DNA of 63,866 nucleotides, the filler included, from Cladosporium halotolerans (lineage: Eukaryota): NCBI RefSeq assembly GCF_011745625.1. It is 7 parts of 7 records of this genome, joined end to end, with 100 filler letters (N's around TTAATTAATTAA, not from the genome) between each part and the next. Parts side by side here need not be neighbours in the genome. Positions count along the whole stretch, not along the records: positions 9,965 to 19,761 come from NW_027191601.1; 6 more parts are not named here. The stretch is one strand, 5' to 3'. The notes under the pieces were generated by a model. It was not told the origin of the DNA and did no database searches. It saw only the letters and a list, made by a program, of their open reading frames with translations. Below are positions 1-63,866 of this stretch, piece by piece. Every line of letters starts with the position of its first letter. The stretch's first letter is position 1. The position numbers were made by a program, and so were the translations under genes.

Positions 1-92
1 CATTTCTCAGACAGACAGACAAGCCACCGCTCCTTAGGTAAGCAGACCAGACACTCCCGAAAATCTTGTCTGTCTGTCTGATGAACACCCTG
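1..92 (-). mobile_element. Terminus of a hAT-like DNA transposon (CAGGGTGTTCA...), element extends off the contig
   Basis: 1-96 is the exact reverse complement of 9766-9861. Starts CAGGG and carries an internal inverted pair TCAGACAGACAGACAAG / CTTGTCTGTCTGTCTGA. hAT assignment is inferred from the terminal sequence only. Confidence 0.65.
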
Positions 93-532
93 CTTGCGGC
101 CACTGCTTCGCCGCTTTTCCTCGCCTGAGTCTTGCAAGAGGCTGCTTGAGGCAATGCTCAGATCCTGGCGAGGGCATGTCTCGCTTTGTGCTGTTGGAAT
201 CTTGTCTGGTGTCATGGCTTGCTGCATTCGTCTGCATATTCATGAAAATCGAGACTGATGTTCTGTTCAAAGGTATGGTCGACACGCTGGGTAGAAGCTG
301 GTTGGACAGTGCAAAGACACGCCACGCGCACAGGCAACAAACACTTCCTCCAAGACCTTGATCGTTCATAACGTTACCTCAATATACAATACTGCAAAAC
401 AGTTGACACTTGGCGCTTTGAAGAGTGCACAAATTGTTCTGTTGATCACGCGTCTTACTAATCACTACAACGAGCTGATATTATCAATTCACGACCTCTT
501 TTTGCCACAGTCTGTTTCGTGCGCTTTTCGAC

Positions 533-850
533 CCCTTTGAAGCGCGGCTTCCACCCGGTGATCAGCCTCGGCTTGCGCATTGGCCATCGCAGTGCTCACG
601 AGCTGTTGAACCTACATCTGTATCTTGCTCATCTCTAACGTTATCTCGCCACGGAGGAATTGGATCTCTCTGAAGAGCCAACGGCAAGGGATCGCCCTGC
701 GAATCCTCGCATGCGGCCGCTCGCCGCGAACTCTTCAAAAGCTTGTGGAAGCAGATCCTCAGTGATACTGATAGCTGATCCTGCGTCTGCTTCTCGCTTC
801 TTCGGACTTGCTGGTCAATCCAACTCTGTGCTCCGCCGAGTCTGAGGCTA
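533..850 (-). mobile_element. Degenerate LINE family B ORF1 fragment
   Basis: Reverse complement of about 533-630 (GAGCAAGATACAGATG...CACTGCGATGGC...GAAGCCGCGCTTCAAAG) aligns by eye to 4845-4940 of the LINE B copy. Right boundary approximate. Confidence 0.6.
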
Positions 851-852
851 AG

Positions 853-3800
853 ATTGGTTTGATTTGATACGATACTACGTTATCCCGGTGTAGCTCCCTT
901 AGGGGTCCATGCGGGCTGTTGCTATGTATGCTATCAAGGAGGAAAACCGTGGCCGTGGCGCGGATGAAAACTCCTTCTTCTCCAAATGGGTGGCCATTGC
1001 CCTTCCGCCAGTGAATTTATGATACAGTAAGACGTAGCTGCGCGCCTCTAACGCGCTTTAACGTTCGCCATCATCCTCATCCACATAAGTCCCCGGCCTT
1101 CGTCCTCGTCGTCTTGGTTCCGCGTTATCCGATGTCCTCGCCAGGGAGAGCTGGGTGAGGATGTCTCGCTGTAGGAACCAGCTGGTCACTGCACGTAAGC
1201 CTGCTTCAGTCGACGGCAGCTTTGTGTAGTCGGTCGTTGCTTCTGCTAGCATTTTTGCCCGCCCTGTCGTGTGTGCAGGACAAAGCAAGATGACGTGTTT
1301 TGGAGTCTGTCGCGACCAGCCGCAACCGCAGTCTGGTTTCGGGCATCCATATGCGCGCCTCCGAGATAGGAGTCATTCAGACCGACGTATTTGGTCCTGA
1401 TCAGCGTTGCTACTGCACTCTCGACCTGTGTTAAGTTTTCCTTCGTCCGTAATCCTCGAGTCTACGTCACGTGGTGCAACGGATAGGTTGCTATCCTTCG
1501 CCGACAGACGCTTTTCCAGCTGGTACCGAATTCACTTGGCTTTCCAAGCCTCTTCGAGCCCCTTTCTCGCAGCTGTCCTGCTACCGCAATGCCTGGTCGG
1601 GCTCGATTGCTGTCGCATCGATTTAGCCCTTAACTGAAATTGGTCGGTGTGTCTTGTCGGGATGTTACCTTTCGTCCGGAAGCGGCGCTGAGCCCTTTCA
1701 TCGGTAGCCTTACGGGCCTCTTCCACAGCCTGGTCGCCCACAGTCTTCTGTTCTCTGAACATGGTAAACGCCAGCATCTCGAGGTGGAGGTCCAAGGGTG
1801 CGACGCTCGCCTCGTGTTCGAGCACTCGGACATTTGTCGTCTTGTATGCGCCTGTGATGGTTCTGAGGCATTTGTTCTGCACTGTCTGCAGTGGATCGAT
1901 CAGCCTATTTCGGTTGGCTCGTTCGTCCCCGAGGAGGAAATTGCACTGGGCACCCATAGGAAAGTACCGGACGGACAACAGCAGCGTAGGTCTGTCTCGC
2001 CTTAGCAAAAGTGGCTCCACAAGTGCTCTTGGTCAATTGTGTAATTGACGCCATGTGAGATGCTGCCTTTACTGCCGTCAGGTTGACGTGAGGGCCCCAT
2101 TTCAGCTTCAGTCCAGATGGATCCCGAGGATCCTCATCACTGGGACTGGGCCGTCTTGGAATTTGGGTATCTGTACGGTCGCCTGCATGTTGAATTTCTT
2201 GGGGCGACGGGTGAATTGCATCAGCTAATACTTCTCAGGCGCGAAAGTCGCGCCGTGGGTGCGCGCCCATGCCATACGCTTTTCGTTCGCTCTTTCCAGA
2301 ACTTGACAGTTCGCTTCCGTGCTTCTGCTGAACGTGAGTATGTTGGTGTCGTTTACAAAACCAACTGCGGTCGTTGCTTTCGGCATTGAACTGCGGGTGG
2401 AGGGTGGAAGCGAAGAATACAAAGAGGATCGGTGACAGTGTCGAGCCCTGGGGAATGCCTGATGTGGTGGACCGGACCCTATCCTCGTATGTACCTAGCG
2501 TGAGGGTCGTCGTTCGACCAGTCAAGAAGGAGCGGATGTAGCTGGCTATCCACTGCGGCAGCCTCGCGTCTCTGATGTTGTGGATCAGTCTGTCGTGCGA
2601 GACATTGTCGAATGCGCCGGAGATGTCTAAACTTAGCATGCTGGCCACTCACGTGTGGTCGATCGCCCAGACCGTCTGAATCTGCTCGGTGAGAATTCCT
2701 AGCACAATGATAGTCGATCGTCCCGGGCATGCACCCATCTGTGGGGTCGGCAGTAGGCGGTGCTCTTCTGCTAACGCCGAGATACGCCGGGCCAGGATCT
2801 TTTCGAGCACCTTACCCAGCGTGTTGAGCAGAGCTATAGGCCTGTATGCTTTCGCTACGTTGTATGCTGGCTTCTGTGGCTTTCTCAGAACCACCGTCCT
2901 GGAGTGGCGGAAAGGTGTTGGGTGGTACGATCTTTGGAGGCAATATTGGCACAGCTTGGCCAGAGGCTCGGCGAGGACCAATCTGCACTCGCGGAGAAAG
3001 CGATTCGGTATGCTGTCCGGACCTTGAGTCCTATCCGATGCGATGGTTTCCAGAATGCTTAGGATCTCCTTTGCAGTGACTTCCTGGCTCATTGAGAGCT
3101 CTGGTAGGCACACATAGTTCCTAGTGTCGGTCAGGTCTATTTGTCCCAACTCACCATCTCTTCTACCTTGGCCGCTCGACGGATACTGCTTTCGTGATTC
3201 CAGGCTGCGGGTCTCTTTCCATATTAGCGCATTTGAGCTGCGTTTGGGTGGTACACTCCTGTGTGTTATGCTTTCCAGCAAAGTTTCCACAGGCTTCTAC
3301 CTTACGACGGACCGGTGCGACATGGCCGTAGGCCTGACACTTGAAGCATTGCATGAGTCTCGACTTCGGACTGTAGTACTCCGCTAGGTGAAGAGCGAAG
3401 TTGCTGACGAGGCCGCGTTGGATGGTCCTGTTCGCCATTTGTTCCGTCGCGAAGTCACTTATGAGAGAAGCATGGGTTTTACCCGCGGCGTGTCCGCGGT
3501 TGAGCCAGGAAACTCGCATGAGTTTGAGACCATTATGGAGAGCTTGGTTTTCCTCCTGTAGCTTCGCGACATCCTCTGCTCATTTCTGGTCGATGGAGTC
3601 GACTCGAAGCGATTCCAGAATTCGCATCGCCTTGGGGTCAAAGTTTCAATGCAGGCTCGCGATACAGCTTCTCTTACAACCCGAACGGGAGGCCGACGGG
3701 TGCTTCGCATTCGCCGACCCATCTAACAAGTGGGACCGATCTGTGACGGGCAAGTACCATCACTCTCGCTGCTTATGCGAGCCATGTCGCCGACACGCGT

Positions 3801-3950
3801 TTGACGCGACGACACGATCGATGAGTTATGCCAGGAAGAGCTAATGACCCGAGTCCGGTGCGGAGTCTGCTGCTCGAAGCCGTCATATCGAGATGAGCGG
3901 CCTGTCGATGGCACACCCATGCTTCTGCCAGCCGTCTGAGCTTCGATTTG
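853..3950 (-). mobile_element. Degenerate Tad1-like non-LTR retrotransposon (LINE family A): gag-like ORF1 plus RT, frameshifted, endonuclease region missing
   Basis: ORF1 zinc knuckle CFKCQAYGH; RT motifs YRPIALLNTLGKVLEK, LDISGAFDNV, GIPQGSTLSPILF, FVND; C-terminal Cys/His knuckle; ATCAA-type tail near 853-875; multiple frameshifts. Confidence 0.9.
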
Positions 3951-3985
3951 TGTGTATATACACCCTGAATTCTTCTTTGGATGCT

Positions 3986-4850
3986 TTATTCTGTGTTCTG
4001 CGCAAAGCGACTTACTTGTGATGATTCATGAGGTTGTTTGTAAGTCTCAGGAGTCTGCGGCAGCTTTCTGCGGTGAAAGGGATAAAAACGTCGCTTTCTT
4101 TGTGGGATATGCGAGGATCGAGCTGAAGAGGCATACAGAGATGTACGAAGGTGAATGTTCGCGCATGCTTTTGACGACCGTTTCGATCTTTTCGTTCCCA
4201 CCTGTCCCTGCGATTTGCATTGCTCGCGTCTGAACCTCTGGGTGAGAAATGTTGGGGTGTTCATGTTCATGCGGGACATCTGCCCGGAGCTGAGGAAGCA
4301 CGTGGAGGCAAGGGCTTTGCGGAAGAAAAGCCGAAGGACCGCGCAGCAGGCGGCTGTAATGCCCAGGCTCGTCTCGCTACAGGACCAGATGGCGATGTCG
4401 GTCGTGGCGTATAGGAAGTCGTCCTTGTCGCTGAGAGGATGGATGTATGGGATGCGGATGATCGTCGCGACGGAAGCACTGAAAGTGGATCATTAGCGAA
4501 GTCACTAGTGTCTGAGCGCAAACGGACTTACATAGCTCTCATCGCTAGAAGAGGATAGCTGCGACCTTCTTCTGACCCATTTGGAGGGATCAAACTAGAA
4601 TAACAGGCAAGATCGAAAACACGAGATCTCCTGCGCAAGTGATAGCGGAGTAGCCGTGTGGCGCGCTGACGACAATCAAAGTGTCCAAGCAGCTCCCAGA
4701 GCCACCGGCGTAGCGGGTCCAGAAGAATTTGGAAGGAATACACTGAAAGATGAAAAGGAAGAAGAAGAAGGCGCTGTATATCTCGGTGACAACATAAGTG
4801 ATGTAGAGAATGATCTTGTTTGTGGGCCGCACGGCGAGTCTCAGGAGCAA
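3986..4850 (-). pseudogene. 3' fragment of a PTH11-like (rhodopsin-domain) integral membrane protein gene
   Basis: Hydrophobic segments with FIFQCIPSKFFWTR and DLVFSILPVILV, typical of the fungal PTH11 family. Frameshifted; 5' part replaced by LINE B sequence. Confidence 0.7.
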
Positions 4851-7800
4851 GATACAAATGCAGATTACTCAGGTTGTCAACACTGCGATAGCAAACATGC
4901 AAGCCGAGGCGATCGGCGGGTAGAAGCCGCGCTTCAAAGAATTATGGAGATGCTCGAGACGGGGCCGTGGCAGAAAAATGAGGGGATGGAACCCTCCATC
5001 AGCCTTACGTCCAGCAAGTATGTGCCACGCAGGTTCCTCGCAGGCAAGAATGGACATCAGGGCAAGCAGCACAGCCAAGCTGGGCCAGTATCGCCGGGAC
5101 AAGTGGAGCAAATGGCTGGACCACAGTCGCAAACGGTAAGAAGAAGTTGAAAAAGCACCCGCTCGACCAAAGACGTTTTTATCTTCGCCAGAAATGTGCA
5201 GTCGCATAGCTGCGACCCAAGAAACATCATGTCCGAGGTAAACACGGCTCTAGCGCACGCGAGGGCTCATGTAACGGTGAGTTTGATCAGTTTGATCAAA
5301 ACGAGATACACAGAAAAAGGCAACTTGACGGTCGTGGTGAGTCAAAATGCATGCGCAGACGAGCTGTTCAACTATGCAACGGTCGTTATGGCTGCTGTGA
5401 AGAAGCTAGACCCCGAGGTCGCCTTTGTAGAAAGACAGAGAAGTGGCGCAAGCTGCGTGTGCACGGTGTTGCACTCGAAGGCACTCACGGGGAGATCTTA
5501 GGTGATCTCCAGCCCTGACGACCATTCTTGCATGTCAATCGACGATGATAGTGCTATAGTATGATTGTAACGGCACGGCCGTGTCAACGGTGGCTGCGCT
5601 AGAGGCGGGCATTGAGCGAGGTGGCGAGGTGGCGCGCTTGCAATAGCCGTATGTCGGAAGGAGACACGCGTTCAGCCACCCGGGATCCCAGATACGCTGG
5701 CCAGAATGCGCCAAGCAACAAATAAGGGTGGCGCTGGCGATCCGTAACGATGTGCTGGATCGCTACGTGTTCGAGGAGAGGACAGACCTGGTGGACAGCC
5801 CGCACGTGCAGTGTCTTGACATCTGGTAGACAACGATCCGCAGAACAAAGCGCCGAACGAGACTGATCAACGTTTACAACAAAGCCAGAGTCCAAGGCGG
5901 TGTATACACGATCGATTACATCGATTGGTCATCACTGATCGAAGGCAGGACCGTACTCGCAGGCGACTTCAATGCGCGCAGCCCTGAGTGACACCCGTGG
6001 GTTGCGGGAAAGCAGAATGGGACTACAAAACGGTTGATTGAGAGACACCAGCTTGTTGTCAACAGCAACGATGACCAAAAACACCAGACGCGGAAAGGGC
6101 TGTAAGTCAGTCATGGACTTGAAGCTCAGCACCCGCAGAGTGGGTGCGCTCACTATCTGGGAAATCCACGAGGACCTGGCCACAACGTCTGACCACGGGG
6201 TGATCGTCTTCGTGTAGACGCCGCTCAATGCGACCGCCTCAGGAAGGCAAAAAGACCTCACGCCGAGCTACAACATAGACCGTCTTTGCGCAGATGAAGA
6301 GGCGTTGAAAGAGGCCGGCGAGCACTGGCATGAGCTGAGTGAGGGGAAGGCGCTCATCAGTGCCTGGGCGGCGACACCGGCAGAATTCGAGGCAGAAGCG
6401 TGCTGGATGCAAGACAGTCTCAGGGCAGTGCTGGACCGACACGCATCCGGGAGGCCGCCGTTCGCACGCTCGAAACTATGGTGGACAGACGACGTCAAAC
6501 AGGAGAGACGGCTGTTCGGAGGCGCAAGACGTGCCTACAACGGCGATCGGATCAGATTCGACGAGTACCGTCAAGTGAGAAGTAAATATTACCGCCACAC
6601 CCGGAGACCCAAGCGTTTAGCCCGGGAACGCTTTCTTGAAGGCGTCTTCCCAACTGACGACTTCTCAAAATCCGCGAGTGATTCTGAGCTATTTGAAAAG
6701 CGCTCAGATACACGAAGCTTAAACGCTGTCGTATACCAGCAATCAAGATCAGCGGCGCTGATGGACAGCTGGACAAGGTAGTGGCGACGGCAGAAGAGAA
6801 AGAAGAAATCTTTATGGCGCAAGCCTTCCCATTTCAAGCCAGCGATGCAGACGACATGCAAATACCAGACACGATGACCAGTCTGAGCGCGTGTCAAGTC
6901 CGTGAAGCATTGTTTTGACAGTCTGTCAAGAAAGCACCGGGGGTGGACGGACGGTTTAAAGCGCTGCGGCTGCTATGGCAGCGGGCTGAGGAACAAACCG
7001 TGGCCCTCGCCCAAGGATGCATACGGACAGGGTACCACCCTTGCGCGTGGAAGACCGCAAAAGGCATTCTGTTGCGCAAGCAGGAAACCCTACCTACGCC
7101 GTCGCAAAAGCCTACCCGGTCATTAGCCTGCTCAGCTGTCTTGGCAAGGTTTATGAAAAGGTGGTCGCAACTTGGATTGCATCCTTCTGCGCGAAGAACG
7201 AGATCTTCCACCGAGGGCAAGTCGGCTGTCGACATGGAAAAGGCACGTCAAATGCTGTGGCGCAATCGATGACTAAACTCGAAGATGCGTGGAGCAAGAA
7301 GCGTGCCACCCTAGGGCTATTCCTTAATGTCAAGGGAGCCTTCGACAAAGTCACTAAAAGACAGCTGCTCAAGCGGATGATCGAAGTCGGTATAGCCGTT
7401 AATATCGTACGCTGGGTGCACTCATTCTTGATCGGCCGAGGGGCGAGGCTGGTGATCGACGTACGCACGGGTGAGACCCGCAGGATCCAGGCCGGCCTAC
7501 CTCAAGGATCACCGGTCTCGCCAGTACTGTGCATCTTATCGATCAGCGCCATGTTCGGATGGCTAGAAGACAGACACCCAAGATTGCAATCCATTTCGTT
7601 CGTAGACGACATAGGTTTGGTCATAGACTGCGAAGACTTGAATTCGGGCACCAGACGTCTCGAACGCATTGCCAGAGATGTGGTACGATGTGGAACCGAT
7701 AACAAAGTCGACTTCGAGGTCAGCAAGGCCGAGCTTCTTTTGTTCAGGAGGCGTCGCAAAGTCTTGCAAGCAGCAAAAGACGAAGTCGTTCGCATCGGAG

Positions 7801-9679
7801 AGCTAGGCTTCACGTTCAAGCAAGAAGCGACCAGGTGGCTAGGCTTCTGGCTCGACCCGAAGCTGGCCTTCAAGGTGCACTTCGAGAACAGGGTGGCGAG
7901 CGCCAAAGGTGCTCTGCAGCGGGTGGCCAGGCTCAATCGAAGCAACGGCGGCTTGACGGTCCACCTGATGAGGAGACTGATCGTCGGAGCAGTCACCGTC
8001 GTCGCAATGTACGGGTCGGAATCTGGTGGAGAGGCCAGAAGGACCGACTGGGGAAGCTCCAATTGCTGTTGAACAGTCAAGCAATGGCTATCATGGGGGT
8101 TGCTGAAGACAACACCATTGGCCTTCCTTCGGGAGGCGGCATGCTCCTTCGGGAGGCGGCATGCCTATTGAGTGCCAGAGGCCTTCTCGACTATCGGCAG
8201 ACCAGGTACGCGGTGCGCGCCCTCAGTGCGGACGGAGACCATCCGACGCATCAGCTCCTGCCTGCAAACTTCCGTTTCGGCGAGCTTCTCCGACACGAAG
8301 GAGCAACAGGTCAGCCATTCAGCATAAGCTGGACGAAGCTAGAGAAGACGCATCGGTCGTTAGGAGGCCGACTTGCACAGCAGATCGTTAGGAATGTCAA
8401 ATACGGCACAGAGTATAGATTCGAATTGCCCTGCGTCGAATTGCCCTGCAGGGTAGCTAGCTTCATCCGTACCAAGCCCGGTGATCCGAACTCACGGATA
8501 CTCCGACGTGGCGAAGACGATGCTACCTAATCACCAACAACAACTGGCAATCTTTGTAAGTGCGACCAAGGATATCAGTTATGGGGTAGGAGCCGCATGG
8601 AGAGAGCGACGCGAGTGGAAGACGAAGGCGTCAGCATTGGGCATGTACATGACAGCAGCTGATGCTGCACTGTTTGCCATCGGCATGGTTGTGAGGACCT
8701 CTCACGGTTCTCCATCGAGCAGATCACTGTTGCGTTGAGGTCGTGATGGTGTCGCGACAGGGACTGACCGTCATTGAGAGCGCTGAACACTGGGCACTAC
8801 CGATCATCACAAGCATGAAACGGCAGGCGCTGCGAGTTGAAGACGCAGGCGGTCGAGTGGTGCTAACATGGCTTGTGAACGGCGAAGGCGTAGAGGGCTA
8901 CGAGATCGCGAGCGCTGCGGCGCAAAGAGCAGCAAAACACCAGCCCAAAGAGACGCGATTGGCATCACTGCCTTACATCAGGCAAACCGTCAGAGAGAAG
9001 TGGAAGCTACAACGCAAGGATATTAAGAACATCTGGGATGCGAAAGAGTCAGTCGCAGCTCAATACTTGCAGCTCAAATCGGGACACGCAGTCACAGGCT
9101 TCTACCTCCTGAGGATCACTAAGGCCCACGACGCACACTGTTGGTGGTGTGGAGGAGTCGAGCAAACCATTGGACACCTATTGCTCAAATGCAGAACATG
9201 GCGGAGGCAGCGGGACGCCATGCTACGGAGGCTGAATAGCAAGAAGGCTTCGATCAGCGGAAGGCGAGACAGAGCAGACCTACAAACTCTGTTCAGAGCA
9301 AAAGCTGTCGTAGACGTGCTTCGATTCCTTGACGATACAGATATGGGTAAGAAAATGCCTGGAGAAAGCGATCAAGCTGATTCGTGGGGCATCGAACGAT
9401 TAGATCGGAGCGTTGAGGATGGAAAGCTGGCGGAGGGGATTGGAGGGGAATAAGGGGACGGATGATATTTGACAACGACGGAAAGGTAGGAGGGCAGTGA
9501 GCCCGAAAGCTGTGGCGGCTTGGTGAAGTCGAGATGGCGAGCATAACTGTACGGTAAAAGGCCAACGCGAGAGCACACATGGAAGTTATAGAAGTCGTCG
9601 AGAACATAGCCGACGTGCCATAAGCTATCTAGCTTGAATGCAACTTTTTTTTTTGATAAAAAAAAAATAAAAAGAAAAG
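4845..9679 (+). mobile_element. Degenerate Tad1-like LINE (family B): ORF1 fragment, APE endonuclease, RT, RNase H-like region, Cys/His knuckle, A-rich tail
   Basis: Endonuclease motifs AGDFNA and SDH (about 5960-6200); RT motifs KGAFDKV, GLPQGSPVSP, FVDD; LQLKSGH...CWWC...HLLLKC; T/A-rich tail 9644-9678; many indels and short tandem duplications (about 8126-8165, 8422-8450). Confidence 0.9.
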
Positions 9680-9769
9680 GGCAGAGGGTTCCTAGTATGC
9701 ACTCTCCATCCGGTATGCAATGTACGTTGGGCTCACTGTTTTGACGGCAGATTGTCGGGCGCTTCCAAG

Positions 9770-9864
9770 CAGGGTGTTCATCAGACAGACAGACAAGATT
9801 TTCGGGAGTGTCTGGTCTGCTTACCTAAGGAGCGGTGGCTTGTCTGTCTGTCTGAGAAATGGCA
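9770..9864 (+). mobile_element. Second copy of the same hAT-like terminus, opposite orientation
   Basis: Perfect inverted match to 1-92; flanking 8-mer CTTCCAAG. Confidence 0.65.
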
Positions 9865-9964
9865 NNNNNNNNNNNNNNNNNNNNNNNNNNNNNNNNNNNN
9901 NNNNNNNNTTAATTAATTAANNNNNNNNNNNNNNNNNNNNNNNNNNNNNNNNNNNNNNNNNNNN
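9865..9964. other. Artificial contig spacer (N44-TTAATTAATTAA-N44)
   Basis: Identical 100-nt six-frame-stop linker also at 19762-19861, 29592-29691, 39310-39409, 49000-49099 and 58610-58709. Confidence 0.99.
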
Positions 9965-10312
9965 TTCAACGCAACCGACGCTGGCGTGCGAAGGGACTTC
10001 TGGAGACTGTTCCCGAAGACCAGGGAGTCTTATGACATAGAAAAACAGCAAGAGGTACTCAAGGAGTTGTTGCGATCTAGCAATTGGAAGCGGCTTGGTA
10101 AGCCATGGTTCAGGCAGGACGCCGTGACTGGACTGGTCTACCGCAAGTCACCAGGGAGTCAATCCATGCCGATGGGCCAGATCACCGTTTGCGTACCCTA
10201 CGAGCATGAATTTGATATCGCTGTAAGCCAAGAAGGTCTTGTAATTGTACTCTCCGAAGCCCCACCGACTGATTGTAGCAGGCTGTCGAGCATGTTCGCT
10301 CGCACACGTTAG
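9965..10312 (+). CDS. Hypothetical protein fragment, 5' end off contig
   Basis: Open frame from the contig edge with protein-like composition; no recognisable domain. Confidence 0.35.
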   Translation, partial: FNATDAGVRRDFWRLFPKTRESYDIEKQQEVLKELLRSSNWKRLGKPWFRQDAVTGLVYRKSPGSQSMPMGQITVCVPYEHEFDIAVSQEGLVIVLSEAPPTDCSRLSSMFARTR

Positions 10313-11095
10313 ACTCAGAAAGCAACAAACCAAACGACATTGACTCGACTATCGCTTCAAAATACACGGGAGTCGACCGAGATCAGCTGAGATTTGTGAG
10401 AAAAAGGTGTGCCGATTGCAATGCGACGGAGACAGCTATTGTCAAGTTGGCTTGGACTGTCGACCGGTGGTACGCAGGCTACTAGTGACGGAGGATGCTC
10501 TAAATCCTGAATCTCATCCCCCGACGAAGACCAGAGTCAAGGGTGTCTCTAAGAGTAAGCTCTGCAAGCACTTCCCGAACCATGTCATAGCAGACACTAT
10601 CTCGAGCTCTACACACAAGTACTCCAGTGTATACTGGATTGCTTGTGAGGATAAGTTGGCCGAACCGATATGCACCAGACGCTCCACCATAGGCATATCC
10701 CGGCAGCAGTCAGCGAACTCATTCCAAGCTGCTTCTTACCCGACGAAGCACAACGCTTGATGCTGGTTGTCGGTTCTGCTTTCCTCAGGACGGATCGCGA
10801 GTACGTCCACGCTCACCAATCCCTCGTTACAGCTTCAATCTTGGCCGCCAGCTCCCAAGGCAAGGTCTGTTTCCAGACTGACATTTGGGCGCGAAAACAG
10901 CCTTTGGGGGTCCCTGCACTGATTGAGCGAAGAAGCATATTGGTACTAGCCTGGCGACAATACAACTAACAGACGGCCATCAATGTTCAGAGCATCTACG
11001 AGCGCGTCAAGCAGCATGAACCGAGCTCACTGCGTGTCTTTCCTTCAGCGACTGAGCTCGAACATGTTCTCGGCAAGACCGATGACATTCGCGCT

Positions 11096-11812
11096 TTGGA
11101 TGAAATTGCCGAATCTGCACACCAAAGCTGGTTCCGGCCGATTACTTGCGATTCTGCGACCCAGTGTCGGCTGAGCGAAGTCGGGGCAATGAAACGGAGC
11201 CACAGCTGCGGCAGCGAACATGTCATCCTGCACCCCAAAGCAATTGACGTCGCAAAGTATTTGAGATGCCAGTCAAGCGGGCGCAGGATCAGCAGTCGAC
11301 GAGCGGCCCAGACCACGGAACGATGGTTTCATCAAGAGTTTGTCGAGGGGTTGAGAAAAATTGGCGAGTTCCGCGTCTTCATTGTCACTGTCCAAGATAC
11401 GACGGCCAGACGAGGGCGCAGAGGAAGGGTACTCCAAGTTGTTCATACTATTGAACTTCCTGACAGAAAGCTTGTCGTCACTGTTTTAGGTTCTGGTGGA
11501 AGCCGGCCTGATGAACTGGGCACAAGTGAAAAAATACACATCGACGAGCTCCGAACGTTCGCACTTTTTGTATATGAGGCGTTGCGCTGCAGATCGAATT
11601 GGTCCACAAGCTTTGAATCCTTAGAGGTCGGGGCTCGCGTCGATGTGGGTGTTGCCCTCCTCGACAGTGTGCCCAAATACTTCGTCAATGAAGTCACACG
11701 AATCTACGAGGCAGATTTCTTCGCAGAGTGGTTGGCTCAGCCAGGGACCCAGACTTGCAGGGCCGTGTCGACGGCGTTTGCAGAGGTTTTTCTGGAAACA
11801 CAAGACAGCTGA
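11096..11812 (+). CDS. ATP-grasp-fold-like protein (probably the 3' exon of a longer gene)
   Basis: Ordered motifs KRSHS-CG, WFHQEFV..GEFRVF, RVDVGV, YFVNEVT resemble ATP-grasp ligase motifs (K..S.G, QEF/Y, E.R.F, R.D, VNE). Confidence 0.55.
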   Translation: MDEIAESAHQSWFRPITCDSATQCRLSEVGAMKRSHSCGSEHVILHPKAIDVAKYLRCQSSGRRISSRRAAQTTERWFHQEFVEGLRKIGEFRVFIVTVQDTTARRGRRGRVLQVVHTIELPDRKLVVTVLGSGGSRPDELGTSEKIHIDELRTFALFVYEALRCRSNWSTSFESLEVGARVDVGVALLDSVPKYFVNEVTRIYEADFFAEWLAQPGTQTCRAVSTAFAEVFLETQDS

Positions 11813-12125
11813 TGTTCTGTTCTAGAAAGGAAGCAAAAGCTTGATCAAACTCGGAACCTGAGCTACAACTTCATGCGATGCCATTCGCTGGCTCCGGGGT
11901 TCAAATCAACACACAGCGCCTCCTCTACTCTGAAAATGTGACCGTGGGAGGACTCAGAGCTCAGAATCTGCAGCGGTCGAGTCCAAGTTGGGACAGCGGG
12001 TTGAAGTGCTGGACACGGGACTGTGATTGAGAAGTTTGCTAGAAGATGTATCTCGTGTCACAAGCCACGTAGCATGGATACTGATGAAGTACATGTATGG
12101 AAAGGATCTAAGTCGGACTTGCCAA

Positions 12126-13030
12126 TCAATCTGATGCAAGGCTTGTTGACATGTCCATATCGGACATGTTCTCTTCGTCTGCGCTCCGCGACTCTACGGT
12201 CTGGCGGTTTATTAGTGGTGTCACTTTCGTGGTTGACGAAGTGATTAGCTTCCGCCTCTGCGCTAAGGTCATTCTTTGTAGAGTTGATTTCCTCTTCTTG
12301 CTGCCGCTTCCAGAACGGACGTTGTCCGATGGTGACCCGATAGTATCTGACGGCGAACCGAGGGCAATGAGGGCCTCTGACCGATGCCCTGTTGGTGCCG
12401 GTGAGTCTTGTTGGTGTTGAGGCTTCTGTAACAACTCCGATCTGGCAACCTGTCTCAGTTTGACAAAGCTCAAATTGATGCCTTTGTGCCTCTGCCATTT
12501 CGGAGCGAGTTCCCCTGAGTGAAAGGCGTCCTCAAATGGCATCTTCTCCAATGCCTTGACGGGGCGTCCATCACACGCAAACGTAGCGTAGAATTCCACC
12601 TTGAACTTGAATATCCTCACGTATAGATACACGTGACAAATCCTTCTCTTGAGCGTGACAGTCGATCCTGGTAGTTGCCGTTCAAATCTTCCAAATTCGG
12701 TCACCTTGCCAGCCTTGGTGAAGGCGAACTTGTCGTTGTTCCATCCTTCTATGATTTGTTCATCAGAAACGCCGGCCGGTGTTCCGAATACCGAGAGATC
12801 GAGAGAGGGAGGCTCATTCTCGGGGGCAAGGAGCTCGTAGTGTATGGGATGTGACGCTGACAAGCGATCCAGCACAGTCTTCGAGTCGTTCATGTCTTGT
12901 CCTTGCGTGCATATGCGGATCACGGCATCTTCATCATCCTCATTGGTCGATCCGTCTGAATCGCTTCGCAGCCAGAGCGACAACGGTACTTCCTTGGCCG
13001 AGAGAATGTCTGGGCGATGTTTTCTCTTTT
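12126..13030 (-). CDS. Hypothetical protein; 5' part probably separated by the LINE insertion at 13.0-13.9 kb
   Basis: About 300-aa open frame whose apparent start (MIIKRKKKR) is actually the LINE A-rich tail; possible upstream part at 14082-14336. Confidence 0.45.
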
Positions 13031-13730
13031 TTTTTCTTTTAATAATCATATTGCATTCAAGCTAAATAGCTTATGGCACTTCGGCTATCTTCTCAACGAC
13101 TTCTACGGCATCCTGGTGTGCTCTCGCGTTGACCTTTCATAGTACAATTATGCTCGCCGTTCCGGACTCCACCGAGCCGCCACAGCTTTTAGACTTATTG
13201 CCCTCCTACTTTCTTGTCTTTGTCATTCATCATCTTTCCCCTCATCCACGCCCGCTCTCTGCCATCTCTCCCTCTTCAACGCCCCGATCTAATCGTTCAA
13301 TATCCCATGAATCATCTTGGGCACCTTCTCCAGGGAATTTCTTGCCCACCTCTGTATCTTCGAGAAAATGGAGCACTTGTGCCGCGGCTCCTGTTATAAA
13401 CAGAGTCTGCAGGTCTGCTCTGTCGCTTCTCTAGCCGATCGAGATCTCCTTACTGTTCAGCCTTCGTAGCATGGCATCTCGCTGCCTTCGCCATCTTCTG
13501 CATTTGAGCAGTAGATGTTTGACTGATTGCTCGATTGCCCCGCACCACCAACAGTGTGCGTCGAGGGCCTTGCCAACTCTCAAAAGGTAGACACCTGTGA
13601 CCGCGTGGCCAGACTTGAGCTGCAAGTCTCGAGCTCGCACCGATTCCTTGGCATCTTTGACGCTTCTATCAATTTTGCCTTGTGGCTTTCACCTTTCTCT
13701 GATGGCTTGCTTGACGTGAGACAGTGACGC
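13020..13730 (-). mobile_element. LINE family B 3' fragment (knuckle, 3'UTR, A-rich tail)
   Basis: LQLKSGHAVTG...CWWC...HLLLKC matches 9067-9200; 3'UTR GCCATAAGCTA..TAGCTTGAATGCA matches 9617-9642. Confidence 0.9.
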
Positions 13731-13924
13731 CGAGCGCATTGTTCTTGGCTGTTGCCGTGCTGGTAGTTGCGTCGCAAGACTCGCGATTTTGTAGCATTCT
13801 ATGTTTTTGTCACTCGCAAGCCATGTCAGGGCCACTCGAACAGTAGAAACCAAAGAATTGAACGAACAGGAGAGAGAAGGGAAAAATCAATTCCTCAAGA
13901 GACTCACAGACCTTTCACAGCTGC

Positions 13925-13932
13925 AGAGAGAC

Positions 13933-14025
<93 letters not shown>

Positions 14026-14026
14026 A
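13925..14026. repeat. (GA)n microsatellite
   Basis: About 100 nt of near-perfect AG dinucleotide repeat. Confidence 0.97.
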
Positions 14027-14487
14027 GAATCGCGAGGCTCGAGCTTAGAGGCAAACGCACCGCGAGAAAACACCTTCGCCTCTACCGGCCTTTTTCACGT
14101 CTTGCTTTTGCCCTTTCACTACCTCGCTGCGTTTCAAGCAAGCGTGCCTTTTCTGCGAGGCTTGTTCCTGCGTCATCCTCTTTAAAAGGACTTCTTGCTT
14201 CTTTTTTCGAAGGTTCAGGTGCGATTGTTTGGTTCGGTTGCACAGGGCTCAGGAGGTGCGGATGCAAGAGACCGTTTCTGGTGTTCTCGTAGAAGCTTTT
14301 CTTTACTTGCCTTTGTTCCGACGCAAACGAGAGCAAGAATCAGGCTTTCCTCTCTTCTTTACAGAAAGTAGCGTCATTGATCTGTGCGTTTGCAAAACTT
14401 GTAAGAGGGGTGCGTTCTTGAATGCCCGCCGACCCCTCCTCATCTTGCAATTCTCCGTAGACTTATATCGCTGGCGTTCAATAAAGC

Positions 14488-16322
14488 ATGGCGGCCTCCC
14501 AATTCAAATTGCTCCCTTTCAACATGGATTTTGACCAAGCTTATGCAATTGGATTCCTGGGCGCCTTCGCACTTGTCTTACTCGTTCACCAAGTCGTGCG
14601 GGCTGCGCGACATTTGAAGCGGCCTCTAGCAAGGGTATTCAAACGTTACGTTCTACTACCTCGTATTTTCCAAGGTCGCTCTTCCATCAATCCCACTCGG
14701 GGGCAGGTCTTATGCTTTTTCATTCATTGCTCTGTGGCAGGGTTCTACAATATCTACCAAGTTCAGGATGCTCCGGACGCCGCGAGTCGCGCGGCAAGGT
14801 CAGCCTTGCTACACATACTGCCGCTCCTGACACCCAATCATGTATACTTCGTGTCGCACATGTTCGGCTCCTCAATCATTATTGCAGGGCATGCACACTA
14901 TATGCTTGGGTGCATGTCGATCTTCCAAGGCGCGCTGCATTGCGTCCTGCAAGCCTACGAGCAGAATTGGACGCCCAAGATGGGCATCCCCGAAATAGCT
15001 GTAACTCGTATTTACCCAAACCAACCTATTTGTGCTGACTTCAAGGCCAGGTTACCGTCACCATTGCTGTCTTAGTCGCGTCGCCTTTCTGCAGGAGCTA
15101 CTTTTACGAAATCTTCCTACAATTTCATCGAGCGTCGGCCGTGTCACTTGTTGTTGTGCTTTGGATCCATATCGAGCCTGCTCAGAAACTTAGTAGAACG
15201 CTAGTTCTGGCCGGCACATTACTTTACGCGGTTGCATTCGCCTTTCAATTGATCAGACAGATGTACATGAACGTCAACCGACATCTTGAAATCGGCCGAG
15301 TTGAGATCGTTGACAGGGACTGGGGTCTCGATGTCATTGGGGTAAGGCTATCCCATAGATGGACGGTCCAGCCCGGTACCTACGTCCTGTTGACGGTGCT
15401 AAGTTGGAGGCATGCATCCTTCCTGCAAAGGCATCCTCTGATGGTGGCTTGGATCGAAAGCTCGGACGGCGAGTCAACGATATATTTCGTTGTGCAGCCA
15501 CAGAAAGGTTGGACGGGCTGTCTCAGCACTTCATTGGTCGATCGAAAGATCTGGCTGGACGGTTTGTATGGGAAGCCATATGACGCGGGATCTCGCGACC
15601 TCTCCGACCATGACACTGTCCTTCTGGTCGCAGAAGAAAGCGGCATATTCGCGCATCTGCTCATCCTCAGGCACTTAGTGAAAAGCGTGAATTGCGGTGC
15701 CATGAAGACGAGGCGCATCATCTTATACTGGAAAGCACGAGGCTTTCACGACAGGATCAGGTTTTGGCTCACGGAAGTAGTCGTGGAAACTGATGGATAC
15801 CTAACTGTAATGACCATCTGTGCTTTCTGTAGTCTATAGCTGACAGGCCGCAGTTCCTGGACATGAACATACACTACCCTCCCGACAGAATCCTCCCGAA
15901 GGAGAAATTCGAGAGAATCACGAACCACATTACCGAATCGAGCGTCGAAGAATACGTCCAGAAGGCAATGGCTTTGAAGGGGAGCAGCAGAATCGCTATA
16001 GTTGGTGAGTCTGGTACAAAAACTGCCCCTAAATATAACATCAAATTAATATGAACGAGTATCCGCGGGTAAGCAGATGAGACATGAAGCAAGAGCTGCC
16101 GTGTTGAAGCGCAACTTGAGCGGCGTGAAAAGTGAGCGACGAGAAGCAAAAGGCGAAGTAACAGTGCCAGCAATGAATCAACGTGAGCTGAGCGTGTCCA
16201 GATTCAAAGAAGAGAGAGGTAAGCTCTCCCGGGAAGAACCGACGGTCATGCGTGATAGCGGATGGTACGATCTGGAACTGTACGAGCATGATTTTCAGCC
16301 ACAAGATGTCGATCTTTTTTGA
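14488..16322 (+). CDS. Ferric reductase-like (FRE/NOX family) transmembrane protein, multi-exon
   Basis: TM helices with heme-type His (HAHYMLG..ALH, FHR..WIH), FAD-binding PGTYV..QRHPLMVAW, WLDGLYG, VLLVAEESGI, terminal LELYEHDFQP; GT-AG introns near 15001, 15807 and 16005. Confidence 0.8.
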
Positions 16323-17003
16323 TTATGTAGAATCATTTCGTTGACTCGATACAGTCTGATTTTGAATTTGATGTAACATTACAGTGAAGATCGTAATCTG
16401 TAATTTCGCGTCCTCGCCTCGCCCAGCCTGTTGGTGATGCGCGCCCGAACCTGCCTGTCTTGCAACAATGAGCGACAAAAGGGGTCTCTAATGTTGGTAT
16501 AAGATTACTGTCTCTATCAGTTGACTTGACGAGGACATTGCCGTGCCTTTAGCATAATGTTACATCCTGGAATACAGGTGAGCTGTCGAGATGCAAAAGC
16601 ATTCCGAGACGTCTCTATCCATCCCTAGCAGCAGTGAAAAGGGAAGAAGACGCGGATAAAGGTTCGCGAAGAAGCCCATCATGCAATTCTATCATACGGA
16701 GCGTTGATGCAAACATGCTACACTTCTTGAGATCACCGTAGTAACGTTCGCTGTCGCTGCGTGTGACGCCAAGGGATACAGGCTGCGCGTCAAAAGGGGA
16801 AGTGAAGCTGCGGCAGCGACCGCGATGAACCTGACAACGTTTATAAGCTCGGTAAGACTATCCACTTTACCCAGTGCGGCTGCAGCGAGACAAAGACACT
16901 AAAGACGGGAGGCCTGGTACTCGAGCTTTGCGAGCGCACAGCACATGAATTATCAAAATCATTCGCGATAAATTTGCTCTGGACTGCATCGACCACCTCC
17001 TCT

Positions 17004-19600
17004 TTAGCGGAACATTCCGAATTTTCTCTTTTTCTTTTTCTCGGGGTCTTCGTCATGCTCTCGCTTTACAGGAATGACTTTCTTTGGATCCGAGGGAGGA
17101 GGCGGCAGCCATATAGTTTCTCGATTATCAGGACGTCCACGGTTCTGGGCTCCACTTGATCTGCTACCTGCTCTTTCCAATTGTACTTTACGGTTGTCGG
17201 GGGTTAAATGACTATCTCGAGGTTTATTACTGATCAACCGCGTCGAGTCGGGTGAAAGAGAAGGCTGTGTTATCCTCTCCAGAGGTTTGGTGGAGGATCG
17301 TTCTGGCTTGACGGCAGTACAGCTCGCTCTCGCTGCTTCCCCCGAGAAACTATGAGTACTTGATCCTCTTCTTGAAGTAGTCTCGCGTTCCCTTGAAGAC
17401 CCTGTGGGCGATATGGTACCTTCCGAAGTCGGCTTTGAGGAGCAAAGCCGATCGAGGTAACTCATAGTGCTGGACTGACCACAAGACTGAGAGCCATCTC
17501 TGGCTCGATTGATGTCGACAGACAGTTGTTGAATACTCCTGGTACTCACTGAGTATCTTGATGATGCGGACTTGCTCGGAAAGCCTCCGGATGGCGGCTG
17601 CATGATGCATATCCTGTCGCTAGCTTCCTCATGCATACCGTCGAAGTCTCCGTATTCAGCGTCCTCGCAATCACTGGCTTGTAGACCCGATTTCACTTTA
17701 GTAGCCAAGTCTTCGTCGGCTTCTATCGTCTGGAAAGGATTACCTTTCCGCAGGATCTCATATATAGCATCGTTGTCGCGAGCCGGTCGTTTGTGTCTGC
17801 GATACTGAGTCCGTACTTTCGATGCTCTGTTTCCTTTCGCCTTTCCAAATCTCCTGTAAGATGCTGCTGAATGACATGGGGAGCGAGTGTCGTGGTTTTG
17901 TCGAGGTAGTTCGCTAAGTCCTGGATCGTCCACCCACCTTTCGACCTCAGAGGGTCTCCAACAACAGTGTATAATATCCCGTGCAACGGCATAATAGGTT
18001 GCATGTGTTTTTTGTTGAGTGTCTGATGTACTAAAAACGTAACTCGCATCTATGACGTCCCTCACTTGGATATAGTTTCTTTTTGATGGCCTGTTGCATC
18101 TGTCTTCCCAAGCTAGGGAGACGACGTTGCTGCTTAGCTCCGGGTTCCGAAAGACCCTTTTGGCTTCGGTCTTCTCGATTGGATGGCCAACTTTCGCCTT
18201 CTCGATCTCCTTGGTCCTAAAGCCAAGTTGGAAAGCCAGATGAGCCAGTTGCGCCCGTTTCGCTGCCGGAGAATCATGGAACGCAGCGCAAATGTCGGAA
18301 GGCGTACGATCCTGTAACGGCTCACTTGCTTTGCCATCCGACAGATACGGAAATTCTCTCATAGCTTTGAGCCAGAGGTTGACGTAGCAGTCTCGAAAAT
18401 TGCCGGGACGTTCCCAAAGATGCTGTTGTTCTGACGGCACACCTAGTTCTCTCTGGTGGTCGGGAACCCATCTCTGGTGACATAGTTCCTCGAAGCTGGA
18501 AGTCCCCAGTCTACGGATAGGCGGTATGAGGGCCTTCAATCCTTCGAAGCACGCCCGGATGTAGATGAAATCGCCAAAGAACGATTCAAAAGTCACAATA
18601 CGCTTGCATCTCAGAACCCGCTTGCAGATGCTACGACGCTGGACAGCATCCTTGATAAAGGGAAACACTTTGCCAGCAGCGAATAGCTCGAGTACGGTAT
18701 CGCAATCGTGCGACGAATATGCCGGAAATAGCATCTGCAATGCCAATACGGTTGATTCGTCGAGATCTTTGGAGAGAACATCGGCACCCAAGATGTAGTC
18801 CCAGGTCTGCTTGATAGCGTATAGGTACGCATAGACTTCCTTCGCTCATGTCACTACAATGTCATCTTTGAGAAAGGAAGTGACTTTACCTCGCGACAAC
18901 GCATTGAAAGGATGGGCTCCCAATTTCCAGTCTTGCACTGCAGCCCTCTATATTGCAAAACTTCTCGCACCGCATAGCTCAGCTTGCCACCATCATCCCT
19001 TCGGAGCTGCTTGTACGTGTTCTGATGGGTTTTTGACATATTAGAGTTACTCATCCAGACATTGAGGGTGTCTGTGTCCTCCTCGTTCAAGAGCATCAGA
19101 AGATCTCGTCCATTGAGCCCATTGGATGATTTTCGATTGGATTGCAAGAGGCTTACAAATGCCTTCGACGTTATATCTGTGTGTAATCAGTACTAGCTCT
19201 ATTTGATCATTTCAGAGGTTACCCGACTTTGATTGTAAAGTCTAACCGACCAAAACGAATGGCTCTCACGAAGGAACTTTCTTCCTGCTTGAAGGCGGTG
19301 TATGCCGTAGAGAGGCCGCAGATTTTCTGGAAATGATAGAATGCAACTGCTTTTCTCTGAGTTCGACAGTGCCGAGAGGGAAAGGTTTGCCTGAGCAAGC
19401 GCATCCTCCAGCTTGCTTGGATCCACAAGAGCGGGCACAGCATGGGTCCTAGTATTGTTGATGCAACCAATTTGAGGATGGCTGAAGTCCTCCACCAGCC
19501 TCTTCACAGTATCGGCTCTGACGTGCCTCATTGGATCCGGCTCGAGGTTGCTCAGTTTTATGAGGGCTAGGCCTAAGAAATACGGATCTTCTGCAGCCAT
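17004..19600 (-). CDS. DUF3723-family protein (Starship-associated), multi-exon
   Basis: N-terminal F-LGLALIKL..VKRL..F...GC...HAVPALV and LYGIHRLQAG..FW-VRLY; later exons TVLALQMLFP..S..D, VFP, I.TF..FF.D..Y, YVNLWLKAMREF, LAHLAFQLGFRT. Family recognised by eye. Confidence 0.75.
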
Positions 19601-19947
19601 TCAATTCCGTTCGCTTGGCGAGCGTGAATAGTGGTGAAGAGTTGGAGGTTCCCCGTTCTTGAACCTAGCTGATGACCAGGTTCAGTAGAGAGCTCCTACT
19701 TTGGAACTGCATTCTGGGCCCCCTGGCCACCGTGACCTCACCATTCCTGTTAACACCCCCCNNNNNNNNNNNNNNNNNNNNNNNNNNNNNNNNNNNNNNN
19801 NNNNNTTAATTAATTAANNNNNNNNNNNNNNNNNNNNNNNNNNNNNNNNNNNNNNNNNNNNTCATTCCCAGACATCCATGTTCATATCATGTCGGAATGA
19901 TGAACATGACATGACGTAATGAACATAATGAACATAATGGACTGTCG

Positions 19948-20864
19948 GTGTACTCTCTGCCAAGCCGCCATGATGGTGATCGTGAAAGGTTCATTCTCGC
20001 GGAAAGACTGTGGGAGCAGTCTGTCCATGATCGGTCACGCATGCTTGCCGCGAGTTTCAACAAAAAGCCTAACAAGCCTATCCAAGAATTCATCTATCCC
20101 TACAACGTTGGGGACCTGTTGCGCCCGACATTCTTTTGCCCCTTTGACATGGAGCGGATTGGAAAGCTGGGTGATGGCGGAAAATGGGTCTGCGGCATGT
20201 CTCGCCTCGAGGCACAGTCCCATGGCCCGTCGTCCGATGCCAACCCGGACGCAACACTTGTCGTGTACTCTTTTGGCGTGGAACACGACTCTTCCTTTGA
20301 GGCAGCACTTCTCGCACGTTTGAATGCCGAAATCTGGGGCTTCGACTACTCTGTCGACGGGTGGGCCGATGAAGTCCCGCCGAACTCGCGGGCCCATTTC
20401 ACCAAAGCTGCCATTTCGGCAACTACTGACAGGCAACAGTCGCCGCCAAAACTGGCGGTGCATGACATTATGGCGGCAAACGGTCATGATTTTATCCATA
20501 TTATGAAGATGGATATTGAGGGATCGGAATTTGAGGCTTTGGAAGCCTTTATCGCCTGGGCAGAGGAAGCTGGGAAGAAGGTCTTACCCGTTGGGCAGTT
20601 GCTCTTGGAGCTTCATCTCGTAACCGGAGACGGTCGCCCGAGTACCGTAGACGCACTCGTGAAGTGGTCCAGAGGCTGGAGGAATTTGGCATGAGACCGG
20701 CTTTCAACGAGCACAATTGGATCGGCGATGTTGGTACTGGCCGTCCACGATTCATTGAGGTAATCTCCATACTCCTGAAGCTCACATTGGTGTACGGAGA
20801 AGCACCTCTGACCACATTGATCCAGTACACTCTCATCAACATTGAATATTATAGAACGCTCTGA
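19948..20864 (+). CDS. SAM-dependent methyltransferase (Methyltransf_22/METTL24-like), 5' truncated, apparent 1-nt frameshift near 20668
   Basis: CPFDMERIGKLGDGGKWVCG, VYSFGV..DSSFE, MKMDIEGSEF, GQLLLELH; reading continues VQRLEEFGMRPAFNEHNW in another frame. Confidence 0.8.
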
Positions 20865-21320
20865 TCTGAGACTGCCGCCAATCGACATTCAGATACGGTG
20901 TCTCGACTGCATTGGCTAACCTGTCTCTGGTCATCTCAACCAGCCTTTACGTAGGGCACGTCCAAGTTCTGCTAGGGGACGTCTTCCAGCTGTAGCTCCA
21001 CGAATCAAGCTCATTGAACTCAAGTCTCCTTCCTATTGCCTTAGATTGCGAATGTCAACATCCGATAAGAGGCTTTTTCCCAACTGCTCGCGTGCGGAGA
21101 TTGACTTGTGTAAACTTTTGTCCACCGGCAGGCTCCCCGAACACGCGGTCAAAGTGACATTCCTGAGAAAAGATACTGATGTGTAGTGTGTTCCTTTCAT
21201 TGGTTGAAGCAGGTGGAATATAGCTGTTAACAATGGAACGACCGGTCCCTATCTGCGTATACCTACATATTTGTTTCACTCATCACTTTTGCGACTTGGC
21301 TGTGGTTTTGCTCAGATCGT

Positions 21321-22712
21321 TCAGCGCACATACGGGGAGCTTTCTGACAGCTTTGTCTGCGCTTGATGTGCGTTCTCTTCAGGCGAAGGCACAGGACCAT
21401 GGACATTTCGTTCTTCCAGACCGCGGCTACGCGGCGATTTGTCTAGAAAAACAATTTGAACAGGTACCTCGAACTTGAACTGCGTGATTGGATTGGCCAT
21501 GGTGTGGCAACTAAGCCGGAGCTGTAGAGTGTGGCGTCGCGATATGTAGGGCGTGAAAAACGTCGTGGCGCAATCTTGTGTCGCGTCGACGGTAAGGTAC
21601 AGACGCTGCTCCATGTGCCATGCAAAACATCCCTCCTCGCCGCAGGGGGTGTCAGTGGCATCCATGCACGATTCTTGCCCAGAGTCAAACGTAACCCCCT
21701 GCAGACTGTCATGCCAATGTGTAGATTGCCAGTCGCGGAGAATCATCTTCCCTGAGCGTTCCGGCGTGCAGACCGAAGTGCGAGCAATAAAAGCGTTGGA
21801 CATGGATTCGGCACGAGTCGGGATTTCCTGCATAGGGATGACGGCGACAAAAGTTGTGGTCTTCAACGACCAGTCCATGGTCATGTGAACGACGTCAGGT
21901 CGAAAATCTGCATCCGAACTTGCATGCGGAAGCTGAGAAAGTCGGGAAATAGTCGCCAAAGCGATCGCGCTTGCGCCATCACTCGGGGAGCCCAAAACCA
22001 GGCGGAGGGCTTGCGGCTCAATGACCTCCATAGTCATGTGCGGTAGGGTATTGGGCCCGATGATCTTCCGCAAAAACCAAGATTTCAGTTTGCCTCCAGC
22101 CAGTGACTTACTCATCGCGCACCTATATTCGTCTGGGAAATCGTCCAGTGGTATAGGAGGTGGAAGATCCATGACGCAATTGACCACCTTGATGTCGACC
22201 TCATGCGTGCAGATGACGGCATCGCCGCGGTGCAGGAAGGCTTCGATTCGGTATTTCACAGATCCATTGGCTCGGACATTGCTGCCCGACCCTTGGAGAT
22301 AGCCCTTTCCCATAGCTAGGGTCGGGGGATAGCAAGGAGTCTGGCTTGATACTCCCACGTGATCCTGCGGCTTGGACGGTGGAGCAACAAAAGCAAATGG
22401 TATGCTGAGTCCTTGCTCGACCTCGCCTCCATCGACGGTACGAATTTTCGCATGCGTGTTGACAAGCTCTAGAAACTGACATTGTTAGTCCTGAGCTTGA
22501 GAGAGAACGGCATGGGCTCTCCGTGGCTTACGACCTGCTTGAGACTGCGCACTTGCACCAAGCCGTTGGAGCAAATGCCTAGAGTGAATCCGGTTTCGAG
22601 TATACCTGTGAGGCGCATCAGCGGTGCGCGCTAGCTGAGCTTGACTTGCCAGACCTTTCAGCACGATCTTGATCACGTCCGTCGCTTGCGCCGTCTGATG
22701 AGCTACGTGCAC
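21321..22712 (-). CDS. Arrestin-like protein, multi-exon; 5' boundary uncertain
   Basis: PFAF-type segment, PPTL, VKYRIEA, TTFFTPYISRRHTLQLRL..FEVPVQIV are typical of fungal arrestin-fold proteins. Confidence 0.5.
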
Positions 22713-23266
22713 AGTACCGCATATCGTCCCGGGCAGGGCAAATGTTGGAATGTGACATTAATCTAGGAAATTGCCCTCAGGAAAGCTAAGAATAATGGCC
22801 GGTCTGTCCATGGGGGCTGAGAAATGACACAAAGAATGTCGAATCGAAGGTAAGAGACTCTCCGTCGTGAGGCAATGAATCGGTCAATCACGCCCTTATC
22901 TGTTGACAAACAGACTAATCCATGCATATGGTCCTGCGTGGCGTCCTTCGCGAGTCGTATGTTCCGCCAAATGATCGCGGCGATACCCGTGGCGCACGTA
23001 TCAACAGGGACGCGACCCGGCGCTTTCGCCGGGATGGACATATATTCAACGGCGACGTATTTGATGACCATGCGCTCGGCTATCGCGTGGGGAGTGCAAG
23101 ACTCTAGTGGACCTTTTGACATTATGGACAAATTTGCCACGAGTGTAACTTATACATACGCTCGGAGGATTTCGCGAAAGCTTCATTCGTCTCGGGCTAC
23201 TAATGATTCAGTGGTCATAACCCCTTCGATGAATTGATCTACTCTACTCTACAATGTGCATGAAGT

Positions 23267-25210
23267 CTAGTGTTTGCGTTCCTGAGATCGATCGTGTCCG
23301 GTCGACAACTTGGATGGTGCGCCTGCCTCTCTGGCATTCAAGGCGCCTTCCTCCACCACCCGTCGCTGTTCGGGCATTTGCACGTCTGCAGAAGCCTGCA
23401 CTTGCGCAGATGAGCTAGTGGAGCTCAATGAGGCCCCCCTTCGAGATGATCCTTCACGTTGCTCTTCCACGTGGCATACCTTCATTCTTTTCTCAGCGAG
23501 CGCGATTTCTGGTCGTTCAGGCTGACCACCAAAACTTGCCAAGATAACGTCAGCGTCGGCAGTAGGGGCATCGAGGATGTCCAGTTCTTCTACGGTGAAA
23601 ATGCGAGTCAAAATGATCCATCGCAGCGGGATGAGAGCGATGATAATGACAGGAAAGCCAATCGCGCCGATCGTTTGGGAGATTGCGACAGAGGCAGCGA
23701 CACCAAACCAGCGGGTGGCGTCGTAGGACAGAATGCGTGATTTCAGGAGACTTGTCCGAGCATCCGCCGGTCGATTGTAGCCATGCTCTCGGAACAGGTA
23801 CACCAAATTGGAGGTCATTTGATTGCCCCCAATAGGACCCCAACCGACCGTCCAAAAGACACCCGCAAATAGGGCCCGAGGAATTGTATGCAACACATCT
23901 AACAGGGGGCCCGTCATCAGTCCGATAAACGCAAGGGCCATGAGGAAGTGTGATACCCTTTGCTCCTTGACTTCGACTGCACGAACGATCTTGGCGGGTA
24001 CGATCGCTTCTTCACCCCCGCTGTCCGTTTCCTTTCGAATGGTCTTCTCTTCTTTGTAGGCCGTACAGGCGTCGGTATGCACCGGAGCCTGTGGAACCAG
24101 ACCATTTGGAAGGGGGACGCCAATGATCCCGGCTGCAAAGCATGTACAACCCAGCAGAAAATAGTCCCAGTGGAAGCCCGATGGCTTTGTGAGGGGGAAC
24201 TGCTTGGCTTGCGCAGTGATGGAGGAGACATTGTGGTCGTAGTAGAAAAGCAGGGTCAGGAGAATGCCCATAGGGAGCGAGACGAAAATCCACTTTACAT
24301 CGAGGTTCCAGAAATCGATCAGCCATGGTCCAGGACCTGGATGCTCCACGGTCGGGTAGAAGGCGCGTGTGCGAGGAACGCGCATCAAGTTCGCTTCCGT
24401 AATGCGACCGGGGATGTGTGAAAAGCCGGTCCACCAAAGGGTGGCTATAGGATAGGCAAAGTCTGCCAGCGACTTTCGGACCCAGGGGGTGAACATGGTC
24501 GTCTTACCGATGTGCTCGAGTAGGTAGACCGAGGCCCAGTACCCGATGGCGATGACAATACTCAGGTAGCCACCTGTGATCTGGCCAGCATCCTCATAGA
24601 ATTGGGCGACCAGCTCTTCAACGCCCTTGATCATGTAGATGATGCCCACGTACATGCCGAAAGCCTCACTGGAGTAGTCGGTAATGTATCGCATATAGTC
24701 GCAAAGATTCAGGACAGCAGCGAGCCAATGCGTGATGGCAGCCCAGATGGCGACCCAAGCGATGATTTGGGGATACTGATCGACCACGCCTTGGGCTTTG
24801 GTGATGTCGTAGACCGTGTAGTTGAAGAGAGAGATCAGTCCCGTGATGCCAACGACGGTCAGTGGCTGGGCAGAGAGCAGACTGAAGACAACAGCGGCCA
24901 GGGCGGAGGAAAAGAGGGCCTCGTTGATGCCGAAAAAGCCCTCGGTATTCCTGCGCATGTCCAGCTGGAAGGCCAGAGCAGGGAGCAGGTTGACGAAGGT
25001 GATGCGCATAGTGGCCACGATGGTGTGGTAGTTGAGGCCGTCGATCCAATCGCTGGCGTAGTATGGCAGACGGCGCTTCACATCATGGTACATGCCTCTG
25101 CAGGGGCGCAAGACGCGATAGCTGCGCCATCCCCGGAGATGGTTCCACTGGTAGGGGTCGTTGGCAAAGTCGTGGGACTTCTCCGTGCGCTGCCGGTCCA
25201 GAGGCTCCAT
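23267..25210 (-). CDS. BOR1: HCO3-/borate transporter family (SLC4/BOR1-like), intronless
   Basis: DVKRRLPYYASDW, QPLTVVGITG, FYYDHNVSS, KPSGFHWD, NGLVPQAPVHT, EQRVSH; likely start ATG at 25210. Confidence 0.92.
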   Translation of the reverse strand: MEPLDRQRTEKSHDFANDPYQWNHLRGWRSYRVLRPCRGMYHDVKRRLPYYASDWIDGLNYHTIVATMRITFVNLLPALAFQLDMRRNTEGFFGINEALFSSALAAVVFSLLSAQPLTVVGITGLISLFNYTVYDITKAQGVVDQYPQIIAWVAIWAAITHWLAAVLNLCDYMRYITDYSSEAFGMYVGIIYMIKGVEELVAQFYEDAGQITGGYLSIVIAIGYWASVYLLEHIGKTTMFTPWVRKSLADFAYPIATLWWTGFSHIPGRITEANLMRVPRTRAFYPTVEHPGPGPWLIDFWNLDVKWIFVSLPMGILLTLLFYYDHNVSSITAQAKQFPLTKPSGFHWDYFLLGCTCFAAGIIGVPLPNGLVPQAPVHTDACTAYKEEKTIRKETDSGGEEAIVPAKIVRAVEVKEQRVSHFLMALAFIGLMTGPLLDVLHTIPRALFAGVFWTVGWGPIGGNQMTSNLVYLFREHGYNRPADARTSLLKSRILSYDATRWFGVAASVAISQTIGAIGFPVIIIALIPLRWIILTRIFTVEELDILDAPTADADVILASFGGQPERPEIALAEKRMKVCHVEEQREGSSRRGASLSSTSSSAQVQASADVQMPEQRRVVEEGALNAREAGAPSKLSTGHDRSQERKH

Positions 25211-26114
25211 TGCAGATGGCCGGGGTGCGGGGGAACGGGCAGGGCCGACGATGGCTTGCGGAAGGACAGGAGGCCTCTGAGAAGGCGTGGACGGAGAGGG
25301 TTGGGCGCGAAGCAAGGAAAGACGGCAGGTCGCAGAAAGAGCGGGCAGTGCGTGGTAGAGAGGGAGGGCGAGCCGAATCAGCAAGCGGTGGCAGAGGCTG
25401 CGAGGGAGCCATGTTGGAGGTCTTATATTGACGCGATGCCGGGAGGGTGGCGCGTGCTAAGTCAAGGCATGGGCAGCGGACAAGCATTGGATATCTTGGG
25501 GTGAGGAGAGGCAGATGCGCTGCGTCCAAGCCAGCGGTCGCGCGCCTAATCACGCTTGCAGCTGGCTGTGCCCCGAGCGCTGGCTGCCCGGGCAGTGTGG
25601 GCGAGTGACGCATATCTTGTGCGCCCGCGCCTACTTGTCCGTCTGCCCGGGCAGAATGTCTTGCGAGCCCTGATCTGCGTATCAGGGTTCATTAGATAAA
25701 GTAGGCGGACTGGCGTCATTTGGCCCGCCCAAGCAGAACAGAACCTCATCGGCCTCCTGCATCCGACGCGGCGAGACTCGACATCCTGTCCGCTCGCACC
25801 TTGGCGATGTCAACGGATGTCGGTGATTCGGCGGTAGCTACGATTGGCAGAAGCGCAAGCTGATCTTCCTGTCGCCAGCGTTAAACAACTGCCATTTGGG
25901 TGGCCTTGCAAGCGTCCCGTGATATGGTCGCGCTCGGCCAACATCGATTGGAACAGGCGGCTTCAATATGCACGATCGTAATTTGTTCTCGTGCATACAA
26001 CTGTCTTCACATTTCGACGGGTCCTGACCTACGACTGTGTTTAACACTTCTATAGTTGGCTTGTACCCTTGCAGCTCTCAACATCTTCCACCTCGAAAAG
26101 CTCGCGCTCGGTGA

Positions 26115-27137
26115 TCAGAAATGGTTCTCGCGTTGCATTCTCACATCCAACCAGAAACTCGAAGCCTCTTCCGGCAGGCCCGACTTCGTCACCGGAATCT
26201 CCCATTCATCAGCCTCTTCGACGATGCGATCATGCCACGCCCGGATGGCCTCGCACCTGCCACTGACTCCGGCGAAATGCATCATCATATCCCCCTTTCC
26301 CACTTGATACTTCGACCACTCCTGGTCCTCGCCGCGTGGGTACGAGTTGAACCAGCGGGGAGGAACATAGACGCAGCCGTGGGCAAACAGGGGATCTTGC
26401 ACCCATCGCTCCATCGCACTCTGTTCGGTGAACGGTAATGTCTCGTCCGGTCGGTAGGATGGGTACGCCAGGATGTTGGAGAGCAGCTTGATGCTCCATG
26501 CGGATACGCGCATGAGGAAGACGCCGTTGTTGAGCCCGTTCCAGTCCTCGGTGGCAAGCAGGTGGACGTCGTCCAGATCGAACGGAGGCAGGAAGGTCTC
26601 GGCAGGGATGAACGGGTTGGTCACGAGGGTGTCGGCGTCGAACCACATCAACCACCGAAGACGCGCGACGTCGGGCTTGGACATCTCGTGCAGCAGGACC
26701 TCCAGCAGAGCCGCCTCTTTGGACCACAGTCCGTCGATAATCGGTCGATCCAGAACGTAGATCGGATACCCGTGGATCTCGCTGTGCTTGACATGAGAGT
26801 CGAACGCGGTTTGGTAGCGTTCTGCGTACTTGCCATGCATGGCGGTGCACATGCCCACATCGGATTGGAGGGTGGGCCGGGGAGTGAGAACCAGCATCGG
26901 ATCGGTTCCCAGATGGATTAGCTTGGATGGCACAGAGGCTGTTGACAGCTGCAGAGCGGCAAGGCGGTCGAACAAGGAAGGGTGTTGGTGTTGTGAGAGG
27001 GATCTGTTGTCCGAAGAAAGGAATCCATCTGTCCTGAAAAGTTCCTTTCGAGCTTCCGAGCCGAGGAGGAACACGATACAAGCGAGGGAGGTGTAGATAA
27101 CGGTCTGCAAGAAGAAGCGTCTGTACTCGCGAGACAT
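26115..27137 (-). CDS. Glycosyltransferase family 34 (Mnn10/galactosyltransferase GMA12-like)
   Basis: N-terminal TM anchor, HGYP, GLWSKEAA, WLMWFDADT (DxD), DWNGLNNGVF, EQSAM, HFAG. Confidence 0.9.
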   Translation of the reverse strand: MSREYRRFFLQTVIYTSLACIVFLLGSEARKELFRTDGFLSSDNRSLSQHQHPSLFDRLAALQLSTASVPSKLIHLGTDPMLVLTPRPTLQSDVGMCTAMHGKYAERYQTAFDSHVKHSEIHGYPIYVLDRPIIDGLWSKEAALLEVLLHEMSKPDVARLRWLMWFDADTLVTNPFIPAETFLPPFDLDDVHLLATEDWNGLNNGVFLMRVSAWSIKLLSNILAYPSYRPDETLPFTEQSAMERWVQDPLFAHGCVYVPPRWFNSYPRGEDQEWSKYQVGKGDMMMHFAGVSGRCEAIRAWHDRIVEEADEWEIPVTKSGLPEEASSFWLDVRMQRENHF

Positions 27138-27836
27138 GTTGGTGCGTGTTGCGAGGATCTCTATGCGCTTCGAGGGTAACTGCGACACGGGGCGGGCGAA
27201 GGTCAAAGACAAGCCCACGCTGAGTGAACACTTGGGCAGAGCAATTGGTAGATATTTCACAACCGTAGCCTCGAGAGTGCTGTTATACCATCCTCCTTGC
27301 CCGTGTAACTCGTCGTCGCCAAGGGCGAGGGACTACGCGGCCTGCGCTCTGAGCCTAATTGACTTGGACGGCGACTCTATAATTGTCTTCTCTGGGCGCA
27401 TGCCAAGATCGATGAGGCTCACGCATACTGAGACCCGTAGCGCACCGTGGGCCAGATCGATAGACGGGGGGGAGACTAAGGTACCTGTTCTTGCTAGGGA
27501 GGCCAAGACCGACCCGCACTGCTGCTGCCCGGGCAGAGTGAGCACGGACGTCCTCTGGCTGCTTAGACGTAGATCGAGGGCGTAGATCGAGGGTTCCGCG
27601 CGCGGTGCAGCTCACCTACTCAGGTATTCTACGCCGGAACGCGTCGCGTTCCAGTCTGTGCCCCGCGTTGCTGGCAGTTGCGGCCTCGGATCGCGTCGCG
27701 TTCCATGTTTCGCACGGATCGCCGTATGCAGCATTGTTGGCTGTCGGGAACGCGACGCGTTCCTAGACACATCACCCTTTTCTGCTTGACCCTCTCGTAC
27801 TGTCAACCACTTGTGTGGTTCATTCTCATTCGAAAA

Positions 27837-28100
27837 TGAGTGCAACGGCACCGATGACGTCGCTCACCCAAAATGTTAGGCCGTCGCAAGCATGGAACGT
27901 CCTCCCCGAACCCGATGTTGACAACAAGTTCCTTGCTCTGGGCTTATACTGGGACAAATATGCGGGCGCTATCATATCTATCAAGTGCAAGTATGCCCTC
28001 CAGACAAAAGGTGAAAGAGTGTCGAGACATTTGGGCGACAAGCACGACATTCCTCCAACAGCAAGGAAAGGACTAAGCGCGTTCATGAAATACTTGAGCC
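27837..28100 (+). pseudogene. 5' fragment of a DUF3505/OrsD-like zinc-finger gene, truncated at the TAACC repeat
   Basis: AII(S)IKCKYAL...VSRHLGDKH resembles the 'ICxxCxxAL...v..HL...H' motif; the frame ends inside the repeat. Confidence 0.45.
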
Positions 28101-28132
28101 TAACCTAAACTAACCTAACCTAACCTAACCTA
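28100..28132. repeat. (TAACC)n / (TTAGG)n pentamer tract
   Basis: CCTAACCTAAACTAACCTAACCTAACCTAACCTA, about six units. Confidence 0.9.
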
Positions 28133-28702
28133 CTCTATTATTCTGCCTGAAACGCGAAGCGTTTCGGCAGAATGATGGAGTTTTTCCAATGTGGCACCGC
28201 GAAATGCGTTACGACCTTCACCTAGTTTTGGAAATGCGCAGCGATTCCAAAACTGGGGATTCAGGTAGAAACGCAACGCTACCGGACACTTACACCCAAC
28301 TGGATTGGTGTGGGTCTGCGAAGTGCGTCGCGCATCTGGGTCCAGGCAATCCATCGCTAGCGATGCGTTGCAGATTTCGTAGACAAGGAACCTTGTAATA
28401 TGCTGGAACTGTGTCGCATCACCAGTGTGCTGAAAACGGATCGCTAGCGACGCGTTTCGTGATGCTTGTCCGGTACTCACTGTGAATTGTTCGAAATGCG
28501 TCGCACTGCCGATTTGGAGAAATAGGTCCCTAGCGATGCGTTTCAGAATGCTTGGCCGCTCAGCATTAATGGTTGCTGGAGGTGCGTCGCAATACGAAGC
28601 CGGGGAAGTGCGTCGCTGGCGATGCATTACGAGATGCTTTCTTCATTCGGGTTCATTGCATGTCCGAAATGTGTCGCGCTTCGAGCTTCGGCAGTGCACC
28701 AC
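28133..28702. mobile_element. Unclassified repeat-rich element end (terminal hairpin plus dispersed inverted motifs)
   Basis: Hairpin at about 28133-28180; recurring GAA(A/G)TGCGTCGC and CTAGCGA(T/C)GCGTT motifs; no convincing ORF. Confidence 0.45.
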
Positions 28703-28704
28703 TA

Positions 28705-29591
28705 GAAGTCTTCCCTGGTCAGTGCACATCCCCGCTAGATGCACGCTTTCAAGCGCGTCATCAACACCACTTCTCGACGCGTTGAATCAACTACCATGGG
28801 GTCAATTGAGGACGCGATCGCGTTTCTACGTTCGTCTGATGGCCGTAATATAGCAGCAGTAGCCAAAAGATTCAATGTCAACCGTTCAACCCTCAGCAAA
28901 CGGTTCCGCGGGAAGACTGGCTCAGTGGCCAGGCGCATTGAAGGCCGCAGATTACTCACCAACAAGCAAGAGCAAGAGCTTGTCAAGCAGATACAGAGGC
29001 TTTGCGAGTGGTGCTTACCTCCTACACCAGCAATGTTGCGCAGCTGGGCCGCCCTGATATGTGGATCTGAGCCCGGCAAGAACTGGTCTGCAGACTTCAG
29101 GCGTAGACACGAGTCCGTCCTCGACTGCAGATATCTCAACACCCTCGATCTTGAGAGACACAAGGCTGAGTCCGAGCATTCTTTCAGGCGCTATTTCAAT
29201 ATTCTGAGACAGAAGATAGATGAATATGGCATACAGCCTCGGAATTGCTATAATATGGATGAGAAAGGCTTCCTCATAGGCCACCTGCAAAAGGCGCGCA
29301 GGATCTTTCCCAAGTCCATGACGAAGCAACAGAAGCTCCTAGGTGCTGGTCAAGATGGATCTAGGGAGTGGATAACCCTTGTAGCTACCATATGTGCTGA
29401 TGGTACCTCACTGCCACCAGCTCTTATCTACAAGGCTGTCAGCGGCGACTTGCAGGACACTTGGCTCCAGGACTATGATTCGAACGAGCACCCTTGCTGG
29501 TTTGCAAGCTCGCCCAATGGCTGGACCAGCGATGAGCTTGGTCTGAGCTGGCTGCAGAGCTTGTTCGACACTCAGACCGTCGGTAAAGCCA
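28705..29591 (+). mobile_element. Fot1/pogo DNA transposon, 5' half (transposase ATG at 28796; runs off the contig)
   Basis: TA|GAAGTCTTCCC terminus; HTH (VNRSTLSKR), YNMDEKGF, REWITLVATICADG, SPNGWTSDELGLSWL. Confidence 0.92.
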
Positions 29592-29691
29592 NNNNNNNNN
29601 NNNNNNNNNNNNNNNNNNNNNNNNNNNNNNNNNNNTTAATTAATTAANNNNNNNNNNNNNNNNNNNNNNNNNNNNNNNNNNNNNNNNNNNN

Positions 29692-29787
29692 ATTCCTCCT
29701 GTCGAGATATGCGACGATAGAGCCATGTGTTGACAAACGCGTCGCGTGAGCACGCGGTGGGTCTGTGCACACGGTGGGGAAGACTTC
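29692..29787. mobile_element. Terminus of a third related pogo element
   Basis: Ends GGGGAAGACTTC|TA, the reverse complement of TA|GAAGTCTTCCCC; internal sequence differs from the other two pogo termini. Confidence 0.75.
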
Positions 29788-30776
29788 TAATAAGAGGGGT
29801 CTGAACCACCTGAATCGGCTATAGACGCCGTTACATGGGATTAATTAGGATAGTGTATCTCGTTTACCTTAGTAGCTCGAAATAAACTAATGAGTACCGC
29901 TTAACCATATTGTTTCATTGTCTTCTATTTTCATTACCCCCGCGCTCGCGGCGGCTAGTGTAGATCTATCTATAGTATACCAACACCAAGATAATCTTAA
30001 ACGACTATAGTAAAGTCGTGTGGGGTAGCAATACATATATCTCATCTCTTAACGACTAGTGGGATACAGAGATTGTCTATCTCGCTATGGTCGCCTATGA
30101 AGATATAGTAGAAGCGTATAGAAAGGTCCGATAGGGCTCTAAGCATTCCAAAGTCCCCCTCAATACTCGGCAGAAAGAGCCCGGCGTAACAACAGTCCTA
30201 GTAGTGGACAATACCGCGTATATCTCCACGTCGGCGAAAGGCGGCCAGTTCCTGTATTTTCGCGAGGGTAGTGCGAACCGGTACAAGCAACTAGACCCCT
30301 CCCGTCCGTATCACGGAACTATGCAGACGGCCCTACTCAACTATCAAGCCAGGACGGCCGAAGGATGGGCGCACCGGACAGGCGCCTCGTATAGAGAAAT
30401 TTGGGTAACTTTGAGCTTTTGTAACACAGGTAGCGAAAGAGATCTCGACGGTACAAGGGTCGTTACTATCAATACGAAGCGGAAGACAGACATAACCCAA
30501 ATCGCATATCCGTGTAGAGATAAGTCAGATCCAAAGGTAAATTCTAGCTAGTCGTTCTCACTCGTGAGCCAACGAGAACCCTAGCTAACATGTAATTAGA
30601 AATACGACGGTGAATGGGGTTGTACATAGTATACGCAAGATCTTGGACTATATGTTATTCCAGAGGACACCGAAGATGCAGATGACCGACTTCAGTGTTT
30701 CAGTGCCGTGTAATCTGTCCCTAAGGGCGGCGCCAACAGCCTCATTTGCATGGTCCCACTCTTCAACATTCGCATA

Positions 30777-31412
30777 CTATTCAAGCTCTTCGATGGCGGA
30801 CCAATCCTCCCTATTCCTAGAGATCCCGTGTTTCACGCGCTCTTCATTAGGACATCTTCCGCATAGATAAGTGCAGAGCTCATCGTGAATATTGAGATCC
30901 TCCTCCGGACATTCGTTGAGCCTACTATATAACTCATCTCGTAGCCTAGCGTATCGGCAGCGGGATGAAAGTACAAGCTTGCGGATGAGATAGTAAGAGG
31001 CGTGCGGAGAACTGTACTTCAATCTCCGTCTATAATTGCTTAGCTTTAGCCCTGCTATCCAAGCACTCCAGACGCATGTGGCGCTGTCGGCGAGTTGGGC
31101 ATTTTCGAGAAGGCGACGGACGTGTGCCCGAAGGGGGAGCTTTCCGGTTGTGTAGAGAATGGCGTCAATTGTGTCAGGATTGCTTGGTGGGAGAGCTTCA
31201 ATGCTGGCTTCCGCGAGAGCAAGCCCGAGAGCGTCCTCGAAAGCGGGGATCTGACATTGGAGAACCGCTGCAATGATTTGGTCATTGCGTTCATTCCAGA
31301 TATCATGAAGCCGTTTATCTGCCTCAGACAGGGCCGCTGCGTCCCTGAGTCTGGTAGCTGATTCAAAAACATGGACGAGAAGCTCGACGGGGAGTGACGA
31401 CAGTCCAGACAT
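30777..31412 (-). CDS. F-box-like domain protein
   Basis: N-terminal LSSLPVELLVHVFES...AALS...KRLHDIW motif. Confidence 0.6.
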   Translation of the reverse strand: MSGLSSLPVELLVHVFESATRLRDAAALSEADKRLHDIWNERNDQIIAAVLQCQIPAFEDALGLALAEASIEALPPSNPDTIDAILYTTGKLPLRAHVRRLLENAQLADSATCVWSAWIAGLKLSNYRRRLKYSSPHASYYLIRKLVLSSRCRYARLRDELYSRLNECPEEDLNIHDELCTYLCGRCPNEERVKHGISRNREDWSAIEELE

Positions 31413-32440
31413 TTTGATAGAGTGACATCAGCAGCCAAACGGAATCGAGGACCTAAAGTGACGCTTCACCGACTGGCGTGCGGCAGGCGAATCGAAATGG
31501 AAGCGTCCTCGGCCTACATTATCAGTCAATGAAATGCTCGGGACCGCAAATTCTCTGATGGAAGCGGCTAGGAGGCGCGTGTTGAAACCGCAGGGAGGTA
31601 AATAGGCGGCCGAACAATAGAGTTGAATCAGGCTGGCGGGCGGCTAGAGAGACCAGACCGACACTGATGCCTTGGGAAGTTCACGAGAAGCTGATTGGAC
31701 GGCGTTTCGCGGGAACTAGTGGGCTGTCCTCCTCGCACTCGGGTCCTATTTCATCTATTCGTTTCCTATCTATAGAAAATCTACAAGTACGCCCCGGTGC
31801 TTGCTCGTTCACTAGTTGAAGCAGCGGTCGACCAATAGGACATAAATGACAATCCGCTGCTGGTAGGTCCACCATGGCAACTTGATTTACAACTTCTTAT
31901 ACCACATCCACATTATGCTCCTGTTGAAGGGACCTCGATGGAGACCACTCTACCATGTGAACCAAGTGGCCATTATCCCGGAAATCTACGGCAGATAATC
32001 GGTTTACTTGCTGTTTGCTGAAGATTATATGGCTTGCAAGAGTGTTTGTAACCTTCAGAGGGCACGCAAACGAACAATGGTAACTGGCAATCACGAATAT
32101 TCTCTGCCGCTTCACCAATCGGATAATGCGCTCTTCTGCTCGCAACGCAGCCTCGCAGATTGATGTAGCTTCATGCCGCCTTGAGATTAAACCAAATGGT
32201 CCCAAAGAGGCGCGCTACAGAATCAGAAGCCAAGCAAACTGAACACAAAGATGGACTAACGGAAAGCCGCAGCGTTTGCAAACTCGACGTCTTACCTCAT
32301 GCGTTGAGTTTAGCAAGGTGCATAGCTCAGATACAATGAGCAAGTGGGTTGTGTTGGAGGTTGATTCGTCCTGTGAATGGTGAAGATAAAAGTAGCCTGA
32401 TGGAATCCATCGGTATAAACGATGTAGTCCATGCACAACG

Positions 32441-33509
32441 ATGGCAAAGATGACCAAAGAGAATTTCGCCTTCTTCGACGTGGATTCGTCAAAGATCAAT
32501 TCGGTATTTCACCAACGCTTCCGTGAGCTGCTTGTCACCCAGCTCGTGAGCGACTGCCATGCAGCAATCTTTCCCCATGTTGCCGAAAAAGTTGGAGAAG
32601 CAAGCCAAAAATGCATTGTCCGACACAAACGTTGAAGATGTGCTGGTGAATGCTGCCGAAGAGGCCTTTTCCCGAACTCATCGATCAAGCTCTGAGTGTT
32701 CTCACGACGCCGTAGGAGCGTCTCACCAAACATCCTCGGTAACACGATTGAAACCCGAAAGTGCTGCAATCAATAATTCTTCCATGGCGGCGAATCCTCC
32801 CTCTAAATCTGGAGGCTGCAATACCTTTTCGTTACACTCGAGTGAGCGCGAGCATGCGAGTGCGACAACTCACAGCGGCGACACGCCCATCAATCAAGTC
32901 GCATCAGTTGAATCCGGGGCATCTCCATCTCGCAGTCTCTACTCGGTGGTCAGAGACGGGCTTGGTCCAATAAGCGTGACTTCCAGGTCATCCAGAGAGT
33001 CAGAACAGTGCAACAACCCGGTTCCGGGATCACCGACCGTGACAGGAAATGCGGATAGTGATCAAATCTTGGAGCCAGGAGTTTTGCAGCAGCAGAGTCA
33101 GCAGGAGGACAAACGAGAAAACCCTCATGGCAACCCGGGCCGACAGTTTATTCGTGTGCTTGAACTAGGCAGAGTGCGCCGGAAAATGAGGACCCTTGAT
33201 CTGGAGCCTGCGGAGATGACAAAGATAGCTTCGGACCTCACGACCCTTGTGCCTTTACCGCAGGCGCAAGACGCCCAGATGCAAGGACACTCCGACGTGG
33301 CGATTGACGAGCAAGAAGCGTTGTTCTTCAGAGATCGCGTTGCAAGGGTAACCCACAGACGACTTGCCTGGCTGAGACTCCACGGCAAAGAAGGAAGCGT
33401 GCGATCAATTGAGGACTGGTATCGGGAGGCTGCTCAGCTAGTTGGTTACCGAGACCAGGAAGAGGCTGGCCTACCATGGAGCTGGCAGGAGAATGAAGGT
33501 TACTTCTGA
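32441..33509 (+). CDS. Hypothetical protein (low-complexity middle, possibly multi-exon or frameshifted)
   Basis: 316-aa ORF 32559-33509 plus an overlapping upstream frame; no domain recognised. Confidence 0.4.
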
Positions 33510-33604
33510 GTGGTTTCCAAGAGTCCTGAGTCATCCAGTAATGGTGGAGGTTGTAACGAATTGCTGTACGCGCCGGTGGAGTAGAACTTTTGTCGGGGTA
33601 TCAT

Positions 33605-34228
33605 TTACACAAGCTCTTCCTCCCTCTTCTTCGCGCCTTCCAATCTCCGCACCACAATCTCAACATCTCTCATGCGCTCCTCCCACTCCACCCATCTTTC
33701 TCCCATCCCCAATACCCCAGTCTCATACCATCTCTCCACGACGTCAGCACTCCTCGACCGCAACTCAGCCAACTCTTCTGCCTGCTTCTCTTGTCTCGCC
33801 GCCGCCTTTTCGATTCTTGGTTGAAGTTCACGCAACTTGGCTGCTGATGAGGCATCCGGGACACTAGTGTCTTGCAAAGACTGGAGCTGACCAGAAATTC
33901 GAGAGTACAGTTGCGCATGCGACAGGACAAGGGCAGCTTGAGGTGCCAAGGGCAGGCTGTTGGAACGCTCCGCGTCGATAGCCTTGTTGAAGAGCTCGGG
34001 ATGCTTTGACTGCAGGCGAAGTACCTGTTCCGCTGCCGGCGATCTTGAAGCCACGAGTTGCATTTGACGTTCTAGGGTTCGAAGTCGTAGAGCCGCGCTG
34101 GAGTCAGCTGGCGGAGGAGATGATGCAGCCTCGTGCTCGTTGTCCCCGTTGAGCGCATGATTGATCCTGTGCAGGCGTGCTTCAAGCAATGCGAGATTTT
34201 GCGGCGATGCTGTGTCTTCGAACGCCAT
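33605..34228 (-). CDS. ro-10: Nuclear distribution protein RO10 / dynactin p24-like subunit
   Basis: LLEARLHRI..ALNG, L.LQSKHPELF, L.SLQD..VPD, LR.RSA.VVERWYE.GVLGMGERWVEWEER; coiled-coil. Confidence 0.8.
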   Translation of the reverse strand: MAFEDTASPQNLALLEARLHRINHALNGDNEHEAASSPPPADSSAALRLRTLERQMQLVASRSPAAEQVLRLQSKHPELFNKAIDAERSNSLPLAPQAALVLSHAQLYSRISGQLQSLQDTSVPDASSAAKLRELQPRIEKAAARQEKQAEELAELRSRSADVVERWYETGVLGMGERWVEWEERMRDVEIVVRRLEGAKKREEELV

Positions 34229-34661
34229 GGCCGGCTGTCAGCAGTCCGGTGTTGATGTCCGATATCACGCATGCATGCTAAGTCGGCAGGTCGGCAGGCC
34301 GGCACATGCTGAAGTCGCGCGGCTCAGGGCAACATCGGGACGAGCCGGCCGGCGTTCCCCACCCCCAAGAGTTGGCGTTTGGTAAAGACGTGATTGTGAC
34401 CATAGCACCTGAGCCGTTGCCTGCGACAGGAGGGCCCCATCGCATTTGACTAACGCTCCTTGATTTGCGCTCCATCCCTTAACCACCTGGCATCTTCCAC
34501 ACCTCGCACCGCCCACTGCAGGCCAGTATCGTCGCCTGACCCAGCCACGGCTGCGCGACACTCACCTTCGCACTGTTCGATGCCGTTCTGAAGCCTGCTT
34601 CGCTCGCCAACCACCGCCTCAATCTTGCGCCCGCGACGGAGAACCGCCGAAACGACATACC

Positions 34662-36305
34662 ATGGCTTCGTACGCTGCGATACACTCCGTGCCGAGCGAG
34701 CATTCGTCCTCGCGACCGGCGTCGGCGGAGCCCTTGCGCCGCCGACACCGAAAAGAGAATGGCGTCGCAGGCAATGCATCGTGGCTATCCTCAGTGATAA
34801 ACCTCGTCAACACAATCGTCGGCGCGGGAGTGTTGGCGATGCCACACGCCATGTCGAATATGGGCATGGTATTGGGGGTGCTGGTAATCTGCTGGTCAGG
34901 CCTCTGCTCTGGATTCGGTCTTTACCTACAGACCCGTTGCGCGCGATACCTCGACCGCGGCGCTGCCAGTTTCTTTGCGCTCAGTCAGATCACATACCCG
35001 AACGCGGCTGTGATCTTTGACGCTGCAATTGCGGTCAAGTGCTTTGGAGTTGGTGTCAGCTATCTGATCATTATCGGTGATCTTATGCCGGGCGTTGTGC
35101 AGGGGCTTGGACATCCGGAGAGCGCGACGTACTTGGTTGACAGGCATTTCTGGGTCACTGCGTTCATGTAAGGTCCCCGGCCATGGATCATGACTTATCT
35201 GCTGACCGCGTCGCAGGCTTATCGTGATACCCCTCGCTTTCCTGCGCAGGCTCGACAGCCTGAAATACACATCTATTGTTGCGCTTGTTTCCATCGGTTA
35301 TCTTGTTATCTTGGTGGTCTACCACTTTGTCGCTGGCGACACTGCGCCGGCTCGCGGCAACATCGACATCGTCCACGTTAAAGGCCCGTTTGAGGTTCTC
35401 GCATCCTTCCCAGTCATTGTTTTTGCATACACTTGCCATCAGAACGTACGTCACCCGCACCTTCTCCCTTTCGCAATCTCCGTCACTAACACATCCAGAT
35501 GTTTTCCATTCTTAATGAAATCAAGGACAACAGTCCTACTCGCACCACTGGCGTTGTCACCGGCTCGATTGGCACCGCTGCTAGCATTTACGTCCTTGTC
35601 GCCATCACTGGCTACATATCCTTTGGCGACAACGTGGTGGGCAACATTGTTTCGCAGTACACCCCATCGGTCGCCAGCACCATTGGCCGCGCTGCTATCG
35701 TGGTCCTTGTCATGTTTTCCTATCCTCTCCAGGTCCACCCTTGCCGCGCCAGCGTCGATGCGGTGTCGAAGTGGCGACCCACCGGCCGTAGGAATCAGGA
35801 ACTCACACCAGCTGGTGGCAGCCCTAGCAGGAGCTCTTTGCTGCCAAGTAAGATGCCCTCCAGGCCAAAGCCAGAGGATATGTCAGACATTCGGTTCGCC
35901 ATCATCACAACGGGCATCATTGTTCTATCCTACACCACTGCGATGACCGTCAGCAGTCTGGATAAAGTCCTCGCTTACGTTGGCTCGACTGGCTCGACAT
36001 CTATCTCATTCATTCTGCCTGGTCTGTTCTATTACAAGATCAGCGACCCGGATTCGCCACACCACCAAAAGCTCATGAAAGGTAACGATGATGAAGAGTA
36101 CGACAGCTCCAGCGATTCCGAAGATGAGGGCAGCTCGCCCGTGGAGGGACGAAGCTCGTGGCGCGCTACATGGACGGCCAAGGTGAAAGGCAGGCAATGG
36201 AGGAGACAGATGCTCCGAAAGATGAGCTTGGCACTTGCTGTGTATGGTTTCCTTGTCATGACCGTCTGTCTCGTCACGAACACCTACTTTAACGTGAAGG
36301 AGTAG
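34662..36305 (+). CDS. Vacuolar amino-acid transporter (Aa_trans, AVT5/6/7-like), two introns
   Basis: NLVNTIVGAGVLAMP, KCFGVGVSYLIIIGDLMP, VFAYTCHQN, SYPLQVHPCR, GSTGSTSISFILPG; introns near 35168-35216 and 35446-35498. Confidence 0.92.
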
Positions 36306-36682
36306 TTCAGATTGATTTCCTAGAGCGTTCTTTCGCTGTCATATAAATAGATGCATGCGATAATTAATAGTCCGGATATTTTTGCGGACAATCCTCAGCA
36401 TATAGCAATAGTCCGCGAGTCTTAGGCAACTGCGTGCTATTTACATGCCTTTGTCGGCACTACTCATCTGAGCCCAGCGAAACATGACCTCTCCCGCCCG
36501 CAAACCCCCCATCCGGTGGGTACGCTTCACCCCGCCTTCAAAGACCGAGCCCAAGTCAAACGCCGGAACCATCGGGATATCATTCCCGCGAACGAGGCGG
36601 ACATTTACATTTCGCATCGCTACATTCGCCTGTTCTGACGACCTTGCATACACAACCGTCTCGACTCTCGAATCCAACCGAG

Positions 36683-38632
36683 ATGTCTTGTACAGCTGAA
36701 ACGCCTGATTGCAATGCCTGCCCGTCGTCTGACGACCATTGCAAGCCGGCGTCTGTTGGCGGCACGACCGACATTGAAGACTATACAACCGAACTCGCAG
36801 CGCTCAAAGCTCGCATGCGGACGCTTGAATCGAAACTCTCGGGCAAAACCTCTGAAGAGACCAAGTCGCTTCGTTCATGGCAATGGCTGCGCCGGACCGA
36901 CGACCCAGGCATGTCCGCCCTGTACATGGACCGCTACCTGAACTTTGGCCTTACCGAGGAGGAACTCTCCTCGCACAAGCCTATCATTGGGATCGCCCAA
37001 TCCGGGTCTGATTTGGCGCCTTGCAACCGCTATCACTTGACGTTAGCCAAACGCGTCCGAGAGGGTATTAGATCTGCTGGCGGAATCGCGATTGAATTTC
37101 CCACGCATCCCATTCAGGAGAGTTCCAGACGGCCTACTGCGACTCTGGACCGAAACCTGAGCTACCTGGGTCTCGTGGAGTTATTGCATGCCTATCCCTT
37201 CGACGGCGTGGTTCTTTTGACCGGCTGTGACAAGACCACCCCAGCGTGTCTGATGGCAGCCGCTACGCTTGACATTCCGGCTATCTGCCTCAACGTAGGA
37301 CCGATGCTGAACGGATATAGCAGGAAAGACCGCATTGGATCCGGCACCGTACTCTGGAAGGCGAGAGAGATGCATGCGGCAGGCGAAATCGACGACGCTG
37401 AGCTGCTCAACATGGTCACTAGAGGCACGCCCAGTGCTGGCCATTGCAACACCATGGGCACGGCTTCGACGATGAACGCTCTCGCGGAAGCCCTTGGAAT
37501 GGCATTACCGGGCAGTGCCGCTATTCCTGCTCCCTACCGTGAGCGACCACAAGTCGCATATAAGACTGGCATGCAGATCGTGGAGATGGTGTATGCTGAC
37601 CGGAAGCCGTCGGACATAATGACAAGACAAGCGTTCGAGAACGCCCTGGCGGCCAACACCGCCATCGGTGGCTCTACCAATGCACCCATTCATCTCAATG
37701 CGGTCGCCAGACACATGGGAGTGCCTCTGAACCTGGACGACTGGGAGCAGATCGGGTTTCACATCCCGCTCCTCGTCAACGTACAGCCAGCCGGCAAGAT
37801 GCTATGCGAGGAATACTACCGAGCTGGCGGCCTGCCAGCCGTCATGGCAGAGCTGCTCGATCAAGGCAAGCTCCACGGCAGTGCCCTCACGTGCAACGGT
37901 AAGACCGTGAAAGACAACGTGCAAGGTAAACACAGCTGGGATCGTGAGACGATCAAAGCCTACGAGCAGCCAATGATGCCCGACGCCGGCTTCCTGCACA
38001 TGACGGGCAATCTCTTCGACTCCGCCATCATGAAGACTTCTGTCATCTCCGACGAGTTCCGTAAAGCCTTCTTGGAGTCTCCCTCCAACCCCAATGTCTT
38101 CGAATCTAAAGTCGCCGTCTTCGACGGGCCCGAAGACTACCACAAGCGTATCGAGACAGCCGACATCGACGAGCGTACCATCCTCGTCATGCGCGGAACA
38201 GGCCCCATCGGTTATCCAGGCGCCGCAGAGGTTGTGAACATGACGGCACCAGGGCATCTGCTGAAGAAGGGCCTGAAGTACTCGCTTCCTTGCATCGGTG
38301 ATGGCAGGCAGTCTGGAACTTCCGGGTCGCCCAGTATTCTCAACGCGAGCCCTGAAGCCGCGGAGAATGGCAATCTTGCGATTCTAAAGGATGGTGACAT
38401 GTTAAGGGTGGATTTGAATAAGCGCAAGGTCGAGATGTTGGTGTCTGAAGAGGAGATCAAGAGTCGTCGAGCAACGTTGATGGAAGCGGGCGGGTACAGC
38501 CTTGTCGAGAGCCAGACGCCTTACCAGGACTTGTTTCGCAGGGAGACGGGTCCACTTAGTGAGGGTATGGTGTGGAAGCGGGCGACGAGATTCCAGAGGG
38601 TTGCACAAAAGGTGCCAAGGGATAATCATTGA
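36683..38632 (+). CDS. IlvD/Edd-family dehydratase (bacterial sugar-acid dehydratase type), intronless
   Basis: [59 protein letters not shown]. Confidence 0.93.
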
Positions 38633-38769
38633 GAGCTGAGAAATGGCAAGAATGATTGTATGTTTTATCCTGAGTCGACCAATACTGACACTGGTAAATT
38701 TTACGAAGTAGAGGTAGGATAGCTTCGGCAATATCTCTTGCTTGTTCACTTTCTTAGAGCGATCTCAAC

Positions 38770-39211
38770 TTAACTCGCAGAGGTTGTCGTGGTAGTAATT
38801 GTGCGCACACGTATACGACTCGCTGGAAGCAACTCAATCCCGTCCTCGGCTTCTGAAGTCCACATTATTTTCCTGTCCGAGGCGATCTTGGTGGAGAATA
38901 CCGGCTGATCAGTCCGTAACTTCAGATCACCGTCATGCCCGCGGCTTGCCGTAACCTTGGTTGTCTTCGATTGTCCGTAATCTCTACTCTTGCCTGCAGC
39001 ACTTGAGTTGCTCATCATATTTGAGAGAGCGCCCCAGTACTGAGATTGCTCGCTCTCTGGAGCTACGCCTTCGTGCCAGGTTTGCAGAAAAGGTTTCAAG
39101 CAAGTCAAGCATTCAGCAATGAGAGCCCAATGCATGGCTATTTGAGCTAATATGTTGACGTTGACGATATCTTGAATCGTTTGCGAGTGGAATTCCGGGC
39201 TAAGTTGAGTG
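38770..39211 (-). CDS. 3' end of a PTH11-like membrane protein gene, interrupted by a transposon
   Basis: ILAQIAMHWALIAECLTCLKPFL is the typical last helix of the family; upstream codons (MIDYLIDYLIEK) derive from the transposon end. Confidence 0.65.
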
Positions 39212-39309
39212 CATAGATCTTGAATCTTGATTTTCTCAATCAGATAATCAATCAGGTAATCAATCAATCAGGTCCCTGATTGAGCTCGGACCTGAATAAT
39301 CAGATTCAG
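39212..39309 (+). mobile_element. hAT-like terminus CATAGATCTTGAATCTTGA with AATCA subterminal repeats
   Basis: 19-bp inverted match to 58789-58807; AATCA/TGATT arrays like those of fungal hAT elements of the Restless type. Confidence 0.75.
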
Positions 39310-39510
39310 NNNNNNNNNNNNNNNNNNNNNNNNNNNNNNNNNNNNNNNNNNNNTTAATTAATTAANNNNNNNNNNNNNNNNNNNNNNNNNNNNNNNNNNN
39401 NNNNNNNNNGTGTTTGTTTCAACCTCTTCGAGCCAGATGTAAACTTTTGGACGTAAATAGTGTGTTGCCCTTTAGGTGCTTAGCGCCGGGCGGAATAAAG
39501 TTCATCATTA

Positions 39511-41673
39511 GAAGCTTTCCCCACTCAGTTCACAACACCACTCAATGCACACGCGTCGCGAACGCGACGCGACGCCCTTGATCATCGCATATCTCACGCA
39601 TTCAACTACTGAGGCTATCCATATAATAGCATGTGATGACCTTGCATATGACCAGTACTCGTGTTAATTATCTAGTGCTGAAGCTTTCTCGAAGGTTTGA
39701 GGACTCTGCCACTTGATGACACGCCTGGTCCTGGAGCCCTCGGCCTGTTTTTGACTACTATGGCATCTCCGTCTTTCAGTAGCTCTTCCGGCCTTCCGGG
39801 GTGCGTTTTCTGGCTGCTGGTTTTCCTACAAGAGGTTGGATTGGGCATTTCCGAATGACCTGGAGCTTTTCTAGCCATTTTCGCAGCCGCCTTGCTAGCA
39901 ATCCTGGCTGCTAACGCCGCCCTCTTTTCTTCGGCCTTTTTTTGTCTTTCAGCCTTTCTTTCCGCCAATTGTTGGGCTTTGAGTAGATTCGCTTGCTCTC
40001 TCTCTTTTGCCTTGATAGCTTTTTGTTGCTGTTGCAGGTCCTTTTCGTCCTTTTTTGCCTGCTCAAGATCCTGAAGCTGCTTCACCTTGCGGGGATTGAA
40101 GAAGGTAGCACTGCCCTCGTCCCTGGATCTGAATCCTCCATGAGCTTCTTGCCTCTTTTCCTGCGGCTGCGCTCGTCGTAGAGAGCCGCTGATAGTCTCT
40201 TGTTTCCTTCTTTTAGCAAGGTGATCTCCGCAGATTGTGAGATGACCTTGTTCCCGAGGTACTCCAAGCTCTTCCTGTGTTTTGCGTCTGCCACCTTCGT
40301 CACAGTTTTGTTCACCATGCTCTGAATCTTCCGCCAGTCCTTTGGAGACAGATTGGAGCTCTCTGAGCCACTGAATCTGCTACACGGGGTACGTGGCTCC
40401 TCTGTCTGATCACCTGGTGGGGTCGCAGATTTTTTGAACACCTTCATTACCACGGGCGGATCGAAAGGCCATAAGCCAGTCTTTGCCCATCCACTCTTGA
40501 TGTTGGCCTCTGTGAACGCCTTCTGCCATGCTGGCCCGAAAAGACGAAGAAAGTTACGCTTGGTGACCCCCGTAAGGCCTTCTGATTGCCTCATGTGCTC
40601 ATCCAGGCCTTTGCTGTAAGATGTGGCTAAGGGGGCGAACAGGCTGACGTCCAACGGCTGCAGTCTGTGTGTCGAGTGAGGTGGGTACACAGCGACTAGT
40701 ACTTTGTTGGACTGGCACCAATCGAGGAATCGGATGGTCAAATGCGAGCCATGGCCATCCAGATACAGCAGTCTCCAGTCCCTCTTCGCTTTCTCCTTTG
40801 TTTCCCTGTCGAAGAGGTTTACCAACCAGTCAAATCCCAGCTCATCGTTGGTCCATCCATTAGCAGAGGATGCGAGGAAGGCTAAGTGGTCTTCCTCCTT
40901 GACCCCATCCAACCAACTGTCTTGGACAGTGTTTGGTTGGCCTTCGTAGATTATCCCTGGAGATAAAGACGTTCCATCTGCACAAATTGTAGCCACAACA
41001 GTCACCCACGTTCTACTACCATCCTGAGCGGTGCCCACGAGCTTTTGATTGTCGAAAAGAGCCTTTGTGAACACTCTCTTGCTTTTAGTAAGATACCCAA
41101 TCAGGAATCCCTTTTCGTCCATATTGTACATGTTCCAAGGCATTATACCATACTGCTCGATCTTACCGCTCAGAACATCGAAATACTGCTTGAAAGAGGT
41201 CGTGGACTCAGCTTTGTGCCGTGAAACATCCAGTGTGTTGAGATATTTAGAATCCAATTCGTCGCTCCATCTTCTCACAAACCTTGAAGTCCAATTTTTT
41301 CCGGGCTGTCTCTTCGCAATTTGACTGGCAATATTGGCGACCATGTATGGTGTAGGTGGGAAGCCTCTCTCGCACAGTGTATTTATGTGTTTGATAAGCA
41401 CCTTCTCTTGCTTTGTGGACAAGAACTGTTTTTGTTGTGTCGCTTGGGATCTCGAGCCACTTTGGTGATTGAATCTCCTGCTGAGGGTGCTTCTATTGAC
41501 CTGGAATTTTTTGGCGGCTTCTGAAATATGAGGAACACCTTGAGTATTCAAATATGCAATTGCTTCATCGATAGGAAGCATGTTGGTTGAAGTATGCGAT
41601 GATCAAGGGCGTCGTGTCGCGTTCGCGACGCGTGTGCATTGAGTGGTGTTGTGAACTGAGTGGGGAAAGCTTC
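39511..41673 (-). mobile_element. Full-length Fot1/pogo DNA transposon (2163 bp)
   Basis: 81-bp TIRs at 39511-39591 and 41593-41673 (one mismatch), TA on both sides, transposase inside. Confidence 0.97.
39672..41581 (-). CDS. pogo transposase (HTH plus DDE) with a 1-nt frameshift near 40133
   Basis: YNMDEKGF, LYLDGHGSH, HSTHRLQPLDVSLF; the shifted frame continues FRSRDEGSATFFNPRKVKQLQ into ORF 39672-40085. Confidence 0.93.
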
Positions 41674-42521
41674 TACCGATGAAAAGGCTCAGCGCCGCTT
41701 CCGGACGAAAGGCAACATCCCGACAAGACACACCGACCAACTTCGAACAAGGGCTAAATCGATGCGACAGCAATCGAGCCCGGCCAGACATTGCGGGAGC
41801 AGGACAGTTGCGAGAAAGGGGCTCGAAGAGGCTTGGAAAGCCAGGTGGACCAGGGACCGGCAGGAAACGCGTTTGTCGGCGAAGGATAGCAACCTATCCG
41901 TTGCAGCGCGTGCGACGTGGACTGGAGGATTACGGACGAAGGAAAATTTAAAACGGGCCGAGAGTACAGTCGCAACACTACTTAGGACCGAACACGTCGG
42001 TCTGAACGACTACCTATCTCGGAGGCGCGTACCCGGATACCCGAAACCAGACTGCGGTTGCGGCTGGCCGCGACAGACTTCAAAACATGTCATCTTCTTG
42101 TTTTGTCCTGCACACACGACAGCACGGGCAGAGATGCTAGCAGAAGCAAAGACGACCGACTACACAAAGTTGCTGTCTACCGAGGCAGGCCTACGTGCGG
42201 TGACCAAGTGGTTCTTGCGGCGGGACATCCTCGCCCAATTCGGCGAGGACATCGGATGACGCAAAACCAAGACGACGAGGACGAAGGCCGGGGACGTACG
42301 TGGATGAGGATGATGGCGATTGTTAAAGCGCGTCGGAGGCGCGCAGCTACGTTTTACTGTATCGTAGACTCACTGGCGGGAGGGCAATGGCCATCCATTT
42401 AGAGAAGAAGGAGTTTTCACCCGGGCCACGGCCACGGTTTTCCTCCTTGATAGCATACATAGTGACAGCCCGCATGGACCCGTAAGGGAGCTACACCGGG
42501 ATAATGGAATATCAAATCAAA
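41674..42521 (+). mobile_element. LINE family A 3' fragment
   Basis: Closely similar to the reverse complement of about 860-1707; CGCG..HV..CP knuckle; ends CCGGGATAA..ATCAAATCAAA. Confidence 0.92.
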
Positions 42522-42807
42522 TTATTGACTAGGAAGTACGACACCTTAGCATCATTGGCCTGGTGGTAAGAGAGGCGTGCATGCTTCCGCGCTGGGAGTA
42601 GAAACTGGCTTCCAAAGTCACTCGGGCTACGCAGTTTAGGGAGTTCTAGATTCCCATGTTCTGAACCTCGCCCTCGCAAGGCTAGGATATCGGGTAGTGC
42701 AGACACTTGGTACCAAAAAAAGGCAGTACTGGAGACATCTACGTAGACGGAGATGACGCGAGATGGTAGAGACATTTCGATTAGGCTATTTTGACCGGTG
42801 AAAAAGC

Positions 42808-43888
42808 CTAACGGCGCTCTAATTGATGTACCCCAAGCGGCTGAAGTGTCAAGCAATGTCGGCCGTATCCGAATTCATCAAGATTCGGTTTTGGATGTGT
42901 GATTTGAGGCGCCGATGTTGGAAATTCGGTTTCTTCGAGGAAGATTGATTCGCCCAAGATGTGAGATATGTTGGAATCAATCCACAATATGAACTCTTCC
43001 AACAAACCTTCCAGGCCGAGGTTGACTAGCCCACCACGCAAGTATATCATGCGTTTAAGCCCTTGCATGTGTGTACGGCCTATCTGTGAGTCTCCGAAGA
43101 GGACCTCATAAGCGGCCATCTGGGCAACCGCGGCAATCGTTTGGTCGGCAATACAAAGCGTATCATCGGCGAGAGCGACTTTGATTCCCTCAATAGCCTT
43201 TGTCTTCAGGTACAGCATCTCCGCTGATTGCGAGCGGAGATAAGACTCTTGCCTGCAAGATGCAGTCATTAATATGGTTACGTTCCGCGAAACTGTGCTT
43301 TTTGGGTGCAAAGATGAGTGTCTTCCAGGCAACAGCCACCGTTGCTCGACGTCACCAGTTTCCGTTCCTTCATGTGCTGACAGTGAAATATTTTCGCCCT
43401 ACAGGAGTCAGAAAACGCACTTGACCATGCGCGTTTGCGAGACGCACCCACATGATAACCGAGTATGCGTGCCATCCCCGCTTGCTTCCGCTCGGTTGGA
43501 CAGAATGGCTTTTGGTCGAGTAAATTTGGATCTTTCGCGACAAGTGGCTGTCGGGATCGAAAAGAACACCGCCCTTTTTCCACTCTCGCGCAGTGCTTCT
43601 CATAGGTGCTGGCGGGAGCATTGGCGGCCTTGACGGGCTTGACGTTACACACGCCTTGGGTGATGATGATCGCTTCATGACTTCACCTTCGAAGTCCAGG
43701 CCTCCGAACTCGGTGGCTAACATCCTTTTCCGCTGGTGCTGTTTCTTAGTGACAAAACTACGTGTTTTTTTGCGATTCCTTGAAGTCTCGGCCTTAGAAG
43801 GGCGGGTGAAATTTATAAACTGAAAATTCCCCTCATCGCGATTGGTAGTAGACTGTGACGGGGCTGATCCTAAACCAAGGTTAGGCAA
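42808..43888 (-). CDS. Fungal-specific transcription-factor-domain-like protein without a Zn cluster, multi-exon
   Basis: N-terminal FQFINF...RKKTRSFV; C-terminal DQTIAAVAQMAAYE..FGD....HMQGLKRMIYLRGGL..LG..G.L...ILWID. Confidence 0.65.
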
Positions 43889-45156
43889 CGGAAGAGGGGA
43901 TGCTGATGTATTGAGAGAGGTTTAGAGCAGCATACCGTGAGCAATACTCTCTTGAATGCCCGCGGTTTTTGTCGATGACATGCATAAGGTAGAGCAGTCG
44001 GGTGCTTCCATCACCAATACGTCTCTGGTGAAGGAACGCGGTGGCTCTGCACCTAAGTGCAAAACAGGCAATGCAAATGCTGCCAACAGCTAAGAAATCG
44101 AAACCGCGATCGGGTCGGGTATGTCAATGATCTGCTTACAGCTAGGGCTCGAAACTTTTTCCGGTGTATATGCGTGTGAGTCTGGTACGCTAAATATCTA
44201 GTGTCGCATCATCTCCGCCGAGCGCTTCGTTTGGCCAATCAACTCGGGAAAGCATGGGAGCAGGTGAGATAGGCTAGCACTCACTCATCAAACCCGTTTG
44301 CCATTTGTGGATGAGTCTAGCGAATAGCACTCAGAAACGACCTTGACGATCGAGAATTCCACCTCGCTGGAAAGGTGGGTCGAATGTGATAGAGATTGGG
44401 TGGGGTTCGTGCAGCAAGTGGGCAGCCGCGCGGCCGCGAGCCGCAAGGCCACAGACAACCGTGGCAGTATCGACCAGCAACTAAGTAAAGCCACGCGCAG
44501 CAGAGGTAGCCGCTAAGTGGTCCCACAGACTTTTTGAAAAGTTTGCCCTGCGCTGATTTAGCCCCAGGATACTGCCAAGTGCCAGTCATGGTGTCGATAC
44601 CATTGATCGGCACAAAGCAAGCGCTGCGACAGCAATGCGTAACCGTGCCGTCATGGCTCCGTGACTCCGCGCGATCGAACAGATAGCGCTAACCGACACA
44701 GAAGAGCGGCATAGGACGACGGGCTACACCCTGCTTTGGGGCCATAATCTGAGGCTTTATTTCACTAATGCAACGCCACCGAATAGTCCGTTTTAATGCA
44801 AACAGCGATTGTTATACGCTCGTTCCCGTGGATATCGGCACTGAATGCTGAACCAGAGACCTGCGCATTTCGTCTTTCGTCGCGACTTGCCGATCTCAGC
44901 CCTTTTCGGTAAACAATACGCTCAACGTGGGCTAGCACAGCCCCCCCCAGCGTCGATCTTGCACGTCGAAAATGTCTCATCTCCTTTCAGAAGAACGCCA
45001 AGTTTTTCGCGTGGGAACCCCGCAGTGATGATGCTCGAGTCGAGTATAATGCGTCTGAGCTTCTATTGCCGCCATATTAATCACACCGTTCCTATGCTAC
45101 GCACTACTTCCGCCTTATCGTTATTGCCTCATTACCCCAGAAACGAAAGGGAGAAG

Positions 45157-47309
45157 ATGCCTGTCCAATATTTTCATTTCTATATACATGTATTGCCCTG
45201 TATTACGCCAGTGCAGGGCAAGCATCGGCGAATGAAGCGTGGCTGCCAACCCACGATGAGCTGCAGCCATCCTATGATTTTATCGTTGTTGGAGGTTGGT
45301 GCAACAAAGAAGGTCTCCAGTTGAAGAAAACAATACCGACGTGCAGGAGGTGCGGCTGGCCTAGCGTTAGCCGTGCGCCTGAGTGAGTGCGAATCGCAGA
45401 ATGTTTTGGTCCTTGAAGCGGGACAATTTCCCGAGATTGTGGGATCATACAAGTCACTAGGGGCGGGCCAGCAAGTTTTGGGTATGGGCAAGTCGGTATG
45501 ATCGAGGTTTTATCTTCTGACATGCTACGACATAGGCACTGAGCTTGATTAGGCTTTCACGACTCCTGCGCAGGAGTCGTTAGGCAATCGGACTATCACA
45601 TATCATCGTATGGATCTACCCAGTGCCGTTGCAAATCAATCAACTGACCCAGACAGGTGGTCGTGGTGTTGGCGGCAGCACGCTAATCAATGGACTTACA
45701 TACGGAAGAGGCTCTCGCAGCGTATACGATCTTTGGCAAGACATGGGTAACGACGACTGGGATTGGGACTCGATATTGCCTTTGTTCCAGAAGGTCCGAT
45801 TATCCCAATACTTAGACATTCATAACACGCCAACATCGCTAAAGAGCACTTCGTTCCATCCTGTCAACGTGGCACCCTACCAAACTTATGATGCAAGCGC
45901 GTATTCAACCAATGGACCAATACAACTTTCGTACCCCATATACGTTTACGGGTCGTCGACTGCGTTCCTCGAAGCCCCCAGTGCTGTCAACGTTTCTACG
46001 GTGTTCGATCTGAACCTGGGGGATAATATCGGAGCAAAACAGGAGCCCCTTGTCCTTGACAAGCGTCAACAACGTCTTTCGTCCTACGACAGCTACTACA
46101 AGCCAGCAAGGAATCGCACAAACCTCGCCGTAATGCAATTGGCACAAGTGCACAAATTAATGCTCGAACGACAGAATGGTTCATTGGTCGCTACAGGTGT
46201 CGTTTTCACCGACTCTACCTCCGGCCACATATTAAATGTCAACGCTTCGAAAGGGGTGATTCTGAGTGCTGGAGTATTCCAGACACCTCAGCTGTAAGCG
46301 ACTTGCACAAGGTAAGATTCTCGATATCATGCTAATACTCTTAAGGTTGATGCTTTCCGGCCTCGGACCGCAAGAAACTTTGCAGGAAATGGGTATTTCT
46401 GAGTATCTGATCAACGAGAATACTGGACGCAAGTACGTTGTCATGTGTTGACCACGCTGTTTGCCAATGCGGTCTATTAACGTGTCAAACTACAGTATGC
46501 AGGACCATTTCTACTTCAGCATCATTGCTCATGCATCCGCAAACGACTCTGCTTCAGAGACCTACAACAGAATCGATTTACTTCGAGCAGCACAACAAGA
46601 GTACGCCGCTAGCAATTCGGGACTCTTGACAACTCCAATAGGCCCAACCTACGGTTTTCAGCAACTTCCTTCGGCAGAGCTGCAAAGCCTTGGTGCTGCA
46701 CAGGCTTTGATGAACCGAACCAGGCAAGCACACATCGAGTATCTTTGGGAAAACATTTACTACCCGTCCGCGCCCCCGACAATTCTCCCGCAATATCCAC
46801 CTAATCGAGACGAGTCCTTTATATCTGTGACGGCTGCTTTGCTCTCTCCGGTATCTAGGGGCAATGTCACGCTGCAATCGAATGCAATCCAAGACGCGCC
46901 CTTGATAAATGTCAACTATCTGGAATCAGAAATCGATCAGAAATTTGCGCTGAAGATGTTCTACAACCTCCGCGGTATCCTTTCGCAACCGGTCTTGTCA
47001 CGACACACCACTCGCCTAGACAATGGCGAAGTAGTACCAGGCGCCAATGTCACGGACGGCACAACGGTGTTGGATTACGTTAAATCGACACTTCTGCCGG
47101 CCTAGCACGCTTGCGGAACATGTCGTATGTTGCCCAAGGACGCTGGAGGTGTAGTGGACAGCCGCCTTCGAGTCTACGGTGCGAAGAAGTTACGCATAGT
47201 TGATGCTAGCATCTTTCCTGTTGTCCCCGATCAGCATACACAAGGGCAGATCTATATGGTAGCTGAAAAGGCGGCAAGCATGATAAAAGAAGACCATGGG
47301 CTATCTTGA
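45157..47309 (+). pseudogene. GMC oxidoreductase, secreted type, with two in-frame TAG codons
   Basis: YDFIVVG-GG.AG, GGSTLING, ILSAGVFQTPQLL, SRGNVTL, GGVVDSRLRVYG..LRIVDAS; TAG at about 45549 (LD*AF) and 47103 (PA*HACGT). Confidence 0.85.
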
Positions 47310-47390
47310 GGAAGAAAAAGGGAGGAAATTAGTAAGGTTAATTATGCGGATTTTGGTCCACATCAGCGGACCCTGATTTTAATGTTAAAT

Positions 47391-47540
47391 CTTTGTTTTC
47401 ATCATACTGCATTAAGCTTATGGCACGTCGGCTATCTTCTCGACGACTTCTATGGCTTCTAAGTGTGCTCCCGCGTTGGTCTTCTACCGTACAATTATGC
47501 TCGCTGTCCCGACTCCACCGAGCCGCCATCGCTTTTGGGG
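47391..47540 (-). mobile_element. LINE family B 3'UTR fragment
   Basis: AGCTTATGGCACGTCGGCTATCTTCTCGACGACTTCTA matches 13068-13105 and the reverse complement of about 9588-9627. Confidence 0.85.
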
Positions 47541-48999
47541 GCGCTTCACTTGACCTGAAGCACGTACCGCAACGGTGGCGGACAGCTAAGATCGTCGTCC
47601 TGCGCAAGCCAAACAAGCCGGACTACTCGAATCCGAAGGCATACAGACCCATATCGTTGCTGGAGACGACCAGCAAGGGACTTGACACGGTTGTTGCAAG
47701 AAGACTGTCGTACCTGGCCGAGACATACAGACTGCTGCCGGAGAACCACTTCGGTGGGCGGCCGAACAGGTCGGCGGAGCAGGCGCTCAATCTGCTGGTC
47801 GAGAAGATACACGAGGCGTGGCGGGGATACAAGGTCTTGTCGCTCGTCTCATTTGACGTGCAGGGTGCTTTCAACGGCGTGCACCCTTCGGTGCTTGCAG
47901 AACGGCTACGAAAAAGGATACCTGGCGACCTGGTTGCTTGGATCGAAAGCTTCTGCAACGGGCGGAAGGCTCGGTCGTCGTGGGCGACTACGAATCTCCC
48001 GTGCAAGACATGGAACACGCAGGCATCCCGCAGGGGTCGCCGCTGTCTCCCATACTGTACGTCCTTTACAATGCAAATCTCGTGAAGGGTCATATCAACA
48101 AGAGCGGAGGCTCAATCGGCTTTATCGACGACTACAACGCGTGGGTGGTAGGGTCCAGCGCAGAAGAGAACACGCGCAAACTGCAGATGCAGCTTCTTCC
48201 CTGGGCTGAGAAGTGGGCACGGGAGAGCGGAGCGGTGTTCGAGGCAGACAAGACTGCGTTCATACATTTCGTCCGACCGCTGCAGCCCGCACTGGAACCA
48301 TCGAACCATCTGGTCTTCGGTGGCAAGACGATCGCACCAAAAGCGAGTGTAAAGATCCTAGGCGTCACACTCGACTCGAGGCTATCTATGAACGAACATG
48401 TCTCCAAGGCAGTGGCAAAAGCTATCGGCAAGTGCATGGCGCTGCGTAAGATCCGTGGCGTCCGGCCGGCACAGATGCGTCAGTTGTACATGGCTGCGGT
48501 AGTGCCCACGTTGGACTACGCGGCCTCGACATGGTATGCACCCTCACGAAAAGGAGTCAAAAGGCACGTAGTTGTTCTTGAGCGGGTGCAACGGCTGGCC
48601 TCGAGGCTGATCCTGCGGGCGTACAAGTCGGTGGCGATGCTCGTCCTTCAGAGTGAAGCAAAGCTGCAGTCGGTGAGTGAGAGGCTGCACGAGCGCGTGA
48701 CCAACCACTTGGCCAAGCTGTGCAGCCTTGCACCGGACCACCCACTCCAGCGCTGCATATCATGGTTCCCCCGACAAGGCTCGGCGTTCCCTAGTCCATT
48801 GAGAGCAGTTTATGAGAAGTATGAGATACAAGTGGAGCCGCAAACGGGCTTGAGGATCAACGAGCGACCTTCGTGGGTGATGCCGCCATGGCAGTCTCTA
48901 GTAGGGTCGGTAATGTATTTGGAGCCAGCCGAAGCAGTGCAGCTATGTCGCTCCCTTCGGTTTCGGGGCGCCTACCTGTACTATGCGGCTGCAGCGACG
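47541..48999 (+). mobile_element. Tad1-like LINE family C, RT region, 5' truncated, frameshifted, runs off the contig
   Basis: AYRPISLL, FDVQGAFNGV, GIPQGSPLSPILY, FIDD, VKILGVTLD; protein clearly differs from the A and B RTs. Confidence 0.92.
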
Positions 49000-51900
49000 N
49001 NNNNNNNNNNNNNNNNNNNNNNNNNNNNNNNNNNNNNNNNNNNTTAATTAATTAANNNNNNNNNNNNNNNNNNNNNNNNNNNNNNNNNNNNNNNNNNNNC
49101 GCTGCAGCCATCTGCAGTCTCTGCGTTAAGGAAGGCGTCTAGCACGACACCATCGCGTGGCCACGGCCAGGACATATCAAGCATTGTGCCATCTGGAATT
49201 TGTCCCGCAAGCTTGGAAGCAGGAAAAGCGCTTGATACCTTGATCAAATTCTTTCTTGAACAGCCCCCTGACTGTATCGATCGACGGGACTTTGTCGCAC
49301 TGTGACAATTGAAGGAAAAGGTGAGGACTCAAGTGCACGACGGTTGAAACAATATCGGGTGCTTTCTGCAAGTACTGAAGTTCATGCTATGGGCGCGAAC
49401 GTGCGGCTCTTTGATCAAAAGTGTCGCCACTGCAAAGAAAGGGGACGAGCACCCACTGCATTACCTCTGGCAACTGCGCACCGAGGCGCACTGCAAATCT
49501 AAGGACTCTTTTCGTGCATGGCTCTTGCCGTCTTCTGCCCTTGGCTGACGCGTGAGGACTTGCGCGCAGGTCTGCGCTCGCTCGTAAGCGGGTCAGTGCT
49601 CTGGCACCCGGGACGCCTTCGCTTCTGAGGAACTTGAGAGCAGAAAGAATCGGGTATAGTTGATGGTGTTTGAGTTCCTTGACGCACGACGGCACGGCCA
49701 TCGCTGCACCATGCAGAGCCTTCCGGAAACTGGGTTTTGCCTGGTGGGAACGTCTCGAAAGCTTCTGTAGTGTCATCACGCTGATCGGGACACTTTGCTG
49801 GGGCGGAGCATGCCTGAGCGGGAGGTGAACTTTTGCTGGCACTGGGGCTCCGCGAGACTCGAGCTCGCGCATTGAATGGTATAGGCACCAGTTTCGCCGA
49901 AATCTCGTAGGTACCCCAGCCGGGGCATTTCATTTCAACTTCCACAGGCCCTCTGTTGAAGCAAGCGTTCGGCCATGCTGTAACGCAGATTGTGGTCGCA
50001 CCACAAACAAAAGCTTTGACGGAGAACTCAGCATCCACCGAGGGATCGTGCTCCGGCTGGGCCATGGTCGAGAACGTTCAAAGAAGTGTATACCGGAGAA
50101 GCGCAGACGTGGATGGAACAGGTGTAGAAACGATGTATGCAAGTTTGCGTGTTTCTGGAAGCCGACCATGTAGACCGTCGTTCTTTTTGTAAGCCTTCCA
50201 TGTAAGCCCTCCCCGGGCCTAGCGACTGTTGCTGCCTGGACTTGCACATACCTCATGCATGGGACGCCTGCGCCCTACTACCTGCCTTGCCTCAACATAC
50301 GCGAAGGATACGATATCTCGCAGCTAGTGTGCCTCCTTTCGACGAAGAACTGATCCACCGTGGCAATCAGTTCACTGCCACGAGTCATTCTTTGCCCTGG
50401 CAGCGTGTCGCGCCACTTTCGACGATTGGCAAGTCAGCTCAGGGGTTGCAACCGAAATTGCAGCCAGTGCCTCGATTGTCTGTTGTCGAGTCTTCAGGTC
50501 TGCCTTGGAAAGGGGGGCTTTTCACGCGTTTCCCCAAACCACTGCTACCCTTTCTCCAACCCACACCACATCGTCTGCGCTCAGCCTCAAGCTCCCAGCA
50601 AATGCGGCCAGGCATCGACACCTCGAATCAAGATGGGAAGACACCCGACAGACTCGAGAAGCCACCATGCAGAAAGCGACCGACACTCGACGACGACCGG
50701 ATTGCACGAGGCCACAGGACCCAGCGGTTTCATCTTCGCCCCGCTGTGGGATAACATCGGACGTGCAGTCTGGACACCGAAGTGGACAGGATCCTCGTGC
50801 TCTCTGCCGAGGTCAACGGGACAGCCCCAATCTGGCTCCGGCTGATCGGGCCTGGAAACGCACTCAACCTCAAGCCGAGCACGAAAGTGACTCGCCAGTC
50901 CATAGTGACGTTGGAGGTCGACACGGAAGCCGTGCCCCAATCGCACCACGATTTGGCGGAGTATCGGATTGGAGCACGCGGGTGCTTGTTCGCAGACGTA
51001 TACGTCTACATCTATCAACACGGCCTTGATGAGTGGTCTTCCACCAACCCCAACGAGTTGCTTCAGTACGCAGAAGTCGTGACGTGGACGTTGGTAATCC
51101 TCTACGACCTCACGGGAGCCATTTTTGACAGATCTCCAGATTCCAAATTCTCGCGTGCCTGGGTCCGCAAGAAGCTTTTGCCCTGGTAGACTGTGGCACG
51201 GGTGAGAGCCTCCAGCCTCAGCCACGGTGCAGCCTTTACCGCCCGCCGGCGTGCCCACGCCCCGCACAGGACATCTTGAAGTGGCAAGCGTGGCTGTCTT
51301 ACCATTCATGGCGGATCAGCATTGCCAGCAGTAATTACCTGGACGAAATCAGGCTCGGTGAAATCCACATGCGGCATTTCGGTCAGGTCCGAGCAAAGGA
51401 AGAGCATGTTGGTGTTGGCGTTTTTGTGGATACTGCGAGGATGGTGGACGGGTGGCGGCAGCGCATCTTGGCAGAGCGACGACGCGAGTGATGCGACATG
51501 GATCGATCGCATCGCACAAGGTAGCACATCCGGGACAGGGTGGCTGCTGGCGTTCGAGCGAGGCTTTTGCGAGGCGTGAGCAATGGCGACTCATGCACGG
51601 ACCATCAATCCGGATTGATGGTCTGTGCACCGTCCCCGGTCACCCAAGTGAGGTGATGCAGTGCAAACTGTGCTCATCCGCTTGAAAATCGCAAGGTCCA
51701 GCCGCGAGATCCGAATGACATGGCTGACCGTGTGGTACGCCTGGAGACCGGTGCCCATCCCGACGTCGAATGCACTTGTTGTCCGCAGTGCTGATCGCGA
51801 AGGCCCTCTTGCTCGGGCTGCTGAGGAGATAGGCACGCCGACATTTGTAAACGTGTATCACCAATTCGAGACAAGTCGGTGTCTTACAGTACTGAAACGT

Positions 51901-53498
51901 GCCGCGGCTCTGTCCACATGTTCCCGGTATCTTGTCTTCCGCAGCGGCGGTCCAATATCTTCTCGACGCCCCTCGGGATATCGAGGCGCGAATGGGAATA
52001 CGTCCCGGCTGCTCGGATGTGTTGTCCATACTCAGGCCAGCTTCTCGTCACGCACAGGAGCGTCAGACAACCTGCGCCATTGTAGTCAGAAGTCGCGCTG
52101 GCTTGGCCGCCTTTGGGGCAAGACGAGGCGGTCGAAGCGATGCCCACGACCGCCAGACCGCCCGGTCTCAGAGCGTACCCTGGGCCCCGCTGCCTCGCAA
52201 ATTTCAGCCGCTCTTGCCACAGATGGAGCCTTCACGATACTGACGCCTCGGCCATACAAACGAAAACACACTGCGGATTTCCGAGGTGCAGCCTCGTCGA
52301 GCGTGAGCCGGTCGATTCTTCAGCCATGGCGAACAGCCACGACTGTTGCCTCAGTCGAAAACACGAGACGCCAGCGACCCACGATAGCAACGATGCGGCA
52401 AGCATTGTCCTCGGCCGACGGCATGTTCTGGTCAGCATGACGCAAGCTGTCCGCTTAGTTGTTGGAAGAAGAAGCAGACCGATACTCTCTGGAAGTCTTG
52501 ATCGAGCCTTGGCGCTTCAGCAGCTTGTTGGAACTTTGTCCCTTCTCAACTCCTGCTACGGGAGTGATGTCACATCTCTTGGTGCGGCGCTCCAATATAT
52601 TGGTGCCTTTCCCTAGCTGTCAAGGCGGAAGTCGAAAACCGCACAGTTGCATCATTAGGCTGTTCGTCCTCATTTTGGACGACGATCTCTCGCGTAGGCG
52701 CCAGGCGACCATGGCATGGCTGTGGGAGGTTGCGCTGGTTCAGTCGAGGTGAGCGTCACGAGCCTGTCGCAGCACAACACCGCAGCGGCAATCGATGGAC
52801 GTGATGGACGGCGGATGGACGCTCTCAAACACCGCACTGCTAAGCGAAAGGAGAAATATCACCTTTGTACTGCACTTGCAAGGCGTGGAGCTGGGAAGCC
52901 GTCGAGTGTGAGGCACGCCTGCGCATGAACGAGCGTCATGGTATTGCGTAGTGGGAGGTCAACTGACGCTCGCGGTGCCGTCGATGATTCGACGCTTAGC
53001 CGTGACAGGCTCGAGCATCATGGATCAAGCTCGGCGCGTGGCCACTTTGGACAGGGTTCGGGCCGACACCTCCCGACAATACGCCAGCCGCAGGACGAGA
53101 CCGTTTTCCACGCGCTACTGTTGATCCAGCTGGTACATTACAAGTAAGCTCAAGTAATCACCTCTGCATACAGTACACCCAAAGTCGGAGCTTTGCGAGA
53201 CCTTTGCACGCAACCTTGCCATACGAGTGGGGTTTTGCTTGAATCTTGGCAATCGTCCAAACGTGTGTGGTGCAGCCGTCCGACAAGCAGCCCAGTCTTT
53301 ACGTAGCCGCAGCTGCCCAGCACGTCCTTTTGTATCAGCTTCCGTCACGACTGGCGAGCTGCACGCATACCCGTACAGACCTGGTGTTATCGTCGTCACC
53401 ATTAAGCTATCAGGAAAGTGACGTTAGCCGTCTGAGCGTCGTCGCCGTGGCCAGCTTGCGCCGAAGCACTTCCCACGTCGACTCTCATTCTGGAATGT

Positions 53499-53528
53499 GG
53501 GTTATCAGGGTTAGGGTTGGGGTTGGGG
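53499..53528 (+). repeat. Degenerate telomere-like G-run tract (G-quadruplex-capable)
   Basis: GGGTTATCAGGGTTAGGGTTGGGGTTGGGG: five runs of at least three G. Confidence 0.55.
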
Positions 53529-53911
53529 TAAGCAATGAGTTGCTCCACGCCCCTGCTGTCATGACTGCCATGACTGCGACTTAATTGCACCATTGACCAT
53601 CGCAGGAAACATGTGAGCAGCAGGATCACCGAGATCTCTGGTAGATAAATTCTGTTGTAAACTCACCTCGAGCATATCGTAGTGTCGTCGACTTGCGCAG
53701 TAAATTTAAGTAAATCAATTGGTGTTATGACAGTAGCAAACATGCCAGCACATCGTCAGATATGTATCTTAGATTGGCAGACGCGATGCTCGTGTCTGAC
53801 CACCTAGCAGTACTTGAACGTACAGTACTCATCATACTAGTCTTTCATACAATCGCTATCGAGATGCAGAAACGCCAGTCTAATCGAACATGGCGGTTGA
53901 AACTACCACGC

Positions 53912-54600
53912 TCACACCCAATTACCAGTAAGATACGGCAGGACGATTTTGCTGACGTCACGGGTCGCCACCTGTAAGACATCCAGACTCGTAACCCTGT
54001 CTCTGCCAGCAAAAGCTCTCGAGACGCGATCCCAGTTCAGGTGCAGACACACCCTATCTACCAGCATGATGCCGACCGCTTCTCCCAACACCAGATTCGC
54101 TGCACCGATCAAGTCTGACGTATCCCACAGGCCGGGGCATATCGATGCCGTCCGAGACATGCGGAAGTGCCCTCGGTTGTCTTGAGCGCGCCCTTCCAAT
54201 CCTTTTCGTGTGCGCCAAAAGCATTTCTTACAGTCCGTGAGTGCCACACCGTTATGGTTCCGAGAAGTCTTCGACGGCCTGGGCAGGCCAGGTATGGTTC
54301 CATTGCTGTACTCGATGAGCACAGCGCTCAGGCATTGGGCACAACAAAGGATGAGGCATCCCGACTTGAGACGAGTGTCCCGCCTCGGCGAGTATCCTTC
54401 GAGATCAGACGGGTCGTCCAAATCCATGTACATTGTGAGGCTCTGCGACCGCCGAAGCTTCTTGTGCTCTCGCATCGGCGACTGCAACTTGTTTGGAGCG
54501 TAATCCTCCATCGGGAGGTCTTCCATGCGGAGATCAAGATCATCCATGGCGCCGTATAGCTCAGGTGGAAGCGGGTTGGGACTTTTCGACTTTGGGCAAC
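53912..54600 (-). CDS. Hypothetical protein with two CxxC pairs
   Basis: Long open frame containing CAQC and CKKC; no family recognised. Confidence 0.3.
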
Positions 54601-57196
54601 CTTGGTTGAGCAAAAGGGTAAGGGCCCGCTGCACGGATTCGACTGGATGATCAGCAGGGCCAAGGTGATGCTGTACAGCACAGTAGCCTCCATTCAGAAA
54701 CACAACCATTGTTATAAAAGCGCCGTCGGTCCAACAAGACTTTGTGGCACGGCTTCCGGGCAGAGACGTTCTCGTCCGTTGGTACCCCCGAGCCAACACC
54801 CTTCGAGGCCCCTCCCCTCGTCTGCTCTTTCTTCACTGGCTGGGGACAGCTGAAGTGGCGGCGTTGTCACGCGCCATGTGACTCTGCTTGCACGCGGAAG
54901 CCTCCAGATTTATCTGATAATGTAAGGTCACAGTATTGCAAAGGGAGAGCTGCAAAGCGAAAGGAAGGGTGCAATATCGAGAGCCGTGTCCTCACATCAC
55001 TATCTTGCACGCTGGACTCGACTGCTTGCAGGTGAAGTCACTGCCTAACCGTGTCATCACACCCTACATCGGCGGCTTGGGGCAGAAGTTGGCGGAGGTT
55101 GATGTCTTTCCACTTTGCGTTGTCTTTGCTGAGCTTCGGGAGAGCAGTCTGAATTTCAAGGCGTCCCTGCTGTCCGGCGACGATCAAGGCACCATTGCCA
55201 TCACTCAGATGCTTTACGAGCCGCACGGTGACTGCAGTGTTCCCATGTTTCTACTGCGTGACTCGAAGGAGTCCGTTCACCTTTGTCCGCGAGATTACAC
55301 CTGGTGCCGGCTTTCAGAAGCGAATTCATCTCCTGCAGGGCGTTGCCTCATCGGCCGGTCAAGGTCGTGGTCCTTCGTGACACTTCCCTGCTTGACATGG
55401 GAAGATCAAAATGGCAAAGAATTTAAAAACATATAATGCCGCTCAGCAATATGTGCCCCTTGGAACGCCTGCAGCTCATCTGTAGGGCACCAGGAACAAA
55501 CGTGATTAGTGCTGTGCTGTAGGAAGTGATCACGGGCTTCAAAACCCGTCCCGCCTGGGATCCGCCCCACAACTCAGCTGGTCGCAACGCGGCCACCTGC
55601 CAGCACCGACGCGCTGCCGCAGCACACGCGACATGTCCTTTCCATTAATGTTACCGCCGCCATCACTGTCGCCCGTAGTCTCTGCCGCAACAATGCCACC
55701 ACGTCCGTCCTCGCTGGCTTCCCATGCTTCTTCCAGCCGCAGTCTCCGCCAGTGGTCCCGAACAGCTGCGACAGTCACTGGCGATCGCAACGTTAGCTCC
55801 GAGTCGGGGCGCATCTCTTGAAACCACCTCCGACCTCGCCGACAACGACAACAATTCTTGTGCGGCGAGCGAGGTCAAAGTTGCAGACGAGAACGGCAAG
55901 GAATTCACCTAAATTTTAAACAAGATCTGGGAAGAAGGGCGCGCGCGCACATGGAATTGGAGCATAGCTTGCAGTGGAGGCAGATGCCTGCAGAACCGCA
56001 AGAGATGATTTTGATGCAGAAAGCTACGGGAACGAAAGGATACAAGGTGAACTCTGGCGACCGCCTCCTACCACACGGGGTTTCCACGACCCCGGACGAC
56101 GTCTGGTACCTGAGAGGACGGATACTGCGCTGATACCCTCGAAGTAACTACCACAACTTTGAGCTCGCGCACCACCGACACCATACAGGCTTAAAATCTA
56201 ACAGCCTGATGCCTTGGGGCGATTGACTCTCAGTTCTCAAGAAGACGTGAGAGCGCAAGGCTGAGGCTTGGAAGGCTCACGACCAGCATCCCGGCAACCA
56301 CGCAGCCCCGTGGGATCAGAACGTCAGCTTCGTTTGCAGACGACACTTTTGAGAAAGACTCACTGCGAAGATGGCTGTCGTGGTTCGAGACGACAATCTC
56401 GGTTTGTTGACAATCAGAGCTCGGTTCAAGCACGGCAATCTGACCGTCCGAAGGTGTCGGCGGAGAAGAGTCCAGGACGCCTTGACGAGCGCACGTCTAG
56501 CCCTGAGACGAAGCCACTCCAAGCCGGAAGCTTCGTGCTGGAAATTCTGCGAGGCACCGGACCAGCTCGGGGCCTGCGCGTTTTCTTTCGCTGCAGAGCC
56601 AGTGACATCCAGCCAGCGCAGTGATCTGGTGATGGCGCCAGAAGTTCCGAGTTGCCTCAGGACTCGGTCGAAAGCGCCGGCCACAGACGAGAGTTGCTGC
56701 AACAGATTGTTCACGTCCAGTGTGTTGATTTGAAAAGCAGGCAGTCTTGTCAGGAATATGATCGCGGCAGCGGCGCTGCAGGCCAGCAGGGTCAGAGGAA
56801 GCATCGAGAGACTTTGCATCATGTTTCGGCGGTAGCGCAGGAGGTCGGAGAGCGATCCCAACGTGCGGGTTTTATGTTCCTGTCAGCATGCCGGCAGAGC
56901 CTAAAATTTACAGATGCTGTCCGACCCTGAAGGCCAGATGGTCACGCGCCGGCGTTCGACTGGACCCGACCGAGAAATACTGGCTGCCTGAAACGCTGAA
57001 TGAAACACTGGCTCACCTCGCTTCTTCCTCTGGGTTAAAGGGGGGAAGTTTGAGGATGTGCCATATAAGCCGTTCGCTTGTGTGTAGGTGTGAAAGGACG
57101 GACATTTGCCGGGCTCTGTCGGTCGCGGTGACACTGTCTGGTTTAGTCGGCTTATTTGCCAGCCCTCTCAATCAGAAAAGAAATTACAACCACATT

Positions 57197-57445
57197 ATGG
57201 GCACGTGTTCGGAGAGCAGAAAGCGCAAAGAGAAATTCCACAAGTACAGGATGTCTCTTAAGAAAAAAGCGGACTTGGCCAAGGAGCACCAGGCGGAGAT
57301 CCAAATGGTATTGTTTCGCAAAGGCGTGTTGTACGACATCCCCGGGGACCGTCGTGAAGTAAGCTCTCGACAGAAAGACGCCCCGCGTGGGCTAAATTAC
57401 GAAACGGACTCTGCTGACGAGTTCAGGAGTCGAGGAAGACGCTAA
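57197..57445 (+). CDS. Minimal, divergent MADS-box (SRF-type) domain protein
   Basis: RKRKEKFHKYRMSLKKKA-DLAKEHQAEIQMVLFRKGVLY aligns by eye to the MADS consensus R..TF.KR..GL.KKA.EL..LC.AEI..IIF...GKLY. Confidence 0.55.
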   Translation: MGTCSESRKRKEKFHKYRMSLKKKADLAKEHQAEIQMVLFRKGVLYDIPGDRREVSSRQKDAPRGLNYETDSADEFRSRGRR

Positions 57446-57904
57446 ATCTATCAAGTCGCTCCAAACACATTCCATTGAAAGCAAGTCATCGACAGCATTT
57501 CACTTTCGTCGAGCCAGCCGCACTACGTCCTTCGCAGCTCAGTGCGACAACAGCAAACCCTATACAAAACTCTCGGATGCTAAGACCGGTGGAGTCGTTG
57601 GCGGGACGGCGACGTGGGTCGAAGGTATCGAGCGTGCGACGCAATGTTGTGACCGAGCTGGGCTTGGAGGGATGGGGAAAGCAATCGTGTTATCTTACAA
57701 GTTGAGTGCGCAAACAAATTCGGTATGCCGGGCCATCGATGGTGCAGTATTACATGGCAGTGACCTTGCAATGTCCCCGTGATCTAGTCTACTGTACGAT
57801 GCAGCGACCCCAAACTCCAACAAGCATTTTCAGCATCATCTTTCAGTCTCACTACATTGCCTCCCGAGAGCAGGACTGTGGAGAAGCGTGAGTGTGTATG
57901 GAGT

Positions 57905-57947
57905 GCAAGACACATGCGCAGGACACATGTGCAGGACACATGTGCAG
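57905..57947 (+). repeat. 13-bp tandem repeat, three copies
   Basis: GCAAGACACATGC GCAGGACACATGT GCAGGACACATGT GCAG. Confidence 0.8.
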
Positions 57948-58035
57948 CACGGGAGCGCAGCGCCGAGACTCCACATCACGTGATATTCCCGGCATCAGCC
58001 TACAGGCAATGACGTTACTGGCCTCCTCTGATGCT

Positions 58036-58609
58036 TCATCGAAGGCACATGCGCTTCGGCGGTCGTGGCGCCGCGCCATTCTCTCCCTCCTGCATCGACA
58101 TTCGACGACCACGATTTTCCCCGGATTTTTCGAAGCGCTCGGGGTTGCTCGCCATCCGCCGTTCGTCTGTGCCGCAGCTCTGAGCCATCAAGGTCTCGAA
58201 GACTGCCGAGCGTTCGTCCCCAAGGAATTCTCGAACGAAGAGATCTGAATCGAAACGTGTCGGGTCATCCTGCGCGATGCTCCTCAGACCCTGCAACGCA
58301 AGCCTGACCGCGCACCTCGGAATCTGCGTCGGGTGCGTGCGGTTTGTGGCGGCCCACTGCGCGGCCGTCGAGTAGCGTCCTGCTTCTCGCTCGTCCCAGA
58401 ATGATCCCTCCACAGATGCGGACGCACCGACGGCCAGCTGCGCGCAGACGATGCCGGGCGGCAGGACGAGGACGTCGTGAGGCTCGAGGAGCACCAGCCG
58501 TTGTTCCCCGCGCGGCTGCCAGCCCAGTCTGTCGCTCGCGAAGTCAGCGTACAGCGACGTCGTCATCTTCGCGCGAGGCACGAAGGCGCACAGCCTCCTC
58601 CCCATCAGA
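58036..58609 (-). CDS. C-terminal part of a JmjC/cupin-like protein, 5' end off contig
   Basis: W.P.G..RLVLLEPHDVLVLPPG.IVCAQL.V..S.SVEGSFWD resembles JmjC C-terminal strands; basic NLS-like end PRPPKRM. Confidence 0.5.
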
Positions 58610-58709
58610 NNNNNNNNNNNNNNNNNNNNNNNNNNNNNNNNNNNNNNNNNNNNTTAATTAATTAANNNNNNNNNNNNNNNNNNNNNNNNNNNNNNNNNNN
58701 NNNNNNNNN

Positions 58710-58807
58710 CTGATTGCTGATTGATTTCTGATTGAGCGCCCACCTGACTGATTTGATTCCTGATTGAGCTTCACCTGATTCTGAATATTCAAGATTCAAG
58801 ATCTATG
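58710..58807 (-). mobile_element. Terminus of the CATAGATCTTGAATCTTGA hAT-like family, probably the opposite end
   Basis: Ends TCAAGATTCAAGATCTATG, with TGATT repeats and an interior different from 39212-39309. Confidence 0.75.
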
Positions 58808-59048
58808 CCCATGGTGAACTCGAGGCTTTGGCCATTTGCCGTTTTGCTTAGGGTTCCTTTGCCTTCTGGGTTAATACAGTTTATGTGGATAACGCTACCT
58901 AAATAATGTACATGCTAATGATGAAAGCGCAAGGGTTGGGGATGTTTACAAGGGTTCGAAATCGACCGGTACCACGAAGTAAATCCAATTTATCAGAGCA
59001 ATCTTCCTCATGCAACGCCTTAATTGTGTGTAATGTGTGCGTAGTGAC

Positions 59049-59687
59049 TCAGTGATCATGGCTCACTTTGCCAATGTGATGAAGCGGAACGTCCTCTTGT
59101 GCGCTCTCCGTGGATTCCAATCTAGGCTTGTCTTGTGAGCCTCGAGCATCCATCCTATATTGCAAGAAACAGACGATGGTAAGATGGAACGCTAGAGCAC
59201 TGAACCTCAACAGTCAGCGCATGATTCACGCTCAGAGGAAAGATGCGATCGACTCACTTGATCACGATGGAGACAGCAACGACCGCCCAGCTCATTTTGC
59301 AGCCCACGCCAACGCAACGGGTGAAGTTAGCTTGCATGATAATGGTGGCTACTGCACCCCAGAAGACAACTTCGAGCGCATTCAATATCCAGTACGCTTT
59401 GTAGCTTTGCCATCGTCGTAGGGCTCCGCAGTGCTCGGTGAGAAGTTCGTATGCGACGATGATGAGAGACTTGGCACCCTGTGGGACTTTTAGCCAGTGA
59501 AGTTTTGATGATAATGACGTGAGACCAGTCATACCATAGCCAACGCGATTGTGTTACCTCTGGTCCTAGGCTGGTTCTTCATGAATAGTCGAGGGACGGA
59601 GAGACCGATGGCCGCAATAACCAGTACAATGTAAATGATGTGGATCGGGAACTTCAGACGAGGTGTGAATAGTATTGAGATAGACAT
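59049..59687 (-). CDS. Small four-TM (MARVEL-like) membrane protein, multi-exon
   Basis: Hydrophobic exons about 59687-59535, 59480-59258 and 59210-59049 separated by GT-AG introns. Confidence 0.6.
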
Positions 59688-60538
59688 TTTGGGAGAATAG
59701 TCCTGAAGTTGCGATGTCGATATTTCTGTAGTTCCGGAAATGCAGGTCTGGTTGAGCAGTGATGTCTGGTCAAGATCGTCGAAAGGAAGCTTGTGATCGA
59801 GAGGTAGCACGTCTCAGAGGAGAGCGAGGTCTTCATTTATCAACCTTCGACAGAGTGAGCACGTTCAGTAGGCAGTGCCTGCTTGTGGGAGGTGAAAGAT
59901 CCGATCATCCCGGGCTGAGCGTGGCGCAAAACCTGATCCACGTAGGCTATCGGTCATGTAATCACTCTGAGAACCGCTCTGCTAGGCAACCAGATTCGAC
60001 AGTTATCCCAGGTAATCGAGACAGATATGTGGAAGATCAGTGCGAAAATCAAATGTCGCAAGCCACCATCGGGCCCAAAAGGCTATGTCTATCCGGTGCG
60101 CGAGCGTTTATCTCAACATGGAAGTCTGCTATACGACAATTGCGAGCTCCTTACGCGTTGGACTCCCCGGATGCCGGATAGAAAATCAGTTATGCGAAAC
60201 GTCGTTTAACTCGCTTTGCTCGCATCAGTCGCATCAGTCGCGTGTGATCGGGTTCCAAAGTTGAAACACTGATCAGCGCTAGCAAGCTTCTAGGGCCGGT
60301 AAGATGGAGGCTCGGGCTCGTTCCGATCGTATGCGACGGACTGTCAAGTACGTACGTTGTGATCACTAATGTCTCTCTCAATGGACTCGATGGAGGCTAA
60401 CCGTCTGACGCGGAGCGACTGTGCTTTTAAAAGCAATTTGTCTGGGAGAAAGTTGTCACACAAACTTCAAAACTCGCGATTGAGTGGCACTGGTCTCGGT
60501 TTGGCTCACAGGCTCATCTACCTCGTTCAAAATCAATA

Positions 60539-62219
60539 ATGGCGATTCAACAGCTCGCGATGCTTTTTGCCGTATCATCGGCGATTCAGAAAGCTGCGCT
60601 TGCATCTTTTACCTCCAATAATTTGACGCACAATCCTTTCCCGGCACAGGCAGCGTGCCAGGAGCTTCAAGCTCTATATCCAGCTGTCACGCACTACCCG
60701 AACAGCACAGGATATGTACAAGACAACGAAGACTTCTGGTCTCAAGCGTCAGCACTTGGACCGGCATGTATCTTTACACCTGCCCGCGCGGAAGATCTAG
60801 GACATGCTGTACAGATCTTGAAAAGCTTCTCCTCGCCTTTCGCCATGAGAGGCGGCGGCCATATGCCCATCGGCGATTTCAACAACATCGACTCGACGGG
60901 AGTCCTGCTTTCTTCCAGCGGATTCAAGCAGCTGGAGCTCGAAGGTGATGGGCACTCTGTTCACGTAGGACCAAGCAATCACTGGCAAGATGTTTACAAG
61001 TATCTCGAGCCCGAGGGGAAGGTCGTGGTTGGCGGAAGGCTTGGGGTCGTGGGAATTCCTGGCTTTGTAATCGGTGGTGGGATCAGCTTCTTCTCTGCTC
61101 AGTACGGCTGGGCGAGCAATAATGTGAAGAGCTACACTGTGAGTTCGTCGGTTGCTGTACTCGGTGGATAGAGAATCTGACTACTACTTCCAGGTTGTCC
61201 TAGCTGATGGCTCTGTCGCCAAGGTAACGCCCGAAAACTGCTACGCAGACCTCTTCTGGGCACTACGCGGTGGTGGAAACTCGTTCGGTCTAATCACAGA
61301 CCTTGAGCTGAAAGCCTACGATGTGCCGGTGGTGTCTGTGGGTATCGCGAATCACGGCAACATCACGGATCCATCCGTGTACTACGGAAATGTGGTTGAC
61401 TTTGCCTTGTACGGCCAGACAGCAGACGAAAAGGCATCTGTGATCCCCGTGATCAATACTGGAAACTCGGCGCGGCAGTCCGGAATCATCTCTTATACGA
61501 CGTACCGATTCTGGAGCGGCAACATCTCTGCTGAACTTGGAAACTCAACACCAGCGTCGCTGTCCTATTTACAGAGGCCTGAAATGCGAATTTTGAAGGA
61601 TAATTTTGCTCCTAAAACCATGCACGGATGGTCCGAAGAGACGGCTCCAACATTCTCCAAAACGAAAGGACTGCGGCAAAGGTTCTTCACGCCATTGACT
61701 TTGCGCGTCAAAGACAAGGCTCGGACTGTGGTAGCTTTGGAGGTTATTCATCGAGTTTACTTTGACGCAATCGCTTTCGCGCTTTCGGAGCTCGATGTCT
61801 GGTTCACGGGTGTCTCGCCATTTCCAATGTCCGCACGCTCTCTGGCGACATCAGCACGGAAGATCAATACAGTCGAAGGTATGACCATACCACGTGGGGA
61901 TCCGATGGGCTTGAAGCCAGAAAACCTCATCGTGGTTGAGTTTTCTGTCAGCTACTCGAACAACGGCAGCTATGAGCCCATAGTCACGGATTTCCTTACC
62001 AACGCGGCTCGCCAGATTCGCGTGGAACTATCGCAGAAAGGGCTCGACGGGCTCATTGCGCCTTGGTTGTATCTGAACGATGCGGACAAGAGCCAGAATG
62101 TATTTGGTGGCTATCCGGAAGATAAGGTACGAGCATTGCAGCAAATCCGGCATAAATACGACCCGGACCGGGTCTTCACCGACCTCATGCCGGGCGGCTG
62201 GAAGGTCGCGCATGCGTAG
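60539..62219 (+). CDS. Secreted FAD-linked oxidoreductase (VAO/BBE-like), one intron
   Basis: Signal peptide, FAMRGGGH, VVGGR...VGIPG...GGG.S, DLFWALRGGGNSFG, YLNDA...Q...GY, KYDP; intron about 61139-61192. Confidence 0.92.
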
Positions 62220-62822
62220 GTTGACTTGGGTCGAGGACTGGGCCGGATCTGCAAGGCAGGATTATCCTTGCGCTGGGAGACCGGAGGTGGGCAATATCCC
62301 ACGGCGCATCGTGGCCCGCGGCGCACCTCAAGCCGTGGGCCATGCAGCACGAAGTAGAGCCGTGAAATGATCCCCACACAAGTCCATCCGCGCAGAAACT
62401 GTATGCAGACGGATTTCTAATGGCATCCAATATTTTTGAGGCGATTTGAATATGTCATTGACAAGCGTTGTGAGTCCGTTGTGCGTGTTTCTGTCGGCCT
62501 TGCAGGCCTCAGCTGGCGGTCGGATGTAGCAGAAGGATTCAAGGCGCTGCGCGCGCGCCAGGCTCGACGACGAGCTAGTGGAGTCTTCGGCAGGGCACCG
62601 AAGGCTAAAACGCGCGTGTTTGCCGCAACAGTCAGAGCCAACTCGGCCAGGCGACGGCGACGAGGACGGCCACGCCAACTCCGGTAGGTTCAGCAATGCC
62701 AGGCCGCCCTTCGTGTCTCGCCGCGAGGCATCTCCAGGCTTGCTGCGGCCTTTGGTGCGGGCCATGTCTCCCCGTCGCCGTTCCACTGCGCGTGTCTGCT
62801 CCCACAGTGCTCCGCAGCCACC

Positions 62823-63768
62823 ATGGAGGATCCGGCGAGGGCGAAGAAGAAGCACTACAAGTCCCGCAAAGGCTGTCGTGAGTGCAAGCGACGGCGTGTG
62901 AAGGTGAGTCGAGTCGCATCGTAGGCACGCCGTACCTTCGTCGTTGTCTTCCAGACACCGTGCAAACGCTGACCCGCTAACGTGCCTGCAGTGCGACGAG
63001 CGCCATCCCTCATGCTCCGCGTGCGTGCGCCTAGGACTGGTCTGCCACTATCCCTCCAGATCGGTCAAGGGTGTTCTGGCCCCTGCAATACCCACAGTAT
63101 CGCATCCTGCTTTTCTTGTATCGCCACACACGCAGGACCAGCTTTGGGATACCTGCGATCTCGCGCTCCTCCATCACTTTACCACGTGTTGCTGCATCGT
63201 CGTCCCTGGCGAACACAGGAGGCAGCTATGGAAGAAAGAAGTAGTCAGCCTGGCCTTCTCCCATCCCTACGTTCTCAGCCAGATCCTTGCCGTTAGTGCA
63301 TTGCATCTCTACCGCGAGGATCCGTCAAGCACGCATCTCATCGCCAAAGCCGTCGAGCATCGTGGGCAAGCGCTTGCGCGTATTCACCGGACACTTGCTG
63401 GCATGAATGCAGAGGTTTGCATCCCTGTGTTCGCTTTTGCCGGTCTGTCGATGGTGTTCGCCTTTGCCGACGTGGCAATCCAGCTGGACGCAGACGGCGC
63501 CAACTACGACCCCGTCGGCCATATCGCTGAGTGTTTGCAACAAAACTTTGGCATCAACACGGTGTTGCAGTCCTACAAAAAAGATATCCAGGCCTCATGG
63601 GCAAGCGAGCTCATCAACTTGGACAGCAAAGAAGACTTTGACCGGCTTGCTACCTCCGGCCTTGTATTTGCTCATGAGAAAATGCTGCATGAACTTATTG
63701 ACGCGCATGAATATCGCAAAGAATGGCAGGATGCTTGCCATGGTGCCTTGACCCTCCTGCTCCAGACC
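62823..63768 (+). CDS. Zn(II)2Cys6 transcription factor (UPC2/Ecm22-like), truncated by a transposon end
   Basis: HYKSRKGCRECKRRRVK / intron / CDERHPSCSACVRLGLVC; DLALLHHF, AFSHPYVLSQILAVSALH. Confidence 0.88.
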
Positions 63769-63866
63769 CAGTGCTGTTATTGGTTCGGTTGGTGCTGGTT
63801 CTGTGGTCAAACCGACACCAACCGGCAACTCGACATGTAAGAACCATTTGACCAGATGGTGAACCA
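63769..63866 (+). mobile_element. Probable hAT-like terminus (CAGTGCTGTTATTGGTTCGG...)
   Basis: Abrupt change to GGTT/AACC motif-rich sequence starting CAGTG, 98 nt before the sequence end, the same overhang length seen at other TE-bounded contig ends. Confidence 0.55.

Follow-up and report, generated by a model that had tools for sequence, protein, structure and literature searches.

A ParB/Srx-like fold predicted for the N-terminus of DUF3723, in a convergent FRE/DUF3723 gene pair on probably Starship-derived DNA

A FRE-family gene and a DUF3723 gene face each other on a short contig from Cladosporium halotolerans, and the N-terminal domain of the DUF3723 protein is predicted to adopt the ParB/Srx fold. 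Taken jointly, these observations are best explained, with a likelihood somewhat above even, by Starship-derived accessory DNA carrying a DUF3723 protein with a ParB/Srx-fold N-terminus and a divergent FRE protein. The locus as such adds one more ordinary example of Starship-type auxiliary genes to those already known. No other auxiliary gene is linked to Starships as closely as DUF3723, and it is the fold assignment that may be of importance.

The stretch of DNA analysed, here called the window, is 63,866 nucleotides long and consists of seven short contigs, separated by spacers of the form N44+TTAATTAATTAA+N44. The source assembly is fragmented and Pezizomycotina-like. Both genes lie on contig 2 (9965-19761, 9.8 kb), which contains the following features.

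9965-13014, no strand: left flank, ORFs without a Pfam family, about 94-97% conserved in contigs of four other sequencing runs.
13020-13839, minus strand: LINE fragment, 5'-truncated (3' end), 74.7% identical over 827 nt to the 3' end of the contig 1 LINE (8853-9678, reversed).
13925-14028, no strand: (AG)n microsatellite of 52.5 copies, lying after the LINE fragment and before the FRE gene.
14488-16322, plus strand: FRE-family (ferric-reductase/NOX-like) gene, 4 exons, 560 aa, no internal stop.
14488-15000, 15051-15806, 15854-16004 and 16060-16322 (stop included), plus strand: FRE exons, with introns of 50, 47 and 55 nt.
17004-19600, minus strand: DUF3723 gene, 3 exons, 831 aa, no internal stop, Pfam PF12520.
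19600-19228, 19176-18890 and 18839-17004, minus strand: DUF3723 exons, with introns of 51 and 50 nt and the stop TAA at 17006-17004.
19229-19600, minus strand: predicted N-terminal ParB/Srx-like domain, aa 1-124, all in exon 1, from the AlphaFold2 model, fold matches and hhalign.
19283-19312, minus strand: LYGIHRLQAG, candidate Box II GxxR phosphate-binding (P) motif, aa 97-106, with G99, H101, R102 and A105.
17856-18839, minus strand: conserved middle domain, the first ~330 aa of exon 3, with many invariant Cys, Arg and Trp in the alignment.
17007-17855, minus strand: C-terminal tail, poorly conserved, Ser/Arg/Lys/Pro-rich and of low complexity.

An earlier note on this DNA had described a FRE-like gene on the plus strand facing a DUF3723-like gene on the minus strand, on a contig that otherwise holds orphans and a LINE fragment. 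This description was borne out. Both gene models are intact, the genes are convergent with 681 nt between their stops, and the pair adjoins the LINE fragment and the microsatellite. To the left of 13061, none of the four larger ORFs matches a Pfam family at E<=10. The LINE fragment, recognised by its 3' end match, has a tail that is T-rich on the plus strand (13020-13043) and contains a weak zf-RVT match (13431-13688, E 0.0024). Behind position 13014, each of the four sequencing runs compared has contigs that continue unlike the window. Two runs lack a GT..AG segment of the left flank (10223-10281), with a clean join across it. At the other end, 161 nt separate the DUF3723 ATG from the contig edge upstream of it.

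The DUF3723 identity passed its profile check, as PF12520 matches far above its curated cut-off of 22 bits. The match covers profile positions 179-406 of 508 on the exon 3 ORF (17004-18845, E 8.3e-38, 130.8 bits) and positions 5-83 on the exon 1 ORF (19199-19600, E 5.5e-16, 58.8 bits). The exon 2 ORF alone gave no PF12520 match, and its counterpart in the paralogue from metagenome locus L003 matches positions 84-181. The three-exon layout is repeated in all five metagenome loci (L001-L005), and 13 relatives were found for exon 3. For the middle domain, PF12520 is the sole match, in 14 of 14 members, and no match exists among PDB sequences. In the tail, a KKKKRK run (17022-17039) resembles a nuclear-localisation signal.

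The FRE gene starts at the ATG at 14488, as proposed earlier, and the extent of its exon 2 was set from a relative (P0015, 51% identical). The protein aligns end to end with full-length relatives, including the C-terminal ELYEHDFQP motif. Its identification as FRE-like was right, resting on homologues. In the profile check, the domain matches are collinear, but every one falls under the Pfam curated cut-off: Ferric_reduct has a sub-threshold E of 0.053, FAD_binding_8 scores 21.1 bits (cut-off 22), and NAD_binding_6 scores 15.3 bits (E 0.022; cut-off 22.2). The family assignment follows from the homologues, which carry the domains. There are 698 relatives at E<=1e-3, and among the 22 scanned FAD_binding_8 is present in all and the full set of three domains in 15.

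The spacing of two His pairs that hold two haems is a general rule of NOX and FRE proteins, and both pairs are kept here (His 137/151 and 197/211, 14 apart each). In a motif census of 150 homologues, His occupies both positions of the second pair in 141 of 142. The FAD motif HP-x is also kept, with HP-L in place of HP-F/Y (L in 9 of 148 homologues). In the NAD(P)H motif, Glu replaces the first Gly (Glu in 5 of 146), and electron transfer from NAD(P)H is therefore plausible but uncertain. The protein is best read as a di-haem, FAD-binding membrane flavocytochrome and a divergent member of a ~500-aa FRE clade.

The two families were rightly named in the earlier note as recurrent Starship auxiliaries. 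DUF3723 and FRE are two of four conserved auxiliary families (PMC9156397; PMC11162782). DUF3723 is described as highly Starship-specific (PMC12256816), and later work employs it as a marker gene specific to Starships (preprint 10.64898/2026.01.28.702382). In one annotation pipeline, a gene counts as DUF3723 if it carries IPR022198 "with no other IPRs" (PMC12256816). The closest known counterparts of the pair are the DUF3723 and FRE auxiliaries of Starships, for example mp102_11356 and mp102_11352 of Voyager (Gluck-Thaler et al. 2022, PMC9156397), which belong to the same two Pfam-defined families and lie close together. Like Starship auxiliaries, the pair on contig 2 is found in a Pezizomycotina-type genome and adjoins transposon debris. 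By contrast, a PLP or NLR gene is absent from contig 2, no element boundaries were seen on it, and the repeat search gave nothing relevant. The captain of a Starship is a DUF3435 tyrosine recombinase at the 5' end, and none was found among the 152 ORFs of at least 110 aa across the window, whose seven contigs are unlinked to each other.

Contig 2 also resembles the "derelict", or degraded, Starships of PMC9156397, in which auxiliary genes persist without a captain. A captain-less region is counted as a degraded Starship if it has at least three DUF3723, FRE, PLP or NLR matches (Gluck-Thaler et al. 2022), and the cross-genome survey in the same paper requires four. Contig 2 carries two such matches (DUF3723 and FRE), below this rule, a count that is limited by its length of 9.8 kb.

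As the main alternative, a repeat-rich region would hold both genes as free-standing accessory paralogues, with no relation to any past or present Starship and with an incidental adjacency. We regard this as possible, at rather less than one chance in two. It would fit the lack of a captain, a boundary or a third auxiliary gene in the window, as well as the finding that 204 of 316 FRE homologues in M. phaseolina are located away from Starship and Starship-like regions (PMC9156397). FRE does not adjoin DUF3723 in the loci of the nearest relatives. L001/L002, the one relative's locus with downstream flank, lacks FRE, and its flanks show no captain over 2-9 kb. Against it stand the Starship specificity of DUF3723 (PMC12256816) and its use as a marker, and a distance of under 700 nt between members of two of the four auxiliary families fits the published co-localisation (PMC9156397). 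Further, in sequencing run X2, labelled as another organism, the match to the window is closer in the pair than in the flank among the pieces listed, beyond which there are 277 more: DUF3723 shows 0-1 differences in 281-359 nt and FRE shows 16 in 1145 nt, and the four left-flank pieces differ by 3-5%. Relatives behave as mobile-element genes: L003/L004 hold tandem paralogues, L001/L002 hold copies with in-frame stops, and an NLR-like TPR_10/12 ORF lies upstream in L002.

Starship-derived accessory DNA is the most likely nature of the region. Its place beside the LINE fragment and the microsatellite speaks for this, as does the GC3 of DUF3723 and FRE, which is lower than in four housekeeping genes of the window. 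That contig 2 may be part of a Starship interior, as suggested earlier, is plausible, with 9.8 kb of sequence to judge by. The pair could come from an active element with its captain on another contig, or from a captain-less "derelict" remnant.

The suggestion that the DUF3723 N-terminus is ParB/Srx-like finds support in both fold and motif, with moderate support for the fold of aa 1-124. The sequence-family libraries tried did not detect it. This claim concerns the DUF3723 family, beyond the gene in the window, and is drawn from a single model of moderate confidence together with a weak signal in the profile comparison. We did not find such an assignment for DUF3723 in the literature searched. 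The 124-aa domain was modelled with AlphaFold2 from an alignment of six sequences, giving a pLDDT of 70.6 and a pTM of 0.65, with two of five models above pLDDT 60. In Foldseek, the best 12 matches listed are all Srx, ParB or PadC, the first with E 0.043 and probability 0.94; none reaches E 1e-3. In a search against 48,161 chains, the best was the Srx 6ky4 (Z 6.5, rmsd 2.7, 75 aa). In a second structure comparison, all 31 matches listed belong to the ParB/Srx fold group or are Atu1540, with the ParB 7bnk as the best (Z 6.6, rmsd 2.2, 73 aa).

In the model, the LYGIHRLQAG motif sits between a strand (97-98) and a helix (100-109). G99, H101, R102 and A105 are invariant in all six aligned N-termini. 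Aligned by hhalign to 16 bacterial ParB_N domains, the six-sequence alignment scores 25.0 (P 0.0011, probability 20%), and the GxHR of DUF3723 (LYGIHRL) is paired with the GERR of ParB ("aGeRRwrA"). GxxR is the Box II, or P, motif, which binds phosphate in the ParB-CTPase fold (PMC12704722), and by its sequence the DUF3723 N-terminus keeps this motif as G99-x-H101-R102. Neither Box I (the C motif) nor Box III can be clearly made out. When exons 1 and 2 were aligned together, LLQxNR fell opposite ENxxR (P 0.0043), and the LQxNR stretch aligned with Box III is absent from the paralogue. Box III is often missing in orphan ParB-fold members (PMC12704722).

It could be argued that this likeness is a generic small alpha/beta arrangement with a chance G-x-x-R, in a domain without nucleotide binding; we consider this unlikely, at about one chance in five. 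The Z scores, all below 8 and at most 6.6, are in the range that the tool calls common, and the Foldseek E of at least 0.04 and the low hhalign probability would agree with chance, as would the shallow alignment. No sequence library tried detected the relationship: ParB_N (PF02195) and related profiles matched none of the six N-termini in Pfam, PADLOC or NCBIfam at E<=10, and PDB sequence searches with the N-terminus found no ParB family. However, only 11 of the 48,161 chains reach Z>=2, and eight of these are Srx, SerK, SbnI, PadC, KorB or ParB by title, that is, of the ParB/Srx fold. Two independent aligners agree. The profile signal exceeds all 150 column shuffles (mean 10.9, max 20.2) and both cross-controls (11.3 and 17.2), and it falls on the phosphate-binding motif of the family, of which G99, H101 and R102 are kept even in a paralogue only 27% identical.

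With the ParB/Srx fold as the preferred reading, DUF3723 is similar to the ParB-CTPase fold proteins (ParB, Noc, KorB and PadC; PMC12704722) in the predicted fold of aa 1-124 and in a GxxR Box II at the strand-to-helix junction. Orphan proteins of this fold are often found on mobile elements (PMC12704722), as is DUF3723. Unlike ParB, DUF3723 has no PF02195 match, carries His instead of the first Arg of GERR, has a helical insertion of ~25 aa ahead of the motif strand and is hosted by a eukaryote. A survey of the fold gives Srx as its main eukaryotic representative, and the word "fungi" does not occur in that survey (PMC12704722).

The signature of sulfiredoxin is G-C-H-R, which the G-x-H-R of DUF3723 resembles, and Srx is its best or near-best structural match (6ky4). 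However, DUF3723 has ~700 further residues, and a sulfiredoxin was rejected as Ile, Asp or Lys occupies the position of the catalytic Cys in all six sequences. The only homology of DUF3723 published in the literature searched is a distant one to an SMC profile (TIGR02168, "chromosome segregation"; PMC9156397; PMC10104507). This label is common to SMC and ParB. The signal described here is instead of the ParB/Srx type, a different fold, and lies within the N-terminal 124 aa. An SMC-type protein was rejected, since TIGR02168 matched none of the six DUF3723 sequences or pieces (NCBIfam, E<=10).

We suggest that DUF3723 consists of three parts: a ParB/Srx-fold N-terminus, a Cys/Arg/Trp-rich middle domain and a low-complexity tail ending in KKKKRK. 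Such a protein may be nuclear, may bind a nucleotide triphosphate and may act on the DNA of its own element. In analogy to the ParB/KorB-type proteins of plasmids and integrative elements, it would load on DNA and hold or silence it. No DNA-binding domain, HTH or dimerisation domain was recognised in DUF3723. It can be speculated, tentatively and against the odds, that DUF3723 is the eukaryotic counterpart of plasmid/ICE ParB/KorB, a nucleotide-gated DNA-associated switch that, once loaded on the DNA of the element, would hold it, silence it or pass it on after excision. If true, this would be the first case of a eukaryotic transposon with a ParB-type NTP switch, and Starships would show a direct mechanistic parallel to bacterial integrative and conjugative elements. 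Preprints up to mid-2026 give the function of DUF3723 as unknown. A ParB/Srx-type domain with an intact GxxR would offer a handle on this function that can be tested by mutation, and it bears on the maintenance and transfer of giant Starship elements.

Finally, it is very improbable that contig 2 comes from another organism in the sample, a contaminant or an associate: the GC3 of DUF3723 (0.509) and FRE (0.591) is under the 0.647-0.721 of four housekeeping genes of the window, and near-identical pieces occur at low depth in run X2, but other accessory-type genes of the window have a similar GC3 (0.53-0.56), the LINE fragment is related to the contig 1 LINE and to a piece of contig 5, and run X1 contains all sampled words of the stretch.

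Since the 63,866-base window joins seven short contigs in falling length order, genes that lie on different contigs are not neighbours. The gene pair studied here lies on contig 2, which comprises 9,797 bases (window 9965-19761) and was described in the earlier note as two convergent genes accompanied by orphans and a LINE fragment. Gene models, Pfam matches and alignments all agree with this description, and the features are as follows.

9865-9964 and 19762-19861, for example: spacers between contigs, each 44 N + TTAATTAATTAA + 44 N
13020-13839: LINE 3' end, in opposite orientation to the contig 1 LINE (74.7% over 827 nt)
13925-14028: (AG)52 array
14488-15000, 15051-15806, 15854-16004 and 16060-16322, + strand: exons of the FRE-like gene, best model, 560 aa
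19600-19228, 19176-18890 and 18839-17004, - strand: exons of the DUF3723 gene, from the sequence read against its relatives

The DUF3723 assignment is confirmed by two matches to PF12520 on the minus strand, one on the ORF at 17004-18845 (E 8.3e-38, profile positions 179-406 of 508) and one on the ORF at 19199-19600 (E 5.5e-16, profile positions 5-83). The two introns are 51 and 50 nt long, and the product of 831 aa has no internal stop. Five loci were recovered from JGI metagenome contigs with a pattern scan, and by tblastn all of them share the three-exon layout. A word-index search with exon 3 gives 13 related ORFs from metagenome and Logan assemblies, with 38-53% identity in the best local alignments, and none of them bears a functional name. 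The same type of search with exon 1 finds no relatives among longer proteins and a single one, a 99%-identical ORF, among proteins of similar length. The protein-atlas search returned DUF3723 clusters only, besides DUF6551 at 0.88, and neither the exon-3 alignment nor the six-sequence N-terminal alignment has relatives among viral contigs. Tandem paralogues on the same strand are seen at two metagenome loci, L003 (1296-3442 and 4515-7087, ~27% identical in the N-terminal domain) and L004. Two other copies, L001 4146-4883 and L002 8775-9512, contain in-frame stops in exons 1 and 2, for instance a stop replacing a Trp of the relatives, and are therefore probably pseudogenes.

For exon 1 (aa 1-124) an alignment was made with the five available relatives, namely one twin at 99% identity, three copies from metagenomes (43-48%) and one paralogue (27-28%). 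Across this alignment G99, H101, R102 and A105 of the motif LYGIHRLQAG are invariant. An AlphaFold2 model of these 124 residues, built from this shallow alignment, is of moderate quality (pLDDT 70.6, pTM 0.65; two of five models above pLDDT 60) and places the motif between a strand and a helix. Foldseek finds no match to the model in the PDB at E<=1e-3; its best 12 rows are sulfiredoxin (Srx), ParB and PadC (best E 0.043, probability 0.94), and among the lower rows that align well (rmsd about 3-5) are Noc, SbnI and free serine kinase, with unrelated AhpC rows mixed in from rank 20. Independently of Foldseek, an all-against-all pass over 48,161 representative chains gives 11 chains at Z>=2. Judged by title, eight of these are Srx, SerK, SbnI, PadC, KorB or ParB, which leaves Atu1540, Osa and an O-phosphoserine sulfhydrylase. 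When the Foldseek candidates are re-examined, 39 of 362 reach Z>=5, and the 31 listed among them are, Atu1540 aside, all of this fold group. The best chain of the pass is 6ky4 (Z 6.5, rmsd 2.7, 75 aa) and the best re-examined candidate is M. xanthus ParB, 7bnk (Z 6.6, rmsd 2.2, 73 aa); every Z score obtained for this domain lies in the range that the aligner calls common.

A weak signal for the same relationship comes from profile-profile alignments. A ParB_N profile was made from 16 of 22 bacterial matches, i.e., those above the curated cut-off less two near-identical copies. Aligned to it with hhalign, the DUF3723 N-terminal alignment scores 25.0 (P 0.0011, probability 20%), and LYGdHRLxAa is set against ivaGeRRwrA. 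The highest score in 150 column shuffles is 20.2 (mean 10.9, sd 2.5), reversing the alignment lowers the score to 13.0, and the cross-controls give 11.3 for the N-terminus against integrases and 17.2 for the middle domain against ParB. With exons 1 and 2 spliced, the ParB alignment is still collinear over 99-116 columns (P 0.0043). By sequence, no ParB/Srx match is found in Pfam at E<=10, PADLOC, NCBIfam or the PDB (phmmer or profile), and SMC-type NCBIfam/TIGR models do not match the six DUF3723 sequences at E<=10. The ParB/Srx-like character that had been noticed in LYGIHRLQAG has both the fold searches and the hhalign motif alignment in its favour, and it is the part of the finding that merits pursuit. 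We consider it likely that the DUF3723 N-terminus adopts a ParB/Srx fold.

In the position of the catalytic Cys of the Srx signature, the DUF3723 sequences hold Ile, Asp or Lys; thus, the protein is not a sulfiredoxin. According to a survey of the ParB-CTPase fold, SerK, SbnI and Srx share this fold, GxxR touches the phosphates of the nucleotide, and its R-to-A exchange abolishes NTP binding (PMC12704722). Nucleotide binding by DUF3723 through its GxxR motif is perhaps slightly more likely than not. The survey also notes that orphan members often lack Box III and that the bound nucleotide is not predictable from sequence (PMC12704722).

The middle domain is conserved and rich in Cys, Arg and Trp. 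Its protein-atlas neighbours (query 17856-18839, - strand; named clusters, PF12520 excluded) have low scores of 0.76-0.80, and the named sets are all tyrosine-recombinase-like: Phage_integrase (12% of members), DUF3504, ResT-TelK_cat and Integrase_1. An hhalign comparison of the first 335 residues with 24 bacterial Phage_integrase domains gives no support (P 0.27), a PDB profile search with the domain has no matches, and Pfam assigns PF12520 alone to 14 DUF3723 members. The tail is long and of low complexity.

We suggest that DUF3723 would combine a ParB/Srx-type nucleotide-binding head with this Cys/Arg/Trp-rich middle and a low-complexity tail ending in KKKKRK. The best fit would be a nuclear, NTP-regulated protein that works on the DNA of its own element, in the manner of ParB/KorB-type proteins on plasmids and integrative elements. 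The main alternative is that DUF3723 is an enzyme, either a phosphotransferase like SerK/Srx or a nuclease. The nuclear, NTP-regulated role remains the reading we prefer. Full-text searches of the literature gave no report connecting DUF3723 with the ParB/Srx fold; such an assignment may already exist in bioRxiv supplements, InterPro or AlphaFold DB. Judged by titles and abstract openings, the literature naming both Starships and ParB concerns plasmids or compost mobile elements, and preprints from 2025 and 2026 give the function of DUF3723 as not known. In the ParB-CTPase survey, eukaryotes were searched with PF02195 at the gathering score, Srx is the main eukaryotic member and the word 'fungi' does not appear (PMC12704722).

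The second gene of the pair starts at ATG 14488 on the plus strand, as the earlier note had it. The end of exon 2 was set by P0015, a relative with 51% identity; a 557-aa model with a weak GTAGTC donor is superseded by the 560-aa model, and a 40-nt candidate intron in exon 4 was rejected, as it would delete a conserved C-terminal motif. The gene's own Pfam matches are collinear with the FRE domain order but all fall below the curated cut-offs (Ferric_reduct E 0.053; FAD_binding_8 21.1 bits against a cut-off of 22; NAD_binding_6 E 0.022). HMMER finds 698 relatives at E<=1e-3 among 1.84 billion representatives, 225 at 1e-10 and 11 at 1e-30. In 22 relatives scanned from the best 150 of the 698, FAD_binding_8 is always present and all three FRE domains are found in 15. 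The alignment of the protein with full-length relatives of ~500 aa begins at the N-terminus and extends as far as the ELYEHDFQP motif at the C-terminus. Among the best 150 of the 698 homologues, the second haem His pair is retained in 141 of 142; the FAD motif H-P-[F/Y] is found in 137 of 148, with HPL in the window gene and nine of 148; and 117 of 146 keep the first Gly of the NAD motif, which is Glu in the window gene and five of 146. From this alignment, the His pair and the motif census, the gene encodes a divergent, probably folded FRE-family flavocytochrome; whether it draws on NAD(P)H is uncertain.

The earlier note took this pair to lie, probably, inside a Starship. Its premise is borne out by the literature: DUF3723 and FRE are two of four auxiliary families co-localising with DUF3435 captains (PMC9156397, PMC11162782), and later pipelines take DUF3723 as a Starship-specific marker (10.64898/2026.01.28.702382, PMC12256816). 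DUF3723 genes are also present in Pegasus, an active Starship of Paecilomyces variotii. None of the 152 ORFs of at least 110 aa across the window, whose seven contigs are unlinked, matches DUF3435. Contig 2 has only two auxiliary-family matches, and a captain-less degraded Starship needs at least three according to Gluck-Thaler et al. (PMC9156397). At the loci of the relatives, neither FRE nor a captain is found within the 2-9 kb of flank present. Upstream of the L002 copy (1-1740 and 5320-7359) are a TPR_10/TPR_12 ORF, truncated at the beginning of the contig and of the kind found at the NLR C-terminus, and an F-box/LRR ORF. The window scans with Rfam and for tRNAs are empty and thus reveal neither a 5S nor a tRNA target site, and contig 2 has neither a RIP signature nor a compositional boundary. 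The Starship reading has circumstantial support from the tandem and stop-containing copies among the relatives and from GC3, which is 0.509 in DUF3723 and 0.591 in FRE, compared with 0.647-0.721 in four housekeeping genes of the window.

Contigs from other sequencing runs bear on the same question. The listed pieces from run X2, labelled as another organism, are 98.6-100% identical over 14247-19585 compared with 94.6-97% over the left flank 10355-13806, where four listed pieces differ at 3-5%. Among those listed, DUF3723 pieces show 0-1 differences per 281-359 nt and FRE pieces 16 differences in 1145 nt. A recently moved or shared segment would be expected to produce this step; the left-flank pieces may instead be paralogous copies, and the junction is not spanned by any contig. 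Runs X11 and X12, which share their organism label with the likely source run X1, have contigs over 9965-13888 only (~90-97% likeness) and none over 13889-19761, and run X3 has none over the FRE gene. We give these gaps no weight, since X11 and X12 cleanly skip a GT..AG segment and so may derive from RNA, and since the gap is not spanned by any contig. The Starship reading of contig 2 is plausible, and we lean slightly towards the pair being Starship-derived DNA, in an unspecified state. That the two genes are free-standing copies, as the missing captain and the lack of FRE beside the relatives might suggest, is the less likely reading.

Left of 13061 there are four larger ORFs, all without a Pfam match even at E<=10. 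The family-less ORFs of the left flank (9965-11812) are something real, as they are ~94-97% alike in contigs of four other runs. A 59-nt GT..AG segment at 10223-10281 is cleanly skipped in two runs, as in a spliced transcript or an intron-less copy, and no RNA run is among those listed as containing the stretch. At 13014/13015 the contigs of four runs depart from the window sequence with a continuation common to all four. The break behind 13014 falls at the tail of the LINE fragment; this tail is T-rich (13020-13043), and the fragment has a weak Pfam match to zf-RVT. Because this shared continuation is found nowhere in the window, either the LINE fragment is not a simple insertion into the arrangement of those runs, or their contigs are paralogous.

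Contig 1 also holds LINE reverse-transcriptase fragments, and its ends (window 1-96 and 9766-9861) form a perfect 96-nt inverted repeat, which could represent terminal repeats or have arisen in the assembly. On contig 5, an open DDE_1/HTH_Tnp_Tc5 transposase ORF of 506 aa (40085-41602, - strand) is flanked by 91-nt inverted repeats at 39501-39591 and 41593-41683 (96.7%), and 39501-41683 has the appearance of an intact pogo/Tc5-type transposon (~2.2 kb).
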